This document shows, one piece after another, positions 1 to 64,000 of a DNA stretch of 64,000 nucleotides; position 1 is the stretch's first letter; every line of letters begins with the position of its first letter. The notes beneath the pieces were generated by a model. That model had not been told where the DNA came from. It searched no databases and saw only the letters and a list, made by a program, of their open reading frames with translations. Position numbers and translations under genes: made by a program. Where the stretch lies: NCBI GenBank assembly GCA_965250285.1, contig OZ252299.1, positions 1,536,001 through 1,600,000 of the forward strand, written 5' to 3'. The stretch is from Myxococcota bacterium (GTDB taxonomy: Bacteria > Myxococcota_A > UBA9160 > UBA4427).

Positions 1-1
1 G

Positions 2-1135
2 GGCGAGCTGACGGGCGTCGACGCCGATGGATGGCGCCGACTCTGGTGCGAGGTCGACGCTTCGATCCATCGCACGGGCGAGGCGTTGCCGAGCGACTGG
101 ACGGAGCGCGCGCGGGCCGTGCTCGGCGCGACGCACGTGCGGGCGGTGCCACCGCTGGCCGGGTTCAAGCCCGCCCACGTCTGGCCGGCCGCGCTCGTGC
201 TGATGCTGGCGATGCTACCGAGCGCCGGTCCGGTCCGGGCCGATCGCACGGGCCTCGATGCCTACCGCGCCGGCGACTTCGCGGACGCCGCGATCGAACT
301 CGAACGTCGCGTCGAGGTCGCGCCGCTCGACTGGAAGGCGCGATCGGATCTCGGGCTCGCGCGGCTCCAGCTGGGTGAGCTCGACGCGGCCCTCGCCGAG
401 ACGTCGGCTGCGTTCGCCCTCGCGCCGAGCGAAGAAGCGCTGCGTTGGAATCTCGCTGTCGTGAGTCGGCGGGCCGGTTGGATCGATCCCGCGCTGCGCG
501 ATCTCGCCTGGGGGCGCGGCGCGCATGCGCTGGCTCGTCAGATGTCGGTCGGTGCGTGGCAGGCGTTCGGATGGGGCGCAGGGGCGCTGTTCTGGTTCTC
601 GGTCGCGGCGGCCGTCGCCCTGCGACACGGCCGGCGAGGGCCCGGGCCCGCCCTGGCCACGATGCTCGCCGGTGTCGTCGGTGTGGGGGTCTCTGCGGCG
701 ATGGTCGACACATGGGGCGCGCTCGGAGAACGTGGTGCGGCCTTCGTGCGCGAACCCACCGCCGCACGCAGCTTGCCGACCGAGCTCGCCGACGATCAGG
801 TCGAGGTCGCACTCGAGGCCGGTCGTGTCGTCGTTGCCGAGCATCGCTTCCTCGGCTGGGTGCAGGTGCGACTCGCGAATGGCGACGTCGGCTGGGTGCG
901 CGGCGAGACGCTGTCGCCCGTCTACGGGCCGCCTTCGCTCGGGGTTGCGCCGACGGCGCGCACCGAGGCGATCACCGCCGCGCCGCCGGTGGTGCCCGAA
1001 GCGCTGCGCTCGCCTCACGCAGCGCCACCCGTGGTGCCCGACGCGCTGCGTTCGCCTCACGCGGCGACGCCCGTGGTGCCCGAAGCGCTGCGTTCGGCTC
1101 ACGCGGCTCCGCCCGAAACGGCCGACGCAGCCTAG
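2..1135 (+). CDS. BatD/BatE-like protein, 5'-truncated (TPR, TM segments, SH3-like domain, C-terminal 14-aa repeats)
   Basis: Frame open from position 2; TPR-like AYRAGDFADAA...SDLGLARLQLG...WNLAVV; two TM segments; SH3b-like GWVQVRLANGDVGWV. Confidence 0.6.
   Translation, partial: GELTGVDADGWRRLWCEVDASIHRTGEALPSDWTERARAVLGATHVRAVPPLAGFKPAHVWPAALVLMLAMLPSAGPVRADRTGLDAYRAGDFADAAIELERRVEVAPLDWKARSDLGLARLQLGELDAALAETSAAFALAPSEEALRWNLAVVSRRAGWIDPALRDLAWGRGAHALARQMSVGAWQAFGWGAGALFWFSVAAAVALRHGRRGPGPALATMLAGVVGVGVSAAMVDTWGALGERGAAFVREPTAARSLPTELADDQVEVALEAGRVVVAEHRFLGWVQVRLANGDVGWVRGETLSPVYGPPSLGVAPTARTEAITAAPPVVPEALRSPHAAPPVVPDALRSPHAATPVVPEALRSAHAAPPETADAA
977..1114 (+). repeat. 3.3 x 42-bp in-frame tandem repeat (AAPPVVPEALRSPH)
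   Basis: Units start at 977, 1019, 1061, with a partial unit at 1103. Confidence 0.9.
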
Positions 1136-1169
1136 CCATCGTCGAGATCGCGCCGCGGGCGGCGGTGCG

Positions 1170-1991
1170 TCAGCGCCCCTTGAAGACAGGCTTGCGCTTC
1201 TCGACGAAGGCGCGCTGCGCCTCGCGCGCGTCTTCTGTGCGCCGCAGCGGCTTGCCGAGCTCTTCCTGGCGGCGATAGGCCGACTCGAGGTCGAGCTGCA
1301 TCAGCTCGCGCACGCCCGCCCAGGTCGCCTTCACCGCCAGCGGGCCGTTGCTCGCGATGCGGTCCGCCGTTTCGAATGCCCGAGCCATCAGCGCGTCGGG
1401 CTCGACGATCTCGTTGATCAGGCCGATCTCGAGGGCCTTCTGCGCCGAAAACGGCTGCGCGGTGTAGAGGATCTCGCTCGCGTGCACCCAGCCGATCTGC
1501 TTCGGCAGCATCACCGTCGCGTGGCCGGTGGGATAGAACCCGAGCGCGACCTCCTCGAGGGCAAACGTGGCCGCGGGCACCGCGTAGCGGATGTCGGTGG
1601 CCAGCATGAAGTCGAAGCCGCCGCCCCGAGCGTGTCCATTGACCGCGGCGATGAGCGGCTTGCCCACCGAGAACCCGGCGAGCGTCGCCGTCTTCACCGA
1701 GCGCAGGCCTTCGAACTCGATCGCGCTCACCTGCTCGCCCTTGGCGAGGCGCTGCGATGCCGGGATCGTCGTCTTGAGATCCATCCCCGAGCACCACACC
1801 CGATCGCCGCCACCCGTCACGACGGCCACGCGCACGTCGTCGTCCTCGGCGATGCGACGCCAGGCGGCCGCGAGACCCGCCAGCGACTCGGGATCGAGCG
1901 AGTTGGCGGCTTCGGGTCGGTCGATGGTCACGACGGCGACGTGAGGGTGATCGGTGGGCAGGTCGACGCGAACAGGCACGGCGGGCTCCAA
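1170..1991 (-). CDS. Enoyl-CoA hydratase/isomerase (crotonase family)
   Basis: VTIDRPEAANSL, WCSGMDLK, KPLIAAVNGHARGGG, EAQRAFVEKRKPVFKG; start approximate. Confidence 0.9.
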   Translation of the reverse strand: MEPAVPVRVDLPTDHPHVAVVTIDRPEAANSLDPESLAGLAAAWRRIAEDDDVRVAVVTGGGDRVWCSGMDLKTTIPASQRLAKGEQVSAIEFEGLRSVKTATLAGFSVGKPLIAAVNGHARGGGFDFMLATDIRYAVPAATFALEEVALGFYPTGHATVMLPKQIGWVHASEILYTAQPFSAQKALEIGLINEIVEPDALMARAFETADRIASNGPLAVKATWAGVRELMQLDLESAYRRQEELGKPLRRTEDAREAQRAFVEKRKPVFKGR

Positions 1992-2040
1992 AGAAATGGC
2001 TTTGAGTTCGAGGCTTTAGCCATTATTCTCAGCCGCTGCC

Positions 2041-2670
2041 ATGAGCTCTGACGACGGCGCACCCGAAGACCCCGCCCAGCCCGAATCCGCCCCGAGCCGC
2101 GACGCCGCCGACGCGTCCGAGCCCGCGCCGCGCCCCTCGCTCTGGGGCCGGGTGAAGGCGGCCTGGGCGAATCCGGCATACCGCTTCGTGATGCTCTTTC
2201 TGCCCTACCTCGGGATCGTGTCGGTCGGGTACCCCGCCATGCTCCGCTACTGGGGCGGCTTCGTGCAATCGTTCATCAACGGCACGGCGTGGATCGAGTA
2301 CGCGGTCTTCAATCTCTTCGCCGAGGGCGTGAAGCGCCACGAGAAGCTGGTCACCTACGGCAATTTCACCGTGACGATCGTCGACGAGTGCACCGGTCTC
2401 TACGAGATGCTCATCTACTCGGCGGCCGTGATGGCCTTCCCGACCACCATGAAGAACAAGCTCCTCGGGATCCTGCTCGGCAATCCGCTGATCTACTTCT
2501 TCAACGTCGTCCGCATCGCGATGCTGATCTGGGTCGGGCACTGGCAGCGCGAGTGGTTCGACTTCATGCACGTCTACTTCATGCAGGCGACCATGATCGT
2601 GATGATCACGGGGGTCTGGCTCCTGTGGATCACGCGCGTCGTCAAGGACCGGGACGTTGCCCCCGCCTGA
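2041..2670 (+). CDS. Exosortase family transpeptidase (exosortase H-like)
   Basis: Multi-TM protein with Cys/Arg/His triad: IVDECTGLYEM, NVVRIAML, FDFMHVY. Confidence 0.8.
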   Translation: MSSDDGAPEDPAQPESAPSRDAADASEPAPRPSLWGRVKAAWANPAYRFVMLFLPYLGIVSVGYPAMLRYWGGFVQSFINGTAWIEYAVFNLFAEGVKRHEKLVTYGNFTVTIVDECTGLYEMLIYSAAVMAFPTTMKNKLLGILLGNPLIYFFNVVRIAMLIWVGHWQREWFDFMHVYFMQATMIVMITGVWLLWITRVVKDRDVAPA

Positions 2671-3211
2671 TTCGGCGCTCGCGCGGTACAGCGGTTGGCT
2701 GCGCGCGCTCGCGTTCATCGCGATCACGGTGCCGCTCACGTGGTGGTGGATGCACGGCGGCGCCGACGCCTACATGGCGTTCTTCAAGCAGACCGCGACG
2801 CCGATCTTCAAACTGCTCGGCGTCACCAACTATCCGCCGAGCGCCGTACGGGATCGCTTCATCGGCTTCGTTCCGTTCATCGCCCTGATGGCGATCACGC
2901 CGGGGCTCGATCTGTCGAGGCGCATCGGCGCGGTGCTGATCGCGTTTCCGATCGTCTTCCTGTGCCAGATCGCGCTGGTCTACGCCGTGTTCAAGATCGT
3001 GGTGCAGGGCGGGGGCTGGAACGACCAGACGCGCGTCGCGCTGTTTCCGTTCACGGTGCTCTTCGACGGCTTGCCGCTCTTGCTCTGGGCGGTCTTCGCG
3101 CACGAGTTCCTGGCCGATCAGCTGAAGAAGATCATTCCCGCCGAAGCGGGCAGCCCGGGCGAGCCACGCCCGCCGGAGGAATCTGGTGAGCCCGGGGAGC
3201 CGCGCGACTAG
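2657..3211 (+). CDS. Exosortase-associated membrane protein
   Basis: About 4 TM helices; overlaps the exosortase stop; PFIALMAITP segment. Confidence 0.6.
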   Translation: MPPPDSALARYSGWLRALAFIAITVPLTWWWMHGGADAYMAFFKQTATPIFKLLGVTNYPPSAVRDRFIGFVPFIALMAITPGLDLSRRIGAVLIAFPIVFLCQIALVYAVFKIVVQGGGWNDQTRVALFPFTVLFDGLPLLLWAVFAHEFLADQLKKIIPAEAGSPGEPRPPEESGEPGEPRD

Positions 3212-3234
3212 AGAACCGCGGCACGGTCCGCCGT

Positions 3235-3521
3235 GCCTGCCCCGGCCTCGGTCCGCCGTGCCAGGGCCGGGGCAGGCGGGGGCACCGTGCTCAGACATTC
3301 TCGGCGCGACCTGCCTTGGAAGCTCGTATGTGGCGCACGTCGCGCCTGCGAACTGCGCGCGGTCCCCCCGCCTGCCCCGGCCTCGGTCCGCCGTGCCAGG
3401 GCCGGGGCAGGCGGGGGCACCGTGCTCAGACATTCTCGGCGCGACCTGCCTGGGAAGCTCGTATGTTTCGCACGTCGCGCCTGCGAACTGCGCGCGGTCC
3501 CCCCGCCTGCCCCGGCCTCGG
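3235..3521. repeat. 135-bp tandem repeat (2 units plus partial) with internal 18-bp inverted repeats; REP/BIME-like
   Basis: gcctgccccggcctcgg recurs at 3235, 3370, 3505; cccccgcctgccccggcc pairs with ggccggggcaggcggggg; lies between convergent genes. Confidence 0.9.
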
Positions 3522-3592
3522 AAGGCTTCGGTCGCAGCGCGGCACGCTCGGCGCTGTTCTCGCGTGCGTGGGGCGCGTTCTGCAGAGGCTCC

Positions 3593-4747
3593 CTAGGGCG
3601 TGCGTGCCCGTTCGCTGGTCTCGCGCAGGGCTTCGATGCGGGGCGCGAGGTGCTCGGCCGCGATGCGATGGCCGGCGCGGTTCGGGTGGTAGACGTCGTA
3701 CCCGTTGATCCGCAAACGAGAGACGTGCTCGGCGTAGTAGGGCGCGGTCAGGTCGATCGGCTCGGGCAGGCCCGCGCGGCGGATCTCCGAAGCGATGATG
3801 TCGTGCGCGACCGCGTGGTCGTAGCGGCCATCCTGCCCGTCGAGCAGCGGAAAGATCACGATCACCACGTCGAAGTCGCGCTCCGCCGACAGGGCAGCGA
3901 GTCGGCGCAGGCCGTGGCGGAGTCGGCCGACCCGGGGCGCGTCGCGATACCACGACGACGGCTCGCGTTCGGTCGCGCTGGCCATGCGCGCGAGCAGCTC
4001 GGTCTCTTCGTCGCCGATCGCGTCGATCCGATCGCCGAAGCGAGCGGTGAATGCATCGAGCTCGTTCTGATGGGCCTGCCACGACCCCATTCGAATGCGG
4101 TCGAGCTGGACGGCGAGCAAGGCGACGACGCGCGAGCGATAGAGAGGGTTGCTTCCGTAGCGCTCGGTGCGTTCGATGTACTCGAGGTTCGGGCTCACCA
4201 CGGCGGCGTCGTTCAGACAGAAGCCCAGCACCACGACATCGGGCTCGAACGCGGCGACCCGGGCCTCGATGGCCGCGACGTTCTGCAGGATGTCGTAGCC
4301 GCCCACGCCGAAGTTCAGCACTTCGTAGTCGGGCCGGTGATTCTCGAGGCGGCGTTGCAGCTGGGCTGGATAGGTCGCGTCAGCTCGGAGAAAGTTGCCA
4401 AATGTGATCGAGTCGCCGAACACCGCGATGCGAAAGTCGTCCGAGGGGCCGGGACGGCCGGCCGGGCCGCGATGACCGTGGGCGTTGATGAGCACTTCGG
4501 TGCCCCAGGCCTGGCCCCAGGCGTGGGGCGTCAGCTCGTAGCCCAGCTCGGGGTTGGTCGAGGCCTGCACGATGGTCTGTCGGCCGGTCTTCAAGTCGCG
4601 AAACGGGTCGAAGCCCATGACGCGAAGCGCGACTTCGAGCACCGCGAACGTCACGAGCAGCGAGCCAACGAGCAGCGCGATCCGCGCGCCCGCGCGGTGG
4701 CGCACCTCAGCCCTCGACGCTTTCGAGCCGGCATGCCCGGTGCTCAC
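3593..4747 (-). CDS. SGNH/GDSL hydrolase family protein with N-terminal TM anchor
   Basis: IAVFGDSITFG, VLNFGVGGY, GFCLND, DVYHPNRAGH; GTG start after GGAGG. Confidence 0.85.
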   Translation of the reverse strand: MSTGHAGSKASRAEVRHRAGARIALLVGSLLVTFAVLEVALRVMGFDPFRDLKTGRQTIVQASTNPELGYELTPHAWGQAWGTEVLINAHGHRGPAGRPGPSDDFRIAVFGDSITFGNFLRADATYPAQLQRRLENHRPDYEVLNFGVGGYDILQNVAAIEARVAAFEPDVVVLGFCLNDAAVVSPNLEYIERTERYGSNPLYRSRVVALLAVQLDRIRMGSWQAHQNELDAFTARFGDRIDAIGDEETELLARMASATEREPSSWYRDAPRVGRLRHGLRRLAALSAERDFDVVIVIFPLLDGQDGRYDHAVAHDIIASEIRRAGLPEPIDLTAPYYAEHVSRLRINGYDVYHPNRAGHRIAAEHLAPRIEALRETSERARTP

Positions 4748-4922
4748 GGCGAGCCCATCCTCCGCAGTGGCGATCGCCGGCCAGGGTACCTCGCTTCGGC
4801 CGAGGCCCGGCCGCCGAGTGAAGTCCGGCTGCAAGCGTGTACGACGGCGTTCCGTGTGGAACGCCACGGAGGAATCGCGCGCTCCGAACCCATGGGAACC
4901 GGTGCAGTGGGATGGCAGCGCG

Positions 4923-5681
4923 TCACCGCCCGATCTCGATGACGCCGAGCATTCGCAGCGCCAGCACGATCACGGCGATCGCGAGCACGGGCTTGATCAG
5001 GCCTTCGCCGCCGCGCACGGCGAGGCGAGCGCCGAGCTGACCGCCCGTGAAGAAGCCGATCGTGAGCGCGAGCGCGGGGGCCCACTCGACGAGGCCCTCG
5101 AACGCGAAGACGGGCACCGCGACCATCGTGAACGCGCCGACGACGACGACCTTGATCGCGTTGGCGCGGACGAGGTCGAGACCGCTGTGGGAGAGCGCCA
5201 TGACGAGGAAGAGCCCGACGCCGGCCTGGACGGCGCCCCCGTAGAGACCGATCGCGAAGAACACGAGGGTGCGTACCGGGGGCGACCAGGTCTTGGCCGA
5301 CTCTTCGCCGCGCTTCGCGCCGAAGCCACCGCGCAGGGTCGGCCAGAGCAAGAGCAGCATGAGCACGCCGAAGATGTGCTCGAAGGCGTCGCTCGGCAGC
5401 TGGCTGATGCCGATCGCGCCGATCAGCGATCCGATGGCGACGGGGACGAGGATCGGCAGCGCGCCCTGAAGCCCCGACACGCCGTCGCGCGTGAAGCGCC
5501 AGGTCGCGCTGATGTTCTGCGCGAGGATGCCCACCCGGTTCGTGCCGTTCGCGACATCGCCGGGAAGCCCCAGCGCAACGAGCAGCGGCACGCTCAGCAG
5601 CGATCCACCGCCGGCGAGCACGTTGATCGTGCCGGCGGCGCAGCCCGCGGCGATCAGGCCGACGGCGGTCCAGGCGTCCAC
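4923..5681 (-). CDS. Sulfite exporter TauE/SafE family membrane protein
   Basis: AGTINVLAGGGSLL, ANGTNRV, GLYGGAVQAGVG; GTG start after AGGAG. Confidence 0.85.
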   Translation of the reverse strand: MDAWTAVGLIAAGCAAGTINVLAGGGSLLSVPLLVALGLPGDVANGTNRVGILAQNISATWRFTRDGVSGLQGALPILVPVAIGSLIGAIGISQLPSDAFEHIFGVLMLLLLWPTLRGGFGAKRGEESAKTWSPPVRTLVFFAIGLYGGAVQAGVGLFLVMALSHSGLDLVRANAIKVVVVGAFTMVAVPVFAFEGLVEWAPALALTIGFFTGGQLGARLAVRGGEGLIKPVLAIAVIVLALRMLGVIEIGR

Positions 5682-5895
5682 GGGGGTCTCCTGCAGTGCA
5701 TCGAGAGAGCGACCGGGCGGGGGCCATCGAGGCCGCGCCCCGCGCACGAGTAGCGCGCGGTGGAGCGCAGCGCATCGTGCGACGAGACCGACTTCGGCGC
5801 AGCGTGTGCCGCACGACGGGTCGCTCGGACCCTCGGCTGTGCGAAGCTCGGTCGCGATGCGACCCACATACGTCGCGAGGAGGTCGAGAGCGCAC

Positions 5896-7851
5896 ATGAC
5901 CATCGAGGCTCCGTACGGGAGCTGGCGATCCGGGATTCGCAGCGAAGATGTCGCCGCCGGCGCCCGCCGGCTCTCGCAGCCACGGATCGACGGCGCCTTC
6001 GTCTACTGGCTCGAGGGGCGGCCGAGCGAGGCCGGACGCCAGTGCGTCGTGCGCGCCCCGCTCGATGCGCCGGGCACCGGCCACGTGGATGTGACTCCGC
6101 CCGACGCGAACGTGCGCACGCGCGTGCACGAGTACGGAGGCGGCGACTACCGCGTGCACCGCGGGCGCGTCGAGTTCGTGCGCTTCGACGACCAGCGAAT
6201 CTGGTCGACGGCCGCCGGTGGGACCGAGGCCGTCAGCGCACCGGGGCCGCGCTACGCCGACCTCGTGGGCTCGCCCGATGACAGCCTGCTCGTGGCGGTC
6301 GAGGAGCGCGACGTCGGCGCCCACGAGCCCGAGAACCGGCTCGTATGCTTTCGACGCGACGGCTCGGGACGACTCGCGCCCGAGCCCATCGTCGTGTTCG
6401 AGGGCAGCGACTTCGTCAGCGCGCCTGCATTCTCGCCCGACGGTCGCCGGCTGGCCTTCACGGTCTGGCGCCATCCCGACCTGCCCTGGGACGCGACCGA
6501 GCTCTTCGAGGTCGAGGTGGACGCATCGGGCGCGATCGGGGCGCCGCGCAGGATCGCAGGGGGCGACGGGGAGTCGATCCTCCAGCCCTCTTACTCGGCG
6601 GCGGGTGCGCTCACGTTCGTGAGCGATCGCTCGGGCTGGTGGAACCCGTACGCACTGCACGATGGAGAGGTGCGACCCCTGTGTCGGCGCGAAGCCGAGT
6701 TCGGCGGCCCGCAGTGGGTCTTCGGGCTCTCGTGGTCGGCGCACCTCGACGACGGCACGCTGCTGTGTGTGCGGCGCGAGCAGGGGCGGGACGTGCTCGG
6801 CCGCCTGATCCCCGAGCGCGGCGAGATCGTCGACTACGCGTTGCCCTACACCGAGATCGGGTACGTCCGAGCCGAGGGGCGTCATGCGTGCTTCCTCGGC
6901 GGCTCGCCGACCGAGGCGGCTTCGGTGGTCGTGCTCGACGTCGTCTCGGGCGAGGCGCGGCTCGCGCAGCGGGGCAGCGCGCTCGACCTCGACGCGAGCT
7001 GGGTGTCGGCGGCCGAGCCCGTGCGCTTCGAATCGGCCGGCGGGCGGCATGCGTATGCCTACTTCTATGCCCCGCGACATCCCGACTTCGCTGGCCCGTC
7101 GGACGAACGGCCGCCCGTCGTCGTCAAGAGTCACGGCGGTCCGACCGCTGCGGCGAGCTCGGCCCTCGATCCGCGGGTGCAGTACTGGACCAGCCGGGGG
7201 TTCGCGTACCTCGACGTCGACTACGCCGGCTCGACGGGGTACGGCCGCGACTACCGCCGCAGCCTCGCCGGTCAGTGGGGTGTCTACGATGTCGAGGACT
7301 GCATCGCGGCGGCGAGCGCGATGGCCGAGCTCGGCCGCGTCGATCCGCGGCGCCAGGCGATCAGCGGGGGCAGTGCAGGGGGCTACACGACCCTGTGCGC
7401 GCTGACCTTCGCTGACGCGTTCGCGGCCGGCGCGAGCCACTACGGGATCGGCGACCTCGAGGCGCTCGCGCGCGATACGCACAAGTTCGAGGCGCGCTAT
7501 CTCGACGGATTGATCGGGCCGTACCCAGAGCGGCAGGATCTCTACGTCGCACGGTCCCCGATTCACGCGACCGACCGGCTCTCGTGTCCGGTGATCTTCT
7601 TCCAGGGGCTCGACGACAAGGTCGTGCCGCCGAATCAATCCGAGGCCATGGCGGCCGCGCTCGCCGAGCAGGGCATCGCGCATGCCTACGTCGCGTTCGA
7701 GGGCGAGCAGCACGGCTTTCGCCAGGCGAAGAACATCTGCACCGCGCTCGACGGCGAGGCCTGGTTCTATGGCCAGGTCTTCGGCTTCGATGTGGGGGCG
7801 GCGCCTGTGGGCGTCGACCTGGTACCCGGGCGCGGCCTCTTCGCCGGCTGA
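5896..7851 (+). CDS. S9 family (prolyl oligopeptidase/acylaminoacyl) peptidase
   Basis: APYGSWRS N-terminus, HGGPT, GGSAGGY nucleophile, DKVVPP, EQHGFR. Confidence 0.92.
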   Translation: MTIEAPYGSWRSGIRSEDVAAGARRLSQPRIDGAFVYWLEGRPSEAGRQCVVRAPLDAPGTGHVDVTPPDANVRTRVHEYGGGDYRVHRGRVEFVRFDDQRIWSTAAGGTEAVSAPGPRYADLVGSPDDSLLVAVEERDVGAHEPENRLVCFRRDGSGRLAPEPIVVFEGSDFVSAPAFSPDGRRLAFTVWRHPDLPWDATELFEVEVDASGAIGAPRRIAGGDGESILQPSYSAAGALTFVSDRSGWWNPYALHDGEVRPLCRREAEFGGPQWVFGLSWSAHLDDGTLLCVRREQGRDVLGRLIPERGEIVDYALPYTEIGYVRAEGRHACFLGGSPTEAASVVVLDVVSGEARLAQRGSALDLDASWVSAAEPVRFESAGGRHAYAYFYAPRHPDFAGPSDERPPVVVKSHGGPTAAASSALDPRVQYWTSRGFAYLDVDYAGSTGYGRDYRRSLAGQWGVYDVEDCIAAASAMAELGRVDPRRQAISGGSAGGYTTLCALTFADAFAAGASHYGIGDLEALARDTHKFEARYLDGLIGPYPERQDLYVARSPIHATDRLSCPVIFFQGLDDKVVPPNQSEAMAAALAEQGIAHAYVAFEGEQHGFRQAKNICTALDGEAWFYGQVFGFDVGAAPVGVDLVPGRGLFAG

Positions 7852-7857
7852 CTGCGC

Positions 7858-8799
7858 CTACGCGGCGGCGGGGTCGAAGCCGGCCTCGAGATCGAGCCCG
7901 TCGTCCCAGTAGGGCTGCGGCCCGCAGTGCGAAGCGAGGTGATCGACGAACGCGCGCACCTTGGCCGACAGGTGACGGCGATGCGGGTACACCGCCTGGA
8001 TGGACAGCGTGCTGCGGAGGCGATCTGCGAAGAGCGTCTCGATGCGACCCGCCCGCACCGCGTCGGCGGCGAGGAACGTCGGGAGCAGCGCGATGCCCAG
8101 CCCCGCCGCGACCATCTCGCACGTGAGCTCGCCGTTGTTCGAGCGGTGGGCCACGGGTGGATCGACGCGAAGGCGGTCGCCGTCGGGCGTGTCGAAGGTC
8201 CAGGCTCGCTCGGCCTCGTAGGCGTAGGCGATGCGGCCGTGCTCGCGGAGGGCGTCGGGCTCGGCCGGGCGACCGTGATCGGCGAGCCAACCCGGCGACG
8301 CGCAGAGCACGCGGCGGCAGGGCGCGAGGCGGCGCGACACCAGGCTCGAGTCGGGCATGTCGGCGATGCGCACGACGACGTCGAGGCCCTCGTCGACGAG
8401 GTCGACGAAGCGGTCGACGAGCTCGACCTCCATCGACACCAGCGGATGCTGTGCCGCGAAGTCGGCCACCGAGCGAGCGAGGTGCAGGCGGCCGAAATCC
8501 ATCGGCGCGCCCACGCGCAGCACCCCCCGCGGCTCCGACTGTCCTGCCGCCACCGCGCTCTCCGCCTCTTCGACATCGTGGAGGATCTCGGTCGCCCGGT
8601 CGCTGAACGCGCGGCCGGCGTCGGTCAGCGCCACGCGCCGGGTCGTGCGCTGGAAGAGCCGGGCGCCGAGACGCTCCTCGAGCGCCTTGACCTGCTTGCT
8701 CACCGCCGAGGCCGTTACGCCCAGCTGGCGCGCGGCCCCGCTGAAGCTGCCCTGACGGGTGACCTCGAGGAACGTCTCGTACTCGCTGAGTCGGTCCAT
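7858..8799 (-). CDS. LysR family transcriptional regulator (CrgA/DmlR-like)
   Basis: GSFSGAARQLGVTASAVSKQVKALEERLGARLFQRTTR HTH; DLVDEGLDVVVR. Confidence 0.95.
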   Translation of the reverse strand: MDRLSEYETFLEVTRQGSFSGAARQLGVTASAVSKQVKALEERLGARLFQRTTRRVALTDAGRAFSDRATEILHDVEEAESAVAAGQSEPRGVLRVGAPMDFGRLHLARSVADFAAQHPLVSMEVELVDRFVDLVDEGLDVVVRIADMPDSSLVSRRLAPCRRVLCASPGWLADHGRPAEPDALREHGRIAYAYEAERAWTFDTPDGDRLRVDPPVAHRSNNGELTCEMVAAGLGIALLPTFLAADAVRAGRIETLFADRLRSTLSIQAVYPHRRHLSAKVRAFVDHLASHCGPQPYWDDGLDLEAGFDPAAA

Positions 8800-8818
8800 T
8801 GTGCTCCCTCTTTCATTG

Positions 8819-8833
8819 GTTCCTCTATGGAAC
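8819..8833. promoter_or_regulatory. Putative LysR binding site (T-N11-A dyad GTTCC-N5-GGAAC)
   Basis: gttcctctatggaac in the AT-richer divergent lysR/pirin intergenic region. Confidence 0.55.
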
Positions 8834-8950
8834 AAGTATGTGGACCGAGTCTGCGATTTTCAATCGGGGGATGATGACGAAAACTCGAGGGTGCCCGCGG
8901 CGAGGCTCGATCGACGAGCCGGCGCGCCGGGTGCGGAGGGAGACATCGAC

Positions 8951-9643
8951 ATGATCGTCCACCACGCAGCGAAGGATCGATTCCACACCCGCTTCGACTG
9001 GCTCGAGAGCTGGCACGGGTTCTCTTTCGCGGAGCACTTCGACCCCGACCGCATGGGCCACGGCCCGCTGCGCGTCGTGAACGAGGACTGGATCGCACCG
9101 CGATCGGGCTTCCCGACGCACGGCCACCGCAACATGGAGATCCTGACCTACATGCTGGCCGGCACGCTGACCCACCAGGACAGCGAGGGGAACCGGGTCG
9201 AGATCCGCCCGGGGCGCGTGCAGCGCATGCATGCTGGACGCGGGATTCAGCACAGCGAGATGAACCTCGACGCCGACGAGCCCGTGCACCTGCTTCAGAT
9301 CTGGATCGAGCCGGATCAGCCGGGCGGACCACCCGGGCACGACGAGATCGACGTCGACCTCAGCGCTGGAAGGCCGGTCGTGCTGGCTTCGCGCGGCGGT
9401 GAGGCCGGCGGACTCGAGCTGCGCGCCGACGCCACCGTGTCGGCCCTGCGCCTCGGCTGCGATGCGCCGCAGTCGTGGTCGGTCGGCGCCGGTCGGCGAG
9501 GCTGGGTGCAGGTCGCGCGCGGCGCGGGGCGTGCCGGGGGCGTCCCATTCGGAGCGGGCGACGCGTTTGCCATCGCGGGCCCCGAGCACGTCGAACTCGA
9601 AACCGACGCAGAAACCGAGCTGGTGCTCTTCGACCTGCCCTGA
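8951..9643 (+). CDS. Pirin family protein (YhhW/YhaK-like)
   Basis: LESWHGFSFA, GFPTHGHRNMEILTY, GIQHSEMN, LLQIWI. Confidence 0.93.
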   Translation: MIVHHAAKDRFHTRFDWLESWHGFSFAEHFDPDRMGHGPLRVVNEDWIAPRSGFPTHGHRNMEILTYMLAGTLTHQDSEGNRVEIRPGRVQRMHAGRGIQHSEMNLDADEPVHLLQIWIEPDQPGGPPGHDEIDVDLSAGRPVVLASRGGEAGGLELRADATVSALRLGCDAPQSWSVGAGRRGWVQVARGAGRAGGVPFGAGDAFAIAGPEHVELETDAETELVLFDLP

Positions 9644-9696
9644 GTGGGCGGGTCGAAGGGCGCCACGCCCCACATCGAAACAGAGGAGGATGAGTG

Positions 9697-10662
9697 ATGG
9701 GTCTCTTGGTCAACGGCGAGTGGAAGGATCAGTGGTACGAGACGAAGTCGACTGGCGGTCGATTCGTTCGCAAGGACAGCTCGTTTCGGGACTGGGTGAA
9801 GGCCGACGGTTCGACGCCCTACGCGCCCGAGGCCGGGCGGTACCACCTGTACGTGTCGCTCGCGTGTCCGTGGGCCCACCGGACGCTGATCTACCGCAAG
9901 CTGAAGGGACTCGAGGGTGCGATTTCGCTCTCGATCGTCGATCCGTACATGCTCGAGGACGGCTGGCAGTTCACGGATGCGCCGGGCGCGATTCCCGACG
10001 ACGTGCTGCACAAGCGCTTTCTGCACGAGGTCTACACGCACGCGAATCCCGACTACACCGGGCGCGTGACGGTGCCCGTGCTCTTCGACAAGAAGCAGGG
10101 CACGATCGTCAGCAACGAGTCGAGCGAGATCATTCGCATGTTCAACGCCGAGTTCGCGGGCGTCGCCGACGACACCTTCGACTTCTACCCCGAACCCCTG
10201 CGCGCCGAGATCGACGAGATCAACGCGTTCGTCTACCCGAACATCAACAACGGCGTGTACCGGTGCGGCTTCGCCACGACCCAGGAGGCGTACGAGGAGG
10301 CCTTCGGCGAGCTGTTCGGTGCCCTCGACCAGATCGAGGCCCGACTCGGAGCCCAGCGCTACCTCGTCGGTGACCAGATCACCGAGGCCGACTGGCGCCT
10401 CTTCACGACGCTGGTGCGCTTCGACCCGGTCTACGTCGGACACTTCAAGTGCAACCTGCGGCGCATCGACGACTACCCGAACCTGTCGGGCTACCTCCGG
10501 GAGCTCTACCAGGCGCCCGGCGTCGCCGAGACCGTCGACTTCCACCACATCAAGCACCACTACTACGGCAGCCACGGCACCATCAATCCGACCGGTGTGG
10601 TGCCGGTCGGCCCCGAGCTCGACCTCGGTACGCCGCACGGACGAGACGCCACCGCGAAGTGA
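9697..10662 (+). CDS. yqjG: Glutathionyl-hydroquinone reductase (GST Xi/omega-like)
   Basis: GRYHLYVSLACPWAHRT, TVPVL, NNGVYRCGFA, HIKHHYYGSH. Confidence 0.92.
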   Translation: MGLLVNGEWKDQWYETKSTGGRFVRKDSSFRDWVKADGSTPYAPEAGRYHLYVSLACPWAHRTLIYRKLKGLEGAISLSIVDPYMLEDGWQFTDAPGAIPDDVLHKRFLHEVYTHANPDYTGRVTVPVLFDKKQGTIVSNESSEIIRMFNAEFAGVADDTFDFYPEPLRAEIDEINAFVYPNINNGVYRCGFATTQEAYEEAFGELFGALDQIEARLGAQRYLVGDQITEADWRLFTTLVRFDPVYVGHFKCNLRRIDDYPNLSGYLRELYQAPGVAETVDFHHIKHHYYGSHGTINPTGVVPVGPELDLGTPHGRDATAK

Positions 10663-10833
10663 GGTCGCGCCGGCGCAGTCGCAACCGCCGATGCCCCTGC
10701 GGCCCGGCCCGGCGATCGCTCGGGTCGGCGCTCGAGGGTGACGGATCGCCGGATGTGTGATTCGCTCATGCCGTCCGAGAGGGGGGTGAGCGTGGCGGCC
10801 AGAAGCGGTCGAATTCGAATCGAGCGGCGGCGT

Positions 10834-11826
10834 ATGGTCGCGGCTGTCGGGGTGCTCGGTCTGCTCCTCGGGCTGGGCTGTGGCGCGAACGGCGGCGGCT
10901 GGCGTGCCCGGGATCTGTCGATGCACACCGTCGACTGGAAGCGCGTCGACGGCCAGCGGCTCGGCGACGTCCAGGCGACGCCCAGCATCGCCGCCAGCGG
11001 TGTCGACCTGCTGCTCTGTCGTTGGAAGGTCGGCCCGCCGATCCGGATCGTCTGGCCCGACGACGCGAGCGCAGACGAGCTGCAGGCCTTCGAGCAGGCG
11101 CGCGCGGCGTGGTCGGGGCTCGTCGATGGCCTCGATCTGGTGACCTCGACCGACGCCGACGCCGAGATCCGGTTGAGCTTCGTCGACGACGACGATCCGG
11201 CGGCGCCCTCGGGCACGGCCGACACGGTGACCGACTGCGTCGTCGACGCCGGCGCCCACGCTCTGGCGAACCCGGCGGACCTGGGGCGGATCGTCGCCGC
11301 GTCGATCGTGATGCGGCGCGAGAACGTCAGCTGGACCGGGGATACGTCGCCCATGAGCGACGAGGAGTTTCTCGGCGCCGTTCTGCACGAGCTCGGCCAC
11401 GCGCTCGGTCTCGCGGGCCACATCGACTCGCGCCGCAGCGTGATGTCGATGGAGCGATCGGCCGTGCGCGGCGCGGCGCGTCGCCTTCAGAAGGGCGATC
11501 CGTTTCGTGAGCCCACGCTCGAAGCGCTCTACACCGTGCCCCTCGGCACGAGCGTCGGTCGCGTGGGCTTCAGGACCGCGCTCCGGCCCTCCCTGCGACT
11601 GCTCGCCGTGGCCGCCGCGGCGTCGGATTGGCGCGGTCCCTTCGGCCGAGCGGGCGGAGGCACGGCCCACGTGTTCTGGCAGACGCCCGAGGGCGCGCAC
11701 CCCGGTGTGTTCACGTTCGAATGGACGAGTGGCGTGCGTGGGAAGCGCAGTCTCGACTGGCGACTCAGCCTCGCTGCGCGCAGCGCTCTGGCCCAGACCG
11801 CCGACGGATCGCCGACCGCGCCTTGA
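10834..11826 (+). CDS. Matrixin-like metzincin metalloprotease, probable lipoprotein
   Basis: HELGHALGLAGH zinc motif plus SVM Met-turn; lipobox-like LGLGC; start uncertain (10738-10834). Confidence 0.7.
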   Translation: MVAAVGVLGLLLGLGCGANGGGWRARDLSMHTVDWKRVDGQRLGDVQATPSIAASGVDLLLCRWKVGPPIRIVWPDDASADELQAFEQARAAWSGLVDGLDLVTSTDADAEIRLSFVDDDDPAAPSGTADTVTDCVVDAGAHALANPADLGRIVAASIVMRRENVSWTGDTSPMSDEEFLGAVLHELGHALGLAGHIDSRRSVMSMERSAVRGAARRLQKGDPFREPTLEALYTVPLGTSVGRVGFRTALRPSLRLLAVAAAASDWRGPFGRAGGGTAHVFWQTPEGAHPGVFTFEWTSGVRGKRSLDWRLSLAARSALAQTADGSPTAP

Positions 11827-11904
11827 CGGCGCAACCGATCGTACAGTGCGAGCGCTCGGTGATCGGGGATCGCTCGAGGCATCGCGCGCCTCGATGGCCG
11901 CGCC

Positions 11905-13377
11905 TCAAGCGATCGCGCGCTGCACCGTTTCGAGCCAGCCCGCCGCATCGGGATCATCGGGATTGAGCGAGAGCGCGTACTCGAGGTGGCGGACCGCCTC
12001 CTCGGGCTCGGACGGCGCCTTCTTGAAGAGCGTCCATCCGAAAGCCGCCTGATACGCCGCTTCGTCGGGCCAGAGGTCGATGCACGATCGCAGGAACGGC
12101 TCGGCGCCCTTGAAGTCGCCCATCTTGATGAGGATCTCGCCCTTGCGGAAGAGCGTTTCGGCCTGGGCGAGGGCCGCCGTGTCGATCTCTTCCGTCCCGC
12201 CGCCGGCGAGCACGTCGTCGTAGCTCTTGCGCTTGCGGTCGTCGCCGAGCACCTCGAACGCCTCCGCGATGCGCGCGAAGACCTCGGCGGCCTCTTCCTT
12301 GACGTCATCGAGGCCGAGGCGCCCGAGGGCGTCGGGGTGATAGCGCTTCGCCGCCTTGAAGTAGGCCTTCTTGATCACCGCAGCGGCGGCGCTCGGCTCG
12401 ACGTCGAGGATGCGATAGTGCGTGACGTCGTCCTTCGCCTCGCCGAGCAGGGCGTGCCGGTCGAGGATCTCTTGTCGGACTGCTTCGGTCTTCGCCTCGC
12501 CCTTGGCCTTCGAAGCCCGCTTGCGGCTCGGTTTGCGAGGCGGTGCGGGCGCGGCTGCTGCATCGGCGGCGGTCGCGGCCGCATCCTCGTCGATCTCGAT
12601 GTCGAACTCGAGCGCGTCGGGCACGGCCCCCGCGGTGGGGTCGATCGCCTCGTCGAGGTAGACGACCGCGCCGATCGCGTCGAGGACCCAGATGCGGCCG
12701 AGCGCGCGCGTCGACTGCATCGCGGTGCCGACGAGGTCGGTGAGCGTGCGGGTGCCGTCGATGCCCGCCAGCGCCGCGCGCTCCTGGGCGTCCTCGGTGA
12801 GGCGGGCGACGATCTTCGGCAGGCGCTTGGTGCCCTTGGGATACGCGCCGAGCCTGGGCGTCAGGTCGCCGAGCATGCGGTCGACACCCCAGTGCGCCTC
12901 CAGCCCGGCGAGCACGAGATCGAGCGGGTCGACGCGGAAGGGCTGCACCTCTTCGCCCGGATCGACCGTCGGGTCGAGGGCGAACTCGCCGTCGGGCCAG
13001 CCGAACGACTCGACCAGCCGCCGGCGCACTTGCTCCTTCAACGCCTCGAAGAGGTCTTTGGGGGACAGCAGCTTGAGCGCGAGGAGCGCGACGCCTTCGC
13101 GACAGTCTCGTCGCTGCATCTCGCTGCACACCTGGTCGTACTGCAGGCGTGTGATGCGGCCCTGCTCGACGAGCTGCATGCCGAGGGTCTCGCTCGAGAG
13201 GTTCGACTCGGCGATGACCGGCGAACCCTTCACGAACACGAAGCGCTTCTCGGCGCGGGGCCCCTGGATTCGCAGCTCGCCCTGGAAGCGCTGACGGTGG
13301 AGCGCCAACAGCAGCCGCGGGAGCGGCGTTTCGCTGAGGCGTCCCGATGCGTCGGGCTCGATCTCGACGGCGGGCAT
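11905..13377 (-). CDS. DUF4388-like + DnaJ J-domain + TPR protein
   Basis: GRLSETPLPRLL...GELRI N-domain; HYRILDV...IKKAYFKAAKRYHPD; C-terminal TPRs. Confidence 0.8.
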   Translation of the reverse strand: MPAVEIEPDASGRLSETPLPRLLLALHRQRFQGELRIQGPRAEKRFVFVKGSPVIAESNLSSETLGMQLVEQGRITRLQYDQVCSEMQRRDCREGVALLALKLLSPKDLFEALKEQVRRRLVESFGWPDGEFALDPTVDPGEEVQPFRVDPLDLVLAGLEAHWGVDRMLGDLTPRLGAYPKGTKRLPKIVARLTEDAQERAALAGIDGTRTLTDLVGTAMQSTRALGRIWVLDAIGAVVYLDEAIDPTAGAVPDALEFDIEIDEDAAATAADAAAAPAPPRKPSRKRASKAKGEAKTEAVRQEILDRHALLGEAKDDVTHYRILDVEPSAAAAVIKKAYFKAAKRYHPDALGRLGLDDVKEEAAEVFARIAEAFEVLGDDRKRKSYDDVLAGGGTEEIDTAALAQAETLFRKGEILIKMGDFKGAEPFLRSCIDLWPDEAAYQAAFGWTLFKKAPSEPEEAVRHLEYALSLNPDDPDAAGWLETVQRAIA

Positions 13378-13390
13378 CGCGGGTCCGGGT

Positions 13391-14416
13391 CTAGAGCGCG
13401 TGACGCTGCGCTTCGGTGATCTGAAAGGCCATGGCGATCGCGTTGGGCAGATCCTTGCCCGTCACGACGTGGGTTGAGTCGAGGTCCTGGATCACGGCCT
13501 CGTTGATCGGCGAGACCCCGGCGAGGATCGTCTCGGCGCCCCAGCGTTCGATCGTCTCGAGCGCCTGCTCGAGGCCAGCGGCCATGAATCCTTCGTCGAG
13601 CAGGGTGTCGGCGAGGTCGATGACGACGACGCGCACGCCCTGGGTGTTCGGGTCGCGGCCGAGCATGTCGATCGTCGCGAGCACCTCTTCGGTGTACGTG
13701 AACGGCAGCACCATCACGGGGCCCCAGACGTGCACGGCCTTCTCGCCGCGATCGAAGGCGGCCATCGGCGCCTCGGGGATCGGATCGGCGATCTCGGCGA
13801 TGGGCGCAGGCCGGTCGGCGAAGAGCCCCTTGCGCAGGTCGACGCCCACGATCTGCTTCGAGCGCGGATCGTCGAGCCAGGCCCGCGGCTCGCGCGCCTC
13901 GAAGTGGCAGCCGACGCCACCGGCCGCGATGCATTCGGTCTCGACCACGATGAGCTCCCGCTCGGTCGTCACCGAGAGCCAGCCGCTCGTATAGCCGGCG
14001 CTGAGCTGGCAACAGGGCTCGGTCGAGAGGCCGACGCGCTGCAAGCGGGCCTCGGCCTCGTGCAGATCGGGCCAGTGACCGGAGAGCTGGAAGCCCGGCG
14101 CCGTAGGCCCCAGGGCGAGGGCGATCGAAGGCGCCCGCGGCACGTGCGCGTCGGGGCCGCCGCCTGCGCTGAAGCCCGACTGCAGCGCGAGCTCGGCGTC
14201 CCGAAGACCGTGCGCCAAGCCGATCTGGAAGAGGGCGGCGCCGGCGAGCTCGGCGCCGAGCTCGCTCTGAAACTCGGCGAGCAGCGCGGCGAGGAAGGCC
14301 CGGTCGACGAACAGCTTCGGATCGTTCATCAGCGCCGTATCGGGGCCGAAGCCGAGGCGCGCGAGCAGAGCCTCGTCGCAGGTCGCGGCCAGGGGGGTGT
14401 CTTTGCGGTCGCTCAT
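13391..14416 (-). CDS. V4R (XylR-N/4VR-type sensor) + STAS domain protein, RsbR-like
   Basis: HEAEA...PCCQLSAGYTSGWLS...VETECIAAGGVGCHFEAR; STAS-like VHVWGPVMVLPF...VVVIDL...GAETILAGVSP. Confidence 0.7.
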   Translation of the reverse strand: MSDRKDTPLAATCDEALLARLGFGPDTALMNDPKLFVDRAFLAALLAEFQSELGAELAGAALFQIGLAHGLRDAELALQSGFSAGGGPDAHVPRAPSIALALGPTAPGFQLSGHWPDLHEAEARLQRVGLSTEPCCQLSAGYTSGWLSVTTERELIVVETECIAAGGVGCHFEAREPRAWLDDPRSKQIVGVDLRKGLFADRPAPIAEIADPIPEAPMAAFDRGEKAVHVWGPVMVLPFTYTEEVLATIDMLGRDPNTQGVRVVVIDLADTLLDEGFMAAGLEQALETIERWGAETILAGVSPINEAVIQDLDSTHVVTGKDLPNAIAMAFQITEAQRHAL

Positions 14417-14423
14417 GAACGCA

Positions 14424-15551
14424 TCAGCCCCCGATGAAGGCGTAGATGTCGAAGACCTGATCGCGCGAAACGAAGGCGTCGCCCTCGTCTTCGAGCAGGC
14501 CGAGGAACGCATCGACCACGACCGGGTCGAACTGACTGCCCGAGTACTTGTGCAGCTCCTGGACCACGGTGTCGATGGGCAGCGCCTTGCGGTAGGGACG
14601 ATCGCTCGTCATGGCTTCGACGGTGTCGGCCACGAGGATGACGCGCGAAGGCAGCGGGATCTGGTCGCCGATCAGGCGATCGGGGTAGCCGCGGTCGCAG
14701 CCGTCGAACCACTCGTGGTGGTGGCGGACGCACGGCACGATCTTGTCGAGGAACTCGACCGGCTCGAGGATCTTCGCGCCGATCTCGGGGTGCTTCTTGA
14801 TCTCCTCGTACTCTTCGGCGTTGAGGCGCGCGGGCTTGGTGATGATCGCATCGGGGATGCCGATCTTGCCCACGTCGTGCAGCAGGCCCGAGAAGTAGAC
14901 GCGCTCGATCAGGTCCTTCTCGAGGTTCATGCGCCGCGCGATGCGCGAGGCGTAGACGGCCACGCGCTCCGAGTGACCCCGGGTGTAGGCGTCCTTGGCA
15001 TCGATCGCCTCGGCGAGCGCCCGGATCGTCTGGATGTACGCGGTGCGCAGCTCGTGGTTCTTGTGGTCGAGCTGCATGGTGCGCTCGCGCACCTTCCCCT
15101 CGAGATTGCGGTTCATGTCCTGGAGCTTGAAGTTCTGCTCGCGGGTCACCTGGTTGAGGCGCTTGATCTCGCCCTTGAGGTCGTAGTGATCGAAGGCCTG
15201 GCGGAGCGTCGCCTTGAGCTCGTCGTCGTTCCACGGCTTCGTGATCAAGCGATAGATCTCACCGCGATTGATGGCTTCGACCGCGATGTTCATCTCGGTG
15301 TAGCCGGTGAGCATCATTCGGACGATGTCCGAGTGGCGTTCGCGGACCGCAGAGAGCAGATCGACACCGCTCATCTCGGGCATGCGCTGATCGCTGACGA
15401 CGACCTGGCAGGGCTGGCGTTCGAGCATCTCGAGCGCTTCGTGCGGCCGCGACGCGGTCAGCACATTCATCGGCTCGTGGCGCAGCAGACGCTGGATCGC
15501 CTTGAGGATGTTCACCTCGTCGTCGACGAAGAGGACGGTGTGTTCGTGCAC
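14424..15551 (-). CDS. Response regulator with HD-GYP phosphodiesterase domain (RpfG-like)
   Basis: REC (LFVDDE, SDQRMP, KPW); YTRGHSERV, LHDVGKIG, HHHEWFDG..GYP. Confidence 0.93.
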   Translation of the reverse strand: MHEHTVLFVDDEVNILKAIQRLLRHEPMNVLTASRPHEALEMLERQPCQVVVSDQRMPEMSGVDLLSAVRERHSDIVRMMLTGYTEMNIAVEAINRGEIYRLITKPWNDDELKATLRQAFDHYDLKGEIKRLNQVTREQNFKLQDMNRNLEGKVRERTMQLDHKNHELRTAYIQTIRALAEAIDAKDAYTRGHSERVAVYASRIARRMNLEKDLIERVYFSGLLHDVGKIGIPDAIITKPARLNAEEYEEIKKHPEIGAKILEPVEFLDKIVPCVRHHHEWFDGCDRGYPDRLIGDQIPLPSRVILVADTVEAMTSDRPYRKALPIDTVVQELHKYSGSQFDPVVVDAFLGLLEDEGDAFVSRDQVFDIYAFIGG

Positions 15552-15712
15552 GATTCCATCTCCCCGGAATGCGGGTCGGCGCCGCAGCCAAGGTGCGCAC
15601 GGCCGCAGTCGAGGGACGTATCGGCTCGTTCAGCGGGTTTCGTTAGACCGGGAGGGTCGCCAGCGCGCGCGTTGCGCCCGGGTGGGGTGTTGCGGCCCCA
15701 GCGGGGCGCGGC

Positions 15713-16801
15713 TCAGGCTTCGTCGAGCAGGCCGCGTCGGCTGCGCGCCGTGCCTTCCTTCAGGACCGCATCGCACCAGGCCCGATTCGACAGGTACCAC
15801 TCGACCGTATGGCGCAACCCGGCGTCGAGCTCGTAGCGCGGCGCCCAGCCGAGCTCGGCCCGTGCGCGTGCCGCGTCGATCGCGTAGCGGCGGTCGTGGC
15901 CCGGGCGGTCCGGCACGAAGGTCTTGAGATCGCGGTACGCCGAGAGCGCGCGGGCCTGCATGGCCGGGTTCTCTCCGGCCGGCCGGAACGTCTCGAGCAT
16001 GTCGCAGAGCGCATCGACGATCTCGAGGTTCGTACGCTCACGGTTGCCGCCGATGTTGTACTTCCGCCCGGGCTGCCCCGCTTGCAGTGCGAGCAGAATC
16101 CCGCGGCAGTGATCCTCCACGTGGAGCCAATCGCGCACCTGGGCGCCATCGCCGTAGATCGGGAGATCCTTGGCCTCGAGCGCATTCATCAGGACGAGGG
16201 GCAGCAGCTTCTCGGGATACTGGCGCGGCCCGTAGTTGTTCGAACAGTTCGTGATGATCGCGGGCAGGCCGAACGTCTCGTGATGCGCGCGCACGAGGTG
16301 ATCGGCGCCGGCCTTGGTCGCTGCGTAGGGCGAGTTCGGCGCGTAAGGCGTCTCTTCGTGGAAGGCGCCTTCGGGCCCGAGCGTGCCGTACACCTCGTCG
16401 GTGGAGACGTGCAGCAGCCGAAAGCGCTCGCGTGCCCCGGCGTCGAGCCCATCGAAGCGGCTGCGCGCAGCCTCGAGCAGCCGGAACGTGCCGACCAGGT
16501 TCGTGTGAATGAAGGCGTCGGGTCCGTCGATCGACCGATCGACGTGGCTCTCGGCGGCGAAGTTGACGACCGCGTCGATCGGCTCCTGCGTGAACAGTGC
16601 TTCGAGGAGCCCCGCGTCAGCGATGTCGCCTTCGATGAGCCGACAGCGCGGCGAAGCGAGCGCCGCCTCGAGACTCTCGACATGGCCGGCGTACGTGAGT
16701 CGATCGAGCACGAGCACCCGCGCGTCGGTCTCGGCGAGCAGCAGGTCGACGAAGTTCGAGCCGATGAAGCCGGCGCCGCCGGTCACGAGCACGTTCTGCA
16801 T
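15713..16801 (-). CDS. rfbB: dTDP-glucose 4,6-dehydratase
   Basis: VTGGAGFIGSNFV, FAAESHVDRSI, STDEVYG, YAATKAG, DRPGHDRRYAID. Confidence 0.95.
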   Translation of the reverse strand: MQNVLVTGGAGFIGSNFVDLLLAETDARVLVLDRLTYAGHVESLEAALASPRCRLIEGDIADAGLLEALFTQEPIDAVVNFAAESHVDRSIDGPDAFIHTNLVGTFRLLEAARSRFDGLDAGARERFRLLHVSTDEVYGTLGPEGAFHEETPYAPNSPYAATKAGADHLVRAHHETFGLPAIITNCSNNYGPRQYPEKLLPLVLMNALEAKDLPIYGDGAQVRDWLHVEDHCRGILLALQAGQPGRKYNIGGNRERTNLEIVDALCDMLETFRPAGENPAMQARALSAYRDLKTFVPDRPGHDRRYAIDAARARAELGWAPRYELDAGLRHTVEWYLSNRAWCDAVLKEGTARSRRGLLDEA

Positions 16802-16869
16802 GGGCTCCTCCGCCTTCACGTTGCTCCGGCGCGCGTGGGGCATGCGCCTCCGCGAGCGACCTCGATCCT

Positions 16870-17796
16870 CTAGAGGTAGTTGCCGCCGTTCGACGTGGCG
16901 ATGCGGCGCTGGGCCTTGTGGAAGCGCTCGACCTCGTTCCACAGGTCGCCGGTGCTGACCGGATCGGGGGCCTCGCTCGAGGCCTCGGCGCGCGCCTTGC
17001 GTCGCAGCACGGCGTGCAGCACGCGCACCCAGTCGCCGATGGGTGCGTCCTTCGATTGGCCGACGATCTTGAGCCAGTCGATGTCGTCGAAGAGCGGGCG
17101 GCCGGCCCGCTCTTCGGCCTTGCGCGCGTGGATGCGCAGGGCATCGACGACGTCTTCGGGGAAGATCGGCGCGACTTCGACCACGCGATCGAGTCGGCCG
17201 GGTTGGGCGAACGCGTGGCGGATGCGCTGGGGGTGAGCGGTCGCGCCGACGACGAGGTGCTGGGGGCTCACCAGGGCGCGGTCGAGCATCTCGAGCAGGA
17301 AGTCCATGATCGGACCGACGGGCAGGTCGCCGCGCACGCCGACCTCGCGGGCCTGACTGAACTCGAGCTCGTCGAAGAAGATCGTGAGCGGCGGCATCTC
17401 TTCGAGCACGGCCGACCAGCCTTTGATCAGATCGCCGACCTTGCCGCCGTGATGCACGACGTCGATGACGAGGCGCGGCGTGTCGATGGCGACGAAGGCC
17501 GTTTCGGTGCGGGTCGCGAGCGCCTGGGCGAGCAGGCTCTTGCCCGTGCCGCGCTCGCCGACGAGCAGCATGCCGGCGGGGGGGAACGTGCCCCAGCGGT
17601 CGTACACCTCGGGCGAGGTCGCGGCGCAGGCGTACGTGAGGATCTCGTCCTTGGCCGACGACAGGCCACCGATGTCGTCGAAGGGCACCTGCGGATCGAC
17701 GTCGATCCGAGCGCAGCGCGCGATCTGGTCGTGGCTGCGCAGAAAGCTCGTCCAGAGGTTCTGCGCGCGTTCCTTCTCGATTCGGCGATCGGACAT
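16870..17796 (-). CDS. AAA+ ATPase (Cdc48/PAN-like single module, divergent second region of homology)
   Basis: FDDIGGL, Walker A GERGTGKS, Walker B IFFDE, PGRLDR. Confidence 0.8.
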   Translation of the reverse strand: MSDRRIEKERAQNLWTSFLRSHDQIARCARIDVDPQVPFDDIGGLSSAKDEILTYACAATSPEVYDRWGTFPPAGMLLVGERGTGKSLLAQALATRTETAFVAIDTPRLVIDVVHHGGKVGDLIKGWSAVLEEMPPLTIFFDELEFSQAREVGVRGDLPVGPIMDFLLEMLDRALVSPQHLVVGATAHPQRIRHAFAQPGRLDRVVEVAPIFPEDVVDALRIHARKAEERAGRPLFDDIDWLKIVGQSKDAPIGDWVRVLHAVLRRKARAEASSEAPDPVSTGDLWNEVERFHKAQRRIATSNGGNYL

Positions 17797-17910
17797 GGCG
17801 CCCGCAGGCTAGCTCGAATGCCCGATCGACGACGCACCTGCGCTTCTCGGCCGCGAGAGGGTGGCGGGTCGCGGTGCGTGCGCCATATTCCCGGCGCCCG
17901 ACGGGCACAT

Positions 17911-17985
17911 GTCCCCATCGTCTATCGGTTAGGACTCCAGCCTTTCAAGCTGGCGAGGCGGGTTCGATTCCCGCTGGGGACACCA
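17911..17985 (+). tRNA. tRNA-Glu(TTC)
   Basis: GTCCCCA/TGGGGAC acceptor stem, anticodon arm ccagc-ctTTCaa-gctgg, GGTTCGATTC T-loop, encoded CCA. Confidence 0.97.
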
Positions 17986-18186
17986 CCCGCGCCGTCGATC
18001 CCGAATCACAGTCGTTTTTTCCTCAAGGTCGCCCGGCGGATCGCCGATGCGCACTCTGAGGCCCGTGTCTTCTCCTTGCATCGTGCCTCGAACCTGTCTC
18101 GACTCGTGGCCTGCCTGCCGAACAGCTGCGAGCGAGGTGCCGGTGGTCCGCATCCCGCACGGCATCTCGATCACAGACACGAAGAC

Positions 18187-18219
18187 GAGCCGGTCCGGAT
18201 CCTCCGGGCCGGCTCTTTT
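18187..18219 (+). terminator. Intrinsic terminator
   Basis: 13-bp stem gagccggtccgga/tccgggccggctc followed by TTTT. Confidence 0.7.
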
Positions 18220-18268
18220 CGTTTGGGGGCGGGCGCGTCGCTCGAGCGCGACGGAAGATCGAGACTGC

Positions 18269-19054
18269 TCAGGCCGCTGCGATGTACGGGCCGCCCGTGC
18301 GGGCCTCGAGGCGATGCAGGTACTCGACGAGGCTCGGCCGCGCTTCGAGCATCTCGCGCGATCTCGGGATCGGTCCGTGCATGATGAGCAAGAGCATGCC
18401 GAAGACCGCCAGGTCGGCCATCGAAGGCTCGTCGGCGTGGAAGAACGCCCGATCGCCGAGCAGGCCGACGAGATCGTCGAGCCGGCGCTCGAGGCCGTCG
18501 ATCACCTGCAGCTCGAGCGTCTCGTTGTGACTCGTGCGCGCGCCGAGGCCCAGGCTCCGGCCGAGGCTCGAGCGCATGCGCTCGAGGAAGCCCGAGTCGA
18601 CCGGTGGGGCCGCGTCTTCGTCGAGGGGCTCCTGGCTTGCGAGCCAGCGATTCCAGTACCAGGCGAAGCTGCTGTCGCTCCACTCGGCGAGGCTCTGCTG
18701 CGCCTCGGCGACCTTGGCGTCGGGTGAGAGCAGCGGGGGCTCGGGGTATCGCTCGTCGAGCCACGCGAGGATCGCGCCCGAATCGGGGCGGCGTTCGCCG
18801 TCGATCTCGAGCACGGGCAGCTCGCGCGTGTCGGGGCTGTAGAGCGCGATCTCGTCGGGCTCACTGACGATCACACGCTCGAAGTCGATCTTCTTGAGCG
18901 CCAGCGCCCGCGCGACCTTCTCGGAGAAAGGGTTGCGCGCCTGGGTGATCAGGCGAACGGTCGGGCCCGCATCCAGGGGGCCGTCGTCGTCGGCGCGTGC
19001 GCCCTCGACCGGGTCGTTCGGTCGTTCGTCGACCGGTTCCGTCGTCTTCGGCAT
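18269..19054 (-). CDS. Glutathione S-transferase family protein
   Basis: NPFSEKVARAL, LPVLEIDG..PDSGAILAWLDERYP, PSMADLAVFG. Confidence 0.8.
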   Translation of the reverse strand: MPKTTEPVDERPNDPVEGARADDDGPLDAGPTVRLITQARNPFSEKVARALALKKIDFERVIVSEPDEIALYSPDTRELPVLEIDGERRPDSGAILAWLDERYPEPPLLSPDAKVAEAQQSLAEWSDSSFAWYWNRWLASQEPLDEDAAPPVDSGFLERMRSSLGRSLGLGARTSHNETLELQVIDGLERRLDDLVGLLGDRAFFHADEPSMADLAVFGMLLLIMHGPIPRSREMLEARPSLVEYLHRLEARTGGPYIAAA

Positions 19055-19315
19055 GTCGATGGGTCCCTCGACTCGCTCGCCCCAGCCGGCACTCGAGCCT
19101 CCACGCGTTGGATGCCGGATGGCGCCGCTCCGGTGCGAGCCCCGTGTCGCACCGCGTGCCCCTTTGCGCGGCGCAGCCGCCGGCCGGCGCTTGCTGCACG
19201 AGTTGAGAGCGATGCCGGCCCGGACGGGTTCCATGATCGCGCCGATGACACCGCTCGCGCGGCTCCACGGCTGGACCCGGGTCGAGGTCGCGGGCTCGCC
19301 CCCTCGATCGGCGGA

Positions 19316-19399
19316 TCAGACCGTGTGCGGGTCGGGGCCAGAGAAGATGCCGTCGATTCAGACCGGGTGCGGTTCGGGGCCGGGGAAGATCTCGTCGAT
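19316..19399 (-). repeat. 42-bp duplication of the AKR gene 3' end including its stop codon
   Basis: tcagaccgtgtgcgggtcggggccagagaagatgccgtcgat (19316) vs tcagaccgggtgcggttcggggccggggaagatctcgtcgat (19358). Confidence 0.8.
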
Positions 19400-20323
19400 C
19401 GCGGCGAGGGTCTCGGGCGCGAGCGTTCGTCCCGAAGCCTTCACGTTCTCCTCGAGCTGCTGCGCGTTCGATGCACCGATGATGACGCTCGACAGACCGT
19501 CGTGTCGCAGGCACCACGCGAGGGCGAGCTGCGCGAGCGTGAGCCCCTCGGCCTCGGCGAGGGGGCGCAGGCGCTCGACGCGTCCGACGGCATCGTTCTC
19601 GAGATAGGCGTTCATCCAGAGGTTGCGCTTCGGGTCGGTCGCGCGGCTGCCCTCGGGTCGAGCGCCGTCGGCGTACTTGCCCGTGAGTGCGCCCTGGCCG
19701 AGCGGCGAGAAGACGAGCTGACCGAGCCCCTCGCGCCGACACACCGAGAGCACCTCCTGCTCGATTCCGCGCCGCATGATCGAGTAGTTCGGTTGGTTCG
19801 AGATCGGGCGATAGCCGCCGGTCGCGTCGGCGATGTGGCAGGCGCGGCTGATCTGCTCGGCGCGCCACTCGGACACGCCCCAGTACAGCACCTTGCCTTG
19901 CCGGATCAGATCCTCGTAGGCGCGGACCGTCTCTTCCATCGGCGTCTCGGGGTCGGCGCGGTGGCACTGGTGCAGGTCGACGTAGTCGGTGCCGAGGCGT
20001 CTCAGCGAGGCGTCGACGCTCTCGAAGATGTGCTTGCGCGAGAGGCCGCGATCGTTCGGCCGCTCGGAGACCGCGAAGAAGCACTTCGTGGCGACGACGA
20101 GATGCGCGCGGGGGAACGTGCGGAGCGCGCGGCCCAGCGCCTCTTCGGCCGCCCCCTGCGCGTAGACGTTCGCGGTATCGAAGAAGTCGATGCCGAGATC
20201 GAACGCGACCTCGATCAGTCGCTGGGTCTCGCCCGGATCGATCCGGCTGCCGAGGGTGAGCCATGAGCCGAGCCCGACCTCGCTCACCCGAAGCCCACTG
20301 TGGCCGACGCGTCTGGATTCCAT
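19358..20323 (-). CDS. Aldo/keto reductase (Kv-beta-like family)
   Basis: SGLRVSEVGLGSWLT, FDTANVY, GLSRKHI, YWGVSEW, SPLGQGALTGKY. Confidence 0.93.
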   Translation of the reverse strand: MESRRVGHSGLRVSEVGLGSWLTLGSRIDPGETQRLIEVAFDLGIDFFDTANVYAQGAAEEALGRALRTFPRAHLVVATKCFFAVSERPNDRGLSRKHIFESVDASLRRLGTDYVDLHQCHRADPETPMEETVRAYEDLIRQGKVLYWGVSEWRAEQISRACHIADATGGYRPISNQPNYSIMRRGIEQEVLSVCRREGLGQLVFSPLGQGALTGKYADGARPEGSRATDPKRNLWMNAYLENDAVGRVERLRPLAEAEGLTLAQLALAWCLRHDGLSSVIIGASNAQQLEENVKASGRTLAPETLAAIDEIFPGPEPHPV

Positions 20324-20414
20324 GCGGTCAGGGTACCGCGCCGAGGGGCCGTGCGCGGCGCGGTTTCGCGCGACCGTAGCCGCGCACCGGGTGGGCCCCT
20401 AGACTCGCCGCCCC

Positions 20415-20990
20415 ATGCTGAACCTCGCATCGACCACCGACGCGCGCTGGCTCGAGCGCGTGCGCGCGCACCTCGACGACGTGTTGCTCGACCATGCGCA
20501 CTGCGAAAAGAAGGCGGCCGGCGCCGCGATCAAGCTGCTCTTCGCGTACCCCCAGCACGGGTTCATGCAGGCGCCGCTCTCGGCGCTCGCGCGTGAAGAA
20601 CTCGAGCACTTCGACGCGGTCCAGGCGCTGCTCGCGAAGCGAGGTGTGCGGTACCGCAGCCAGTCGCCGAGTGAGTATGGAGCGCGCCTGCATGCGCACG
20701 TGCGCGGCGGCGAGCCCGAGCGCGCCCTCGACGTCTTGCTGGTGGGCGCGCTGATCGAAGCGCGCAGCTGCGAGCGCTTCCAGCTGCTCGCCGAAGGGCT
20801 CGAAGAGCCCGAGCTCGCCGGGTTCTACGCGACGTTGCTCGCGTCGGAGGCGCGACATCATGGGCTCTACGTCCGGCTCGCGCGCGAGCTCGTCGGCGAC
20901 GCCGAGGCAAACGCGCGACTCGCCGAGCTCGCGAAGATCGAAGCCGAGATCCTGTCTGAGCCGGGGCGTCGGCCCCGACTGCACAGCTGA
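20415..20990 (+). CDS. miaE: tRNA-(ms2io6A37) hydroxylase
   Basis: DHAHCEKKAA, REELEHF, LIEARSCERF, SEARH di-iron motifs. Confidence 0.93.
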   Translation: MLNLASTTDARWLERVRAHLDDVLLDHAHCEKKAAGAAIKLLFAYPQHGFMQAPLSALAREELEHFDAVQALLAKRGVRYRSQSPSEYGARLHAHVRGGEPERALDVLLVGALIEARSCERFQLLAEGLEEPELAGFYATLLASEARHHGLYVRLARELVGDAEANARLAELAKIEAEILSEPGRRPRLHS

Positions 20991-21002
20991 GGGAGCGCCC
21001 GG

Positions 21003-21857
21003 ATGAGCGATGCCGCCACGACCCGTCACCTCGTGCTCGATGGCCTCGAGGTCGACGTCGACGATCTGGGGCAGCCGCAGGGGCGGCCGCTCGTCTTGCT
21101 GCACGGCTTCACGGGGCACCGCGACGACTTCGAGCTCGAGCGCGACCGGCTCGCCACCTGGACGCGCGTCGTGGTCCCCGACCTGCGCGGTCACGGGGGG
21201 GCGACGCACTTCGGCGACGCGGCGGCGTATCGGTTCGAGCGATCTGTCGAGGATCTCGTGCAGGTGCTCGATGCCCTCGACGTGCCGCGCTGTCACCTGC
21301 TCGGTCATTCGATGGGCGGCATGATCGCCCTGCGCTTCACGCTCGCACACCCCGAGCGCGTCGCATCGCTGATCCTCATGGACACGTCGCCTCACACTCC
21401 CGGCGGCATGCAGCCGGCGGCGATGCAGAAGGCGGGAGAGATCGCGGTCGCCAAGGGCATGCAGCGACTCCAGGCGCTCATCGAGCAGCGAACCCGATCG
21501 GGTGAGTCGGGCGATCCGGCCGATGGCCATCTGCAGCGCTGGGCCGATCGCTACTGGCCGCACATGAAGAAGCGCTACGCGGCGATGGATCCGCACGCGT
21601 ACCTCGGCTTCGGCCAGGCGATGGCGCGGCAGACTTCGCTCGAAGAGCGACTCGCCGAGATCACCTGTCCCGTGCAGGTGATCGTCGGGGACGACGACGC
21701 CCCCTTTCTCGCCGCCGCCGATGCGTTCACGGCCCGGTTGCCCGACGTGCGCCGATCGACGATCCCGAATGCGGGCCATCATCCCCATCAGGAGAACCCG
21801 TCCGCGTGGTGGGGTGCCATGGAAGAACACTGGGAGCGGGTCAAGGATCTCGATTGA
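21003..21857 (+). CDS. Alpha/beta hydrolase
   Basis: LLHGFTG, DLRGHG, GHSMGG, AGHHPH. Confidence 0.88.
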   Translation: MSDAATTRHLVLDGLEVDVDDLGQPQGRPLVLLHGFTGHRDDFELERDRLATWTRVVVPDLRGHGGATHFGDAAAYRFERSVEDLVQVLDALDVPRCHLLGHSMGGMIALRFTLAHPERVASLILMDTSPHTPGGMQPAAMQKAGEIAVAKGMQRLQALIEQRTRSGESGDPADGHLQRWADRYWPHMKKRYAAMDPHAYLGFGQAMARQTSLEERLAEITCPVQVIVGDDDAPFLAAADAFTARLPDVRRSTIPNAGHHPHQENPSAWWGAMEEHWERVKDLD

Positions 21858-21939
21858 GCGTCGACCCCGCGCCGACATCACCTCGAATCAAGCGCCCCGG
21901 ACGTCCGACGGATCGGGGCAAAGAAAGGGAGCCAAGAAG

Positions 21940-22680
21940 ATGAGCGTCACCACCGAGAACGTCACGATCCCCGTCGGCTCCGGTCAGATGGGGGCGTATG
22001 TCGCCCGGCCCGAAGGCGACGAGACCCTGCCCGCCGTCGTGGTCTACATGGAGATCTTCGGCGTCAACGATCACATCCGGGACGTCACGCGCCGCGTGGC
22101 CGAGCTCGGCTACGTCGCCATCGCCCCCGACTACTTTCATCGCACGGGGTCCGGCATCGAGCTCGCCTACGACGATGACGGCATGGCCGAGGGCATGTCG
22201 CACCTCGGGCAGCTCGACGCCGAACAGATGAAGGCCGATGCCGAGGCGACGCTCGGCTACCTGCGCGGGCGCGACGATGTGAAGGGCGACGCGATCGGCG
22301 CGATGGGCTTCTGCATCGGCGGCCACATGACGTACCTGACGGCCGCGACGACCGACGTCAAGGCAGCCGCCTCGTTCTACGGCGGCGGCATCGCCGGACC
22401 AGCCGGGCCGGGCGGCGCGATGCCCACGGTCGACCGGACGCCCGACATCTCGGGCCGGATCGTGTGCCTGTTCGGCGGCCAGGACCAGATGATCCCGGGC
22501 GATCAGGTGGCGGCGATTCGCAGCGCGCTCGAAGGAGCAGGAACGTCGCACGAGGTCGTCGTGTACGACGCCGCCGATCACGGCTTCTTCTGCGATCAGC
22601 GCGCGACGTACAACGCCGACGCGGCCGCCGACGCCTGGACCCGCGTGCAGGGGCTCTTCGACGCTGCACTGCGGGGCTAG
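21940..22680 (+). CDS. Dienelactone hydrolase family protein
   Basis: EIFGVNDHIR, GFCIGG, ADHGFFCD. Confidence 0.92.
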   Translation: MSVTTENVTIPVGSGQMGAYVARPEGDETLPAVVVYMEIFGVNDHIRDVTRRVAELGYVAIAPDYFHRTGSGIELAYDDDGMAEGMSHLGQLDAEQMKADAEATLGYLRGRDDVKGDAIGAMGFCIGGHMTYLTAATTDVKAAASFYGGGIAGPAGPGGAMPTVDRTPDISGRIVCLFGGQDQMIPGDQVAAIRSALEGAGTSHEVVVYDAADHGFFCDQRATYNADAAADAWTRVQGLFDAALRG

Positions 22681-22734
22681 CGCCGCGTCCAGACGCTCGA
22701 TGACGCCGAGCTGCGCGGCTCGCGGCGCGCCGCG

Positions 22735-23862
22735 CTAGTCGAGCACTTGCTCGAGCGCGGTCGCGAGTCGCTCGACCCGATCGACGCGCGCGTTCTCGCC
22801 CATCAGGCCGATGCGCCAGATGCGACCCGCGAGCGCGCCGAGCCCGCCGCCGACCTCGATGCCGTGGTCGAGCAGCAGCGCGCGGCGCACGTCCGCCTCG
22901 CCGCGCTCAGTGACGGCTTCGGGCAGCTGCATCGAGGTCAGCATCGGCAGCCGGTGGGGCGCGTCGACCAGCGGCTCGAAGCCGAAGGGCAAGAGCGCCC
23001 CGACGAGGGCCTTGGCCGCCTCGGTGTGCCGGGCGAAGCGCGCCTCGACCCCCTCGTCGTCGATCACGCGCAGGCCCTCGGTGAGCCCGTAGATCGACGA
23101 GATGGGTGCGGTGTGGTGATACACGCGCTCGCCGCCGAAGTAGCCGCCGAGCAGACCGACGTCGAGGTACCAGCTCTGCACGGGCGTCTTCCGGGCCCGG
23201 ACCGCCTCGAGCGCGCGCTCCGAAAAGCTGACGGGCGACAGGCTCGGCGGCACCGACAGGCACTTCTGGGTGCCGCTGTACGCCGCGTCGATGCCCCAGC
23301 GATCGAGCTCGACGGGCAGGCCAGCCAGCGACGTCACGCAGTCGAGCACCACCAGGGCGCCCGCGTCGCGCGCCGCGGCGGCGATGCGGGCGGGATCCTG
23401 CCGCACGCCCGTCGACGTCTCGGCGTGCACGAACGCGACGACCTTCGGTCGCACGCGGTCGATCGCATCGGTCATCGCCGCTTCGTCGAGCGGATGGCCC
23501 CACTCGGCGTCGATCTTCGTGACCTCGGCGCCGGCGCGGTGGGCGACGTCGGCCATGCGCCCGCCGAAGACCCCGTTCACGCCGACCAGGAAGCGGTCGC
23601 CCGGCTCGAGCAGGTTGACGAGGCACGCCTCCATGCCTGCGCTGCCCGTCGCCGAGATCGGCAGAGTGAAGGCGTTCTGCGTGCCGTAGAGCGCGCGCAG
23701 GTGCGACTGGCACTCGTCGAGCAGCGCGAGGAAGGCCGGGTCGAGGTGGCCGAGCAGCGGCCGGCTCATCGCCGAGCGCACGCGCGCGTGGACGTTCGAT
23801 GGGCCCGGGCCGAGCAGCAGGCGCTCGGGCAGGTCGAGCGAGTCGTGGAGAGCGTCGGACAT
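22735..23862 (-). CDS. Alanine-glyoxylate / serine-pyruvate aminotransferase (class V)
   Basis: LLGPGPSNV, VHAETSTG, DCVTSL, YSGTQKCLS, WRIGLMG. Confidence 0.92.
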   Translation of the reverse strand: MSDALHDSLDLPERLLLGPGPSNVHARVRSAMSRPLLGHLDPAFLALLDECQSHLRALYGTQNAFTLPISATGSAGMEACLVNLLEPGDRFLVGVNGVFGGRMADVAHRAGAEVTKIDAEWGHPLDEAAMTDAIDRVRPKVVAFVHAETSTGVRQDPARIAAAARDAGALVVLDCVTSLAGLPVELDRWGIDAAYSGTQKCLSVPPSLSPVSFSERALEAVRARKTPVQSWYLDVGLLGGYFGGERVYHHTAPISSIYGLTEGLRVIDDEGVEARFARHTEAAKALVGALLPFGFEPLVDAPHRLPMLTSMQLPEAVTERGEADVRRALLLDHGIEVGGGLGALAGRIWRIGLMGENARVDRVERLATALEQVLD

Positions 23863-24004
23863 GGCGAGCAGCGTAGCGCTCCGCTGGCGCACCTGGTCTG
23901 ACCGCGTCGATCGGTTGACAGTGACGAGGGGGGTTCGTAGCGTGCCCCCACCCCCTTGGCCTACGCGCGCGCCACGGCGCGCGCTCAGGGACGAAGGTCC
24001 GGCC

Positions 24005-24289
24005 ATGGCGAAGGCCTCGAAGCGCAAGGCCCCCCGAAAGAAGACCGGCGCCGCCGCGGCGAAGGCGGGGCGTGCCAAGATCGCGCTGCTGATCGTCGGC
24101 GTCGTGCTGCTCTTCGGCTTCGCCTTCTACGGGCTGCTCTCACTGGACGCCTCCGCTCCCACGCCCACGCCCACGCCCAGACCCACGCCTTCCGGTCACG
24201 CCCACGGCGACGCGGCGCCCGACGCTCACATCGACGAGTCCTCGCGCGAAGCGCTGCTCGAGATCCTCCGAGAAGAGGCCCGCGAGTGA
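24005..24289 (+). CDS. Small single-TM hypothetical protein
   Basis: Basic N-terminus, one TM, PT-rich linker; stop overlaps the dgt start (GTGA). Confidence 0.6.
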   Translation: MAKASKRKAPRKKTGAAAAKAGRAKIALLIVGVVLLFGFAFYGLLSLDASAPTPTPTPRPTPSGHAHGDAAPDAHIDESSREALLEILREEARE

Positions 24290-25497
24290 GCCCGGTCGCG
24301 CGGTCGATCACGCGTCCTCGCAGCGAGATCGAGGCGGACGAAGCCGAGCGTCTCTCGCCGGCCGCGCTGCGAAGTCGCGCCACACTCGGCCGCCTGTACC
24401 CCGAACGCGAGCCGGCGTATCGAACCGTCTTTCAGCGCGACCGCGATCGGATCGTGCACTCGAAGGGGTTCCGGCGGCTCGAGTACAAGACCCAGGTGTT
24501 CGTGCACCACGAGGGCGATCACTTCCGCAATCGTCTGACCCACACCCTCGAGGGCGCGCAGATCGCCCGCACGATCGCGCGTGCGCTCCGCCTGAACGAA
24601 GATCTCGCCGAAGCCGTGGCGCTCGCGCACGACCTCGGCCACACGCCCTTCGGTCACGCGGGCGAACGCGTCCTCGCCCGCGCCATGAAGGACGACGGCG
24701 GGTTCGATCACAATCGCCAGAGCCTGCGGGTCGTCGATCTGCTCGAGCGCCGCACCCCCGATCATCCGGGGCTCAACCTGACGAGCGAGACGCGCGAGGG
24801 CATTCTCAAGCACGGCTGTCACTGGGCCCACCCGGTGGCGATCCCGAAGCTCGGTCGGCAGCGGCCGCTCGAGTCGCAGGTCGCCGACGTGTCGGACGAG
24901 ATCGCCTACATGAACCACGACCTCGACGACGCGTTGCGAGGCGGGCTGCTCGACTTCGAGCAGGTCGCCGAGTGGCCGCTCATCGGCGATTCGCTGCGCG
25001 CGGTCGAGACGGCGCGGGGCGGGCGCGAGGCCACGGGTGCGCTCACCCGCGACCTGCACCAGGCGCGCGCCGTCAGTCACACGATCGATCGGCTGGTGAC
25101 CGACGTCATCCACCATGCGGCCGAGACCCTCGAGGCCGAGGCGCCAGAGGGGCCCGACGACGCCCGATCGGCAGCGCGGGCCTGGATCACGTTCTCGCCG
25201 CCCGTGTTCGAGGAGAAGCGTCGCCTTAAGCGCCTGCTCTCCGAGCACGTCTACCACCATCCGCGGGTCGCGCAGATGACCGGTCTCGCCGAGCAGGTGG
25301 TCGACGACCTGTTTGGCCTGTATCGGCGCGAGCCCGAGCGGCTCCCCGAGCACGTTCAGGCCCGCTTCGGCGCCGAGGGAATGCCCCGGGCCGTCGCCGA
25401 CCACGTGGCCGGAATGACCGACCGATTCGCGATCGAGCGGCACCGCGCGCTCTTCGGCCCCGAGGCGGTGGGACCGCTCGGCGACCTGGTGCGCTGA
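24286..25497 (+). CDS. dgt: Deoxyguanosinetriphosphate triphosphohydrolase
   Basis: RTVFQRDRDRIVHS..FRRLEYKTQVF, RNRLTHTLE, AHDLGHTPFGHAGE, VAGMTDRFA. Confidence 0.93.
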   Translation: MSPVARSITRPRSEIEADEAERLSPAALRSRATLGRLYPEREPAYRTVFQRDRDRIVHSKGFRRLEYKTQVFVHHEGDHFRNRLTHTLEGAQIARTIARALRLNEDLAEAVALAHDLGHTPFGHAGERVLARAMKDDGGFDHNRQSLRVVDLLERRTPDHPGLNLTSETREGILKHGCHWAHPVAIPKLGRQRPLESQVADVSDEIAYMNHDLDDALRGGLLDFEQVAEWPLIGDSLRAVETARGGREATGALTRDLHQARAVSHTIDRLVTDVIHHAAETLEAEAPEGPDDARSAARAWITFSPPVFEEKRRLKRLLSEHVYHHPRVAQMTGLAEQVVDDLFGLYRREPERLPEHVQARFGAEGMPRAVADHVAGMTDRFAIERHRALFGPEAVGPLGDLVR

Positions 25498-25866
25498 GAC
25501 CGGCCTGGGTGCGGCCCGATCGATCACGACCCTCGGGACGAGGCGCGGCGTGTCCCCTATGCTTCCGGTCTTCGCCGGGAGGGCGATTGTCGAGTCGCAA
25601 CGGTGGCTTCGGGCGTCCAAGGCTCAGAGACCAACCACCGGGGCAGCGCGTCGGCGATCGACGGGGTGATCGCGGCCCGATCCGAGACGGGCGGCCCACG
25701 GCAGCGGGGCATCGGCGCGCGTCGCCGGGCTCCGCATGCCGCGTCGGGTGAAGACTGGGGGGAGGTGTCCGGCCGCACGGGCACCCTCGACAGACCGGGC
25801 GATCCGCCCATCAGTCGACCGAGTCGGGGCGCTTGCGCTCCGGCTGACCATGGAGTGTGTCGAATC

Positions 25867-27030
25867 ATGAGTCTCGCAGAGCGTCTCGAGGAGGCAGCCA
25901 CCGCGCTGCCCGACGAGGCGGATGCCATCCGGCCGGCGAACGGCGACCCGATGGCGCTGCTGCAAACGCTGGCGCCCGAGTCGGCCCCGCGCGTGCTGCG
26001 CTGGCTGCTCGAGCACGGTCCGGCCGAAGCCGAAGAGCTGCTCGACGACTGGCTCCACGAACCCGCCGGGCTCGCGGCCATCGAGGCGCTCGACGTCGCG
26101 GGTCTCGCCAAGCCTGGGCGCAAGGTGCTGCGCCGAACGCTGCACCGCGCCAAGTCGAGCGGTCTCGACGTCACCGATCCGGTCGCGAAGGGCGCCGAGC
26201 CGAAGGTCGGTCGTCTGCCCGATGTCGACGAACGGATCGACGAGGCCTACGTCGCGCGCTTCGACCCGCGCGGTGCGCGACTCGTGTATCTCGTCGAGTC
26301 GACCCCGAGCGGCGGCGCACGTGTGTTCGAAGCGCTGATCGATCTCGGTCGCGGGCTCGTCGACTTCCAGGTGTACAAGGCGGGCCGCAGCGCGGTGCGC
26401 TCGTTCGTGCGCGACGTGACCGGTCGCGCTCGCTATGGCGCGCGCGCCGCTGAGCCGGAGCAAGTGCGTGCCCTGATCGCGCGGCACGTTGCGGTGCATC
26501 CCGCCGATCGGCCGTTTCCGCGCAACTTCGACGACTGGCGCGGCAAGCTGCTCGCCGATGCCGAGAACCAGCCGACCCCGGGTGAGGCCGCGCGCAAGAC
26601 GCTGGCTTCGGCCTCCGAGGCCGCGGCCGACGTCGATGCGCTGCTCGCCGAAGTCGACGCGGGCGACCTGGGCCCCTGGCCGACGACCGACCGGGCGCTG
26701 CTCGAATCGACCGCCGCCGAGGTCCGCGCGGCCGTCGACGGTGTCGAGGACGACGCGTTGGCGGCGAAGCTCGACGAGGCCGTGACGGCTGCCGTCGCGG
26801 GCCTCTTCGATGAAGACGAAGTCGAACGCTGTGCCGAACGCCTCGACGAGATGGCCCATGTGTACACGCAGGAAGAGACGCCGGCCCTCGCCGCCGCCGC
26901 GATTCGCGTCGCGGACGAGCTGCGGGCGGCACCGAGTGAGCCGCACGCGTTCACCGAGCGGTCGACGCGTCGCTTGCTCGCCCCGCTGATCGAAGAGCTG
27001 CGTCGTGGGGGAGACACCGAAACGAGTTGA
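25867..27030 (+). CDS. Hypothetical protein
   Basis: 387-aa ORF with GC3-biased codon usage; no family recognised. Confidence 0.7.
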   Translation: MSLAERLEEAATALPDEADAIRPANGDPMALLQTLAPESAPRVLRWLLEHGPAEAEELLDDWLHEPAGLAAIEALDVAGLAKPGRKVLRRTLHRAKSSGLDVTDPVAKGAEPKVGRLPDVDERIDEAYVARFDPRGARLVYLVESTPSGGARVFEALIDLGRGLVDFQVYKAGRSAVRSFVRDVTGRARYGARAAEPEQVRALIARHVAVHPADRPFPRNFDDWRGKLLADAENQPTPGEAARKTLASASEAAADVDALLAEVDAGDLGPWPTTDRALLESTAAEVRAAVDGVEDDALAAKLDEAVTAAVAGLFDEDEVERCAERLDEMAHVYTQEETPALAAAAIRVADELRAAPSEPHAFTERSTRRLLAPLIEELRRGGDTETS

Positions 27031-27342
27031 ACGCGTACCGTGCCTGCGGCGGGGGTCGCGGGCTCGACGCGAGCAGAGAGCAACGAACCGAGAGGGCGGC
27101 CGCGCTGAGGGACGGCGCCGGCCGCCAGGAGACGACGACCAACCCACCCCCAGGTGGGACGACGAACGGGAGCCGGTCACACGAAGCCGCGATGCCGCGA
27201 GGCCGTGCGACCGACCCGAGCTGCGCGCGCGCCGCGTCCGGCAACCCCGGCCCGCGGCCGACGAGCGCAGCCAACCACGTCGAGCCAGGGGGAACGCACG
27301 CGTGCCGACGGGCCGCGGGCGCTGACGAAGAGAGAGAACGAC

Positions 27343-30261
27343 ATGCGAAGGTTCGGAAGACGACGCCGCGGTGGCGCCCAGGGCGGCGGCGAGAGCCGCG
27401 CTGCTGCGATCGATGCGGAGCGCTGGCTGAGCCGCATTCAAGAAGACGGAACCCTCGGGCTCGAGACCCTCGAGGCCGACGGCGACACGAAGGTGCCGGC
27501 CCACGTGGCCGCGATCGGGCGCGGCCGCCGCGCCGAGGGCAAGGACGTGATCGTCGCGTTCGCCCCGCGGCACGCGGGCGACGCGTTGCTCGGTGGCCTG
27601 GCCGCGGCCGGCGAGAAGACCGGTGACGACGCCTTCACCGGCGAGCTGATCGCCGTGGCACCGCAGTGGACCGGGTCGGCGCGTCGCCGACTCGCGCTGC
27701 TGCGCGCCGAGCTGCCCTTCACCGTCACGGCCGTCACGGCCTCGAACCTCGAGGAGGGCCCGACCGAGGTGCCGCCCGAGCCGGTCGAGGAGCACGGCGT
27801 CACGACGCCGGCGCGACTCGCGGCCCACATGGCCGAGGGGGCGCCCCGGGATCTGTACCTGCGCGCGCTCGGCGCGCTCGAGGGCCTCGGCTCGAAGCAC
27901 GGGGGTGCGGTCCGCGCCCATGGCCGCAGCGTCGAACTCGTGATTCTCGCGCGTCGCGTGGCGCAGCTGCGGCTCGAGGAAGACGGCGAGCTGAGCCTCG
28001 CGACGCTCTCGCCGCAGCGAAGCGCGGCGCGTCTCAACGGCGACGGTCTGGCGGCGGCGTTCGACGCGCTCGAGGGCCAGCTGCGCAAGCGCATCAACGA
28101 TCGACGCACGCGCGAGGGCGAGGAGGGCGTTCGCACTCGCGCACTACCGGTCGCTTCGGCGGCGCTCGGCGTGCGGGGTGCGATGCCGTTCCCGATGGGT
28201 GGATCCGACGTCGAGACCCTCGATCAGGTAGGGGTCGACGAGCACGGTCGCCCGGTGATCGTCGCGGTGCGCCTGAAGCTCGGGCTCGCCGATCTCGGTC
28301 GCATCGTCGACGCGCTGCAGGATCTCAAGCCGCACCTCTCGACGCTGCTCGGCGACGTTCCGCCGCCCGTTCGGCTCGAGACGCCGCTGCTCGTGCTCGT
28401 CGCCGAAGAGTTCGATCCCGCGGTCGCACCGGCGCTCGCGGGTCTCACGCTGGCGCACGCGGTCTACACCCTCGAGCGGGACGGTGAGCTGGGCCTGGTG
28501 CCCGGCGTGACCGGTGAAGCCGGGCGCGCCGCCCGGGGTGCGGGTGGACGCCGGCGGCGTCGCTCGAGAGCCGACCGCGCCGACGCATCGGCCGAGGCGG
28601 GCGACGGGAAGGCTGGAGCGCCTGAGGCCGGCGCAGCCGAAGGCGCGGACGAGGGCACCGAGGCGGCCGTTGCGGATGAGAACGGCGATGGCGCTGGTCG
28701 CAATCGCCGTCGTCGCCGCCGCGGCGGACGGGGCCGCGGCCGTGATCGGGAAGGCGGTCGGGGCGATGACGACGAGGGCGAGACCCGCGTCGAAGGCGCG
28801 GCGGCGGCCGACGCAGCCGTTGCCGAGCCCGAAGAGGGCGAGCCCCGCTACGAGAGTCTGTCGCTGCTCGACCTCGATGAAGAGAACGGTGACGACGCGG
28901 ACGGCAGTGGCCGTCGGCGTCGCGGTCGCGGACGTCGACGCGGACGTCGCAGTGGTGGCGGTCGTGCCGAAGGTGGGGACGGCGGCGACGAGGGCGCGGG
29001 CGACGACGAGCGTCCACGCGCGAGAAGCGGCGACGCGGGCGAGGCGAAGGCCGACGTCGACTCGGACGGAGAGGCCGACGACGACGACACCGATGCCGAC
29101 GACCTCGACGACGCGCTGGCCGATCTCCCCGAGAGCCTGGCCGGTGTCGGCGACCCGCTCCAGTACACCGAGGACGAGGATTCGGACGACGGCGACGATG
29201 GCGGCGACGATACGTCGCGCCGCACCCGCGAGCGCGAAGAGCGTCGGCGCGCGCGCAAGGCCCAGACCGGCGAGATCTCCGAGCCGGCCGCGCCTCGCCG
29301 CCGGGCGGTCATCGTGGCGAACGCCGACCGCGACTCGCTGCTGGCCGCGGTGCTGCTCGCGCGCGACATCCGACTGCTCGAGGGGGTCTGGGTCTACCCG
29401 CAGAGCGAGCTGATGACGTTCTTCCGCAGCGTTGCGACGGACGTGAAGGAGGACGTGCCGATCTATCTGGTCGGATTCACGCCCTCGCCGGCGCGCGACG
29501 TGATTCAGGCGGCGTCGCTCTACGCGAATCGCATCACCTGGTTCGATCACCACGACTGGCCGCCGGAGGATCTGTCGGCCGTGGCCGACGCGTTCCGTGA
29601 GGACGCGCTTCATCTCACGCCCGGCACCGGCTCTTCGTTGCCGGCCGTCCTCGACACGGCCACCCGGCGATCGCGCTTCTCCGACAAGCTCGTCGATCTC
29701 GCCACCGGCCGCTTCAGTCAGCACGACTACGAGCGTTGGGGGCGCCTCTGGTGGCATCGCCTCGGTGAGATCGCCGCGAAGGGTGGCGAGGTGCGGGCGG
29801 ACATCGACCCGCTGCTCACCGGTCGACCGAGCGACCTCGCGAAGGAGGCGCTCCAGGTCGAGGCGCCGCCGCGCCCGCCCGAGGTCGAGTATGTGTCGTC
29901 GCGCGACTTCCGGCTCGTGCGCTTCGCCGGCCACGCGATGGTGGTCGTCGACGCCGATGCCGACTGCGATCCGCACATCGCCGCCCGCATCGCGCGCGAG
30001 CGCTACAAGGCGAACCTGTCGCTCGCCTGGGTGCGCGGCAACGAGGTCGTCTTCTTCGGGGGCGAGGAGAGCGGCGGCCGCCGTACGCTCGACTTCGGCG
30101 CGCTCTCCGAGCACCTCGCGAGCAAGTTCCGCTGGGTCGAGGCGTTGCCGGACAACGACCACGTGGCGCGGTTCCGCGTGCGCGGTCTGGGCGAGTCCCC
30201 CGAGCGCATGGACGAGGTGGTCGGCGCGATCGCGATGGGCCGCTCGATCCTCGAGGGCTGA
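27343..30261 (+). CDS. Large hypothetical protein: N-terminal globular region, Arg/Asp-Glu low-complexity linker, C-terminal DHH-like domain
   Basis: 972 aa; RRRRR and DDDD tracts; AVIVANADRDSL, IYLVGF, WFDHHDW motifs; purine-rich sequence before the ATG. Confidence 0.7.
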   Translation: MRRFGRRRRGGAQGGGESRAAAIDAERWLSRIQEDGTLGLETLEADGDTKVPAHVAAIGRGRRAEGKDVIVAFAPRHAGDALLGGLAAAGEKTGDDAFTGELIAVAPQWTGSARRRLALLRAELPFTVTAVTASNLEEGPTEVPPEPVEEHGVTTPARLAAHMAEGAPRDLYLRALGALEGLGSKHGGAVRAHGRSVELVILARRVAQLRLEEDGELSLATLSPQRSAARLNGDGLAAAFDALEGQLRKRINDRRTREGEEGVRTRALPVASAALGVRGAMPFPMGGSDVETLDQVGVDEHGRPVIVAVRLKLGLADLGRIVDALQDLKPHLSTLLGDVPPPVRLETPLLVLVAEEFDPAVAPALAGLTLAHAVYTLERDGELGLVPGVTGEAGRAARGAGGRRRRRSRADRADASAEAGDGKAGAPEAGAAEGADEGTEAAVADENGDGAGRNRRRRRRGGRGRGRDREGGRGDDDEGETRVEGAAAADAAVAEPEEGEPRYESLSLLDLDEENGDDADGSGRRRRGRGRRRGRRSGGGRAEGGDGGDEGAGDDERPRARSGDAGEAKADVDSDGEADDDDTDADDLDDALADLPESLAGVGDPLQYTEDEDSDDGDDGGDDTSRRTREREERRRARKAQTGEISEPAAPRRRAVIVANADRDSLLAAVLLARDIRLLEGVWVYPQSELMTFFRSVATDVKEDVPIYLVGFTPSPARDVIQAASLYANRITWFDHHDWPPEDLSAVADAFREDALHLTPGTGSSLPAVLDTATRRSRFSDKLVDLATGRFSQHDYERWGRLWWHRLGEIAAKGGEVRADIDPLLTGRPSDLAKEALQVEAPPRPPEVEYVSSRDFRLVRFAGHAMVVVDADADCDPHIAARIARERYKANLSLAWVRGNEVVFFGGEESGGRRTLDFGALSEHLASKFRWVEALPDNDHVARFRVRGLGESPERMDEVVGAIAMGRSILEG

Positions 30262-30295
30262 GCGCCGCGCGCGCGGGGCCGAGCGAGGGGCCGCC

Positions 30296-31066
30296 ATGGA
30301 TGCCCATCTCGTCGAGATCTTCGAGTCCGTGCAGGGCGAGGGCCCGCAGGTCGGCGAGCGTACGGTCTTCGTGCGCTTTGCCGAGTGCGACCTGCGCTGC
30401 GCGTGGTGCGACACGCCCGAGTCGTGGCGGCGCGTTCCCGAGTGTCGCGTGTACGGCGCGCTGGGCCACGGTGCGCACGAGTCGATTCCCAATCCAGTGT
30501 CGCTCCCCCGGCTCGAGGCCTGGCTCGATGCCCGCGGCGTGCCCGCCGGCCGCTGGGTCAGCTTGACGGGGGGCGAGCCGCTCCTTCAGCCGGGAGCGGT
30601 CGCGCACTGGGCCAGGGCGCTGCGGGCGCGCGGGCTGCGCGTGCACCTCGAGACCCATGGGCTCGCACACGAGGCGCTGGGTGAAGCGCTCGATCACGTC
30701 GACTACGTCTCGATGGATTGGAAGCTCGCCAGCGACGTGCGCCGGGTCAGCGACCGGGGCCCAGACGTCGCGCCCTTCCACGACGAGCACGCCGCGTTCC
30801 TCGAGCGGGTCGGCGACCGGCCCGGAGCGTGTGTGAAGATCGTGATCACACCGCGCACCACACGCGACGAGCTCGAGGCGGCATGCCGTCACATCGCGGC
30901 CGTTCGGCCGGCGACGACCCTCGTGCTGCAGCCGGTCACGCCGGACGGCGCGGTGCCCGAAGCCCCGTCGGTCGACGTGATGATGGAGCACCTCGAGGCG
31001 TGCGCGGCGTTCGTCGACGACGTGCGCCTCATCCCGCAGACGCACAAGGCGCTCGGCGCACTCTAG
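30296..31066 (+). CDS. queE: 7-carboxy-7-deazaguanine synthase (radical SAM)
   Basis: EIFESVQGEG, VFVRFAECDLRCAWCDT, LTGGEP, LIPQTHK. Confidence 0.9.
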   Translation: MDAHLVEIFESVQGEGPQVGERTVFVRFAECDLRCAWCDTPESWRRVPECRVYGALGHGAHESIPNPVSLPRLEAWLDARGVPAGRWVSLTGGEPLLQPGAVAHWARALRARGLRVHLETHGLAHEALGEALDHVDYVSMDWKLASDVRRVSDRGPDVAPFHDEHAAFLERVGDRPGACVKIVITPRTTRDELEAACRHIAAVRPATTLVLQPVTPDGAVPEAPSVDVMMEHLEACAAFVDDVRLIPQTHKALGAL

Positions 31067-31079
31067 GTCCGGGCTGCGC

Positions 31080-33290
31080 TCAGCTCGGGTCGGGGGCCGC
31101 TCCCGCGCCTGGCCGCGACCGAACGAGGTCGATCAAGCGCTCGACGAACGTCGGCTGGCTGCGACGGAGCGCACGTCGCAAGTGCCCGAGCTCGGCGCGC
31201 GCCGCACCGGGTGCGACGTCGGGGTGACCGCCGAAGCGGCGTCTCAGATAGCGCTCGGTGATCGGAGAAAATGCATCCGCGACGGCGGGATCGAGCGTTT
31301 CACGCAGGTCCTGCACGAACTCTCGTGCAGTGCGCTCGGCGGGCCGCGCATGGCCCCGTCGCGCGAGCCAACCCAACGCGCGCGCGTAATCGGCCGGGAT
31401 CTCCGGGCGACGCCGCCCGTGCCGCGTGCGGTGCCACGCGAGCAAGGCGCCGAAGCCGGCGAGCGCGACCAGCGCGATCCAGACGCGGGGGTCGCCGAGC
31501 GAGACCGAACCCCGAGCGGGTCTGGCGCCGCCGGTCTCGGGCGCGGCTGGCCCCGGCCCGCCCGGGGCGCGCGCCTCGCCATCCCAGAAGCCCTTCAAGT
31601 AGAGGTAGGCGGCCTTCATCGCGAGGATCTGATCGGAGCTGTCGAAGTCGACGACGCGTTGGAACCACCAGAGCTCGAGGGCGCTCGCGAGTGCGCCGAG
31701 GGACTCCCCGAACGAGGCGTCGCCGGCCGCCCGCATGCGCAGGGCGGGCGGGGTCGGGTCGTACCGGACCCAGCCCGCGTCGCGGTAGTGCACCTCGACC
31801 CAGGCATGCGCATCGGACGAGGTCAGCTCGACGAAGCCGCCCACCTCGTTGGTCTGTCCACCGGCGAACCCGTTCACGAGTCGCGCCGGCAGGCCAGTCG
31901 CCCGGGCCAGCACGACCATGCCGCTCGCGAAGTACTCGCAGTGACCGGCGAGGTCCCCGAGCAGGAAGCCCTCGACCGGCGACCTCTCACCGCCTGCGGT
32001 CATGTCTTCGGGGGCGTCGGTGTACTCGCCTTCTTCGCGCAGCCAGCGTTCGATCGCGGCCGCTCGGTCGGCGTCGGTCACGGCTTCGCGCGTGATGCGG
32101 TCGGCCAGCGCGAGGACGCTCGGGTCGAAGCTCGGCAGATCGAGATACCGCGCCTGGCGGAGCTGCGCGCGGGGACCCGTTTCGCGCGGGGGCGCCGCGG
32201 CGTCGCTGCGCAGCGTCTCGAGGTCGGGGCGATCGTGCGCCGTCCAGACCGTGTAGCGGACGCGCTCGTCGGTTTGTGCCGGGTCGTAGACGCCGCCGTT
32301 GGTGTCGCGTTCGAGTTGCTTGAGCGGCCCCTCGAGCCGACGGATGGGTCCAGCCGCGAAGACGACGCCCGCCTCGACGGGCTCACGCACGATGCGTTCG
32401 ACCCGTCCGCCCTGGGTCGGACCGCCCCGAACGTTCATGCCGAAGCGGGCGTGGCCGTTCAGCAGCTCGCGGTCGTAGCCGGCGGAGAAGGATGAGATCG
32501 ACCAGCGGCGGCCATCGAAGCGGTCGAACGCGAGGCCGCGCCAGTACGCGTCGATGGGGTCGGCCGGCTGGCCCTCGACGGTCTCGACACGGAGCACCAC
32601 GGTGTCGTCCTGGCGAATCCGACCGATCGTGCCCAGCTCGACGTGGTCGGAGAAGCCCGCCATCGCGAGGGGGCCGGCGGCCCCGCCGCGAATCAGGGTG
32701 GTCTTGAGGCGCGGCAGCGCCATGAAGAAAACGGATGCCAGGGCCAGCGAGAGCAGCGTCGCGATCGCGGTCGTGCGCACCAGGCCGCCCGTCACGACGT
32801 GACGGGCGCCGTTCACGTCGCCCGCCTCGAGCGCCTCGGTGCGGAGCGTATGGATCATCAGCGTCCAGGTGACGCTGACGAGAAACGTCACGAGGAGCGG
32901 CGGGAAGAGCACGCTGTCGGTCAGGTTCGAGGCCAGCACGACCTGGAAGAGCGCGAGCGCGACGAGCAGGAACTCGCTCTTGCGTGGGCGGGCATCGAGG
33001 AGCTGCAGCGCCTGGCTGAGGGCGGCGAAGTGCGCGAGCGACAGCGTCGCCGGGGTGCCCCGCATCGCGAGGGCCACGGTGAGGCCCGTGATCCCGAGCA
33101 TGCCGAGGTTCAGCACGATCGGGTTGCGGCGCCAGGCGGGCGGGTGTTCGCGCGTCGCGAACGATATGCCGAGCCCCAGCGCCTGAACGACGATCACGGG
33201 GATCATGAGCTCGCCCGTCGCCCACAGCGCCGCGCTGGCGACGGTCGCCATCACCCAGGCCGAGACCGGGCGCGGCAGGTCGACGCGCAC
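31080..33290 (-). CDS. Transglutaminase-like TgpA family membrane protein (DUF3488 + transglutaminase core)
   Basis: TM N-domain, YWRG..FDRFDG, GHCEYFASGM, AHAWVEV, WVRYDPTP. Confidence 0.9.
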   Translation of the reverse strand: MRVDLPRPVSAWVMATVASAALWATGELMIPVIVVQALGLGISFATREHPPAWRRNPIVLNLGMLGITGLTVALAMRGTPATLSLAHFAALSQALQLLDARPRKSEFLLVALALFQVVLASNLTDSVLFPPLLVTFLVSVTWTLMIHTLRTEALEAGDVNGARHVVTGGLVRTTAIATLLSLALASVFFMALPRLKTTLIRGGAAGPLAMAGFSDHVELGTIGRIRQDDTVVLRVETVEGQPADPIDAYWRGLAFDRFDGRRWSISSFSAGYDRELLNGHARFGMNVRGGPTQGGRVERIVREPVEAGVVFAAGPIRRLEGPLKQLERDTNGGVYDPAQTDERVRYTVWTAHDRPDLETLRSDAAAPPRETGPRAQLRQARYLDLPSFDPSVLALADRITREAVTDADRAAAIERWLREEGEYTDAPEDMTAGGERSPVEGFLLGDLAGHCEYFASGMVVLARATGLPARLVNGFAGGQTNEVGGFVELTSSDAHAWVEVHYRDAGWVRYDPTPPALRMRAAGDASFGESLGALASALELWWFQRVVDFDSSDQILAMKAAYLYLKGFWDGEARAPGGPGPAAPETGGARPARGSVSLGDPRVWIALVALAGFGALLAWHRTRHGRRRPEIPADYARALGWLARRGHARPAERTAREFVQDLRETLDPAVADAFSPITERYLRRRFGGHPDVAPGAARAELGHLRRALRRSQPTFVERLIDLVRSRPGAGAAPDPS

Positions 33291-33307
33291 GCGTCCTTCG
33301 GCGCGGC

Positions 33308-34306
33308 TCAACGGCCGGCCTCGCCCGCGTCCACGGGGCGCTCGATGAGCGCGAGGTGCCGCAACAGCGCCGACCGGTGCCAGCGCCCGAGATCGGGCGC
33401 GAAGCGTTCGCCGGGCGTGCGGAGCCCGACCCGCAGGCCCGCGTCGAGGTGGTGCACCACCTCGCTCGCGGCCCGCCGCACCTGACCTTCGAAGAGCGCG
33501 TCGGCTTCGCCCGTCGGCGTGTTCGTCTGGGGCAGCTCGACTTCGACCTCGGCGAGCAGCTCGTCCTCGGCTTCGCCGACGAAGAGCGCCCCGCGTCGCG
33601 CCGACTGACGCCATTGGACGCGGCGGAGTCCGTCGCCCGGCACGTACTCGCGCAGGCCGGCCAGCATGACGCCGCCGCCGTCGCGGGCCTGCGCGTCTTC
33701 GGCGTCGGTCGACTGGCCGGCGTCGGGCGCGGCGGGGGTGACGAGCTCGAGCTCGGGATAGACGAGCGCCTCGCGCGCTTCGTTGATCCACACGCTCTTC
33801 ACGAACAAGCCGAACGGAAAGCGCGTCGAGAGTCGGTAGCCGCCGAATGCGAGCACGCCGCGTTGCTCGGGTACGAGGGCGTAGTCGCGCTGCACGGTCT
33901 CGCCGGGCGCGATCCGGAGCGCGAAGCAGCGGCCTGCGGGCTCGCCGTGCGCGTCGCGCCCGAGCCGATCCTCGACCACGAGGGCAAACGATGCGAGACG
34001 CGGGTCGACGTTCTCGATTCGCAGCACCACGCGGTTGCGATGGCGTGCGTGCAAGTCGACGGGGAGCCGGCGGTCGACCCGGATCCCGCGGAGCGCCGCC
34101 TCGGAGAGGAAGCCTGAGAGGACCAGGAACGCCAGCATCAACGACAGCACGAGGTAGAGCAGATTGTTGCCGGTGTTCAATGCGGCGAAGCCGACGGCGA
34201 AGGTGATGCCGATGAAGAGCCAGCCGGCGCGCGAGGGGCGCAGCGACCGTCGCGCTCGCGACGTCGCGAGCCCGGTGAGTCGCGCGAGCACGCCTTGCAG
34301 CCGCAT
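33308..34306 (-). CDS. DUF58 domain protein
   Basis: AALNTGNNLLYL, TRFPFGLF, LREYVPGD..RRVQWRQSAR. Confidence 0.88.
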   Translation of the reverse strand: MRLQGVLARLTGLATSRARRSLRPSRAGWLFIGITFAVGFAALNTGNNLLYLVLSLMLAFLVLSGFLSEAALRGIRVDRRLPVDLHARHRNRVVLRIENVDPRLASFALVVEDRLGRDAHGEPAGRCFALRIAPGETVQRDYALVPEQRGVLAFGGYRLSTRFPFGLFVKSVWINEAREALVYPELELVTPAAPDAGQSTDAEDAQARDGGGVMLAGLREYVPGDGLRRVQWRQSARRGALFVGEAEDELLAEVEVELPQTNTPTGEADALFEGQVRRAASEVVHHLDAGLRVGLRTPGERFAPDLGRWHRSALLRHLALIERPVDAGEAGR

Positions 34307-35310
34307 CAGAAGGGGACCGGGACCCGCCCCAGCAGATCGCGCAGGACCCACCGGGCTTCTTCGGCCCCCGCGCGCGCTCCGCTGCCGGCGGCCAGCATCA
34401 CGCGGTGGGCGAGGACGTCGGCGGCGAGCTCGGCGACGTCTTCGGGGATGCAGTAGTCACGGCCGTCGACGAGGGCACGGGCCGCCGCGGCCCGCCGCAG
34501 CGCCAGAGCCCCACGCGTCGACGCGCCGAGCTCGAGCGCTTCGTTCTGGCGCGTCTCTTCGACGACGGCGAGCAGGTAACCGACAACGGCATCGTCGATC
34601 TTGACGCCGCGCGCCGCGGTCTGCAGCGCGCGCAGGCCATTGGGGTCGAGCACGGCATGGAGCGAAGCGGCCCCGCCCGCGCCGACGTCTCCCTTGAGGA
34701 CCGCCGCTTCGTCGGCTGGGTCGGGGTAGCCGATCGACAAGCGCATCAAGAAGCGGTCGAGCTGGCTCTCGGGCAGGGGATGCGTACCGTGGTGCTCGAG
34801 CGGGTTCTGGGTGGCGACGACGAAGAAGGGCTCGGGCAGGGCGTGCGTCTCGCCGTCGACGCTCACGGTGCCTTCGCTCATCGCTTCGAGCAGGGCGGAC
34901 TGACTCTTCGGGTTGGCGCGATTGACTTCGTCGGCGAGGACGACGTGGGCGAAGATCGGTCCGGGCTGAAAGCGGAACCGATCGGTGGGGCGGCCCGCCT
35001 CGAGCTCGGGGACGGTCAGACCCGTGAGGTCGCTCGGCAGCAGGTCGCTGGTGAACTGGATGCGGTGGAAGTCGCCGCCGATCGAGTGGGCGAGGGCGCG
35101 TGCGAGCGTGGTCTTGCCGACGCCGGGGACGTCTTCGAGCAGCAGGTGCCCCTCGGCGATCATGCAGACGACGGCGCGTTCGATCACGTCGCGCTTGCCG
35201 CGGATCACACGTTCGACGTTCTCGATCAGCGCTTGCGCGCTCTGCGCCGGCGTCGCGTGAGACGATCGCTCGGCGCGAGCTCGGCCGGCGCCGGCCTCTT
35301 CGGAATGCAT
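34306..35310 (-). CDS. MoxR family AAA+ ATPase
   Basis: LLEDVPGVGKT, RIQFTSDLLPSD, LADEVNRA, ATQNP, LPESQLDRF. Confidence 0.95.
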   Translation of the reverse strand: MHSEEAGAGRARAERSSHATPAQSAQALIENVERVIRGKRDVIERAVVCMIAEGHLLLEDVPGVGKTTLARALAHSIGGDFHRIQFTSDLLPSDLTGLTVPELEAGRPTDRFRFQPGPIFAHVVLADEVNRANPKSQSALLEAMSEGTVSVDGETHALPEPFFVVATQNPLEHHGTHPLPESQLDRFLMRLSIGYPDPADEAAVLKGDVGAGGAASLHAVLDPNGLRALQTAARGVKIDDAVVGYLLAVVEETRQNEALELGASTRGALALRRAAAARALVDGRDYCIPEDVAELAADVLAHRVMLAAGSGARAGAEEARWVLRDLLGRVPVPF

Positions 35311-35507
35311 CGGTTTCCCTCGGTCGAAATGCTGCCGCCCCGTCTCTGGGCGCAGAGATCGGTCGGCCCGGTGAACGGGCCCTCGAAGCCGTTTCGGCGG
35401 CGTGCCGGACAAAGCTGAGGCTCCGCTCGGCGGCGGCGGGGGGGCGATGGGCAAGAGAGGGGCAGCCCGTACGCAGTTCGGGCGGGCAAGCGGCCGTCGC
35501 GCCGGCG

Positions 35508-37214
35508 CTAGAACGAGTACTTGAACTTGAAGAAGGCGCGCTGGTTCTTGCCCCAGCTGCGGATGGGGAAGTCCTCGCCCGGCACGTAGCCGACGAACCC
35601 GAGGGTCGCCGCGAGGCCGTCGATCACGTCGTACGTCACCTCGCCTCGCAGGATCGCGCCGCCCTGACCGCGATAACCGATCACGTACGCGAGGATCGTC
35701 GAGTGGAGCCGCGCGTTCATCCAGTCCTGCGAGATGCGCAGCGCGTACTCGACCTGATTCTCGTCGACGTAGTTCGGGAAGAACTGGAAGAGCGGGTCGT
35801 AGTCGATGATGTGCCGATTGACGACCTCGAGCGCGATCGTCGTGTCGTTGAAGCCGTAGTACTCGAACCCGACCATGGCGTCGACCCGGCCCGAGAGGAT
35901 GCGGTCGACGTCGTAGAATTGCGGGGTGGGCACCGGCTGCAAGAAGACGTAGTCGACGTCCTTGAACCAGGCGAGCTCGGCCTTGAGCAGCCAGCTGCCG
36001 AGCGTGTAGTTGCCGCCGCCTCCGACCATCGTGACGCGATCGTTCTCGAGGACGCTGAGCGCGGCCGCGCCCGGGACACCCGGCGTGAGCGTCGACCGGT
36101 TCTGGTAGATGCGGGCGACGTAGAATGAGACGTCCCAGCCGCTGAAGATGCCTTCGACGGCGCCGCCGTACTCGGGCGCCGATCCCCAGCGCGATGCGCG
36201 GCGGTCTTCGACATCGTCGGGGTCGATCGGTGAGATCAGCGGAGGCCGCGGCGGCGGAAAGTCCTGCGCGGTCGGGAGCACGAAGAAGTCGCTGCCCGCC
36301 GGCGGGTCGTAGTCGTAGCGGATCTCGGGAATCACGAGCGCGGTGAAGCGAAACGGGCCGGCGAAGTAGTCGGCCTTCGCCATCGTGGCGGGCAGCCGCA
36401 GGTTCTCGATGTCGGCGAGCCCGGGTTCGCGGTTGTCGAGCGAGTTGAGGACGTCGGTGACGCGCACCGTGTCGGACCGGCCCCAGTTGACGACCTGACG
36501 CCCGAGCTTGAGGTCGAGGCGCTCGAAGAGCGTGCCGGCGACCCAGAGGTCGAGCACCTCCGATACGAACTCGTAGTTCTTGAGGATCTCGGTCGTGTAC
36601 GACTCGCGACCGTGGATCAGGTAGGCGAAGTCGAACCAGAGAAAGCCCTGGGCCCGCAGCTGCCAGTCGTAGGGCAGATCGGCGTCGATCTGCAGATCGC
36701 CTCGCGTCCGGAGGCGCTGCAGGCCGAAGTAGTCGGTGCCGGCCAGGATCTCTTCGGGGGTGTCGCCCGGACCGATCGACGAGCGGTGCCGAAGCACGTT
36801 GAACGATCCGCCCAGGCTGAGCGAGCCGGACACGTCGTAGAACCGGTCGGCGGGCGCGGACGTCGACGCGCTCGAAGAGGCTCCCAGCTCGCCGAAGCCT
36901 TCGAGCGCCGCCTCGGTGTCGTCTTCCCCGAAGCCATCGAGGGCGGCATCGACATCGTCGTCTCCGAAGCCATCGAGGGCGGCATCGACGTCGTCGTCTC
37001 CGAAGCCATCGAGGGCGGCTTCGGTGTCGTCGTCGAAGCCCTCGAGCGCCGCCTCGGTGTCATCGAGGGCCGCCTCGGGATCCTCGAAGCCCTCGAGGGC
37101 GGCCTCGACATCATCATCGGCCGCCGCCGAGGGCCCGACGGCGAAGCCGATCAGGAGCAGGGCGCTCAACCCGGCCAGGGCGAGCTGCGTGGCCTTCGCG
37201 GGCAGCGAGGGCAT
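35508..37214 (-). CDS. DUF1302-like outer membrane beta-barrel protein with N-terminal acidic repeats
   Basis: Signal peptide; LGRQVVNWGRSD..RVTDVLN; terminal FKFKYSF beta-signal; adjacent to a LolA-like gene. Confidence 0.7.
   Translation of the reverse strand: MPSLPAKATQLALAGLSALLLIGFAVGPSAAADDDVEAALEGFEDPEAALDDTEAALEGFDDDTEAALDGFGDDDVDAALDGFGDDDVDAALDGFGEDDTEAALEGFGELGASSSASTSAPADRFYDVSGSLSLGGSFNVLRHRSSIGPGDTPEEILAGTDYFGLQRLRTRGDLQIDADLPYDWQLRAQGFLWFDFAYLIHGRESYTTEILKNYEFVSEVLDLWVAGTLFERLDLKLGRQVVNWGRSDTVRVTDVLNSLDNREPGLADIENLRLPATMAKADYFAGPFRFTALVIPEIRYDYDPPAGSDFFVLPTAQDFPPPRPPLISPIDPDDVEDRRASRWGSAPEYGGAVEGIFSGWDVSFYVARIYQNRSTLTPGVPGAAALSVLENDRVTMVGGGGNYTLGSWLLKAELAWFKDVDYVFLQPVPTPQFYDVDRILSGRVDAMVGFEYYGFNDTTIALEVVNRHIIDYDPLFQFFPNYVDENQVEYALRISQDWMNARLHSTILAYVIGYRGQGGAILRGEVTYDVIDGLAATLGFVGYVPGEDFPIRSWGKNQRAFFKFKYSF
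36888..37118 (-). repeat. In-frame acidic repeat (AAL[D/E]GF[G]DDD[V/T][D/E]) x ~6
   Basis: 33-36-bp units visible in both DNA and protein. Confidence 0.9.
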
Positions 37215-37223
37215 GGGGCTCTC

Positions 37224-38039
37224 TCAGAGCCCCTTCTCGAGCTGCCGCACACTGAACATGTCTTCGCTCAGGTCTTGACCGAAGCGCACGTCGTGTTGAC
37301 GGATGATCGTGCTGTGAAGAGTCTGCTTGCCCTTCTTCGTGGTCATCGTCATTTCAGTGGCGACCCAGATGCCGTCGATCTCCTCGAGCTTCTTGACCTC
37401 GAGATACTTGAGCCGGCCCCCCTTCTTGACCCAGCTCACCGCGCGGATCAGCACGTGGTTGTCCTTGCGGATGAAGCCGATCGATTTCGTGTAGCCGGTC
37501 TCGTCGACCTCTTCAGGGTCGGGGATCGACTCGACCTGCCATACGGGCACGCCGCCGACCTCGGTCTCCTTCATCAGCGTGTACTCGTACCGGTCGAGAG
37601 GACGCGAGGCCATGTCGGCGTAGGTGAAGTCGCTGCCCATGAAGCTGCCGCTCTTGTCGCCCGAGGCGATGCGCTTGGTCTTCTTGAGTGCGGGCAGGTA
37701 GAGCCACTGGTCGTCGTCGCGGCTCTCGTCGTCGTAGTCGTAGGTGAGGAAGCCGGTGTCCTTCACGTCGGCTGGCGACTCGAAGAACATGATCGACTGA
37801 TCGTCGTCGCCCTTCTTCTTGCGGAACGACCGAATCTGGCGGACCCGCTCGTTGCCCCGCTTGTCGATCAGGATCATCTCCATGCGGCTCACCGAGTCGT
37901 CGCCGTCGTCGCGCTCGTCGACCCACTCCATGATCTGGCGGCCGGTCGGCGTCTCGGCGAGTGCCAGTGGTGCGGCCAGCCCGATCGCTGCGGCCACGGC
38001 CCCTGTCGTCACTGCGCGGCAGATCCGTCGAAGAAACAT
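37224..38039 (-). CDS. Outer membrane lipoprotein-sorting (LolA-like) protein
   Basis: FFESPADVKDTGFL, DDQWLYLPALKKTKRI, SFMGSDFTYAD. Confidence 0.85.
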   Translation of the reverse strand: MFLRRICRAVTTGAVAAAIGLAAPLALAETPTGRQIMEWVDERDDGDDSVSRMEMILIDKRGNERVRQIRSFRKKKGDDDQSIMFFESPADVKDTGFLTYDYDDESRDDDQWLYLPALKKTKRIASGDKSGSFMGSDFTYADMASRPLDRYEYTLMKETEVGGVPVWQVESIPDPEEVDETGYTKSIGFIRKDNHVLIRAVSWVKKGGRLKYLEVKKLEEIDGIWVATEMTMTTKKGKQTLHSTIIRQHDVRFGQDLSEDMFSVRQLEKGL

Positions 38040-38282
38040 CGTTTTCCTCCCCCCTGCGGACGCGGTGAGTTAAACCCAGCCCGCTCGCCCGGGAAAGTGC
38101 GACGCCCGCATCCGATCGGCGCAGTCGCAGCGTGAAGTCGGCGCCGCTCGACTCCCTCGAGTTCCCCGCCGAGGGGGCCTTCGAAAGGGCCGGACGTGTC
38201 CGAACGTGATGGACCATCTCCGGGCGAGACGTCATACTCGTCGCGGGGACGTTCCGGTGGCGGCCGGACGGAGGGGGGTGGC

Positions 38283-38867
38283 ATGAAGGCGCTGATCTTC
38301 GACACCGAGACCACGGGCATGGTCAAGTGGAAGCGACCGCCCGAAGACCCGGCCCAGCCCCATCTCATTCAGCTCGCTCTGCTGCTGGTCGACACGATCG
38401 ACTGGCGGGTCATGGGCCGCTTCGCGAGCCTCGTCCAACTGCCTGAAGGCGCGTCGATCGAGCCCGAGGCGCAGGCGGCTCACGGTATTTCCGAGCAGGA
38501 GTGCAAGGAGTTCGGCATCGCGCCGATCGTCGCCTGCTCGCTCTTCAATCAGATGTGCATGCGCGCCGACGTCATTGTCGCCCACAACATGAGCTTCGAC
38601 CAGACCGTCATGTTGGCCTCACTCTATCGTGTGGGGAACAAGCCCGAGCGCATGAGCGACAAGCGCCTCATCTGCACGAAGGAAGAGAGCACCCCCGTTC
38701 TCAAGCTCCCGGGCAAGTACGGCGACTACAAGTGGCCGACGCTCGCCGAGGCCTACACGCACTACACCGGGCAGGAGCTGGTGGGTGCGCACGATGCCCT
38801 CGTCGACACCGAAGCGTGCCTCGAGGTGCTGAAGGGGCTCGTCGCCGAGGGGTCGGTCGCACTCTAG
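38283..38867 (+). CDS. DEDDh 3'-5' exonuclease (DnaQ-like)
   Basis: FDTETTG, AHNMSFD, AHDALVD; GGAGG RBS. Confidence 0.9.
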   Translation: MKALIFDTETTGMVKWKRPPEDPAQPHLIQLALLLVDTIDWRVMGRFASLVQLPEGASIEPEAQAAHGISEQECKEFGIAPIVACSLFNQMCMRADVIVAHNMSFDQTVMLASLYRVGNKPERMSDKRLICTKEESTPVLKLPGKYGDYKWPTLAEAYTHYTGQELVGAHDALVDTEACLEVLKGLVAEGSVAL

Positions 38868-40075
38868 GGGGTCGGGTCGACGTCGGGCGCGTCGTCGAAG
38901 GGCTCGGTGAAGAAGGAGGCCCGCGGGTCGTCCTCTTCGGATGCGGCGATCAGCGCCGCCACGAATGCCCGCAGATCGCCGTTCATCGCCGTGAGCCGCT
39001 CGTCGTAGCGCTCGAGGTCGGCGCCGTAGGTGCCCTGCAGCGCGAGGCAGGCGTCGTTCAACCGAATCCGCTCGGAGAGCTTCTGTGGATCGCGCCCCGC
39101 GAGCGGCAACGCGGCGAGCCGGGCACGCATGTCGGCTTCGAGCGCGCTGCGTTCGGCGGCGACGTCGGGCGCCTCGCCGCGTGCGCGTCGCGACGCGGCG
39201 TCCTCGTAGAGGGCGCGAAACTCGTCGCGAAAGCCGACCAACGTCGACGCCAGCAGCCGACGGTCGGCGATGCGCGCCGCCTCGGTTGCGACCGCCATAT
39301 CGTCGCCCGCGTAGAACTGCTTGGCGGCCTCTTGCCCCACGAACTGGGCCGCCCCTTCGTTGAAGTCGGGCTGGCTGCGCACGTAGAACGTCGCGTGGAC
39401 GAGCTCGTGCACGATCGTCTCGACCAGCGCGCCGTCGCTGCGGTCGAGCATCGGTTCGGTGATCGGATCGTCGAACCACCCGAGCGTCGAGTAGGCGTCG
39501 ATCGCGAACGTGCACGCGTCGAGCCCCTTGCCGCGCAGGCGTTCGGCCTCGGCCCCGGCCTTGTCGGGGTCGAAGTAGCCCTTGTAGGGCACCTTTCCGA
39601 CGATCGGAAACCAGAATGGATCGGCGTCGACCTGCTCGGGCGGCGTCGCGACCACCGATGTGATGATGCGATCGCCCGGCCAGGCGACGAAGCTCGTGTA
39701 CTGTTGATCGACGTCGAGGCCGAGCGCACGCGCGTGTTCGCGTGCCTCCAGGACGAGCTCGAGCTTGTGCCTCAGCTCATCCGAGGTCTCGTCGCGCGCG
39801 AGCACCTCGTCGATGGGTTCGCGTGCGCGCAGCACCTTCATCTGGCCACTCGCGACATGGCTGTAGTAGCAACCGGGTAGGATCGCGAGCCACGCGAATC
39901 CGACGAAGCAGACGGCGAGCCGCCGAAGAGAGGACGCGCCCTTGAGCGATCCGGACGAGACCGCACGCTTCGTGGTTTCGGCGACCGACGCCGTCGCGCG
40001 CGAGCAGGCGATCGGCGTGGCCTGGGACTCCGGCGCCGTGGGCGTCGAAGAGCGTTCGGATCTCGAGCTCGTCAT
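38864..40075 (-). CDS. Putative zinc aminopeptidase (DUF2265-like) lipoprotein; start uncertain
   Basis: LPGCYY lipobox-like, FPIVGKVPYKGYF, AYSTLGWFDDP, HELVH...FNEG. Confidence 0.8.
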   Translation of the reverse strand: MTSSRSERSSTPTAPESQATPIACSRATASVAETTKRAVSSGSLKGASSLRRLAVCFVGFAWLAILPGCYYSHVASGQMKVLRAREPIDEVLARDETSDELRHKLELVLEAREHARALGLDVDQQYTSFVAWPGDRIITSVVATPPEQVDADPFWFPIVGKVPYKGYFDPDKAGAEAERLRGKGLDACTFAIDAYSTLGWFDDPITEPMLDRSDGALVETIVHELVHATFYVRSQPDFNEGAAQFVGQEAAKQFYAGDDMAVATEAARIADRRLLASTLVGFRDEFRALYEDAASRRARGEAPDVAAERSALEADMRARLAALPLAGRDPQKLSERIRLNDACLALQGTYGADLERYDERLTAMNGDLRAFVAALIAASEEDDPRASFFTEPFDDAPDVDPTP

Positions 40076-40817
40076 CTACGCACCTTCATCGGTCGTGCGT
40101 TCGCTCAGGTCGAGTCTCGTCGACGACCTTGGCGCGCGCGCCAACGTAGCCGAGCCCGAGCGCGTCGAGGTCATCGACTGGACCGAGCAGTGGAAGGAAG
40201 GGCTCGAGCCGATCGAGATCTCGCCCCGCCTCGTCGTCTCGCCCACGTTCATCGAGCTCGACGACGCGCCGGGACGCGTCGTGTTGCGCGTCGATCCGGG
40301 GCAGGCCTTCGGCACCGGCGGCCATTCGTCGACGCGGCTCGTGCTCGAGTGGGTGGCCGAGCTCGAGGCGGACGGCGCGCTTCAGGGCCGGGCGCTCGAC
40401 GTCGGCACCGGCAGCGGCGTGCTCGCGCTCGCGGCGGTGGCGCTGGGCTGCGACCAGGCGGTGGGCTTCGATCTCGATCCGCTGGCTGCCCCCGAAGCCG
40501 AGAAGTGGGCCGCGCTGAACGGGCTCGCCGCGCGCACGCGCTTCTTCACGGGGCCCGTCGAGTCGATGCTCGGCGAGCCGCCGTTCGATCTCGTGCTCGC
40601 GAATCTGCTGAAGCGCGAGGTCTTGCCGATCGCCGAGGCCATCGCGCGTTGCGTGGCGCCGGGCGGGCGGCTGGTGCTGTCGGGGCTGCTCGAAGCCGAT
40701 GGACCCGAGACCCTGCAGGCGTTCGAAGCGCACGGCCTCGAAGAAGCCGGTCGGCGGCTGCGCGTCGACGACAACGGTGACCGCTGGATCTCGCCGTGCC
40801 TCGTCGCCGCGCGCTGA
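39942..40817 (+). CDS. prmA: Ribosomal protein L11 methyltransferase
   Basis: DWTEQWK, DPGQAFGTGGHSST, LDVGTGSGVLA, LVLSGLL. Confidence 0.9.
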   Translation: MSDPDETARFVVSATDAVAREQAIGVAWDSGAVGVEERSDLELVIYAPSSVVRSLRSSLVDDLGARANVAEPERVEVIDWTEQWKEGLEPIEISPRLVVSPTFIELDDAPGRVVLRVDPGQAFGTGGHSSTRLVLEWVAELEADGALQGRALDVGTGSGVLALAAVALGCDQAVGFDLDPLAAPEAEKWAALNGLAARTRFFTGPVESMLGEPPFDLVLANLLKREVLPIAEAIARCVAPGGRLVLSGLLEADGPETLQAFEAHGLEEAGRRLRVDDNGDRWISPCLVAAR

Positions 40818-40951
40818 GGCGGCGCCTGTCGATCGGTGCGTTTCGATGACAGCGCGCGAGCCGCTCTTCGTGGCGAATCGTCGCGGCGTGAGGATGGGGC
40901 TCGGGCAGCGCTGGCTCACGCCGAGCTCGCTCGCGCTCGCGCCGATGCCTT

Positions 40952-41037
40952 TCGCTCTCAGCTCGAGGCCGCTCGCTCTCAGCTCGAAGCCGCTCGCGCT
41001 CAGCTCGAGGCCGCTCGCTCTCAGCTCGAGGCCGCTC
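40952..41037. repeat. 4 x 21-bp tandem repeat (gctcgctctcagctcgaggcc) covering the stop codon of the rmd-like gene
   Basis: Units at about 40950, 40971, 40992, 41013; the stop (tca, 41021) lies in the last unit. Confidence 0.9.
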
Positions 41038-41926
41038 CTGCAACCCGCTCACGCCAGTCGTCGAGCACGTCGTCGAGCGTCGACTCGAAGGCGTGCGTGA
41101 CCTGCCACCCGGTTGCGCTTTCGAGGCGGCGTGCGTCGCCCACCAGCCAGTCGGTCGGCCGGTGGCGGTCGGGGTCGGTCTCGATCTCGGGCCGTACCCC
41201 GGCGCGCCGACACAGCGCATCGAGGACGTCGGCGATGCGCCAACCCCGGCCGCTCGCGACGTTGTACACGTCGGCCGGCACGGCGGGATCGAGCAGACGG
41301 AGATACGCGTCGACCACGTCGCGGACGTCGAGGAAGTCGCGGACCGATTCGAGGTTGCCGACGCGCATTTGCGCGGGCCGAACGCCGGCGGCGATCCCGG
41401 CCACCTGATGGGCGAAGTCGGGCACCACGAAGGTGTCGGTCTGCCCGCGACCGGTGTGGTTGAACGCGCGCACACAGACGACGTCGAGCCCGTCTCGGCG
41501 TGCGAGCTGAGCGAGCTGCTCCGCGGCGGCCTTGCTCCGCGCGTACGGGCTGCGCGGCCTCAGCGGCGTGCGCTCGTCGAAGGGCTCGGCGCCCGGTCCG
41601 CTCGGCGAGTACTGATCGGCCGAGCCGACGACCAGCAGCCGCGCGCGGGGTACGGTGTCGGCGAGCCCCTGCAGGACGGCTCGGGTGCCGAGGTAGTTCA
41701 CGCGCCACGCCGCGCCGGGATCGCGCAGCGAGCGCGCGACCGAGCTCTGGGCGGCGAGGTGGATGATGGCGTCGGGTCGCGCGGCGCCGAAGGCGTGGGC
41801 GACCGCGTCGCGCCGGGTCACGTCGACGTCCTGGTCGGCGGCGCTCACGTCGTGCCCGGCCGCCTCGAGCGCGGGGAGCAGCTGGCCCCCCACGAATCCG
41901 CCGGCCCCGGTCACGTACACGCGCAT
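41021..41926 (-). CDS. NAD-dependent epimerase/dehydratase (GDP-4-keto-6-deoxymannose reductase Rmd-like)
   Basis: VTGAGGFVG, HLAAQSSV, YARSK, RAFNHTG, VGNLESVRDFLDVRDVV. Confidence 0.85.
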   Translation of the reverse strand: MRVYVTGAGGFVGGQLLPALEAAGHDVSAADQDVDVTRRDAVAHAFGAARPDAIIHLAAQSSVARSLRDPGAAWRVNYLGTRAVLQGLADTVPRARLLVVGSADQYSPSGPGAEPFDERTPLRPRSPYARSKAAAEQLAQLARRDGLDVVCVRAFNHTGRGQTDTFVVPDFAHQVAGIAAGVRPAQMRVGNLESVRDFLDVRDVVDAYLRLLDPAVPADVYNVASGRGWRIADVLDALCRRAGVRPEIETDPDRHRPTDWLVGDARRLESATGWQVTHAFESTLDDVLDDWRERVAGAASS

Positions 41927-42009
41927 GGCGGCGCAGCGTGCCCCAGAAGCCGAACCGCTGCAATTCGGTACGATCGAGCCGGGCGCCGTGCGCGGCGCGG
42001 GGGGCGAGC

Positions 42010-43017
42010 ATGATCATCGGCATCGCGGGACGCAATGGCGCCGGCAAGGGCGAGGTCGTGGGCTATCTCGCGGATCGCAGCTTCTACGGGCTGTCGCTCT
42101 CCGACGTGATTCGCGACGAGCTCGCCAAGGAGGGCGTCGAGCCGACGCGCGAGGCGATGCTCGACAAGGGCACCGACCTGCGTGCGCAGTTCGGGCCCGG
42201 CGCGCTGGCACTGCGGCTCATCGATCGGCTGATTCCCGACCGCAACTACGCGATCGACTCGATTCGGCACCCGGCCGAAGTCGAGGCACTGCGCGAGAGC
42301 GGACACGGGTTCCACCTCGTCTGGGTCGATGCGCCCCTCGAGGTCCGCTTCGAGCGCATGCGGGCGCGCGGGCGGGCGGGGGATCCCGAAGACATCGAGG
42401 CGATGCGCGGCGTCGAAGCCCGAGAGGCCGGCGGCGATGGCGGAGCCGGTCAACAGCTCGACGCCGTACGCGAGCTCGCCGATTTCGTCGTCGAGAACGA
42501 CGGCGGCTTCGAGCAGCTGCACGAGAAGATCAAGGCCGTCTTTCGCGAGACGCTCTACTTCGATCGGCCGAGCTGGGACGAGTACTTCATGAGCATCGCG
42601 CGGGTGGTGGCCTCGCGAAGCAACTGCGTGAAGCGCAAGGTCGCGGCCGTGGTGACCCTCGACAAGCGCATCATTTCGACCGGCTACAACGGCACGCCCC
42701 GCGGCACGCGCAACTGCAACGAGGGCGGCTGCCCGCGCTGCAATGAGCTGGCACCGGGCGGCACGAACCTCGCCGAGTGCCTCTGCAGCCATGGTGAAGA
42801 GAACGCGATCGTGCAGGCGGCCTTTCATGGCGTGAGTCTGCGCGGCGGCACGATCTACACGACGTTCTCGCCGTGCCTGCAGTGCACGAAGCTCATCATC
42901 AACGCGGGCCTCGCCGAAGTCGTCTACAACAGCCACTACCCCCTTGGGGACGTTGCGCTCTCGCTGCTGGCCGAAGCCGGGGTCGAGGTGCGCCAGTACT
43001 CGCTGCCCAGCGACTGA
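42010..43017 (+). CDS. P-loop kinase-like + deoxycytidylate deaminase fusion
   Basis: GIAGRNGAGKG, DSIRHPAEV; RPSWDEYFM, STGYNG, HGEENA, PCLQC. Confidence 0.88.
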   Translation: MIIGIAGRNGAGKGEVVGYLADRSFYGLSLSDVIRDELAKEGVEPTREAMLDKGTDLRAQFGPGALALRLIDRLIPDRNYAIDSIRHPAEVEALRESGHGFHLVWVDAPLEVRFERMRARGRAGDPEDIEAMRGVEAREAGGDGGAGQQLDAVRELADFVVENDGGFEQLHEKIKAVFRETLYFDRPSWDEYFMSIARVVASRSNCVKRKVAAVVTLDKRIISTGYNGTPRGTRNCNEGGCPRCNELAPGGTNLAECLCSHGEENAIVQAAFHGVSLRGGTIYTTFSPCLQCTKLIINAGLAEVVYNSHYPLGDVALSLLAEAGVEVRQYSLPSD

Positions 43018-43205
43018 TTTCGTCCTGCCACACGCCGATTCCGTCGGGTTTTCGTCCTGCATCGGTCGCTTCGCCGCCGAGATGCACGCTCGCGCTCAAT
43101 CCTCGTCGGCTCACGCCCGATGAGCATGCGAGTCGAGCAGGCAGCCGCGCGGCCGAGAATCGCCGCGCGAGGAGGGGCCCCGTGCGACCCAGCCCGAATC
43201 AGCTC

Positions 43206-44864
43206 ATGGAGTACCGCGAGTTTCCGGTGCTCTACGTCGACGACGAGCCTGACAACCTGCGCATCTTCGAGCTGACGTTTCGGCGCGACTTCACCGTGCT
43301 CACGGCCGAGAGCGCCGAAGAGGGCCTCCGGATCCTCAATGAGAACCCGGTGGCCGTCGTGCTCTCGGATCAGAAGATGCCGGGGGTCACGGGCGTCGAG
43401 TTCCTCTCACGCGTGCGCGAGATCGACGCGAGCACGATCCGCATGCTCGTCACGGCGTACGGCGACGCCGAGACCCTGGGCGAGGCGATCAACGACGGCT
43501 CGATCTACCGCTATGTCCCCAAGCCGTGGGACCCGGCCGACATGCGCCTCACGCTGCTGCGGGCGATCGAGATGTACGCGCTCGAGCGCGAGCGCGGCGC
43601 GCTCCTCGATGAGCTGACCCAGCTGAACCGGCTCTCGCGCAGTCTGCATCGCGAGATCGACTTCGACCGTCTGGTCGAGGTGCTCATGCGGTCGATGACG
43701 CGCGAGCTCGGCTTCGACGGCGCAGCGCTGCTGCTGCTCGACGGGTCGAATGCAAAGCTCGAGTGGGCCGGGCTCTCGCCCGAGGACGGCGAGGTCTCGA
43801 AGCGCCTGCGCGCGATCTCGATCGATGTCGAGGCGGCCCCGGCGTTCTTCGAGGATCTCGTGGCGGGCCACGCCGTCTCGCTGCGCGTCGACGATCTGGC
43901 CGACCTCGAGCCACCGGTGCGCGGCTGGGTGGTCGAGGTGTCGGCTGAAGAGATCCTGGTCGCGCCTCTGATCGGCAAGACGGGCGTCGTCGGAGCCATC
44001 GCCGTCGACAATCGTGCCGGCGGCCGGCGCTTCGGCGCCGACGATCGCACGCTGCTCGATGGGCTCGGCATGCAGGCGGTGATCGCCATCGAGAACGCAC
44101 GGCTGGTGCAGGATCTGCGCGCGTCTCGCGCCCAGGTGCTGCGCGCGGATCGGCTGGGCACGCTCGGTACCCTGGCGGCGGGCCTCGCGCACGAGATCAA
44201 CAATCCGCTCGTCTCGATCCACACGTTCCTCTCGCTGGCGCCCGAGAAGCGTGGCGAGGACGACGCTTCGTTCTGGTCGGAGTACCACGATCTGGCGTGC
44301 TCCGAGCTCGAGCGCATTCGTGGCCTGGTCGCGACGATGTCGCGCCTGGCGCGCGGCGGGGCAGAGCCCGGCAGCGCCGCCCGCAGCACGCTCGCGGTCG
44401 ACGAGGTCGCGAAGGAGGTCGTCGGCCTGGTGAGCCGAGAGGTCACCGCCGGTGGCGTACACCTCGCGCTCGAGGTCGCCGGCGATGCGCCGCCGGTCGT
44501 CGGCGTTCGCGAGCACATTCACCAGGTGCTCCTCAATCTCGTCCTGAACGCGGTGCACGCTACGCCGGGCGAAGGGACGGTGACCGTCGCGGTGGGCGCC
44601 GACCCCGAGGCGCCCGATCAGCGCGCACAGATCACGGTCTCGGATACCGGGCGTGGCATCGAGCCCGAGCACCTCGAGCGCATCTTCGATCCGTTCTTCA
44701 CGACGAAGGATCCAGATCAGGGCACGGGCCTCGGGCTGATGATCTCGCACCAGATCGTGGCCGATCACGGGGGCACCATCGAAGTGCAGAGCCGCCCGGG
44801 CGAGGGCTCGACCTTCACGGTCAAGCTGCCGATCACCGGCCGCCTTCCCGAAGACACCGAGTAG
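43206..44864 (+). CDS. Hybrid sensor histidine kinase (REC-GAF-HisKA-HATPase)
   Basis: LYVDDE, SDQKMP; GAF; LAHEINNPL; NAVHA, DTGRGI, PFFTTK, GTGLGL. Confidence 0.93.
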   Translation: MEYREFPVLYVDDEPDNLRIFELTFRRDFTVLTAESAEEGLRILNENPVAVVLSDQKMPGVTGVEFLSRVREIDASTIRMLVTAYGDAETLGEAINDGSIYRYVPKPWDPADMRLTLLRAIEMYALERERGALLDELTQLNRLSRSLHREIDFDRLVEVLMRSMTRELGFDGAALLLLDGSNAKLEWAGLSPEDGEVSKRLRAISIDVEAAPAFFEDLVAGHAVSLRVDDLADLEPPVRGWVVEVSAEEILVAPLIGKTGVVGAIAVDNRAGGRRFGADDRTLLDGLGMQAVIAIENARLVQDLRASRAQVLRADRLGTLGTLAAGLAHEINNPLVSIHTFLSLAPEKRGEDDASFWSEYHDLACSELERIRGLVATMSRLARGGAEPGSAARSTLAVDEVAKEVVGLVSREVTAGGVHLALEVAGDAPPVVGVREHIHQVLLNLVLNAVHATPGEGTVTVAVGADPEAPDQRAQITVSDTGRGIEPEHLERIFDPFFTTKDPDQGTGLGLMISHQIVADHGGTIEVQSRPGEGSTFTVKLPITGRLPEDTE

Positions 44865-45102
44865 CTGCCCCAGAACCCCACAGAGCCGTCTCGGGCGCTC
44901 AGGCGCGTTCCCATACATTTTCGGTGCACGGATCCGTGACGGGGCGAACCGCCGTTGCGTGCGCGCCGTCTCTCGCGGGTACGGTCGTCTTCGGGCTTCG
45001 CCCGAGTTGACGGTCTGAGGCGGATCCAAGACACTCCGCCGACTTTCGTGGGGAGGAGCCGAGCTGTCTGCCGAGCAGCCTGACAACGAGACGCGCTGGG
45101 GG

Positions 45103-45753
45103 GTGTTGGGGGCCCGCGTGACCTTCGTGCTCCTGCTGATCGGGGTCGTCGTCGCGGCCCTGCTCGGCGCGAGCGGCGCCCGCGCGCAGTCGCCCGAAGA
45201 GGGCGATGTCGCGTCGGCGCCCGGCAAGCCCACCCTGGCGTTGCTCCCGATGGTCGTTCACAGCAACGAGGACCCCGAGTACCTGCGGCAGGGGCTCTCC
45301 GACATGCTGCGCGCGCGGTTCACCAAGGAATCGGTGGTCGAGGTGATTCCGGTCGAGGACAGCGACCGCGCGACGACCGATCTGGAGAAGGCGCTCGAGG
45401 TCGCCCGCAGCGTCGGAGCCGAGTACGTGGTGTTCGGCTCGTTCACGCGCTTCGGCCAGGGGGCGAGTCTCGACGTGCAGACGGCGGCGACCGCCGCGGG
45501 CCCCGATGGTGAGACGCTGCGAGAGATCTTCGTGCACTCGGGCAGCATCGGTGCCGTGATTCCCGACCTCGACGACCTCGTCGGCAAGGTGACTCGATTC
45601 GCCGTGGGCGACTACGTGATCACGGTCGAGGATGGCGAAGCCGCGCCCGGCGACGCGGCGCGGCCGCGCGCGGTGAGCTCGGCCGATCTGGTGCGCCGGC
45701 TCGAGACCCTCGAGGCCGAAGTGCAGGCGCTGAAGGCGGGCGGCGATCGCTGA
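45103..45753 (+). CDS. Secreted protein with TolB-N/CsgG-like domain
   Basis: Signal peptide; LALLPMVV...GLSDMLRAR...AEYVVFGSFTRFG. Confidence 0.55.
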   Translation: MLGARVTFVLLLIGVVVAALLGASGARAQSPEEGDVASAPGKPTLALLPMVVHSNEDPEYLRQGLSDMLRARFTKESVVEVIPVEDSDRATTDLEKALEVARSVGAEYVVFGSFTRFGQGASLDVQTAATAAGPDGETLREIFVHSGSIGAVIPDLDDLVGKVTRFAVGDYVITVEDGEAAPGDAARPRAVSSADLVRRLETLEAEVQALKAGGDR

Positions 45754-45873
45754 CCTCGGCGGCGCGCCGCACATCCTGCGACACCCTTTCAGCCACCGAT
45801 CGGTGCGCTAACCTGCGCGCCTTCGCGGGAGCCGTGGGCTCCCTCGTGAGCCTGCGGGCTTGCTGCGAGCCGG

Positions 45874-45950
45874 GGCGGTGTAGCTCAGTTGGTTAGAGCG
45901 GCGGCTTCATAAGCCGTAGGTCGGCAGTTCAAGTCTGCCCACCGCTACCA
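45874..45950 (+). tRNA. tRNA-Met(CAT), elongator type
   Basis: GGCGGTG/CACCGCT stem, TAGCTCAG, gcggc-ttCATaa-gccgt, GTTCAAGTC, CCA; paired 1:72 and no triple G-C anticodon stem, so not the initiator. Confidence 0.93.
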
Positions 45951-46116
45951 GGCTCGGCAGCGCGCCGGACGCGGCCGCGATCCCCGCCTCTGCTTCCTTC
46001 GCGCCTTTGCGCGACCCACATTCGACCAGCCCCTGGCCGCGCTCCGGTGCGGTCGGCATGCGGATCGGCGCCTGGTACGCTGGCTTGGGCCGGCGCCACC
46101 CTCGATCGGGGCGAGT

Positions 46117-48156
46117 ATGACCCGCACTGTCCGCACGATGTGTCCGATGAACTGCCACCCCACGCTGTGCGGGATGCAGGTCGAGGTCGACGGCGATCGG
46201 CTGGTCGCGCTGCACGGCGATCGCGAGAACCCCGACAGCCAGGGCTTCTTGTGCGTTCGTGGGCGCGCCGCCGAAGAGATCCCGTCGAACCCCGATCGCG
46301 TGCTCCATCCGATGGTTCGCTCCCGGCGTGGGGGCGACGACTGGCAGCGCATCTCGTGGAGCGATGCCCTCGACCGCATCGTCGAGGGCGTCGACGCCGT
46401 CGGCCGACCGCGGGTGGGGGTGTGGGTCGGACACGGCGGGGTCGCGAACGACTACGGCGTCTTCGCGCACGCGCAGCTGATGACGCGGCTTGCGTTCATG
46501 GCGGGCTTCCAGACGTGGGATCCCTCGATGATCTGCTGGGGGCTCGGCGGGCTCGGTGTCGGGCTCACGGGCGCGAGCGAGGTGCATACGAAGGAGGACA
46601 TGAGCGCCCACTCTGATCTCGTGATCTTGTGGGGCTCGAACTCGGTCAGTCAGCCCAATACGGCGCGCCACGTGGCGCAGGCGAAGAAGCGCGGCGCGCG
46701 CATCATCGCCATCGACGTGCGGGAGACCGAGGCCTGTCGATCGGCGCACGAGATGCACCTGGTGCGGCCCGGCAGCGATGCCGCGCTCGCGCTCGGCCTG
46801 ATGCACGTGCTGATTCGCGATGACCTGTGCGACGACACGTTCATCGAGCAGTACACGGTGGGCTTCGACGCGCTGCGCGCGCACGTCGAGGCGTACCCGC
46901 CCGAGTGGACCGCCGCGCAGACCGGCGTGTCCGCGGCGCACGTCGAGGCGCTGGCGGTCGAGTATGCGCAGACCGAGCGCGCGACGATCCTCATGAGCGG
47001 GAGCTCGATGTACAAGCAGCGCGCCGGCTTCGAGTCGAGCCGGGCGATCAGCTGTCTACCGGCCCTGACGGGCAAGCTCGGCCGGCCAGGTGCCGGGCTG
47101 GGCGCCCGGCATGCGGGGCAACCCCATGGCAGCGGGCTCGCCGGCATCGTCGATCCGACGACGCGACCACCGGGTGACTACATCGGCAATCAGATGTCCG
47201 AGATCATCGATGCCATCGAGGGGGGGCGCCTCGGGGCGATGCTGCTCTTCGGCACCAACTTCGTCTCGTCCTTCGCCGACGCGGCCCGGGTCGACGCCGG
47301 CCTCGCGAAGATGCCGCTGGTCGTGTGCCAGGATCTCTTCATGAATGAGACGATCCGAAAGCACGCCGACCTCGTGCTGCCGGCGACCTCGTGGCTCGAA
47401 GACGTCGGCTGCAAGATGACCGCGACGCACCTCTACCTGATGGATCGCGCGCTTCCGCCGGCCGGCGAGGCACGCTCGGTCGCCGAGGTTGCCCGGATGC
47501 TGGCTGAGCGGCTCGGGCTCGATGGCTTCTACCCATGGGAGACGCGCGACGGCCACATCGACGCGGTGCTCGATCATCCTTCGACCCGACACGCGACGAT
47601 CGCCGCGCTGCGCGCCGAGGGCGGCCTGCGCGCCCTCGACATCGGACACGTGGCGCACCCGGATCTTGTGTTTCCCACCGCATCGGGGAAGGTCGAGTTC
47701 GTCTCGCAGACGGCCGAGCAGCACGGGCTCCCGGCGCTGCCGACGTACACCGAGCGACACGCGCCGTCGTCGGCGTATCCCCTCGAGCTTCGGATGGGTC
47801 GTTCGATCAACCATTTTCACAGCTTCTACGATCACGCGCGCGCACTGCCGTCGATGGCGAAGCACGAGGCCGGGCCCGAGTTGTGGATCTCGACACAGGA
47901 TGCAGCCGAGCGAGACGTCGCCGACGGCGATCCCGTGCGCATCTACAACCCGCGCGGGGACGTGGGCGCCACGGCGCTCGTCACGGACCGGATCCCGGCC
48001 GGCACGTTGTGGATGCACGACGGCTGGCCCGGGCTCAATGCGCTGACGCTCGGCGACGCCGCCGTGCCCGACAGCGCAACGACGATCTTTCCGTTCTCGG
48101 TGGGCCAGGCCGCCTACGACGCGTTCGTCGAGGTGACGGCGGCGCCCGAAGGCTGA
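46117..48156 (+). CDS. Molybdopterin oxidoreductase catalytic subunit with 4Fe-4S cluster
   Basis: CPMNCHPTLC...GFLCVRG, WGSN, VRPGSDAALA, ADLVLPATSWLE, TASGKVEF. Confidence 0.9.
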   Translation: MTRTVRTMCPMNCHPTLCGMQVEVDGDRLVALHGDRENPDSQGFLCVRGRAAEEIPSNPDRVLHPMVRSRRGGDDWQRISWSDALDRIVEGVDAVGRPRVGVWVGHGGVANDYGVFAHAQLMTRLAFMAGFQTWDPSMICWGLGGLGVGLTGASEVHTKEDMSAHSDLVILWGSNSVSQPNTARHVAQAKKRGARIIAIDVRETEACRSAHEMHLVRPGSDAALALGLMHVLIRDDLCDDTFIEQYTVGFDALRAHVEAYPPEWTAAQTGVSAAHVEALAVEYAQTERATILMSGSSMYKQRAGFESSRAISCLPALTGKLGRPGAGLGARHAGQPHGSGLAGIVDPTTRPPGDYIGNQMSEIIDAIEGGRLGAMLLFGTNFVSSFADAARVDAGLAKMPLVVCQDLFMNETIRKHADLVLPATSWLEDVGCKMTATHLYLMDRALPPAGEARSVAEVARMLAERLGLDGFYPWETRDGHIDAVLDHPSTRHATIAALRAEGGLRALDIGHVAHPDLVFPTASGKVEFVSQTAEQHGLPALPTYTERHAPSSAYPLELRMGRSINHFHSFYDHARALPSMAKHEAGPELWISTQDAAERDVADGDPVRIYNPRGDVGATALVTDRIPAGTLWMHDGWPGLNALTLGDAAVPDSATTIFPFSVGQAAYDAFVEVTAAPEG

Positions 48157-48163
48157 CGCGCGC

Positions 48164-48757
48164 TCAGCGCCAGCCGAACTCGAAGCCGATGGCGTGGATC
48201 TGGGTGCGGCCGCCCTCGAAGGCGTCGCTCATCATGAAGAAGCGGTACGTCACGCCGGCGGTGAAGTGTTCGCCGAAGGGGATCTCGACGCCGGCACCGA
48301 CGTTGCCGGCCACGTTCCAGTTCTGTTCGGTGGGTCCATCTCGGTTGGACTCGAGTCGCCCGGCACCGACGCCGCCGATGAGGAAGGGGTTGGGGATCTG
48401 ATTGCCGTCGCCGGGCTTCCGGAAGTAGCCCACGCGCAGCGCCGATCCGAGGAACAACGCATCGACGTCCCAGCCGCAACTCTCGACCGGGCAGTCGTCG
48501 AGATCCTGCTCCGACCAGAAACCGGACACGTCCGCGATGTCCACCTGGACCCACTCGCTGAGCCGGAGCCCGACGTTGCCGGAGACGAACGCGCCCGTGC
48601 CCCTGCCAGGGCCGAAACGCGACGGTGCAGCGCCGGCCACGGCGCCGACCGAGAGTCGCGGATAGTCGCCGCCGTCGGCTTCCGCGCGAGCGGGCGCTCC
48701 GCTCACGAGGCCGAGCAGGCAGGCGAAGAGCAGGGCGCGCGACACGATCGACTTCAT
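48164..48757 (-). CDS. Small outer membrane beta-barrel (OmpA-TM/OMP_b-brl-like)
   Basis: Signal peptide; PFLIGGVGAG, NVGAGVEI, TYRFF, terminal FEFGWR. Confidence 0.7.
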   Translation of the reverse strand: MKSIVSRALLFACLLGLVSGAPARAEADGGDYPRLSVGAVAGAAPSRFGPGRGTGAFVSGNVGLRLSEWVQVDIADVSGFWSEQDLDDCPVESCGWDVDALFLGSALRVGYFRKPGDGNQIPNPFLIGGVGAGRLESNRDGPTEQNWNVAGNVGAGVEIPFGEHFTAGVTYRFFMMSDAFEGGRTQIHAIGFEFGWR

Positions 48758-49061
48758 CGAGACTCCTCGATCGCCGTGCACGATCCAGGTCGAGCGCTCT
48801 CCCCCAGCGGCAGCGCCGAGCGGCACTCTATCACGCCGCCTATGGGCCGGCGTCGGCGTGGATGTGCAGCATCGCGTCGGTGATGTGCCTGATCGGCGGC
48901 GGTTCACGATCCGGGATCGCATCCGCACGACGTCGAGAGCGGGGGCCGAACCCTTTGCTACCAACGAACGGTGGCGTACGGCCTGAGCCGCGCCGCCGTC
49001 CAACGCCACGGGCCCGCGTCGACGCGCAGCATGCGTTTCGGGCGCGGGCAGGGGGCGCCGG

Positions 49062-50423
49062 CTAGAGCGCGCCCACCAGGAGCAGCCCGCCCCCGAACAC
49101 CGCTCCGCTCACCAGGAAGATCACGAAGCAGTACCCCATGATCGCGCGGGCGTTCAGGCCGGCGATGGCCAGCATCGGCAGGGTCCAGAACGGCTGGATC
49201 ATGTTGCTCCACTGGTCGCCATACGCGACGCCCATGACCACTTCGGGGATCGGGGTGCCGAGCTTCTGCGCCGCGGCGATGAAGATGGGGCCCTGCACCG
49301 CCCACTGTCCTCCGCCCGAGGGCACGAAAAAGTTGAGAACGCCCCCGGCCACGAAGGCCCAGAAGCCGAGCGTGGCGCTGGTCGCGATCGACACGAAGCC
49401 GTCGCTGAAGCGCTCGACGAGCGGGGTGTTCGTCATCAAGCCCATGATGCCCGCATAGAAGGGGTACTGAAGAAGGACCGGGCCGAGTGCCCGGCTGGCG
49501 TGGGCGATGAGGGAGACGTAGTGCACCGGGGATCGTGCGAGCAGCAGACCGGCGCCGAGGAAGGACCAGTTGACCACGTTGAGCGTCAGTCGAAGCCCCT
49601 CGGTCGCGAACCACTGGGCGAGGTACGCGAGAAACAGCAGACCGGCGAGGGTCGAGAGCCAACGCGCGTGGTCGAGTCGCGCACCCGTCCGGCTCGCGGC
49701 GTGGTCGGCAACGCGCTCGTCGGCGGGCCCGTCGACCTCGACGAGGTCACGATCGAGCTCGACGATGTCGCGATCGAGCGACGGCGCCATGCGGCTGCAC
49801 ACGAACGCGACGAGGCCCAGCGTCACCGCAGCGAGCGCCAGGTTCCACGGCGCGAAGATCGTCGCGGTCACGGGCACCAGCCCCACGCTCGCCTCGAGGG
49901 CGTGGCCGGGGGTCGCGACGAAGAGCGCCGACGAGCTCGAATAGCCCATGTGCCACACCACGAACCCGGCGTACGCGCTCGCTACGAGCATCGGGTAGTG
50001 AAGCCGCAGGCCTTTCGCGCGTCCGGCCCGCGCCACGGCGAGCGCCGCGAGCGCACCGACGACGAGGCCGAGCGACCAGGCGACGAGGCTCGCGGTCCCG
50101 GCCACGAGCGTGACGAGCGCGTAGGCTGCGGGCGGCGTGCGCGGCCAGGCTCCGACGCGGTCGATGCCGCTCCGAACGAGATCGGTGTGGGCGAGGGCGT
50201 GGGCCCCGACGAGCGTCAGCGCCACCTGCGTGATGAAGGGCAGGAGCCCGGCCAGACCCTGTCCCCAGATCGCCACCGCTTCGCCGAGCGTCGTCGGTGT
50301 CCACCCGACCGCCAGGACGAGCGTGACGCCGGTGAGCAGCAGCGCGAAGACGAACGCGTCGGGGTAGAAGCGTTCGACGAAGCCGACGAAGGGCCTCGCG
50401 AGGCGATCGAGCGAACCGGGCAC
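49062..50423 (-). CDS. atoE: Short-chain fatty acid transporter
   Basis: ERFYPDAFVFA, LVASAYAGFVVWHMG, LLQYPFYAGI, FVPSGGGQWAVQGP, GDQWSNMIQPFW. Confidence 0.92.
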   Translation of the reverse strand: MPGSLDRLARPFVGFVERFYPDAFVFALLLTGVTLVLAVGWTPTTLGEAVAIWGQGLAGLLPFITQVALTLVGAHALAHTDLVRSGIDRVGAWPRTPPAAYALVTLVAGTASLVAWSLGLVVGALAALAVARAGRAKGLRLHYPMLVASAYAGFVVWHMGYSSSSALFVATPGHALEASVGLVPVTATIFAPWNLALAAVTLGLVAFVCSRMAPSLDRDIVELDRDLVEVDGPADERVADHAASRTGARLDHARWLSTLAGLLFLAYLAQWFATEGLRLTLNVVNWSFLGAGLLLARSPVHYVSLIAHASRALGPVLLQYPFYAGIMGLMTNTPLVERFSDGFVSIATSATLGFWAFVAGGVLNFFVPSGGGQWAVQGPIFIAAAQKLGTPIPEVVMGVAYGDQWSNMIQPFWTLPMLAIAGLNARAIMGYCFVIFLVSGAVFGGGLLLVGAL

Positions 50424-50477
50424 GCGCTGATTCTAACCGCCCGCGGCGCAACGCGGCCGCGAAGTGCCCGGGGCGCA

Positions 50478-50954
50478 TCAGGCGTCGGGTGCGAGTCTCG
50501 CTTCGCTCCGCACCCGTTCGATCAGCGCCTCCTCGGTCGTCTCGTGCGCTGTGCGCAGGGCGGCCAGCGTTTGCAGGCGGTGCGTCGCCTCGGCGGGATC
50601 CCCGGCGAGCAGCTCGGCTCGGATCGCCTCGAGCGCCGAACGCATCTCGTGGTGCTGAGTCGTGAGCGCAGTCAGGTCGGGATCGACGGCGGGCAGCAGA
50701 CCGTGCAGGGCGGGGAAGTAGAGCGTCTCCTCGACGTGCATGTGCGCCTCGAACGCGTCGGCGAAGTGATCGAAGGCGCTGCGTCGCCGTTCGTCGACAT
50801 CGGATGCGAAGGTCTGCTCGAGGTCGGCGATCAGCAGGCTGAGCTGCTCGTGCTGCGAGTGGACGCGCCGGGCCTCGCTCGCCATGCGAAGCTTGAGCCC
50901 GCGGTCGCTCGCGTTCGCGTGCCCCGGTGCGGGTGTGTCTGCGTCGTTCGACAT
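50478..50954 (-). CDS. Hemerythrin HHE cation-binding domain protein
   Basis: QHEQL, HMHVEETLYFP, QHHEM, HETTEE. Confidence 0.8.
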   Translation of the reverse strand: MSNDADTPAPGHANASDRGLKLRMASEARRVHSQHEQLSLLIADLEQTFASDVDERRRSAFDHFADAFEAHMHVEETLYFPALHGLLPAVDPDLTALTTQHHEMRSALEAIRAELLAGDPAEATHRLQTLAALRTAHETTEEALIERVRSEARLAPDA

Positions 50955-51042
50955 GGCCGCCTCGGCGCGCCGTCGGACGCGCGGCGCGGATGCCGCCGGT
51001 CCGTGCGCTCCACCGAAGGGTACGCCGCCTCGGGCAGCGTCG

Positions 51043-52614
51043 TCAGCCCGACAGGCGGTGCTTCTGCACCTTGCCCGATGCCGTGCGCGGCAGATCCCGC
51101 TCGACGACGAAGTGCTGGGGCACCTTGTACTTCGCGAGTCGCTCTTCGGCCCAGGCGCGGAGGCTCTCGGCGTCGACCGTCTCGGCCTCGTGCAGCACGA
51201 GGTGCGCGGAGCCGACTTCTCCCCAGCGCTCGTCTGGCACGCCCACGATCGCGACCTCCTCGATCGACGGGTGCTCTCGAAAGACGGCTTCGACCTCGGC
51301 CGGGTACACGTTCTCGCCGCCCGAGATGTACATGTCGTGCGCCCTGCCGAGCAGCGTGATGAAGCCCTCGGCGTCGCGGCTGGCCAGGTCGCCGGTGCGC
51401 AACCAGCCGTCGATCAGCGTTCGGGCCGTGTCGTCGGGGCGGCCCCAGTAGCCGAGCATCGTGATGTCGCCGCGCACGACGACCTCGCCGCGCTGCCCGT
51501 CTTCGGTGTCTCGCCAGGCGGTCGGGGCAAGCTCGAGATCGTCCGTGCAGACGACGCGAACCTCGGCGTGCTCGACCGGCCGCCCCACCGAGCCGGCCTT
51601 GCGCAGCGCGTCGTCGGCGGCCAGACAAGTCAGCGTCGACGTCTCGGTCTGGCCATAGCCCTGCATGATGAGCACGTCGTGGCGATTGAAGTCGCGGATC
51701 AGCTCGACCGAGATCGCCGAGCCGGCACTGAAGATGAAGCGCAGACCGCGCGCCGCGCGCGCCGCGTCGGCGGATCGCTCGAGCTCGTCGTAGAGGCGCT
51801 GGTGCATCGCGGGGACGCCGCCGAGGTACGAGACGTGCTGCTGCTCGACGTCGTGCCAGACGCGGGTGGGCTCGAACCGGTCGTGGAGGATCACGGCTGC
51901 GCCGGCGAAGAGCGCCGGGAGCGAGAGGATCTGCAGGCCCAGCGAGTGAAAGAGCGGGGCGGCGACCAGGACGCGGTCGTCGGGGCGAAGTGAGAACGTG
52001 ATCTCGGCGTTGAGTGCGTTGAACAGCGCCTTGCGGTGCGGGAGCAAAGCGCCCTTTGGCTCCCCCGTCGTGCCCGACGTGTACATGATCATGAATGGAT
52101 CGTCGGGGGTGACGGGATGCACGGCGTGTCGAGGGGCGGCCTGGGCCAGTGTCTGCTCCCAAGCGTCGCCGCTGGGATCACCGACGATGATGCGCTCGCG
52201 CGGGGCGTGTTCGGCCACGCCGCAGGCGCGTGCGGCGACGTCGCTGAGGGCGCACTCGACGAAGAGGGCGCTCGGCGTGCAGTCGTCGATCTGGAACGCG
52301 ATCTCGCGGGGCGAGAGGCGAAGGTTCATCGGTACGACGATCGCGCCCACGCGCGCAGCGGCGAAGCACACCTCGAGGGTGGCGGATCGATTGCCGAGCA
52401 GCATCGCGATCCGCTCGCCCGGCCCGATGCCGCGCGCTTCGAGCCAGCCCGCCGTGCGAGCCACCCGCCCTTCGAAGGCGCGCCAGTCGAGTGAACGATC
52501 GCCGTCGATCACGGCGTCGGCCTCGCCGCGTGCGGCGGCGTGGCGCGCGGGCCAGTCCCCCACGTTGTTGCGCGGGTCGGGCGAGGCGGTGATGGCAGGC
52601 GGCGAGGGCGTCAT
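51043..52614 (-). CDS. Acyl-CoA synthetase (AMP-binding, long-chain fatty acid/MenE-like)
   Basis: YTSGTTGEPKG, GYGQTE, TGDL, SGGENVYPAEVE, PRTASGKVQK. Confidence 0.92.
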   Translation of the reverse strand: MTPSPPAITASPDPRNNVGDWPARHAAARGEADAVIDGDRSLDWRAFEGRVARTAGWLEARGIGPGERIAMLLGNRSATLEVCFAAARVGAIVVPMNLRLSPREIAFQIDDCTPSALFVECALSDVAARACGVAEHAPRERIIVGDPSGDAWEQTLAQAAPRHAVHPVTPDDPFMIMYTSGTTGEPKGALLPHRKALFNALNAEITFSLRPDDRVLVAAPLFHSLGLQILSLPALFAGAAVILHDRFEPTRVWHDVEQQHVSYLGGVPAMHQRLYDELERSADAARAARGLRFIFSAGSAISVELIRDFNRHDVLIMQGYGQTETSTLTCLAADDALRKAGSVGRPVEHAEVRVVCTDDLELAPTAWRDTEDGQRGEVVVRGDITMLGYWGRPDDTARTLIDGWLRTGDLASRDAEGFITLLGRAHDMYISGGENVYPAEVEAVFREHPSIEEVAIVGVPDERWGEVGSAHLVLHEAETVDAESLRAWAEERLAKYKVPQHFVVERDLPRTASGKVQKHRLSG

Positions 52615-52697
52615 GAGCGAGGGCTCTGGATAACGGAGCGAAACCGGCGCCGCCAGAACGCGCGCCGCCACGGCGTGCGGCTGGCTACGCTTCAGCC

Positions 52698-53738
52698 ATG
52701 CTCCATGAAGCCTTCGAAGCCGCCGTCCTCGGGCCGGGGATCGCGCGGCGGCATTGCCTCGTGGCCGTGTCGGGCGGCGTCGACTCGGTCGCACTGCTGC
52801 ACGGTCTCGTCGAGCTGCGCGCGCGCGCCGAGCTGGATCTCACGGTGGCCCATGTGCATCACGGTCTCCGCGGCGAAGAGGCCGACGGGGACGAGGCGTT
52901 CGTGCGCGCGCTCGCCGGGGATCTCGACGTCGCCTTCGTCCAGGCGCGCGTCGAGCCCGCCGTGCTTCGCGAGTCGGGCCCGAAGCGCGCTCGGCCCACA
53001 CTTCAGGAGGCGGCGCGCCGGCTGCGCTGGGAGGCGCTCGAGGCCCTTCGCCAGCGCGTCGACGCCGATGCGATCGTCACGGCTCACCATCTCGATGACC
53101 AGGCCGAGACCGTCCTGATGCGGCTCTTCCGCGGCACGTCGCCCGAAGGTCTCGGCGGGATGGCACCCGTGTCCGAGGACGGGCGACGCGTGCGTCCCCT
53201 GCTCGATGTGAGCCGCAGCGAGATCGAGGCCTGGGCGCGATCGCGGGGTCTGCGCTGGCGCGAGGACGCGAGCAACGAGAGCGACGCGTACACGCGCAAT
53301 CGCCTGCGTCGGCGCTGGATCCCCGGTCTTTCCGCAGACTTCAACCCACAATTGCTCAGGGCTGTGGCCAGACTGGCCGAAGCACAGAGAACGGATTCGG
53401 CGTGGATCGACACCGCCGTGCGCGAGATCGAGCCCGACTGGGTCGGGGTCGATCGGGGCGCGCGGGTGCTCCGGCTGGAGGGCTGGGGAGATCTGCCGAA
53501 CGCGCTGGCCCGGCGCCTCGTCGCTCGGGCCGTTTCCGACCTCGGGGGTGGGCGTGACCTCAGCGCGAAGCACATCGATCGGGTGCTCGAGTTCCTCGCT
53601 TCGCCCGAACGGCACGAGGGCGGGCGAAGCCTCGAGCTTCCGGGCGGAATCAGACTCACACGCGCAGCGAAGCAGTGGCGGCTCCACGCGGCGGACGAGA
53701 CGTCTCGCCATCGACCTGCTCCGAAGCGCGACGCCTGA
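52698..53738 (+). CDS. tilS: tRNA(Ile)-lysidine synthetase
   Basis: AVSGGVDS, HVHHGLRG, AHHLDDQAET, RPLL, EDASN...RNRLR. Confidence 0.93.
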   Translation: MLHEAFEAAVLGPGIARRHCLVAVSGGVDSVALLHGLVELRARAELDLTVAHVHHGLRGEEADGDEAFVRALAGDLDVAFVQARVEPAVLRESGPKRARPTLQEAARRLRWEALEALRQRVDADAIVTAHHLDDQAETVLMRLFRGTSPEGLGGMAPVSEDGRRVRPLLDVSRSEIEAWARSRGLRWREDASNESDAYTRNRLRRRWIPGLSADFNPQLLRAVARLAEAQRTDSAWIDTAVREIEPDWVGVDRGARVLRLEGWGDLPNALARRLVARAVSDLGGGRDLSAKHIDRVLEFLASPERHEGGRSLELPGGIRLTRAAKQWRLHAADETSRHRPAPKRDA

Positions 53739-54098
53739 GCCGCGAACCCGGACCATGGGTGCCCGGGTCGGGGCTGAAACAGCGCCCACCGAGGTTGGAC
53801 GGCCCGCCGCGACACGTCGGGGCCGGGTCCACACGCGCATGCTAGGCTACGCCACTGTGCTGGAAGACTTTTTCGCCGACGTGCCCCACGGGGCCCGGCC
53901 GCTGAACCCCGCGGCCCGGCCGAGCATCCATTCGCCTGGGGACAGCACCACTCTCTTGCTCGCGACCCCATCCGGTCGCGAGATTCGGGCTCGGCGCGAC
54001 ACGCCGCGGCCCACCATCGAGTCGCCCGCACCGCGGGTCCCGGTCGGACCCGAAGCCTCTCGCGCGTGGCCCCGACCACGCGCCACCGAGGAGCTCAA

Positions 54099-56039
<1,941 letters not shown>

Positions 56040-56093
56040 TCGGCCGATGTCGCGCGGGACCGCCCCTGCGCGGTCCGACCGAAGGAGGATCCC

Positions 56094-56954
56094 TTGCTGA
56101 CCGCGTCGATCTTCCCGTCGGATCGGGTCACGGTGATGGGGGTCGTGAACCTCACGCCGGATTCGTTCTCGGACGGGGGGCGGCTCACGCGGGCGGCGAC
56201 CGGGACCGACGTCGAGGCCGCACTGCGACACGCTGCCGCCCTGGTGGCGGCCGGCGCCCATGTGCTCGACGTGGGCGGCGAGTCGACTCGCCCCGGGGCC
56301 GGTGAGGTTCCGGTCGAAGAGGAGCGAGCGCGCGTCGAGGCCGCGATTCGGGCGCTGGCCGCGGCGGTCGACGTGCCCATCTCGATCGATACGCGCAAGG
56401 CCGAGGTCGCACGCGCGGCCATCGCGGCCGGGGCCGGGCTGGTGAACGACGTCTCCGGGCTGGCCTTCGATCCCGCGCTGGCCGAGGTCGTCGCCGAGAG
56501 CGGGGCCGGCCTCGTCCTGGGCCATGCCCGGGGCACCCCCGACGTGATGCAGAGCCGGGCCGATTACGACGACGTGCTCGCCGAGGTCGCACGTGAGCTC
56601 GAAGTCTCGGTCGAGGTGGCCCTCGCGGCCGGCGTGGCTCGAAATCACCTCGCCATCGACCCGGGGATCGGATTCGGCAAGCAGCTCGATGCCAACCTCG
56701 AGCTGATGGCTCACGTCAGCTGGCTGAAGAGCCGATTCGAACTCCCAGTGCTTGTGGGGCCCTCGCGCAAGGCCTTTCTGGGGCACCTGACCGGCGCCCC
56801 GGTCGACGAGCGCGACGCCGCCACGGCGGAGGTCTGCGCCGTGCTGGCCTTCGCCGGCGCCGACGCGGTGAGAGTGCACGACGTGCGGGGCGCGAGTCGT
56901 GCGGTGAAGCTCGGACGCGCGCTCAAGGACGCGCGCCGCAAGGAGCTGTCGTGA
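56094..56954 (+). CDS. folP: Dihydropteroate synthase
   Basis: MGVVNLTPDSFSDGG, GGESTRPG, DPGIGFGK, GPSRK, VRVHDV. Confidence 0.96.
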   Translation: MLTASIFPSDRVTVMGVVNLTPDSFSDGGRLTRAATGTDVEAALRHAAALVAAGAHVLDVGGESTRPGAGEVPVEEERARVEAAIRALAAAVDVPISIDTRKAEVARAAIAAGAGLVNDVSGLAFDPALAEVVAESGAGLVLGHARGTPDVMQSRADYDDVLAEVARELEVSVEVALAAGVARNHLAIDPGIGFGKQLDANLELMAHVSWLKSRFELPVLVGPSRKAFLGHLTGAPVDERDAATAEVCAVLAFAGADAVRVHDVRGASRAVKLGRALKDARRKELS

Positions 56955-57271
56955 TCGAGGTGACCTTCGAAGCCTCGCGTGAGAAGATCGGACGCGCGCT
57001 CGAGGACGCGCGCCGACAGGAGCTGTCGTGATCGAGGCGACCTTCGAAGCCTCGCGTGAGAAGATCGGACGCGCGCTCGAGGGTGCGCGCCGCGAGGAAT
57101 CGTCGTGATCCACGTGACCTTCGAAGCCTCGCGTGAGAAGATCGGACGCGCGCTCGAGGATGCGCGCCGCGAGGAATCGTCGTGATCCACGTGACCTTCG
57201 ACGCCTCGCGTGAGAAGATCGGACGCGCGCTCGAGGGAGCGCGCCGCAAGGAACCGTCGTGATCCAGGTGA
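56907..57271 (+). repeat. 77-bp tandem array (~4.7 units) duplicating the folP/cdaA junction
   Basis: tcggacgcgcgctc recurs at 56911, 56988, 57065, 57142, 57219. Confidence 0.95.
56951..57262 (+). other. Four chained 26-codon mini-ORFs (56951-57031, 57028-57108, 57105-57185, 57182-57262)
   Basis: Each starts at a GTG overlapping the previous TGA and follows an AGGA(G) RBS; peptides like MIEVTFEASREKIGRALEDARRQELS; translation not shown. Confidence 0.5.
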
Positions 57272-58143
57272 TCCTGAACTTCCTGCGCGAGCTCGCCGAC
57301 TTCTTCAAGGCGAACTTCGATCCGTGGCGTGACAGCGTCGATATCCTGCTCGTCACGCTGGGGATCTACTGGCTGTTGCTGCTGATCCGCGGCACGCGCG
57401 CCGTGCAGATCCTCGTCGGCCTGATCGTCCTGATCGCCCTCAGTCTCGCCTCCGAGCTCTTCCAGTTCGTGACGACCAAGCTGATCCTCGAGAACTTCCT
57501 CGGGTCGGCCGTGTTGATCATCATCGTGCTCTTCCAGCACGACATACGGCGCGCGCTCGCGCGGGTGGGGCGCGGCTTCTTCCCGTCGGTGTCGGCCCAG
57601 CAGGAGTCGCAGCTCCTCGAAGAGCTGGTCCGCGCTGCCCAGTCGCTCGCTGACCGACGCGTCGGCGCGCTGATGGTGATCGAGCGGGAGAGCTCGCTGG
57701 CCGATCAGATCGACGCGGGCACGCCCGTCAACGCCGACCTCAGCAAGGATCTGCTCGAGTCGCTCTTCAATACGAGCTCGCCGCTGCACGATGGCGCGGT
57801 GATCATCCGCGACGGGCGCATCGCGAGTGCCGGCTGCATTCTGCCGCTCACGCTGCGGACCGATCTGCCCGACGGTGTCGGGACGCGTCACCGGGCGGCC
57901 GTCGGCATCACCGAAGAGACCGACGCCGTCGTGATCGTCGTGTCGGAAGAGACCTCGAAGATCGCCGTCGTGATGGGCGGTGAGATGATCCATGGCCTCG
58001 AGGCGCCCGAGCTGCGGCGCGTGCTCTACGACATCATGGCCGGCGATCGGCGAGATCTGCTCGCCGAGAGCGAGTCGGGCGCCCCCGCCGCCGTATCGGA
58101 CATCGACGAAGCCGATGCGCCGGTCGAGCGCACGGCGGGTTGA
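57259..58143 (+). CDS. cdaA: Diadenylate cyclase
   Basis: 3 N-terminal TMs; SPLHDGAV, GTRHRAAVG, VVSEE. Confidence 0.95.
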   Translation: MIQVILNFLRELADFFKANFDPWRDSVDILLVTLGIYWLLLLIRGTRAVQILVGLIVLIALSLASELFQFVTTKLILENFLGSAVLIIIVLFQHDIRRALARVGRGFFPSVSAQQESQLLEELVRAAQSLADRRVGALMVIERESSLADQIDAGTPVNADLSKDLLESLFNTSSPLHDGAVIIRDGRIASAGCILPLTLRTDLPDGVGTRHRAAVGITEETDAVVIVVSEETSKIAVVMGGEMIHGLEAPELRRVLYDIMAGDRRDLLAESESGAPAAVSDIDEADAPVERTAG

Positions 58144-58862
58144 GCGACATGATGCGTTGGTTCCTCAACCTGAGACCCGGCCTGCTGCTGCTGGCGCTGG
58201 CGATCGCCACCTTTCTGTGGGTGATCGCGCACGAGTCGACGAGTGTCGAGCGCACGTTCGACATTCCGGTCGAGCTGCACCGGCTCGACGAGTCGCTGGT
58301 CGTGACCGACCAGAACGTCGATGGCGTGAACGTCCGCGTGATGGGCAGCCGGGCCGCGCTCAACAACCTCGACGAGAAGGGCCTGCGCTACGCGATCGAT
58401 GTGTCGGGCGCGAAGCCCGGCGTCGCCGTGTTCGACGTCGAGCTCTCTCGGCTCGATCTCCCGACGGGAGCCCGCTTCATCAGTCGCTCGCCTGCGCAGG
58501 TCAAGGTGCGCTTCGAGAAGAGTGGCCGGAAGGCGGTGCGCGTGAACCCCGACGTGACGGGTACGCCGGCTCCCGGGTATCACCTGGCTGGTCTCGTGAT
58601 CGAGCCGCAGAAGGTGTGGCTCGCCGGCGCCCGCAGTCAGGTCATGCGCCTCGAAGAGGTCTCGACCGAGTCGATCGACATCGATGGGTTGAAGGACAGC
58701 GAGACGCGCGAGGTGAGGCTCGTGCTGGGCGGAGGCACGCTCTGGGTCGAAGACGACGCGCCGGTGAAGGTGCAGATTCGCATGGAGCCCGACCTGCTGC
58801 CTGATGAAGAGGTGCTGCCGCCGGGTGCGTCGCCGGCCGGTGAAGTGACGGTCGAGGGCTGA
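58140..58862 (+). CDS. cdaR: CdaR/YbbR family regulator
   Basis: LALAIATFLW TM; two YbbR-like repeats; sits between cdaA and glmM. Confidence 0.85.
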   Translation: MSDMMRWFLNLRPGLLLLALAIATFLWVIAHESTSVERTFDIPVELHRLDESLVVTDQNVDGVNVRVMGSRAALNNLDEKGLRYAIDVSGAKPGVAVFDVELSRLDLPTGARFISRSPAQVKVRFEKSGRKAVRVNPDVTGTPAPGYHLAGLVIEPQKVWLAGARSQVMRLEEVSTESIDIDGLKDSETREVRLVLGGGTLWVEDDAPVKVQIRMEPDLLPDEEVLPPGASPAGEVTVEG

Positions 58863-58956
58863 CACCCTGTGGCGCGATCCGGGCACTCACCCGGGAGCCG
58901 GACGCCCGGCAGCGCATGCGCAGCAGCGGCGCAATCAATCTGGGGACGAGGAATCG

Positions 58957-60324
58957 ATGGCGGACAAGCGGAAGCTCTTTGGGACGGACGGCGTGCGGGG
59001 CCGCGCCAACGTGCACCCGATGACGGCCGAGATGGCGCTCAAGCTCGGGCAGGCCGTTGCGCATCACTTTCGCGGTCGCGAGCGGGGCCGTCACCGGATC
59101 CTGATCGGCAAGGACACGCGACTCTCGGGCTACATGTTCGAAGACGCCCTCGCGGCCGGCATCTGCTCGATGGGCGTCGACGTGATTCAGGTCGGCCCGA
59201 TGCCGACGCCGGCCTTGGCCTTCCTGACGACCGACATGCGATGCGACGCCGGCGTGATGATCACCGCCAGCCACAATCCGTATCAGGACAACGGCATCAA
59301 GTTCTTCGGCCGCGACGGCTTCAAGCTCGACGACGCCATCGAACTCGAGATCGAACGCATGGTCGAGAGCGGCGAGCTCGAGGGGGCGCGCGCCGGCGCT
59401 GACGAGATCGGCCAGGCCCGCCGCATCGACGACGCCGAGGGCCGCTATGTCGTCTTCCTGAAGAACACCTTCCCTCACGACATCACGCTCGAGGGGCTTC
59501 GGATCGTGCTCGACTGCGCCCATGGCGCGGCCTACAAGGTCGGGCCGACCGTGCTCGAGGAGCTCGGCGCCGAAGTGTTTGCGCAAGGCGTGACGCCGAA
59601 TGGTCGCAACATCAACGACGAATGCGGCTCGCTGCATCCCAACGCGACGGCGAGCCGCGTGCGCGAGGTGCGCGCCGACATCGGCATCGCGCTCGATGGA
59701 GACGCCGATCGGGTGATGATCGTCGACGAGCGGGGCGAGGTGCTCGATGGTGATCTGGTCATCTCGCTCTGCGCGCGCCACCTGATGGAGCGCGGCGCGC
59801 TCAAGGGGGGCGGCGTCGTGACCACGGTGATGAGCAATCTCGGTCTCGAGGAAGAGCTCGAGAAGCTCGGCCTCGCCCTCGTGCGCACGCAGGTCGGCGA
59901 CCGCTATGTCGTCGAGGCGATGCGCGCCGGCGGCTACAACCTCGGCGGCGAGCAGTCGGGCCACGTCGTGTTCCTCGATCACGGCCGCACGGGCGACGGT
60001 CTGATGACGGCGCTGCAGGTGCTCGCGATCCTCGCCCGTTCGAAGAAGCCGCTCTCGGAGCTCGCCGCCGGCTTCAACCGCTATCCCCAGGTGATGGTCA
60101 ACGTCGGCGTATCGACCAAGCGACCGATCGAAGATCTGCCGCGCGTGCAGGACGCGATCGCCGAGGTCGAGGCGAAGCTCGAGGGCCGCGGCCGGGTGCT
60201 GATTCGCTACAGCGGCACCGAGAACAAGGCGCGCGTGATGGTCGAGGGCGAAGAAGAGAGCGATGTGACCGAGTACGCGAACGTGCTCGCTGCGACCCTC
60301 AAGGAGTCCCTCGCCGCCGGCTGA
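58957..60324 (+). CDS. glmM: Phosphoglucosamine mutase
   Basis: FGTDGVRG, ITASHNP, DGDADR, GGEQSGH, RYSGTE. Confidence 0.97.
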   Translation: MADKRKLFGTDGVRGRANVHPMTAEMALKLGQAVAHHFRGRERGRHRILIGKDTRLSGYMFEDALAAGICSMGVDVIQVGPMPTPALAFLTTDMRCDAGVMITASHNPYQDNGIKFFGRDGFKLDDAIELEIERMVESGELEGARAGADEIGQARRIDDAEGRYVVFLKNTFPHDITLEGLRIVLDCAHGAAYKVGPTVLEELGAEVFAQGVTPNGRNINDECGSLHPNATASRVREVRADIGIALDGDADRVMIVDERGEVLDGDLVISLCARHLMERGALKGGGVVTTVMSNLGLEEELEKLGLALVRTQVGDRYVVEAMRAGGYNLGGEQSGHVVFLDHGRTGDGLMTALQVLAILARSKKPLSELAAGFNRYPQVMVNVGVSTKRPIEDLPRVQDAIAEVEAKLEGRGRVLIRYSGTENKARVMVEGEEESDVTEYANVLAATLKESLAAG

Positions 60325-60480
60325 TGGGATCCCTGGCGCAAGCGGTCGCGCTCGTCCCGGCCGATCTTCGCTGACTCGCCGTGCTCGGTGGTGCGCCGGG
60401 TTGAGTCGGAGACCGGCGAGCGTCACTCTCTGGGCGACACGCAGGGCCGGCTTCTCGGGCTGCGTTTCGCGGAGACGCCG

Positions 60481-62157
60481 ATGATCGAGTCCGGCTTCTG
60501 GCCTCTCGTGAGCGCGGCGCGCATGCGCGCGCTCGACGCGCACACCATCGACGAGCTGGGTGTTCCGAGCGAAGTGCTCATGGAGAGCGCCGGCCGTGCG
60601 GTGGTCGAACACCTGGCCGCGCACGCGCACGAGCGGGTGGCCGCCGGCGCCCGGGTCGAGCTCGTCTGCGGGCCGGGGCACAACGGCGGTGATGGCCTCG
60701 TGGTCGCGCGCCATCTGCATCTCATGGGCTGGCCCTGCCGGGCCTGGCTCGTGGGCGACCGTGCGCGTCTCGGCTTGACCGTCGCGGCACAGCTCGGCCG
60801 AGCCGAGGCCGTGGGCGTGCGCGTCGAGGGAGCGGCCGACGGTCGATTGTCACTCGACGCCGATGCGATCGTCGTCGACGCGCTCTTCGGCACCGGGCTC
60901 AGTCGCCCGGTCGAGGGGGCCGCCGCGGTCGCGATCCAGGCGATCGGGGCCGCGCGCGCTGCGGGGGCCCACGTCGTCGCCGTCGACCTGCCGTCGGGCA
61001 TCGAGACGGATACGGGCGCGGTGCTCGGCGCGGCGGTCGAGGCGGACGAGACCGTCACGATCTCGCTGCCCAAGGCGGGGCTCGCGCTGCCTCCTGGCCG
61101 CACGCGTGCGGGCCGCGTCTCCGTCGCGCGCGTCGGCATCGTCGACGCGCTGCCGGGCGACCCCGATCCGGTCGAGGGGGTGGCTCGGCTCCACACCCGA
61201 GCGGGCCTGGCCGCGATGCTGCCCGCGCGCCCCAACGCCGGCCACAAGGGCCGCTTTGGTCACGTGCTCGTCGCCGCCGGCAGTGAAGGCAAGACGGGGG
61301 CCGCGGCGCTGGCGGCCCACGCAGCCATGCGGGCCGGTGCCGGCCTCGTCACACTCGCCTGTGCCGAGGGTCTGAATGACATCCTCGAGGTGAAGTGCAC
61401 CGAGGCGATGACCGCGCCGGTCGGAGAGGCCGGCGCGCGGTGGCTCGCCGTCGACGCCGCCGAGGCCATCGGTGCGCTGGCGCGTGAGCGCGACGTCCTC
61501 GCGCTCGGGCCCGGGCTCGGCACCGAGGAGACGACGGGTCGGCTCGTTCGGGCGTTGTGTGACGAGGTCGCACAACCGCTGGTGCTCGACGCCGACGGGC
61601 TCAATGCGCTGGGTCGCGAGCTCGGGGTGCTGAAGGGGCGACCCGGGCCGACCGTGCTGACGCCCCATCCGGGTGAGGCCGCGCGGCTGCTCGGGACCAG
61701 CGCCGCTGAGGTGAACGCCGATCGCGTCGGTGCGGCCCGGGCCCTCGCCGCGGGCGCCGAGTCGGTCGTGGTGCTCAAGGGCGCCGGGACGGTCGTGGCG
61801 GACGCGGATGGCCGGGTGCGCATCAATCCGACGGGCAACCCGGCGCTGGGCTCGGGCGGGACGGGCGATGTACTCACAGGCGTCGTCGCGGCGCACCTCG
61901 CCCAGGGGCTCGCGCCCCTCGACGCCGCGTCGACCGCCGTGTATCTGCATGGCGCAGCCGCCGACGCCTGGGCCGAGCAGCACGGTGAGGCGGGGCTCGC
62001 CGCGCGTGATCTCGCCGAATGGCTCCCCGAAACGGCGCATCGCCTGCGGCTCGGTGACGCGATCGGCGCATCGACGCCCGAGTCGCCCGGCTCGGCCTTC
62101 GACGCAGGGAGAGCGCGTGTCGAGCGCACACTGCTTCCGTTCCCGTTCGGCGTCTGA
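60481..62157 (+). CDS. nnr: Bifunctional NAD(P)H-hydrate epimerase/dehydratase (NnrE-NnrD)
   Basis: LMESAG, GHNGGDG, DALFGTG, HKGRFG, DADGLN, TPHPGE, GGTGDVL. Confidence 0.93.
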   Translation: MIESGFWPLVSAARMRALDAHTIDELGVPSEVLMESAGRAVVEHLAAHAHERVAAGARVELVCGPGHNGGDGLVVARHLHLMGWPCRAWLVGDRARLGLTVAAQLGRAEAVGVRVEGAADGRLSLDADAIVVDALFGTGLSRPVEGAAAVAIQAIGAARAAGAHVVAVDLPSGIETDTGAVLGAAVEADETVTISLPKAGLALPPGRTRAGRVSVARVGIVDALPGDPDPVEGVARLHTRAGLAAMLPARPNAGHKGRFGHVLVAAGSEGKTGAAALAAHAAMRAGAGLVTLACAEGLNDILEVKCTEAMTAPVGEAGARWLAVDAAEAIGALARERDVLALGPGLGTEETTGRLVRALCDEVAQPLVLDADGLNALGRELGVLKGRPGPTVLTPHPGEAARLLGTSAAEVNADRVGAARALAAGAESVVVLKGAGTVVADADGRVRINPTGNPALGSGGTGDVLTGVVAAHLAQGLAPLDAASTAVYLHGAAADAWAEQHGEAGLAARDLAEWLPETAHRLRLGDAIGASTPESPGSAFDAGRARVERTLLPFPFGV

Positions 62158-62620
62158 AACCCAGGCGCTCGGCCAGGCGCTTGGGTCGGTGCTGGCCGCG
62201 GCGCGCGACCGTGGCCTCGTCATCGCCCTCGACGGCGACCTCGGCGCGGGCAAGACCGTCTTCGTGAAAGGGCTCGCGACCGGGCTCGGGGGCGCGGCCG
62301 ATCTCGTGTCGAGTCCGACGTTCGTGATCGCCCAGCGCTACGACGACGGCGCGCTGCGGCTCCACCATGTCGATCTCTATCGGATCGAGGACGAGTCGGA
62401 GCTCGACGGCTTCGGCTTCGACGAAATGCTCGATCCACCCGCGGTGGCGGCCATCGAGTGGTCGTGTCGCTTTCCGCAGGCGTTGCCGCGAGATCATCTG
62501 GCGGTCGCCATTGCGCGCGACGCGAAGGGCGGCGACGACGGGCGATGCCTCGAGGTCGAATCGCGCGGTCCCCGCTCGTCGGCCACCCTGGCGGCCTGGC
62601 GGGCGCGCGTCGCCGTCTGA
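62117..62620 (+). CDS. tsaE: tRNA t6A biosynthesis ATPase
   Basis: GDLGAGKT, VSSPTF, HVDLYRI, AIEW. Confidence 0.92.
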   Translation: MSSAHCFRSRSASETQALGQALGSVLAAARDRGLVIALDGDLGAGKTVFVKGLATGLGGAADLVSSPTFVIAQRYDDGALRLHHVDLYRIEDESELDGFGFDEMLDPPAVAAIEWSCRFPQALPRDHLAVAIARDAKGGDDGRCLEVESRGPRSSATLAAWRARVAV

Positions 62621-62744
62621 CTCAGCGCAGGGCGTCGCCGTCGGACTCAGCGCCGGGCGTCGCCGGCTGAATCGGAGCGGCCCACCACGGGCCGATCCGG
62701 CGCGGGGCGTGGCCGTCTGATCCAGCGCGGGGCGTCGCCGGCCG
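62607..62744 (+). repeat. Degenerate 25-bp tandem repeat starting in the tsaE stop region
   Basis: gcgtcgccgtctgactcagcgcagg-like units at 62607, 62632, 62657, (62682), 62707, 62732. Confidence 0.75.
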
Positions 62745-62844
62745 TGTTCGAGCGGGGCGCGACGGGCCCGAGCAACCGCGCGCGGTTTTGAACAACGTCG
62801 ACCCGATGCGCACGCACCGCCCGGTCGCCGGGTCGCGGCTCGAG

Positions 62845-63450
62845 ATGCGAGCCTCGCGCCTCGTGAGGCGCTCGAAGTGGATCCGCCGGCGCGTCCGGTG
62901 CCGCCGCCGATCCGCGCTCGTTCGCAGGCGCGGGCGCAGGCATGGAGACAGGCAAAGGCACGCACCGCGCCACGAGGCTCGGGCGCTGCGGCGCGAAGGC
63001 GCCGTCTGGGCGCTGTGCGTGTTCGGCGGAGTCTTGCTTGCGCTTGCGGTCGCGCCCGGGACGGACCCGCGCTCGGCCGGGGCCTGGCGCTGCACGATGC
63101 CGCGCGAGGCCGCGGCCGAGCAGGGCTGGACCCGCGGCGTGACGTGCGGCGCGCTTCCGGGCGGCGGTCGGCCCCTGCGCGGGCCGGTGCGGTGGCTCTT
63201 CGGCCAGCGGGTCGATCTCGCGCGCGCCGACGCGCGGCTACTGCAGGCCCTGCCCGGGATTGGTCCGGCGCGCGCCCGAGCCATCGTCGCCGAGCGCGGG
63301 CGGCGGCCCTTCGAGCGCATCGAAGACCTCGAGCGCGTGCACGGGATCGGGCCGCGCACCGTCGAGCGACTGCGCCCGTATCTGTACATCGACCCGACGA
63401 GGCCCCCTGTGGCGCGCCGCGCGACGGCATTCGAGGGCGGGGAGCGGTAG
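62845..63450 (+). CDS. ComEA-family helix-hairpin-helix DNA-binding protein; start uncertain
   Basis: VDLARAD..LLQALPGIGPARARAIV...LERVHGIGPRTVERL. Confidence 0.8.
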   Translation: MRASRLVRRSKWIRRRVRCRRRSALVRRRGRRHGDRQRHAPRHEARALRREGAVWALCVFGGVLLALAVAPGTDPRSAGAWRCTMPREAAAEQGWTRGVTCGALPGGGRPLRGPVRWLFGQRVDLARADARLLQALPGIGPARARAIVAERGRRPFERIEDLERVHGIGPRTVERLRPYLYIDPTRPPVARRATAFEGGER

Positions 63451-63504
63451 CTTCCCGGGCATGCGGCGCGCGATCCTCCCGCAGCGCTGCCATCCGGAGG
63501 GGGC

Positions 63505-64000
63505 ATGACGGCTCCGACGCCGCGAAGGTCGGCTGCGCCCGAAGGCTGGATCACGCGCATCCGCAATTTCATCGTCGAGGATCTCTGGAACCTCGACGTC
63601 GGTTCGGGGCGCTGGCCCGGGTACGGCCTGCGACTCGTGCAGCTCGCGGTCATGATCGCCGAGGGCTTCGTCCGCGATAAGCTGCTGCTGCGCGCGAGCG
63701 CGCTCACCTACGTCACGACCCTCGCACTGATCCCGCTGCTGGCCGTCATGGTGGGCATCATGCGGCTCGGTCGAGGCGGCGACGAACTGGTCAAAGTCGT
63801 GGTCGACGGCATGACCGCCGTCAGCCCCGAGGCGCGCGAGATCGTGCTCGAGCAGGTGCGCAACGCCGATTTTGCGAGCCTCGGCACCATCGGCGCGACG
63901 ATTCTGCTCGCTACCTCGATCCTCGCGCTGCGCCACCTCGAAACGACGCTGAACGAGATCTGGGGCGTCGAGGACCAGCGCACGTGGGCCCGGCGGCTCA
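63505..64000 (+). CDS. YihY/virulence factor BrkB family membrane protein, 3'-truncated
   Basis: GGAGG RBS; RASALTYVTTLALIPLLAV, LETTLNEIWGV. Confidence 0.85.
   Translation, partial: MTAPTPRRSAAPEGWITRIRNFIVEDLWNLDVGSGRWPGYGLRLVQLAVMIAEGFVRDKLLLRASALTYVTTLALIPLLAVMVGIMRLGRGGDELVKVVVDGMTAVSPEAREIVLEQVRNADFASLGTIGATILLATSILALRHLETTLNEIWGVEDQRTWARRL

Follow-up and report, generated by a model that had tools for sequence, protein, structure and literature searches.

One type of MIRU (mycobacterial interspersed repetitive unit), a repeat whose layout is among the nearest to that of the locus described here, is 77 bp long. The MIRU of Supply et al. (1997), as summarised in the part of PMC12548453 available to us, is a short repeat within operons, and its ORF and the gene that follows are coupled at a spacing of -4. 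According to the same text, MIRUs are a mobile family inserting at start codons, and they are thought to leave the expression of the downstream gene nearly unchanged (PMC12548453). Termination-reinitiation at NTGA overlaps, including the delivery of ribosomes by short ORFs, is also described there, with a coupling that drops as the spacing increases to 30-40 nt (PMC12548453). The second comparable case comes from Subirana and Messeguer (2021), who described tandem repeats of constant size and variable sequence in Bacillus and other bacteria; in the accessible part of their paper (PMC8161180), the units measure 20-21 and 52 nt, with a few of 40-41 nt, they form motif-sharing families and are read as selected, and a nucleoid or small-RNA role is proposed for the Bacillus repeats of 20-21 and 52 nt. 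In the literature outside subscription papers and supplements, neither locally made junction relays nor a ladder of unit lengths at one and two times a common step was found, and these two systems came nearest. Here, we describe a tandem array between folP and the diadenylate cyclase gene cdaA in an uncultured Myxococcota-type bacterium. We consider it likely that this array is a local duplication made by a mutational process with a step of about 39 or 78 bases, and that it has been kept functionless since translational coupling would survive it.

The window, i.e., the whole stretch of 64,000 nucleotides that was analysed, belongs to a genome (G000) that consists of a single 6.25 Mb contig with 68.6% GC, and the features from ftsH to glmM that are given in window positions below lie on the + strand. 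The operon order is tilS, ftsH, folP, cdaA, a YbbR-domain cdaR-like gene, and glmM. The ftsH gene (54066-56039; TIGR01241, 866 bits) is located upstream of folP, which encodes dihydropteroate synthase (56094-56954; TIGR01496, 289 bits, cut-off 162.6), while cdaA (57259-58143; TIGR00159, 226.7 bits, cut-off 188.8) is followed by the cdaR-like gene (58140-58862, exact start uncertain; PF07949) and glmM (58957-60324; TIGR01455, 617 bits). Between folP and cdaA, TRF reported an array with a period of 77, 4.8 copies, 92% matches, and zero indels at 56906-57271, in agreement with the earlier note, made from the letters of this DNA, which had counted about 4.7 repeats. The four chained GTG mini-ORFs of 26 codons described in that note were found at the same positions and with the same peptides: u1 (56951-57031), u2 (57028-57108), u3 (57105-57185), and u4 (57182-57262). 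The folP stop ends at 56954 in the first GTGA, the TGA of each mini-ORF overlaps the next GTG, and that of u4 overlaps the GTG of cdaA at 57259. Each start is preceded by a Shine-Dalgarno (SD)-like motif, namely AGGAG for u1 and u2, at a distance of 5 nt, and for u3, u4, and cdaA the weaker AGGA(A), at a distance of 6 nt, within the 5-7 nt noted before. Rfam gave zero matches in 53500-60500, and neither a sigma-70 promoter nor an intrinsic terminator was found in 55900-57500.

The array is confirmed to be real. Contigs from three runs (X1-X3) reproduce unit-specific stretches and unit-unit junctions without any other letters, the units differ from each other pairwise at 4-9 positions, and a second species has the same unit sizes and one insert in common. 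That the repeat is an artefact of assembly or sequencing, a doubt which the earlier note had raised, was not borne out and is the least probable of all the explanations weighed here, although the whole array is covered by no contig and X1-X3 are runs of one study, possibly the source. The contigs of X1, X2, X3, and X5 break inside the array, and no length variants or joints were seen among them.

Alignment resolves the 77-bp unit into two parents. Unit bases 1-33 correspond to the first 33 bases of cdaA (57259-57291; also by gap-free comparison), and unit bases 34-77 derive from the 44 bases at the end of folP that precede the GTGA (56907-56950; also by blastn of u1 33-77 and by difference counts), including the SD AGGAG. 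The earlier description of the peptides as a CdaA-like start joined to a FolP end, with a shared middle that has diverged from both parents, holds: the units differ from cdaA at 10-12/33 bases and from folP at 4-8/48 bases. Since most of the differences from cdaA are common to all four units, one chimeric copy probably drifted before it was multiplied. Comparison of the junction among relatives, as the earlier note had proposed, covered 29 cdaA loci; folP is adjacent in 23, and the six loci without folP in the flank were set aside. The two genes join directly in 23/23 (21 at -4 and two within 8 nt), and the 77-bp array was found in none of them, including G001, a member of the same genus, which has the identical SD and GTGA. 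Because the plain junction of relatives already has this SD and GTGA, both would simply have been copied into each unit, and the alignments indicate that the array is made of copies of the ancestral stop/start overlap.

These results allow a closer comparison with MIRU. An intergenic unit with a small ORF that overlaps the neighboring stop and start at -4 is found here, too. The two differ in that no interspersed family exists here (no full-length copy of the unit was found elsewhere by blastn, and the best outside match is 33 nt with an E of 0.003), and in that the folP-cdaA unit is built from its own flanking genes and not from a foreign mobile sequence. Relays in this genome also use the phases -4, -1, and -8, a further difference from MIRU, while the same spacings are a likeness to termination-reinitiation coupling as treated in the available part of PMC12548453. 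A difference from that coupling is that nothing found here points to control by the peptide or by a signal of any kind.

The earlier note also offered the units as a source of amphipathic micropeptides. The ORFs are four in number, intact, and provided with SD-like motifs, and their best 11-residue hydrophobic moment (0.73-0.80) is reached by 4-12% of shuffles. However, the FolP C-terminal helix has a moment of 0.82, from which that of the peptides is apparently inherited, and of the 13 changes among the units, 10 are non-synonymous and only 3 synonymous (dN/dS ~1.15). No NCBIfam match was obtained for u1 and u4, and the peptides are not conserved in relatives. Selection on the peptides is not supported, none being evident in the substitutions, and a function as micropeptides is very improbable. 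By the criterion of a conserved peptide or of regulatory codons, the units do not behave as leader peptides or regulatory uORFs either, given the same dN/dS and the lack of the array in all 23 relatives. The units have gained neither stops nor indels, as the earlier note had rightly seen; the absence of stops requires no special cause because the chance of zero stops over the 30 observed changes is ~0.26 under neutrality. Annotators are thereby warned against taking such mini-ORFs for genes of small proteins.

Junctions of this kind are not limited to folP-cdaA. Genome-wide tests were made on 5146 genes from our own simple gene caller, on which starts and ends rest, and on 250 arrays from our own repeat finder at 80% identity. 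Eleven arrays passed the overlap test, among which eight close as relays, one forms a repeat at the N-terminus in frame, and two are doubtful, resting on TTG starts distant from the called start. The closing units measure 26, 35, 35, 41, 43, 77, 80, and 83 bp, and the unit length is always the one that the phase needs. In a frame-blind similarity test of 2642 gene pairs, 13 matches scored at least 21, compared with 0.2 expected; 10 close as mini-ORFs (one of them at a -8 TAG), two are in frame, and one uncouples (p 0.006; leaving out the folP-cdaA array and luxE-luxC gives p 0.02). The 10 rows scoring 19-20, near the chance level, were set aside. In total, about ten relays were found, including ruvC-ruvA, rplO-secY, pdhA-pdhB (pyruvate dehydrogenase-type E1 alpha-beta), prcB-prcA (proteasome beta-alpha), an EthD gene-pepN, and luxE-luxC. 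The overlap is -4 in 5/5 relatives for ruvC-ruvA, -1 or -4 in 4/4 for rplO-secY, and -4 in 3/4 for prcB-prcA, where G001 has the 80-bp insert in common with G000. Ancestral spacings were mixed at pdhA-pdhB (+1/-4), ethD-pepN (-4 only in G001), and the pair at 4687 kb (+4/+31), and these three pairs were set aside. In G035, a member of another family, one possible uncoupler (spacing 64, 14/26 flanking matches) stands against three closers and one in-frame case.

Two side observations concern these junctions. In this lineage, the proteasome genes prcB and prcA, for subunits of the beta and alpha type, lie side by side (PF00227; G000:C1:3419977-3421570), and their 80-bp duplication is old, with a 27-codon ORF that is open in both G000 and G001 and a diverged middle. 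A 27-bp junction duplication at G000:C1:1348073-1348225 extends the gene downstream of it, in that gene's frame, by about five N-terminal repeats of 9 residues.

Convergent gene ends give a neutral expectation of 6.5 closers and 6.5 uncouplers, and eight and zero, respectively, were seen at overlaps. With closers as frequent as under neutrality and uncouplers missing, closers seem to be tolerated rather than favored, and frame-breakers seem to be purged. Passage of ribosomes through such mini-ORFs is indirectly supported by this frame filter. The relay proposed in the earlier note is indirectly supported by the 10 closing, two in-frame, and one uncoupling matches; the part of that proposal which saw in it a possible tuner of CdaA is not supported. 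If the array were a tuner of CdaA/CdaR/GlmM output, selected and variable in copy number, it would be well placed directly upstream of cdaA-cdaR-glmM; at the cdaA start, the change of the SD from AGGAG to AGGAA has weakened the duplex (-7.2 to -4.9 kcal/mol), and coupling efficiency is stated to vary with spacing and context in the accessible part of PMC12548453. Yet the array is peculiar to this genome among the relatives compared, the same layout occurs at unrelated operons, closers are found only at the neutral rate, and zero length variants were seen among the contigs examined, none of which covers the whole array. We regard such a tuner as quite unlikely, and a dedicated c-di-AMP regulator role for the relay is not supported. 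For c-di-AMP biology, the relay is of little consequence, being a by-product. Neutral amplification, the third option of the earlier note, fits best once the frame filter is added. The set of duplications is rather a natural test, indicating selection for coupled translation where genes overlap, in an uncultured bacterium of the Myxococcota type.

One further test was dropped as support for relays. Without regard to similarity, 76/105 spacings between RTGA codons are 3n+2, but relatives without non-triplet arrays, which served as controls, show the same excess (5/6 in G016 and 5/6 in G018/G005/G020). In samples of G016, G018, G005, G020, G031, and G035, short ORFs that connect a stop with a start, both of them RTGA, occur at about two per 100 co-directional pairs. 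They are in excess in array-free relatives, too, and this may be caused by frameshifts near gene ends or by caller bias.

Under local duplication with a frame filter, the history of the folP-cdaA array would run as follows. A head-to-tail duplication of 77 bases would have spanned the ancestral folP/cdaA GTGA overlap, and the one chimeric copy that arose would have drifted and then expanded by slippage or unequal exchange. A 3n+2 unit placed across a -4 overlap would close by itself into an ORF that brings an SD, a start, and a stop along, whereas with a 3n+1 unit, ribosomes would cross the downstream start in the wrong frame, and such units would be purged. As coupling falls when the spacing grows to 30-40 nt, duplications that do not close would cost expression. 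Termination-reinitiation would then run through all four ORFs, with a side effect on the CdaA level that is presumably small at most.

The length of the unit appears to follow a genome-wide pattern. Among 76 arrays with non-triplet units of 28-170 bp, 55 have units of 32-47 bp (mean 39.0, sd 3.7), 14 have units of 70-84 bp (mean 77.6, sd 3.0), and only one falls between them at 48-69 bp. Units at 70-84 bp are not dimers in which a shorter unit is hidden. The best length step, with the dispersed family described below removed, is 39.0, which was reached by 0/2000 exponential nulls. The ladder is well filled only at one and two times this step, 158 bp being a single case, and a smaller group of units is present at 19-26 bp. 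Units of 119 and 146 bp were rejected as third and fourth rungs because they are members of a dispersed family. This palindrome-rich family of 119-146 bp, REP-like by eye, occupies about 28 loci, sometimes in tandem, one of which lies in the window at 3201-3558 (G000:C1:1539201). In an all-against-all blastn, 141/146 units were without a relative among the others. The doublet at 39 and 78 bp, made of unrelated units of local origin, turns the choice between a mutational ruler and selection into a testable question.

Arrays sit at insertion-tolerant places. Inside genes, 59/60 have triplet units; 55 arrays span a stop, five span a start, and five span both, and the numbers per junction are 0.050 for convergent, 0.021 for co-directional, and 0.013 for divergent pairs. 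This distribution bears on the possibility that the 39/78-base length is itself selected for a nucleoid or small-RNA role and is not set by mutation. Such selection would be in keeping with the narrow modes of unrelated sequences, with the folding of the units, which is slightly stronger than that of matched gene ends (p 0.03; -0.200 vs -0.182 kcal/mol/nt), and with the prcB-prcA insert, whose length has stayed at 80 bp in both G000 and G001 although its central part has diverged. We nevertheless judge it unlikely because every junction array examined copies local flanking DNA, often half coding, unit lengths are alike at overlaps, at convergent ends, and inside genes, and four close relatives are without such arrays. 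The comparison with Subirana and Messeguer (2021), as far as the accessible part of PMC8161180 goes, is similar. In both cases, there are many repeats that agree in unit length but differ in sequence, and these are specific to a species and unevenly distributed among its relatives, while the modes here are 39 and its double 78 instead of 20-21 or 52 nt, the blastn comparison reveals no shared families, an edge motif at array borders was found in none of 320 tests, and the units are traceable to their local flanks. Unrelated units that are traceable to local flanks point to a mutational ruler.

Judging from relatives, the process is patchy and its step lineage-dependent. G001 has units of 36, 38, and 39 bp within 213 kb sampled, and in G035, 12/15 arrays in 600 kb have units of 30-36 bp, with a peak near 33. 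Four genomes of the same family have no non-triplet arrays of at least 28 bp in 800 kb, compared with 9.7 expected.

What sets the step is less certain than the duplication itself. Our tentative answer, quite possibly right though we would not call it probable, is that a replication or repair machine duplicates chromosomal DNA of any sequence in lengths that are whole multiples of its fixed footprint, 39 bp in this genome and ~33 bp in a related family. If this is true, constant-size bacterial repeats would be scars left by a molecular ruler instead of elements under selection. The relay between folP and cdaA would then be such a scar, two steps long, that has come through the filter of translational coupling. 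The single-stranded DNA-binding protein SSB has, as a tetramer, a 35-nt binding mode. A more specific form, our best guess but a rather doubtful one, equates the ruler with the footprint of a protein on a single-stranded intermediate of replication or repair, most likely a flap or loop wrapped by SSB. In the least certain step of the mechanism, a displaced flap or loop would be wrapped by one or two SSB tetramers and left untrimmed where recJ is not found. A possible model is provided by the flap duplications of yeast, involving rad27/FEN1, RPA, and Dna2, in which a protein that binds single-stranded DNA protects long flaps: flaps >30 nt bound by RPA resist FEN1 (PMC3035468, in the part available). 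That system differs in being eukaryotic, and no stepwise unit length is reported in the same part of the source (PMC3035468). A recJ match (TIGR00644) was found in 0/41 genomes of the order and in 106/151 genomes of the phylum sample, and recJ-positive controls, which are small, gave one non-triplet array (85 bp) in 400 kb. Several points disfavor the SSB/recJ step. The four same-family genomes without non-triplet arrays are without a recJ match, too, and xseA is present. There is no significant strand bias (40/71 on lagging-strand genes, p 0.055) and no edge motif, and in E. coli the loss of recJ left stress-induced amplification unaffected (PMC1428787, in the accessible part). Junction microhomology gave no clean reading, with overhangs spread from -11 to 50.

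Other candidates for the ruler were rejected. Loss of mismatch repair does not apply, mutS being intact; motifs of mutL and polA are present, and the N-terminal nuclease region of PolA is present by eye. Ku, reverse transcriptase, and Y1 transposase were not found in G000, and helical multiples of 10.5 bp do not fit, with 52-63 bp being empty. The histone fold PF00808 was not found in G000 or its family (0/25), and a protein with this fold occurs in 13/16 genomes of other families of the order. Cas1 does not track with the arrays: it was not found in G001 or G035 and is present in G018, which has zero non-triplet arrays in 200 kb. The cas1 of G000 (PF01867, 147 bits; G000:C1:3245666-3246523) is a solo gene, for which two repeat scans found no CRISPR array, and five tandem paralogues of a putative exported protein of 160-170 aa adjoin it at 3242021-3245023.

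Array density also varies along the chromosome, reaching 16-20 per 500 kb around the inferred origin (~4.89 Mb) and terminus (~1.70 Mb), compared with 4-11 per 500 kb at 2.0-4.5 Mb. Within the window, 25-bp units lie on the stop codon after a tsaE-like gene, named by eye, at 62602-62744, and a 42-bp duplication lies on a stop codon at 19312-19399.
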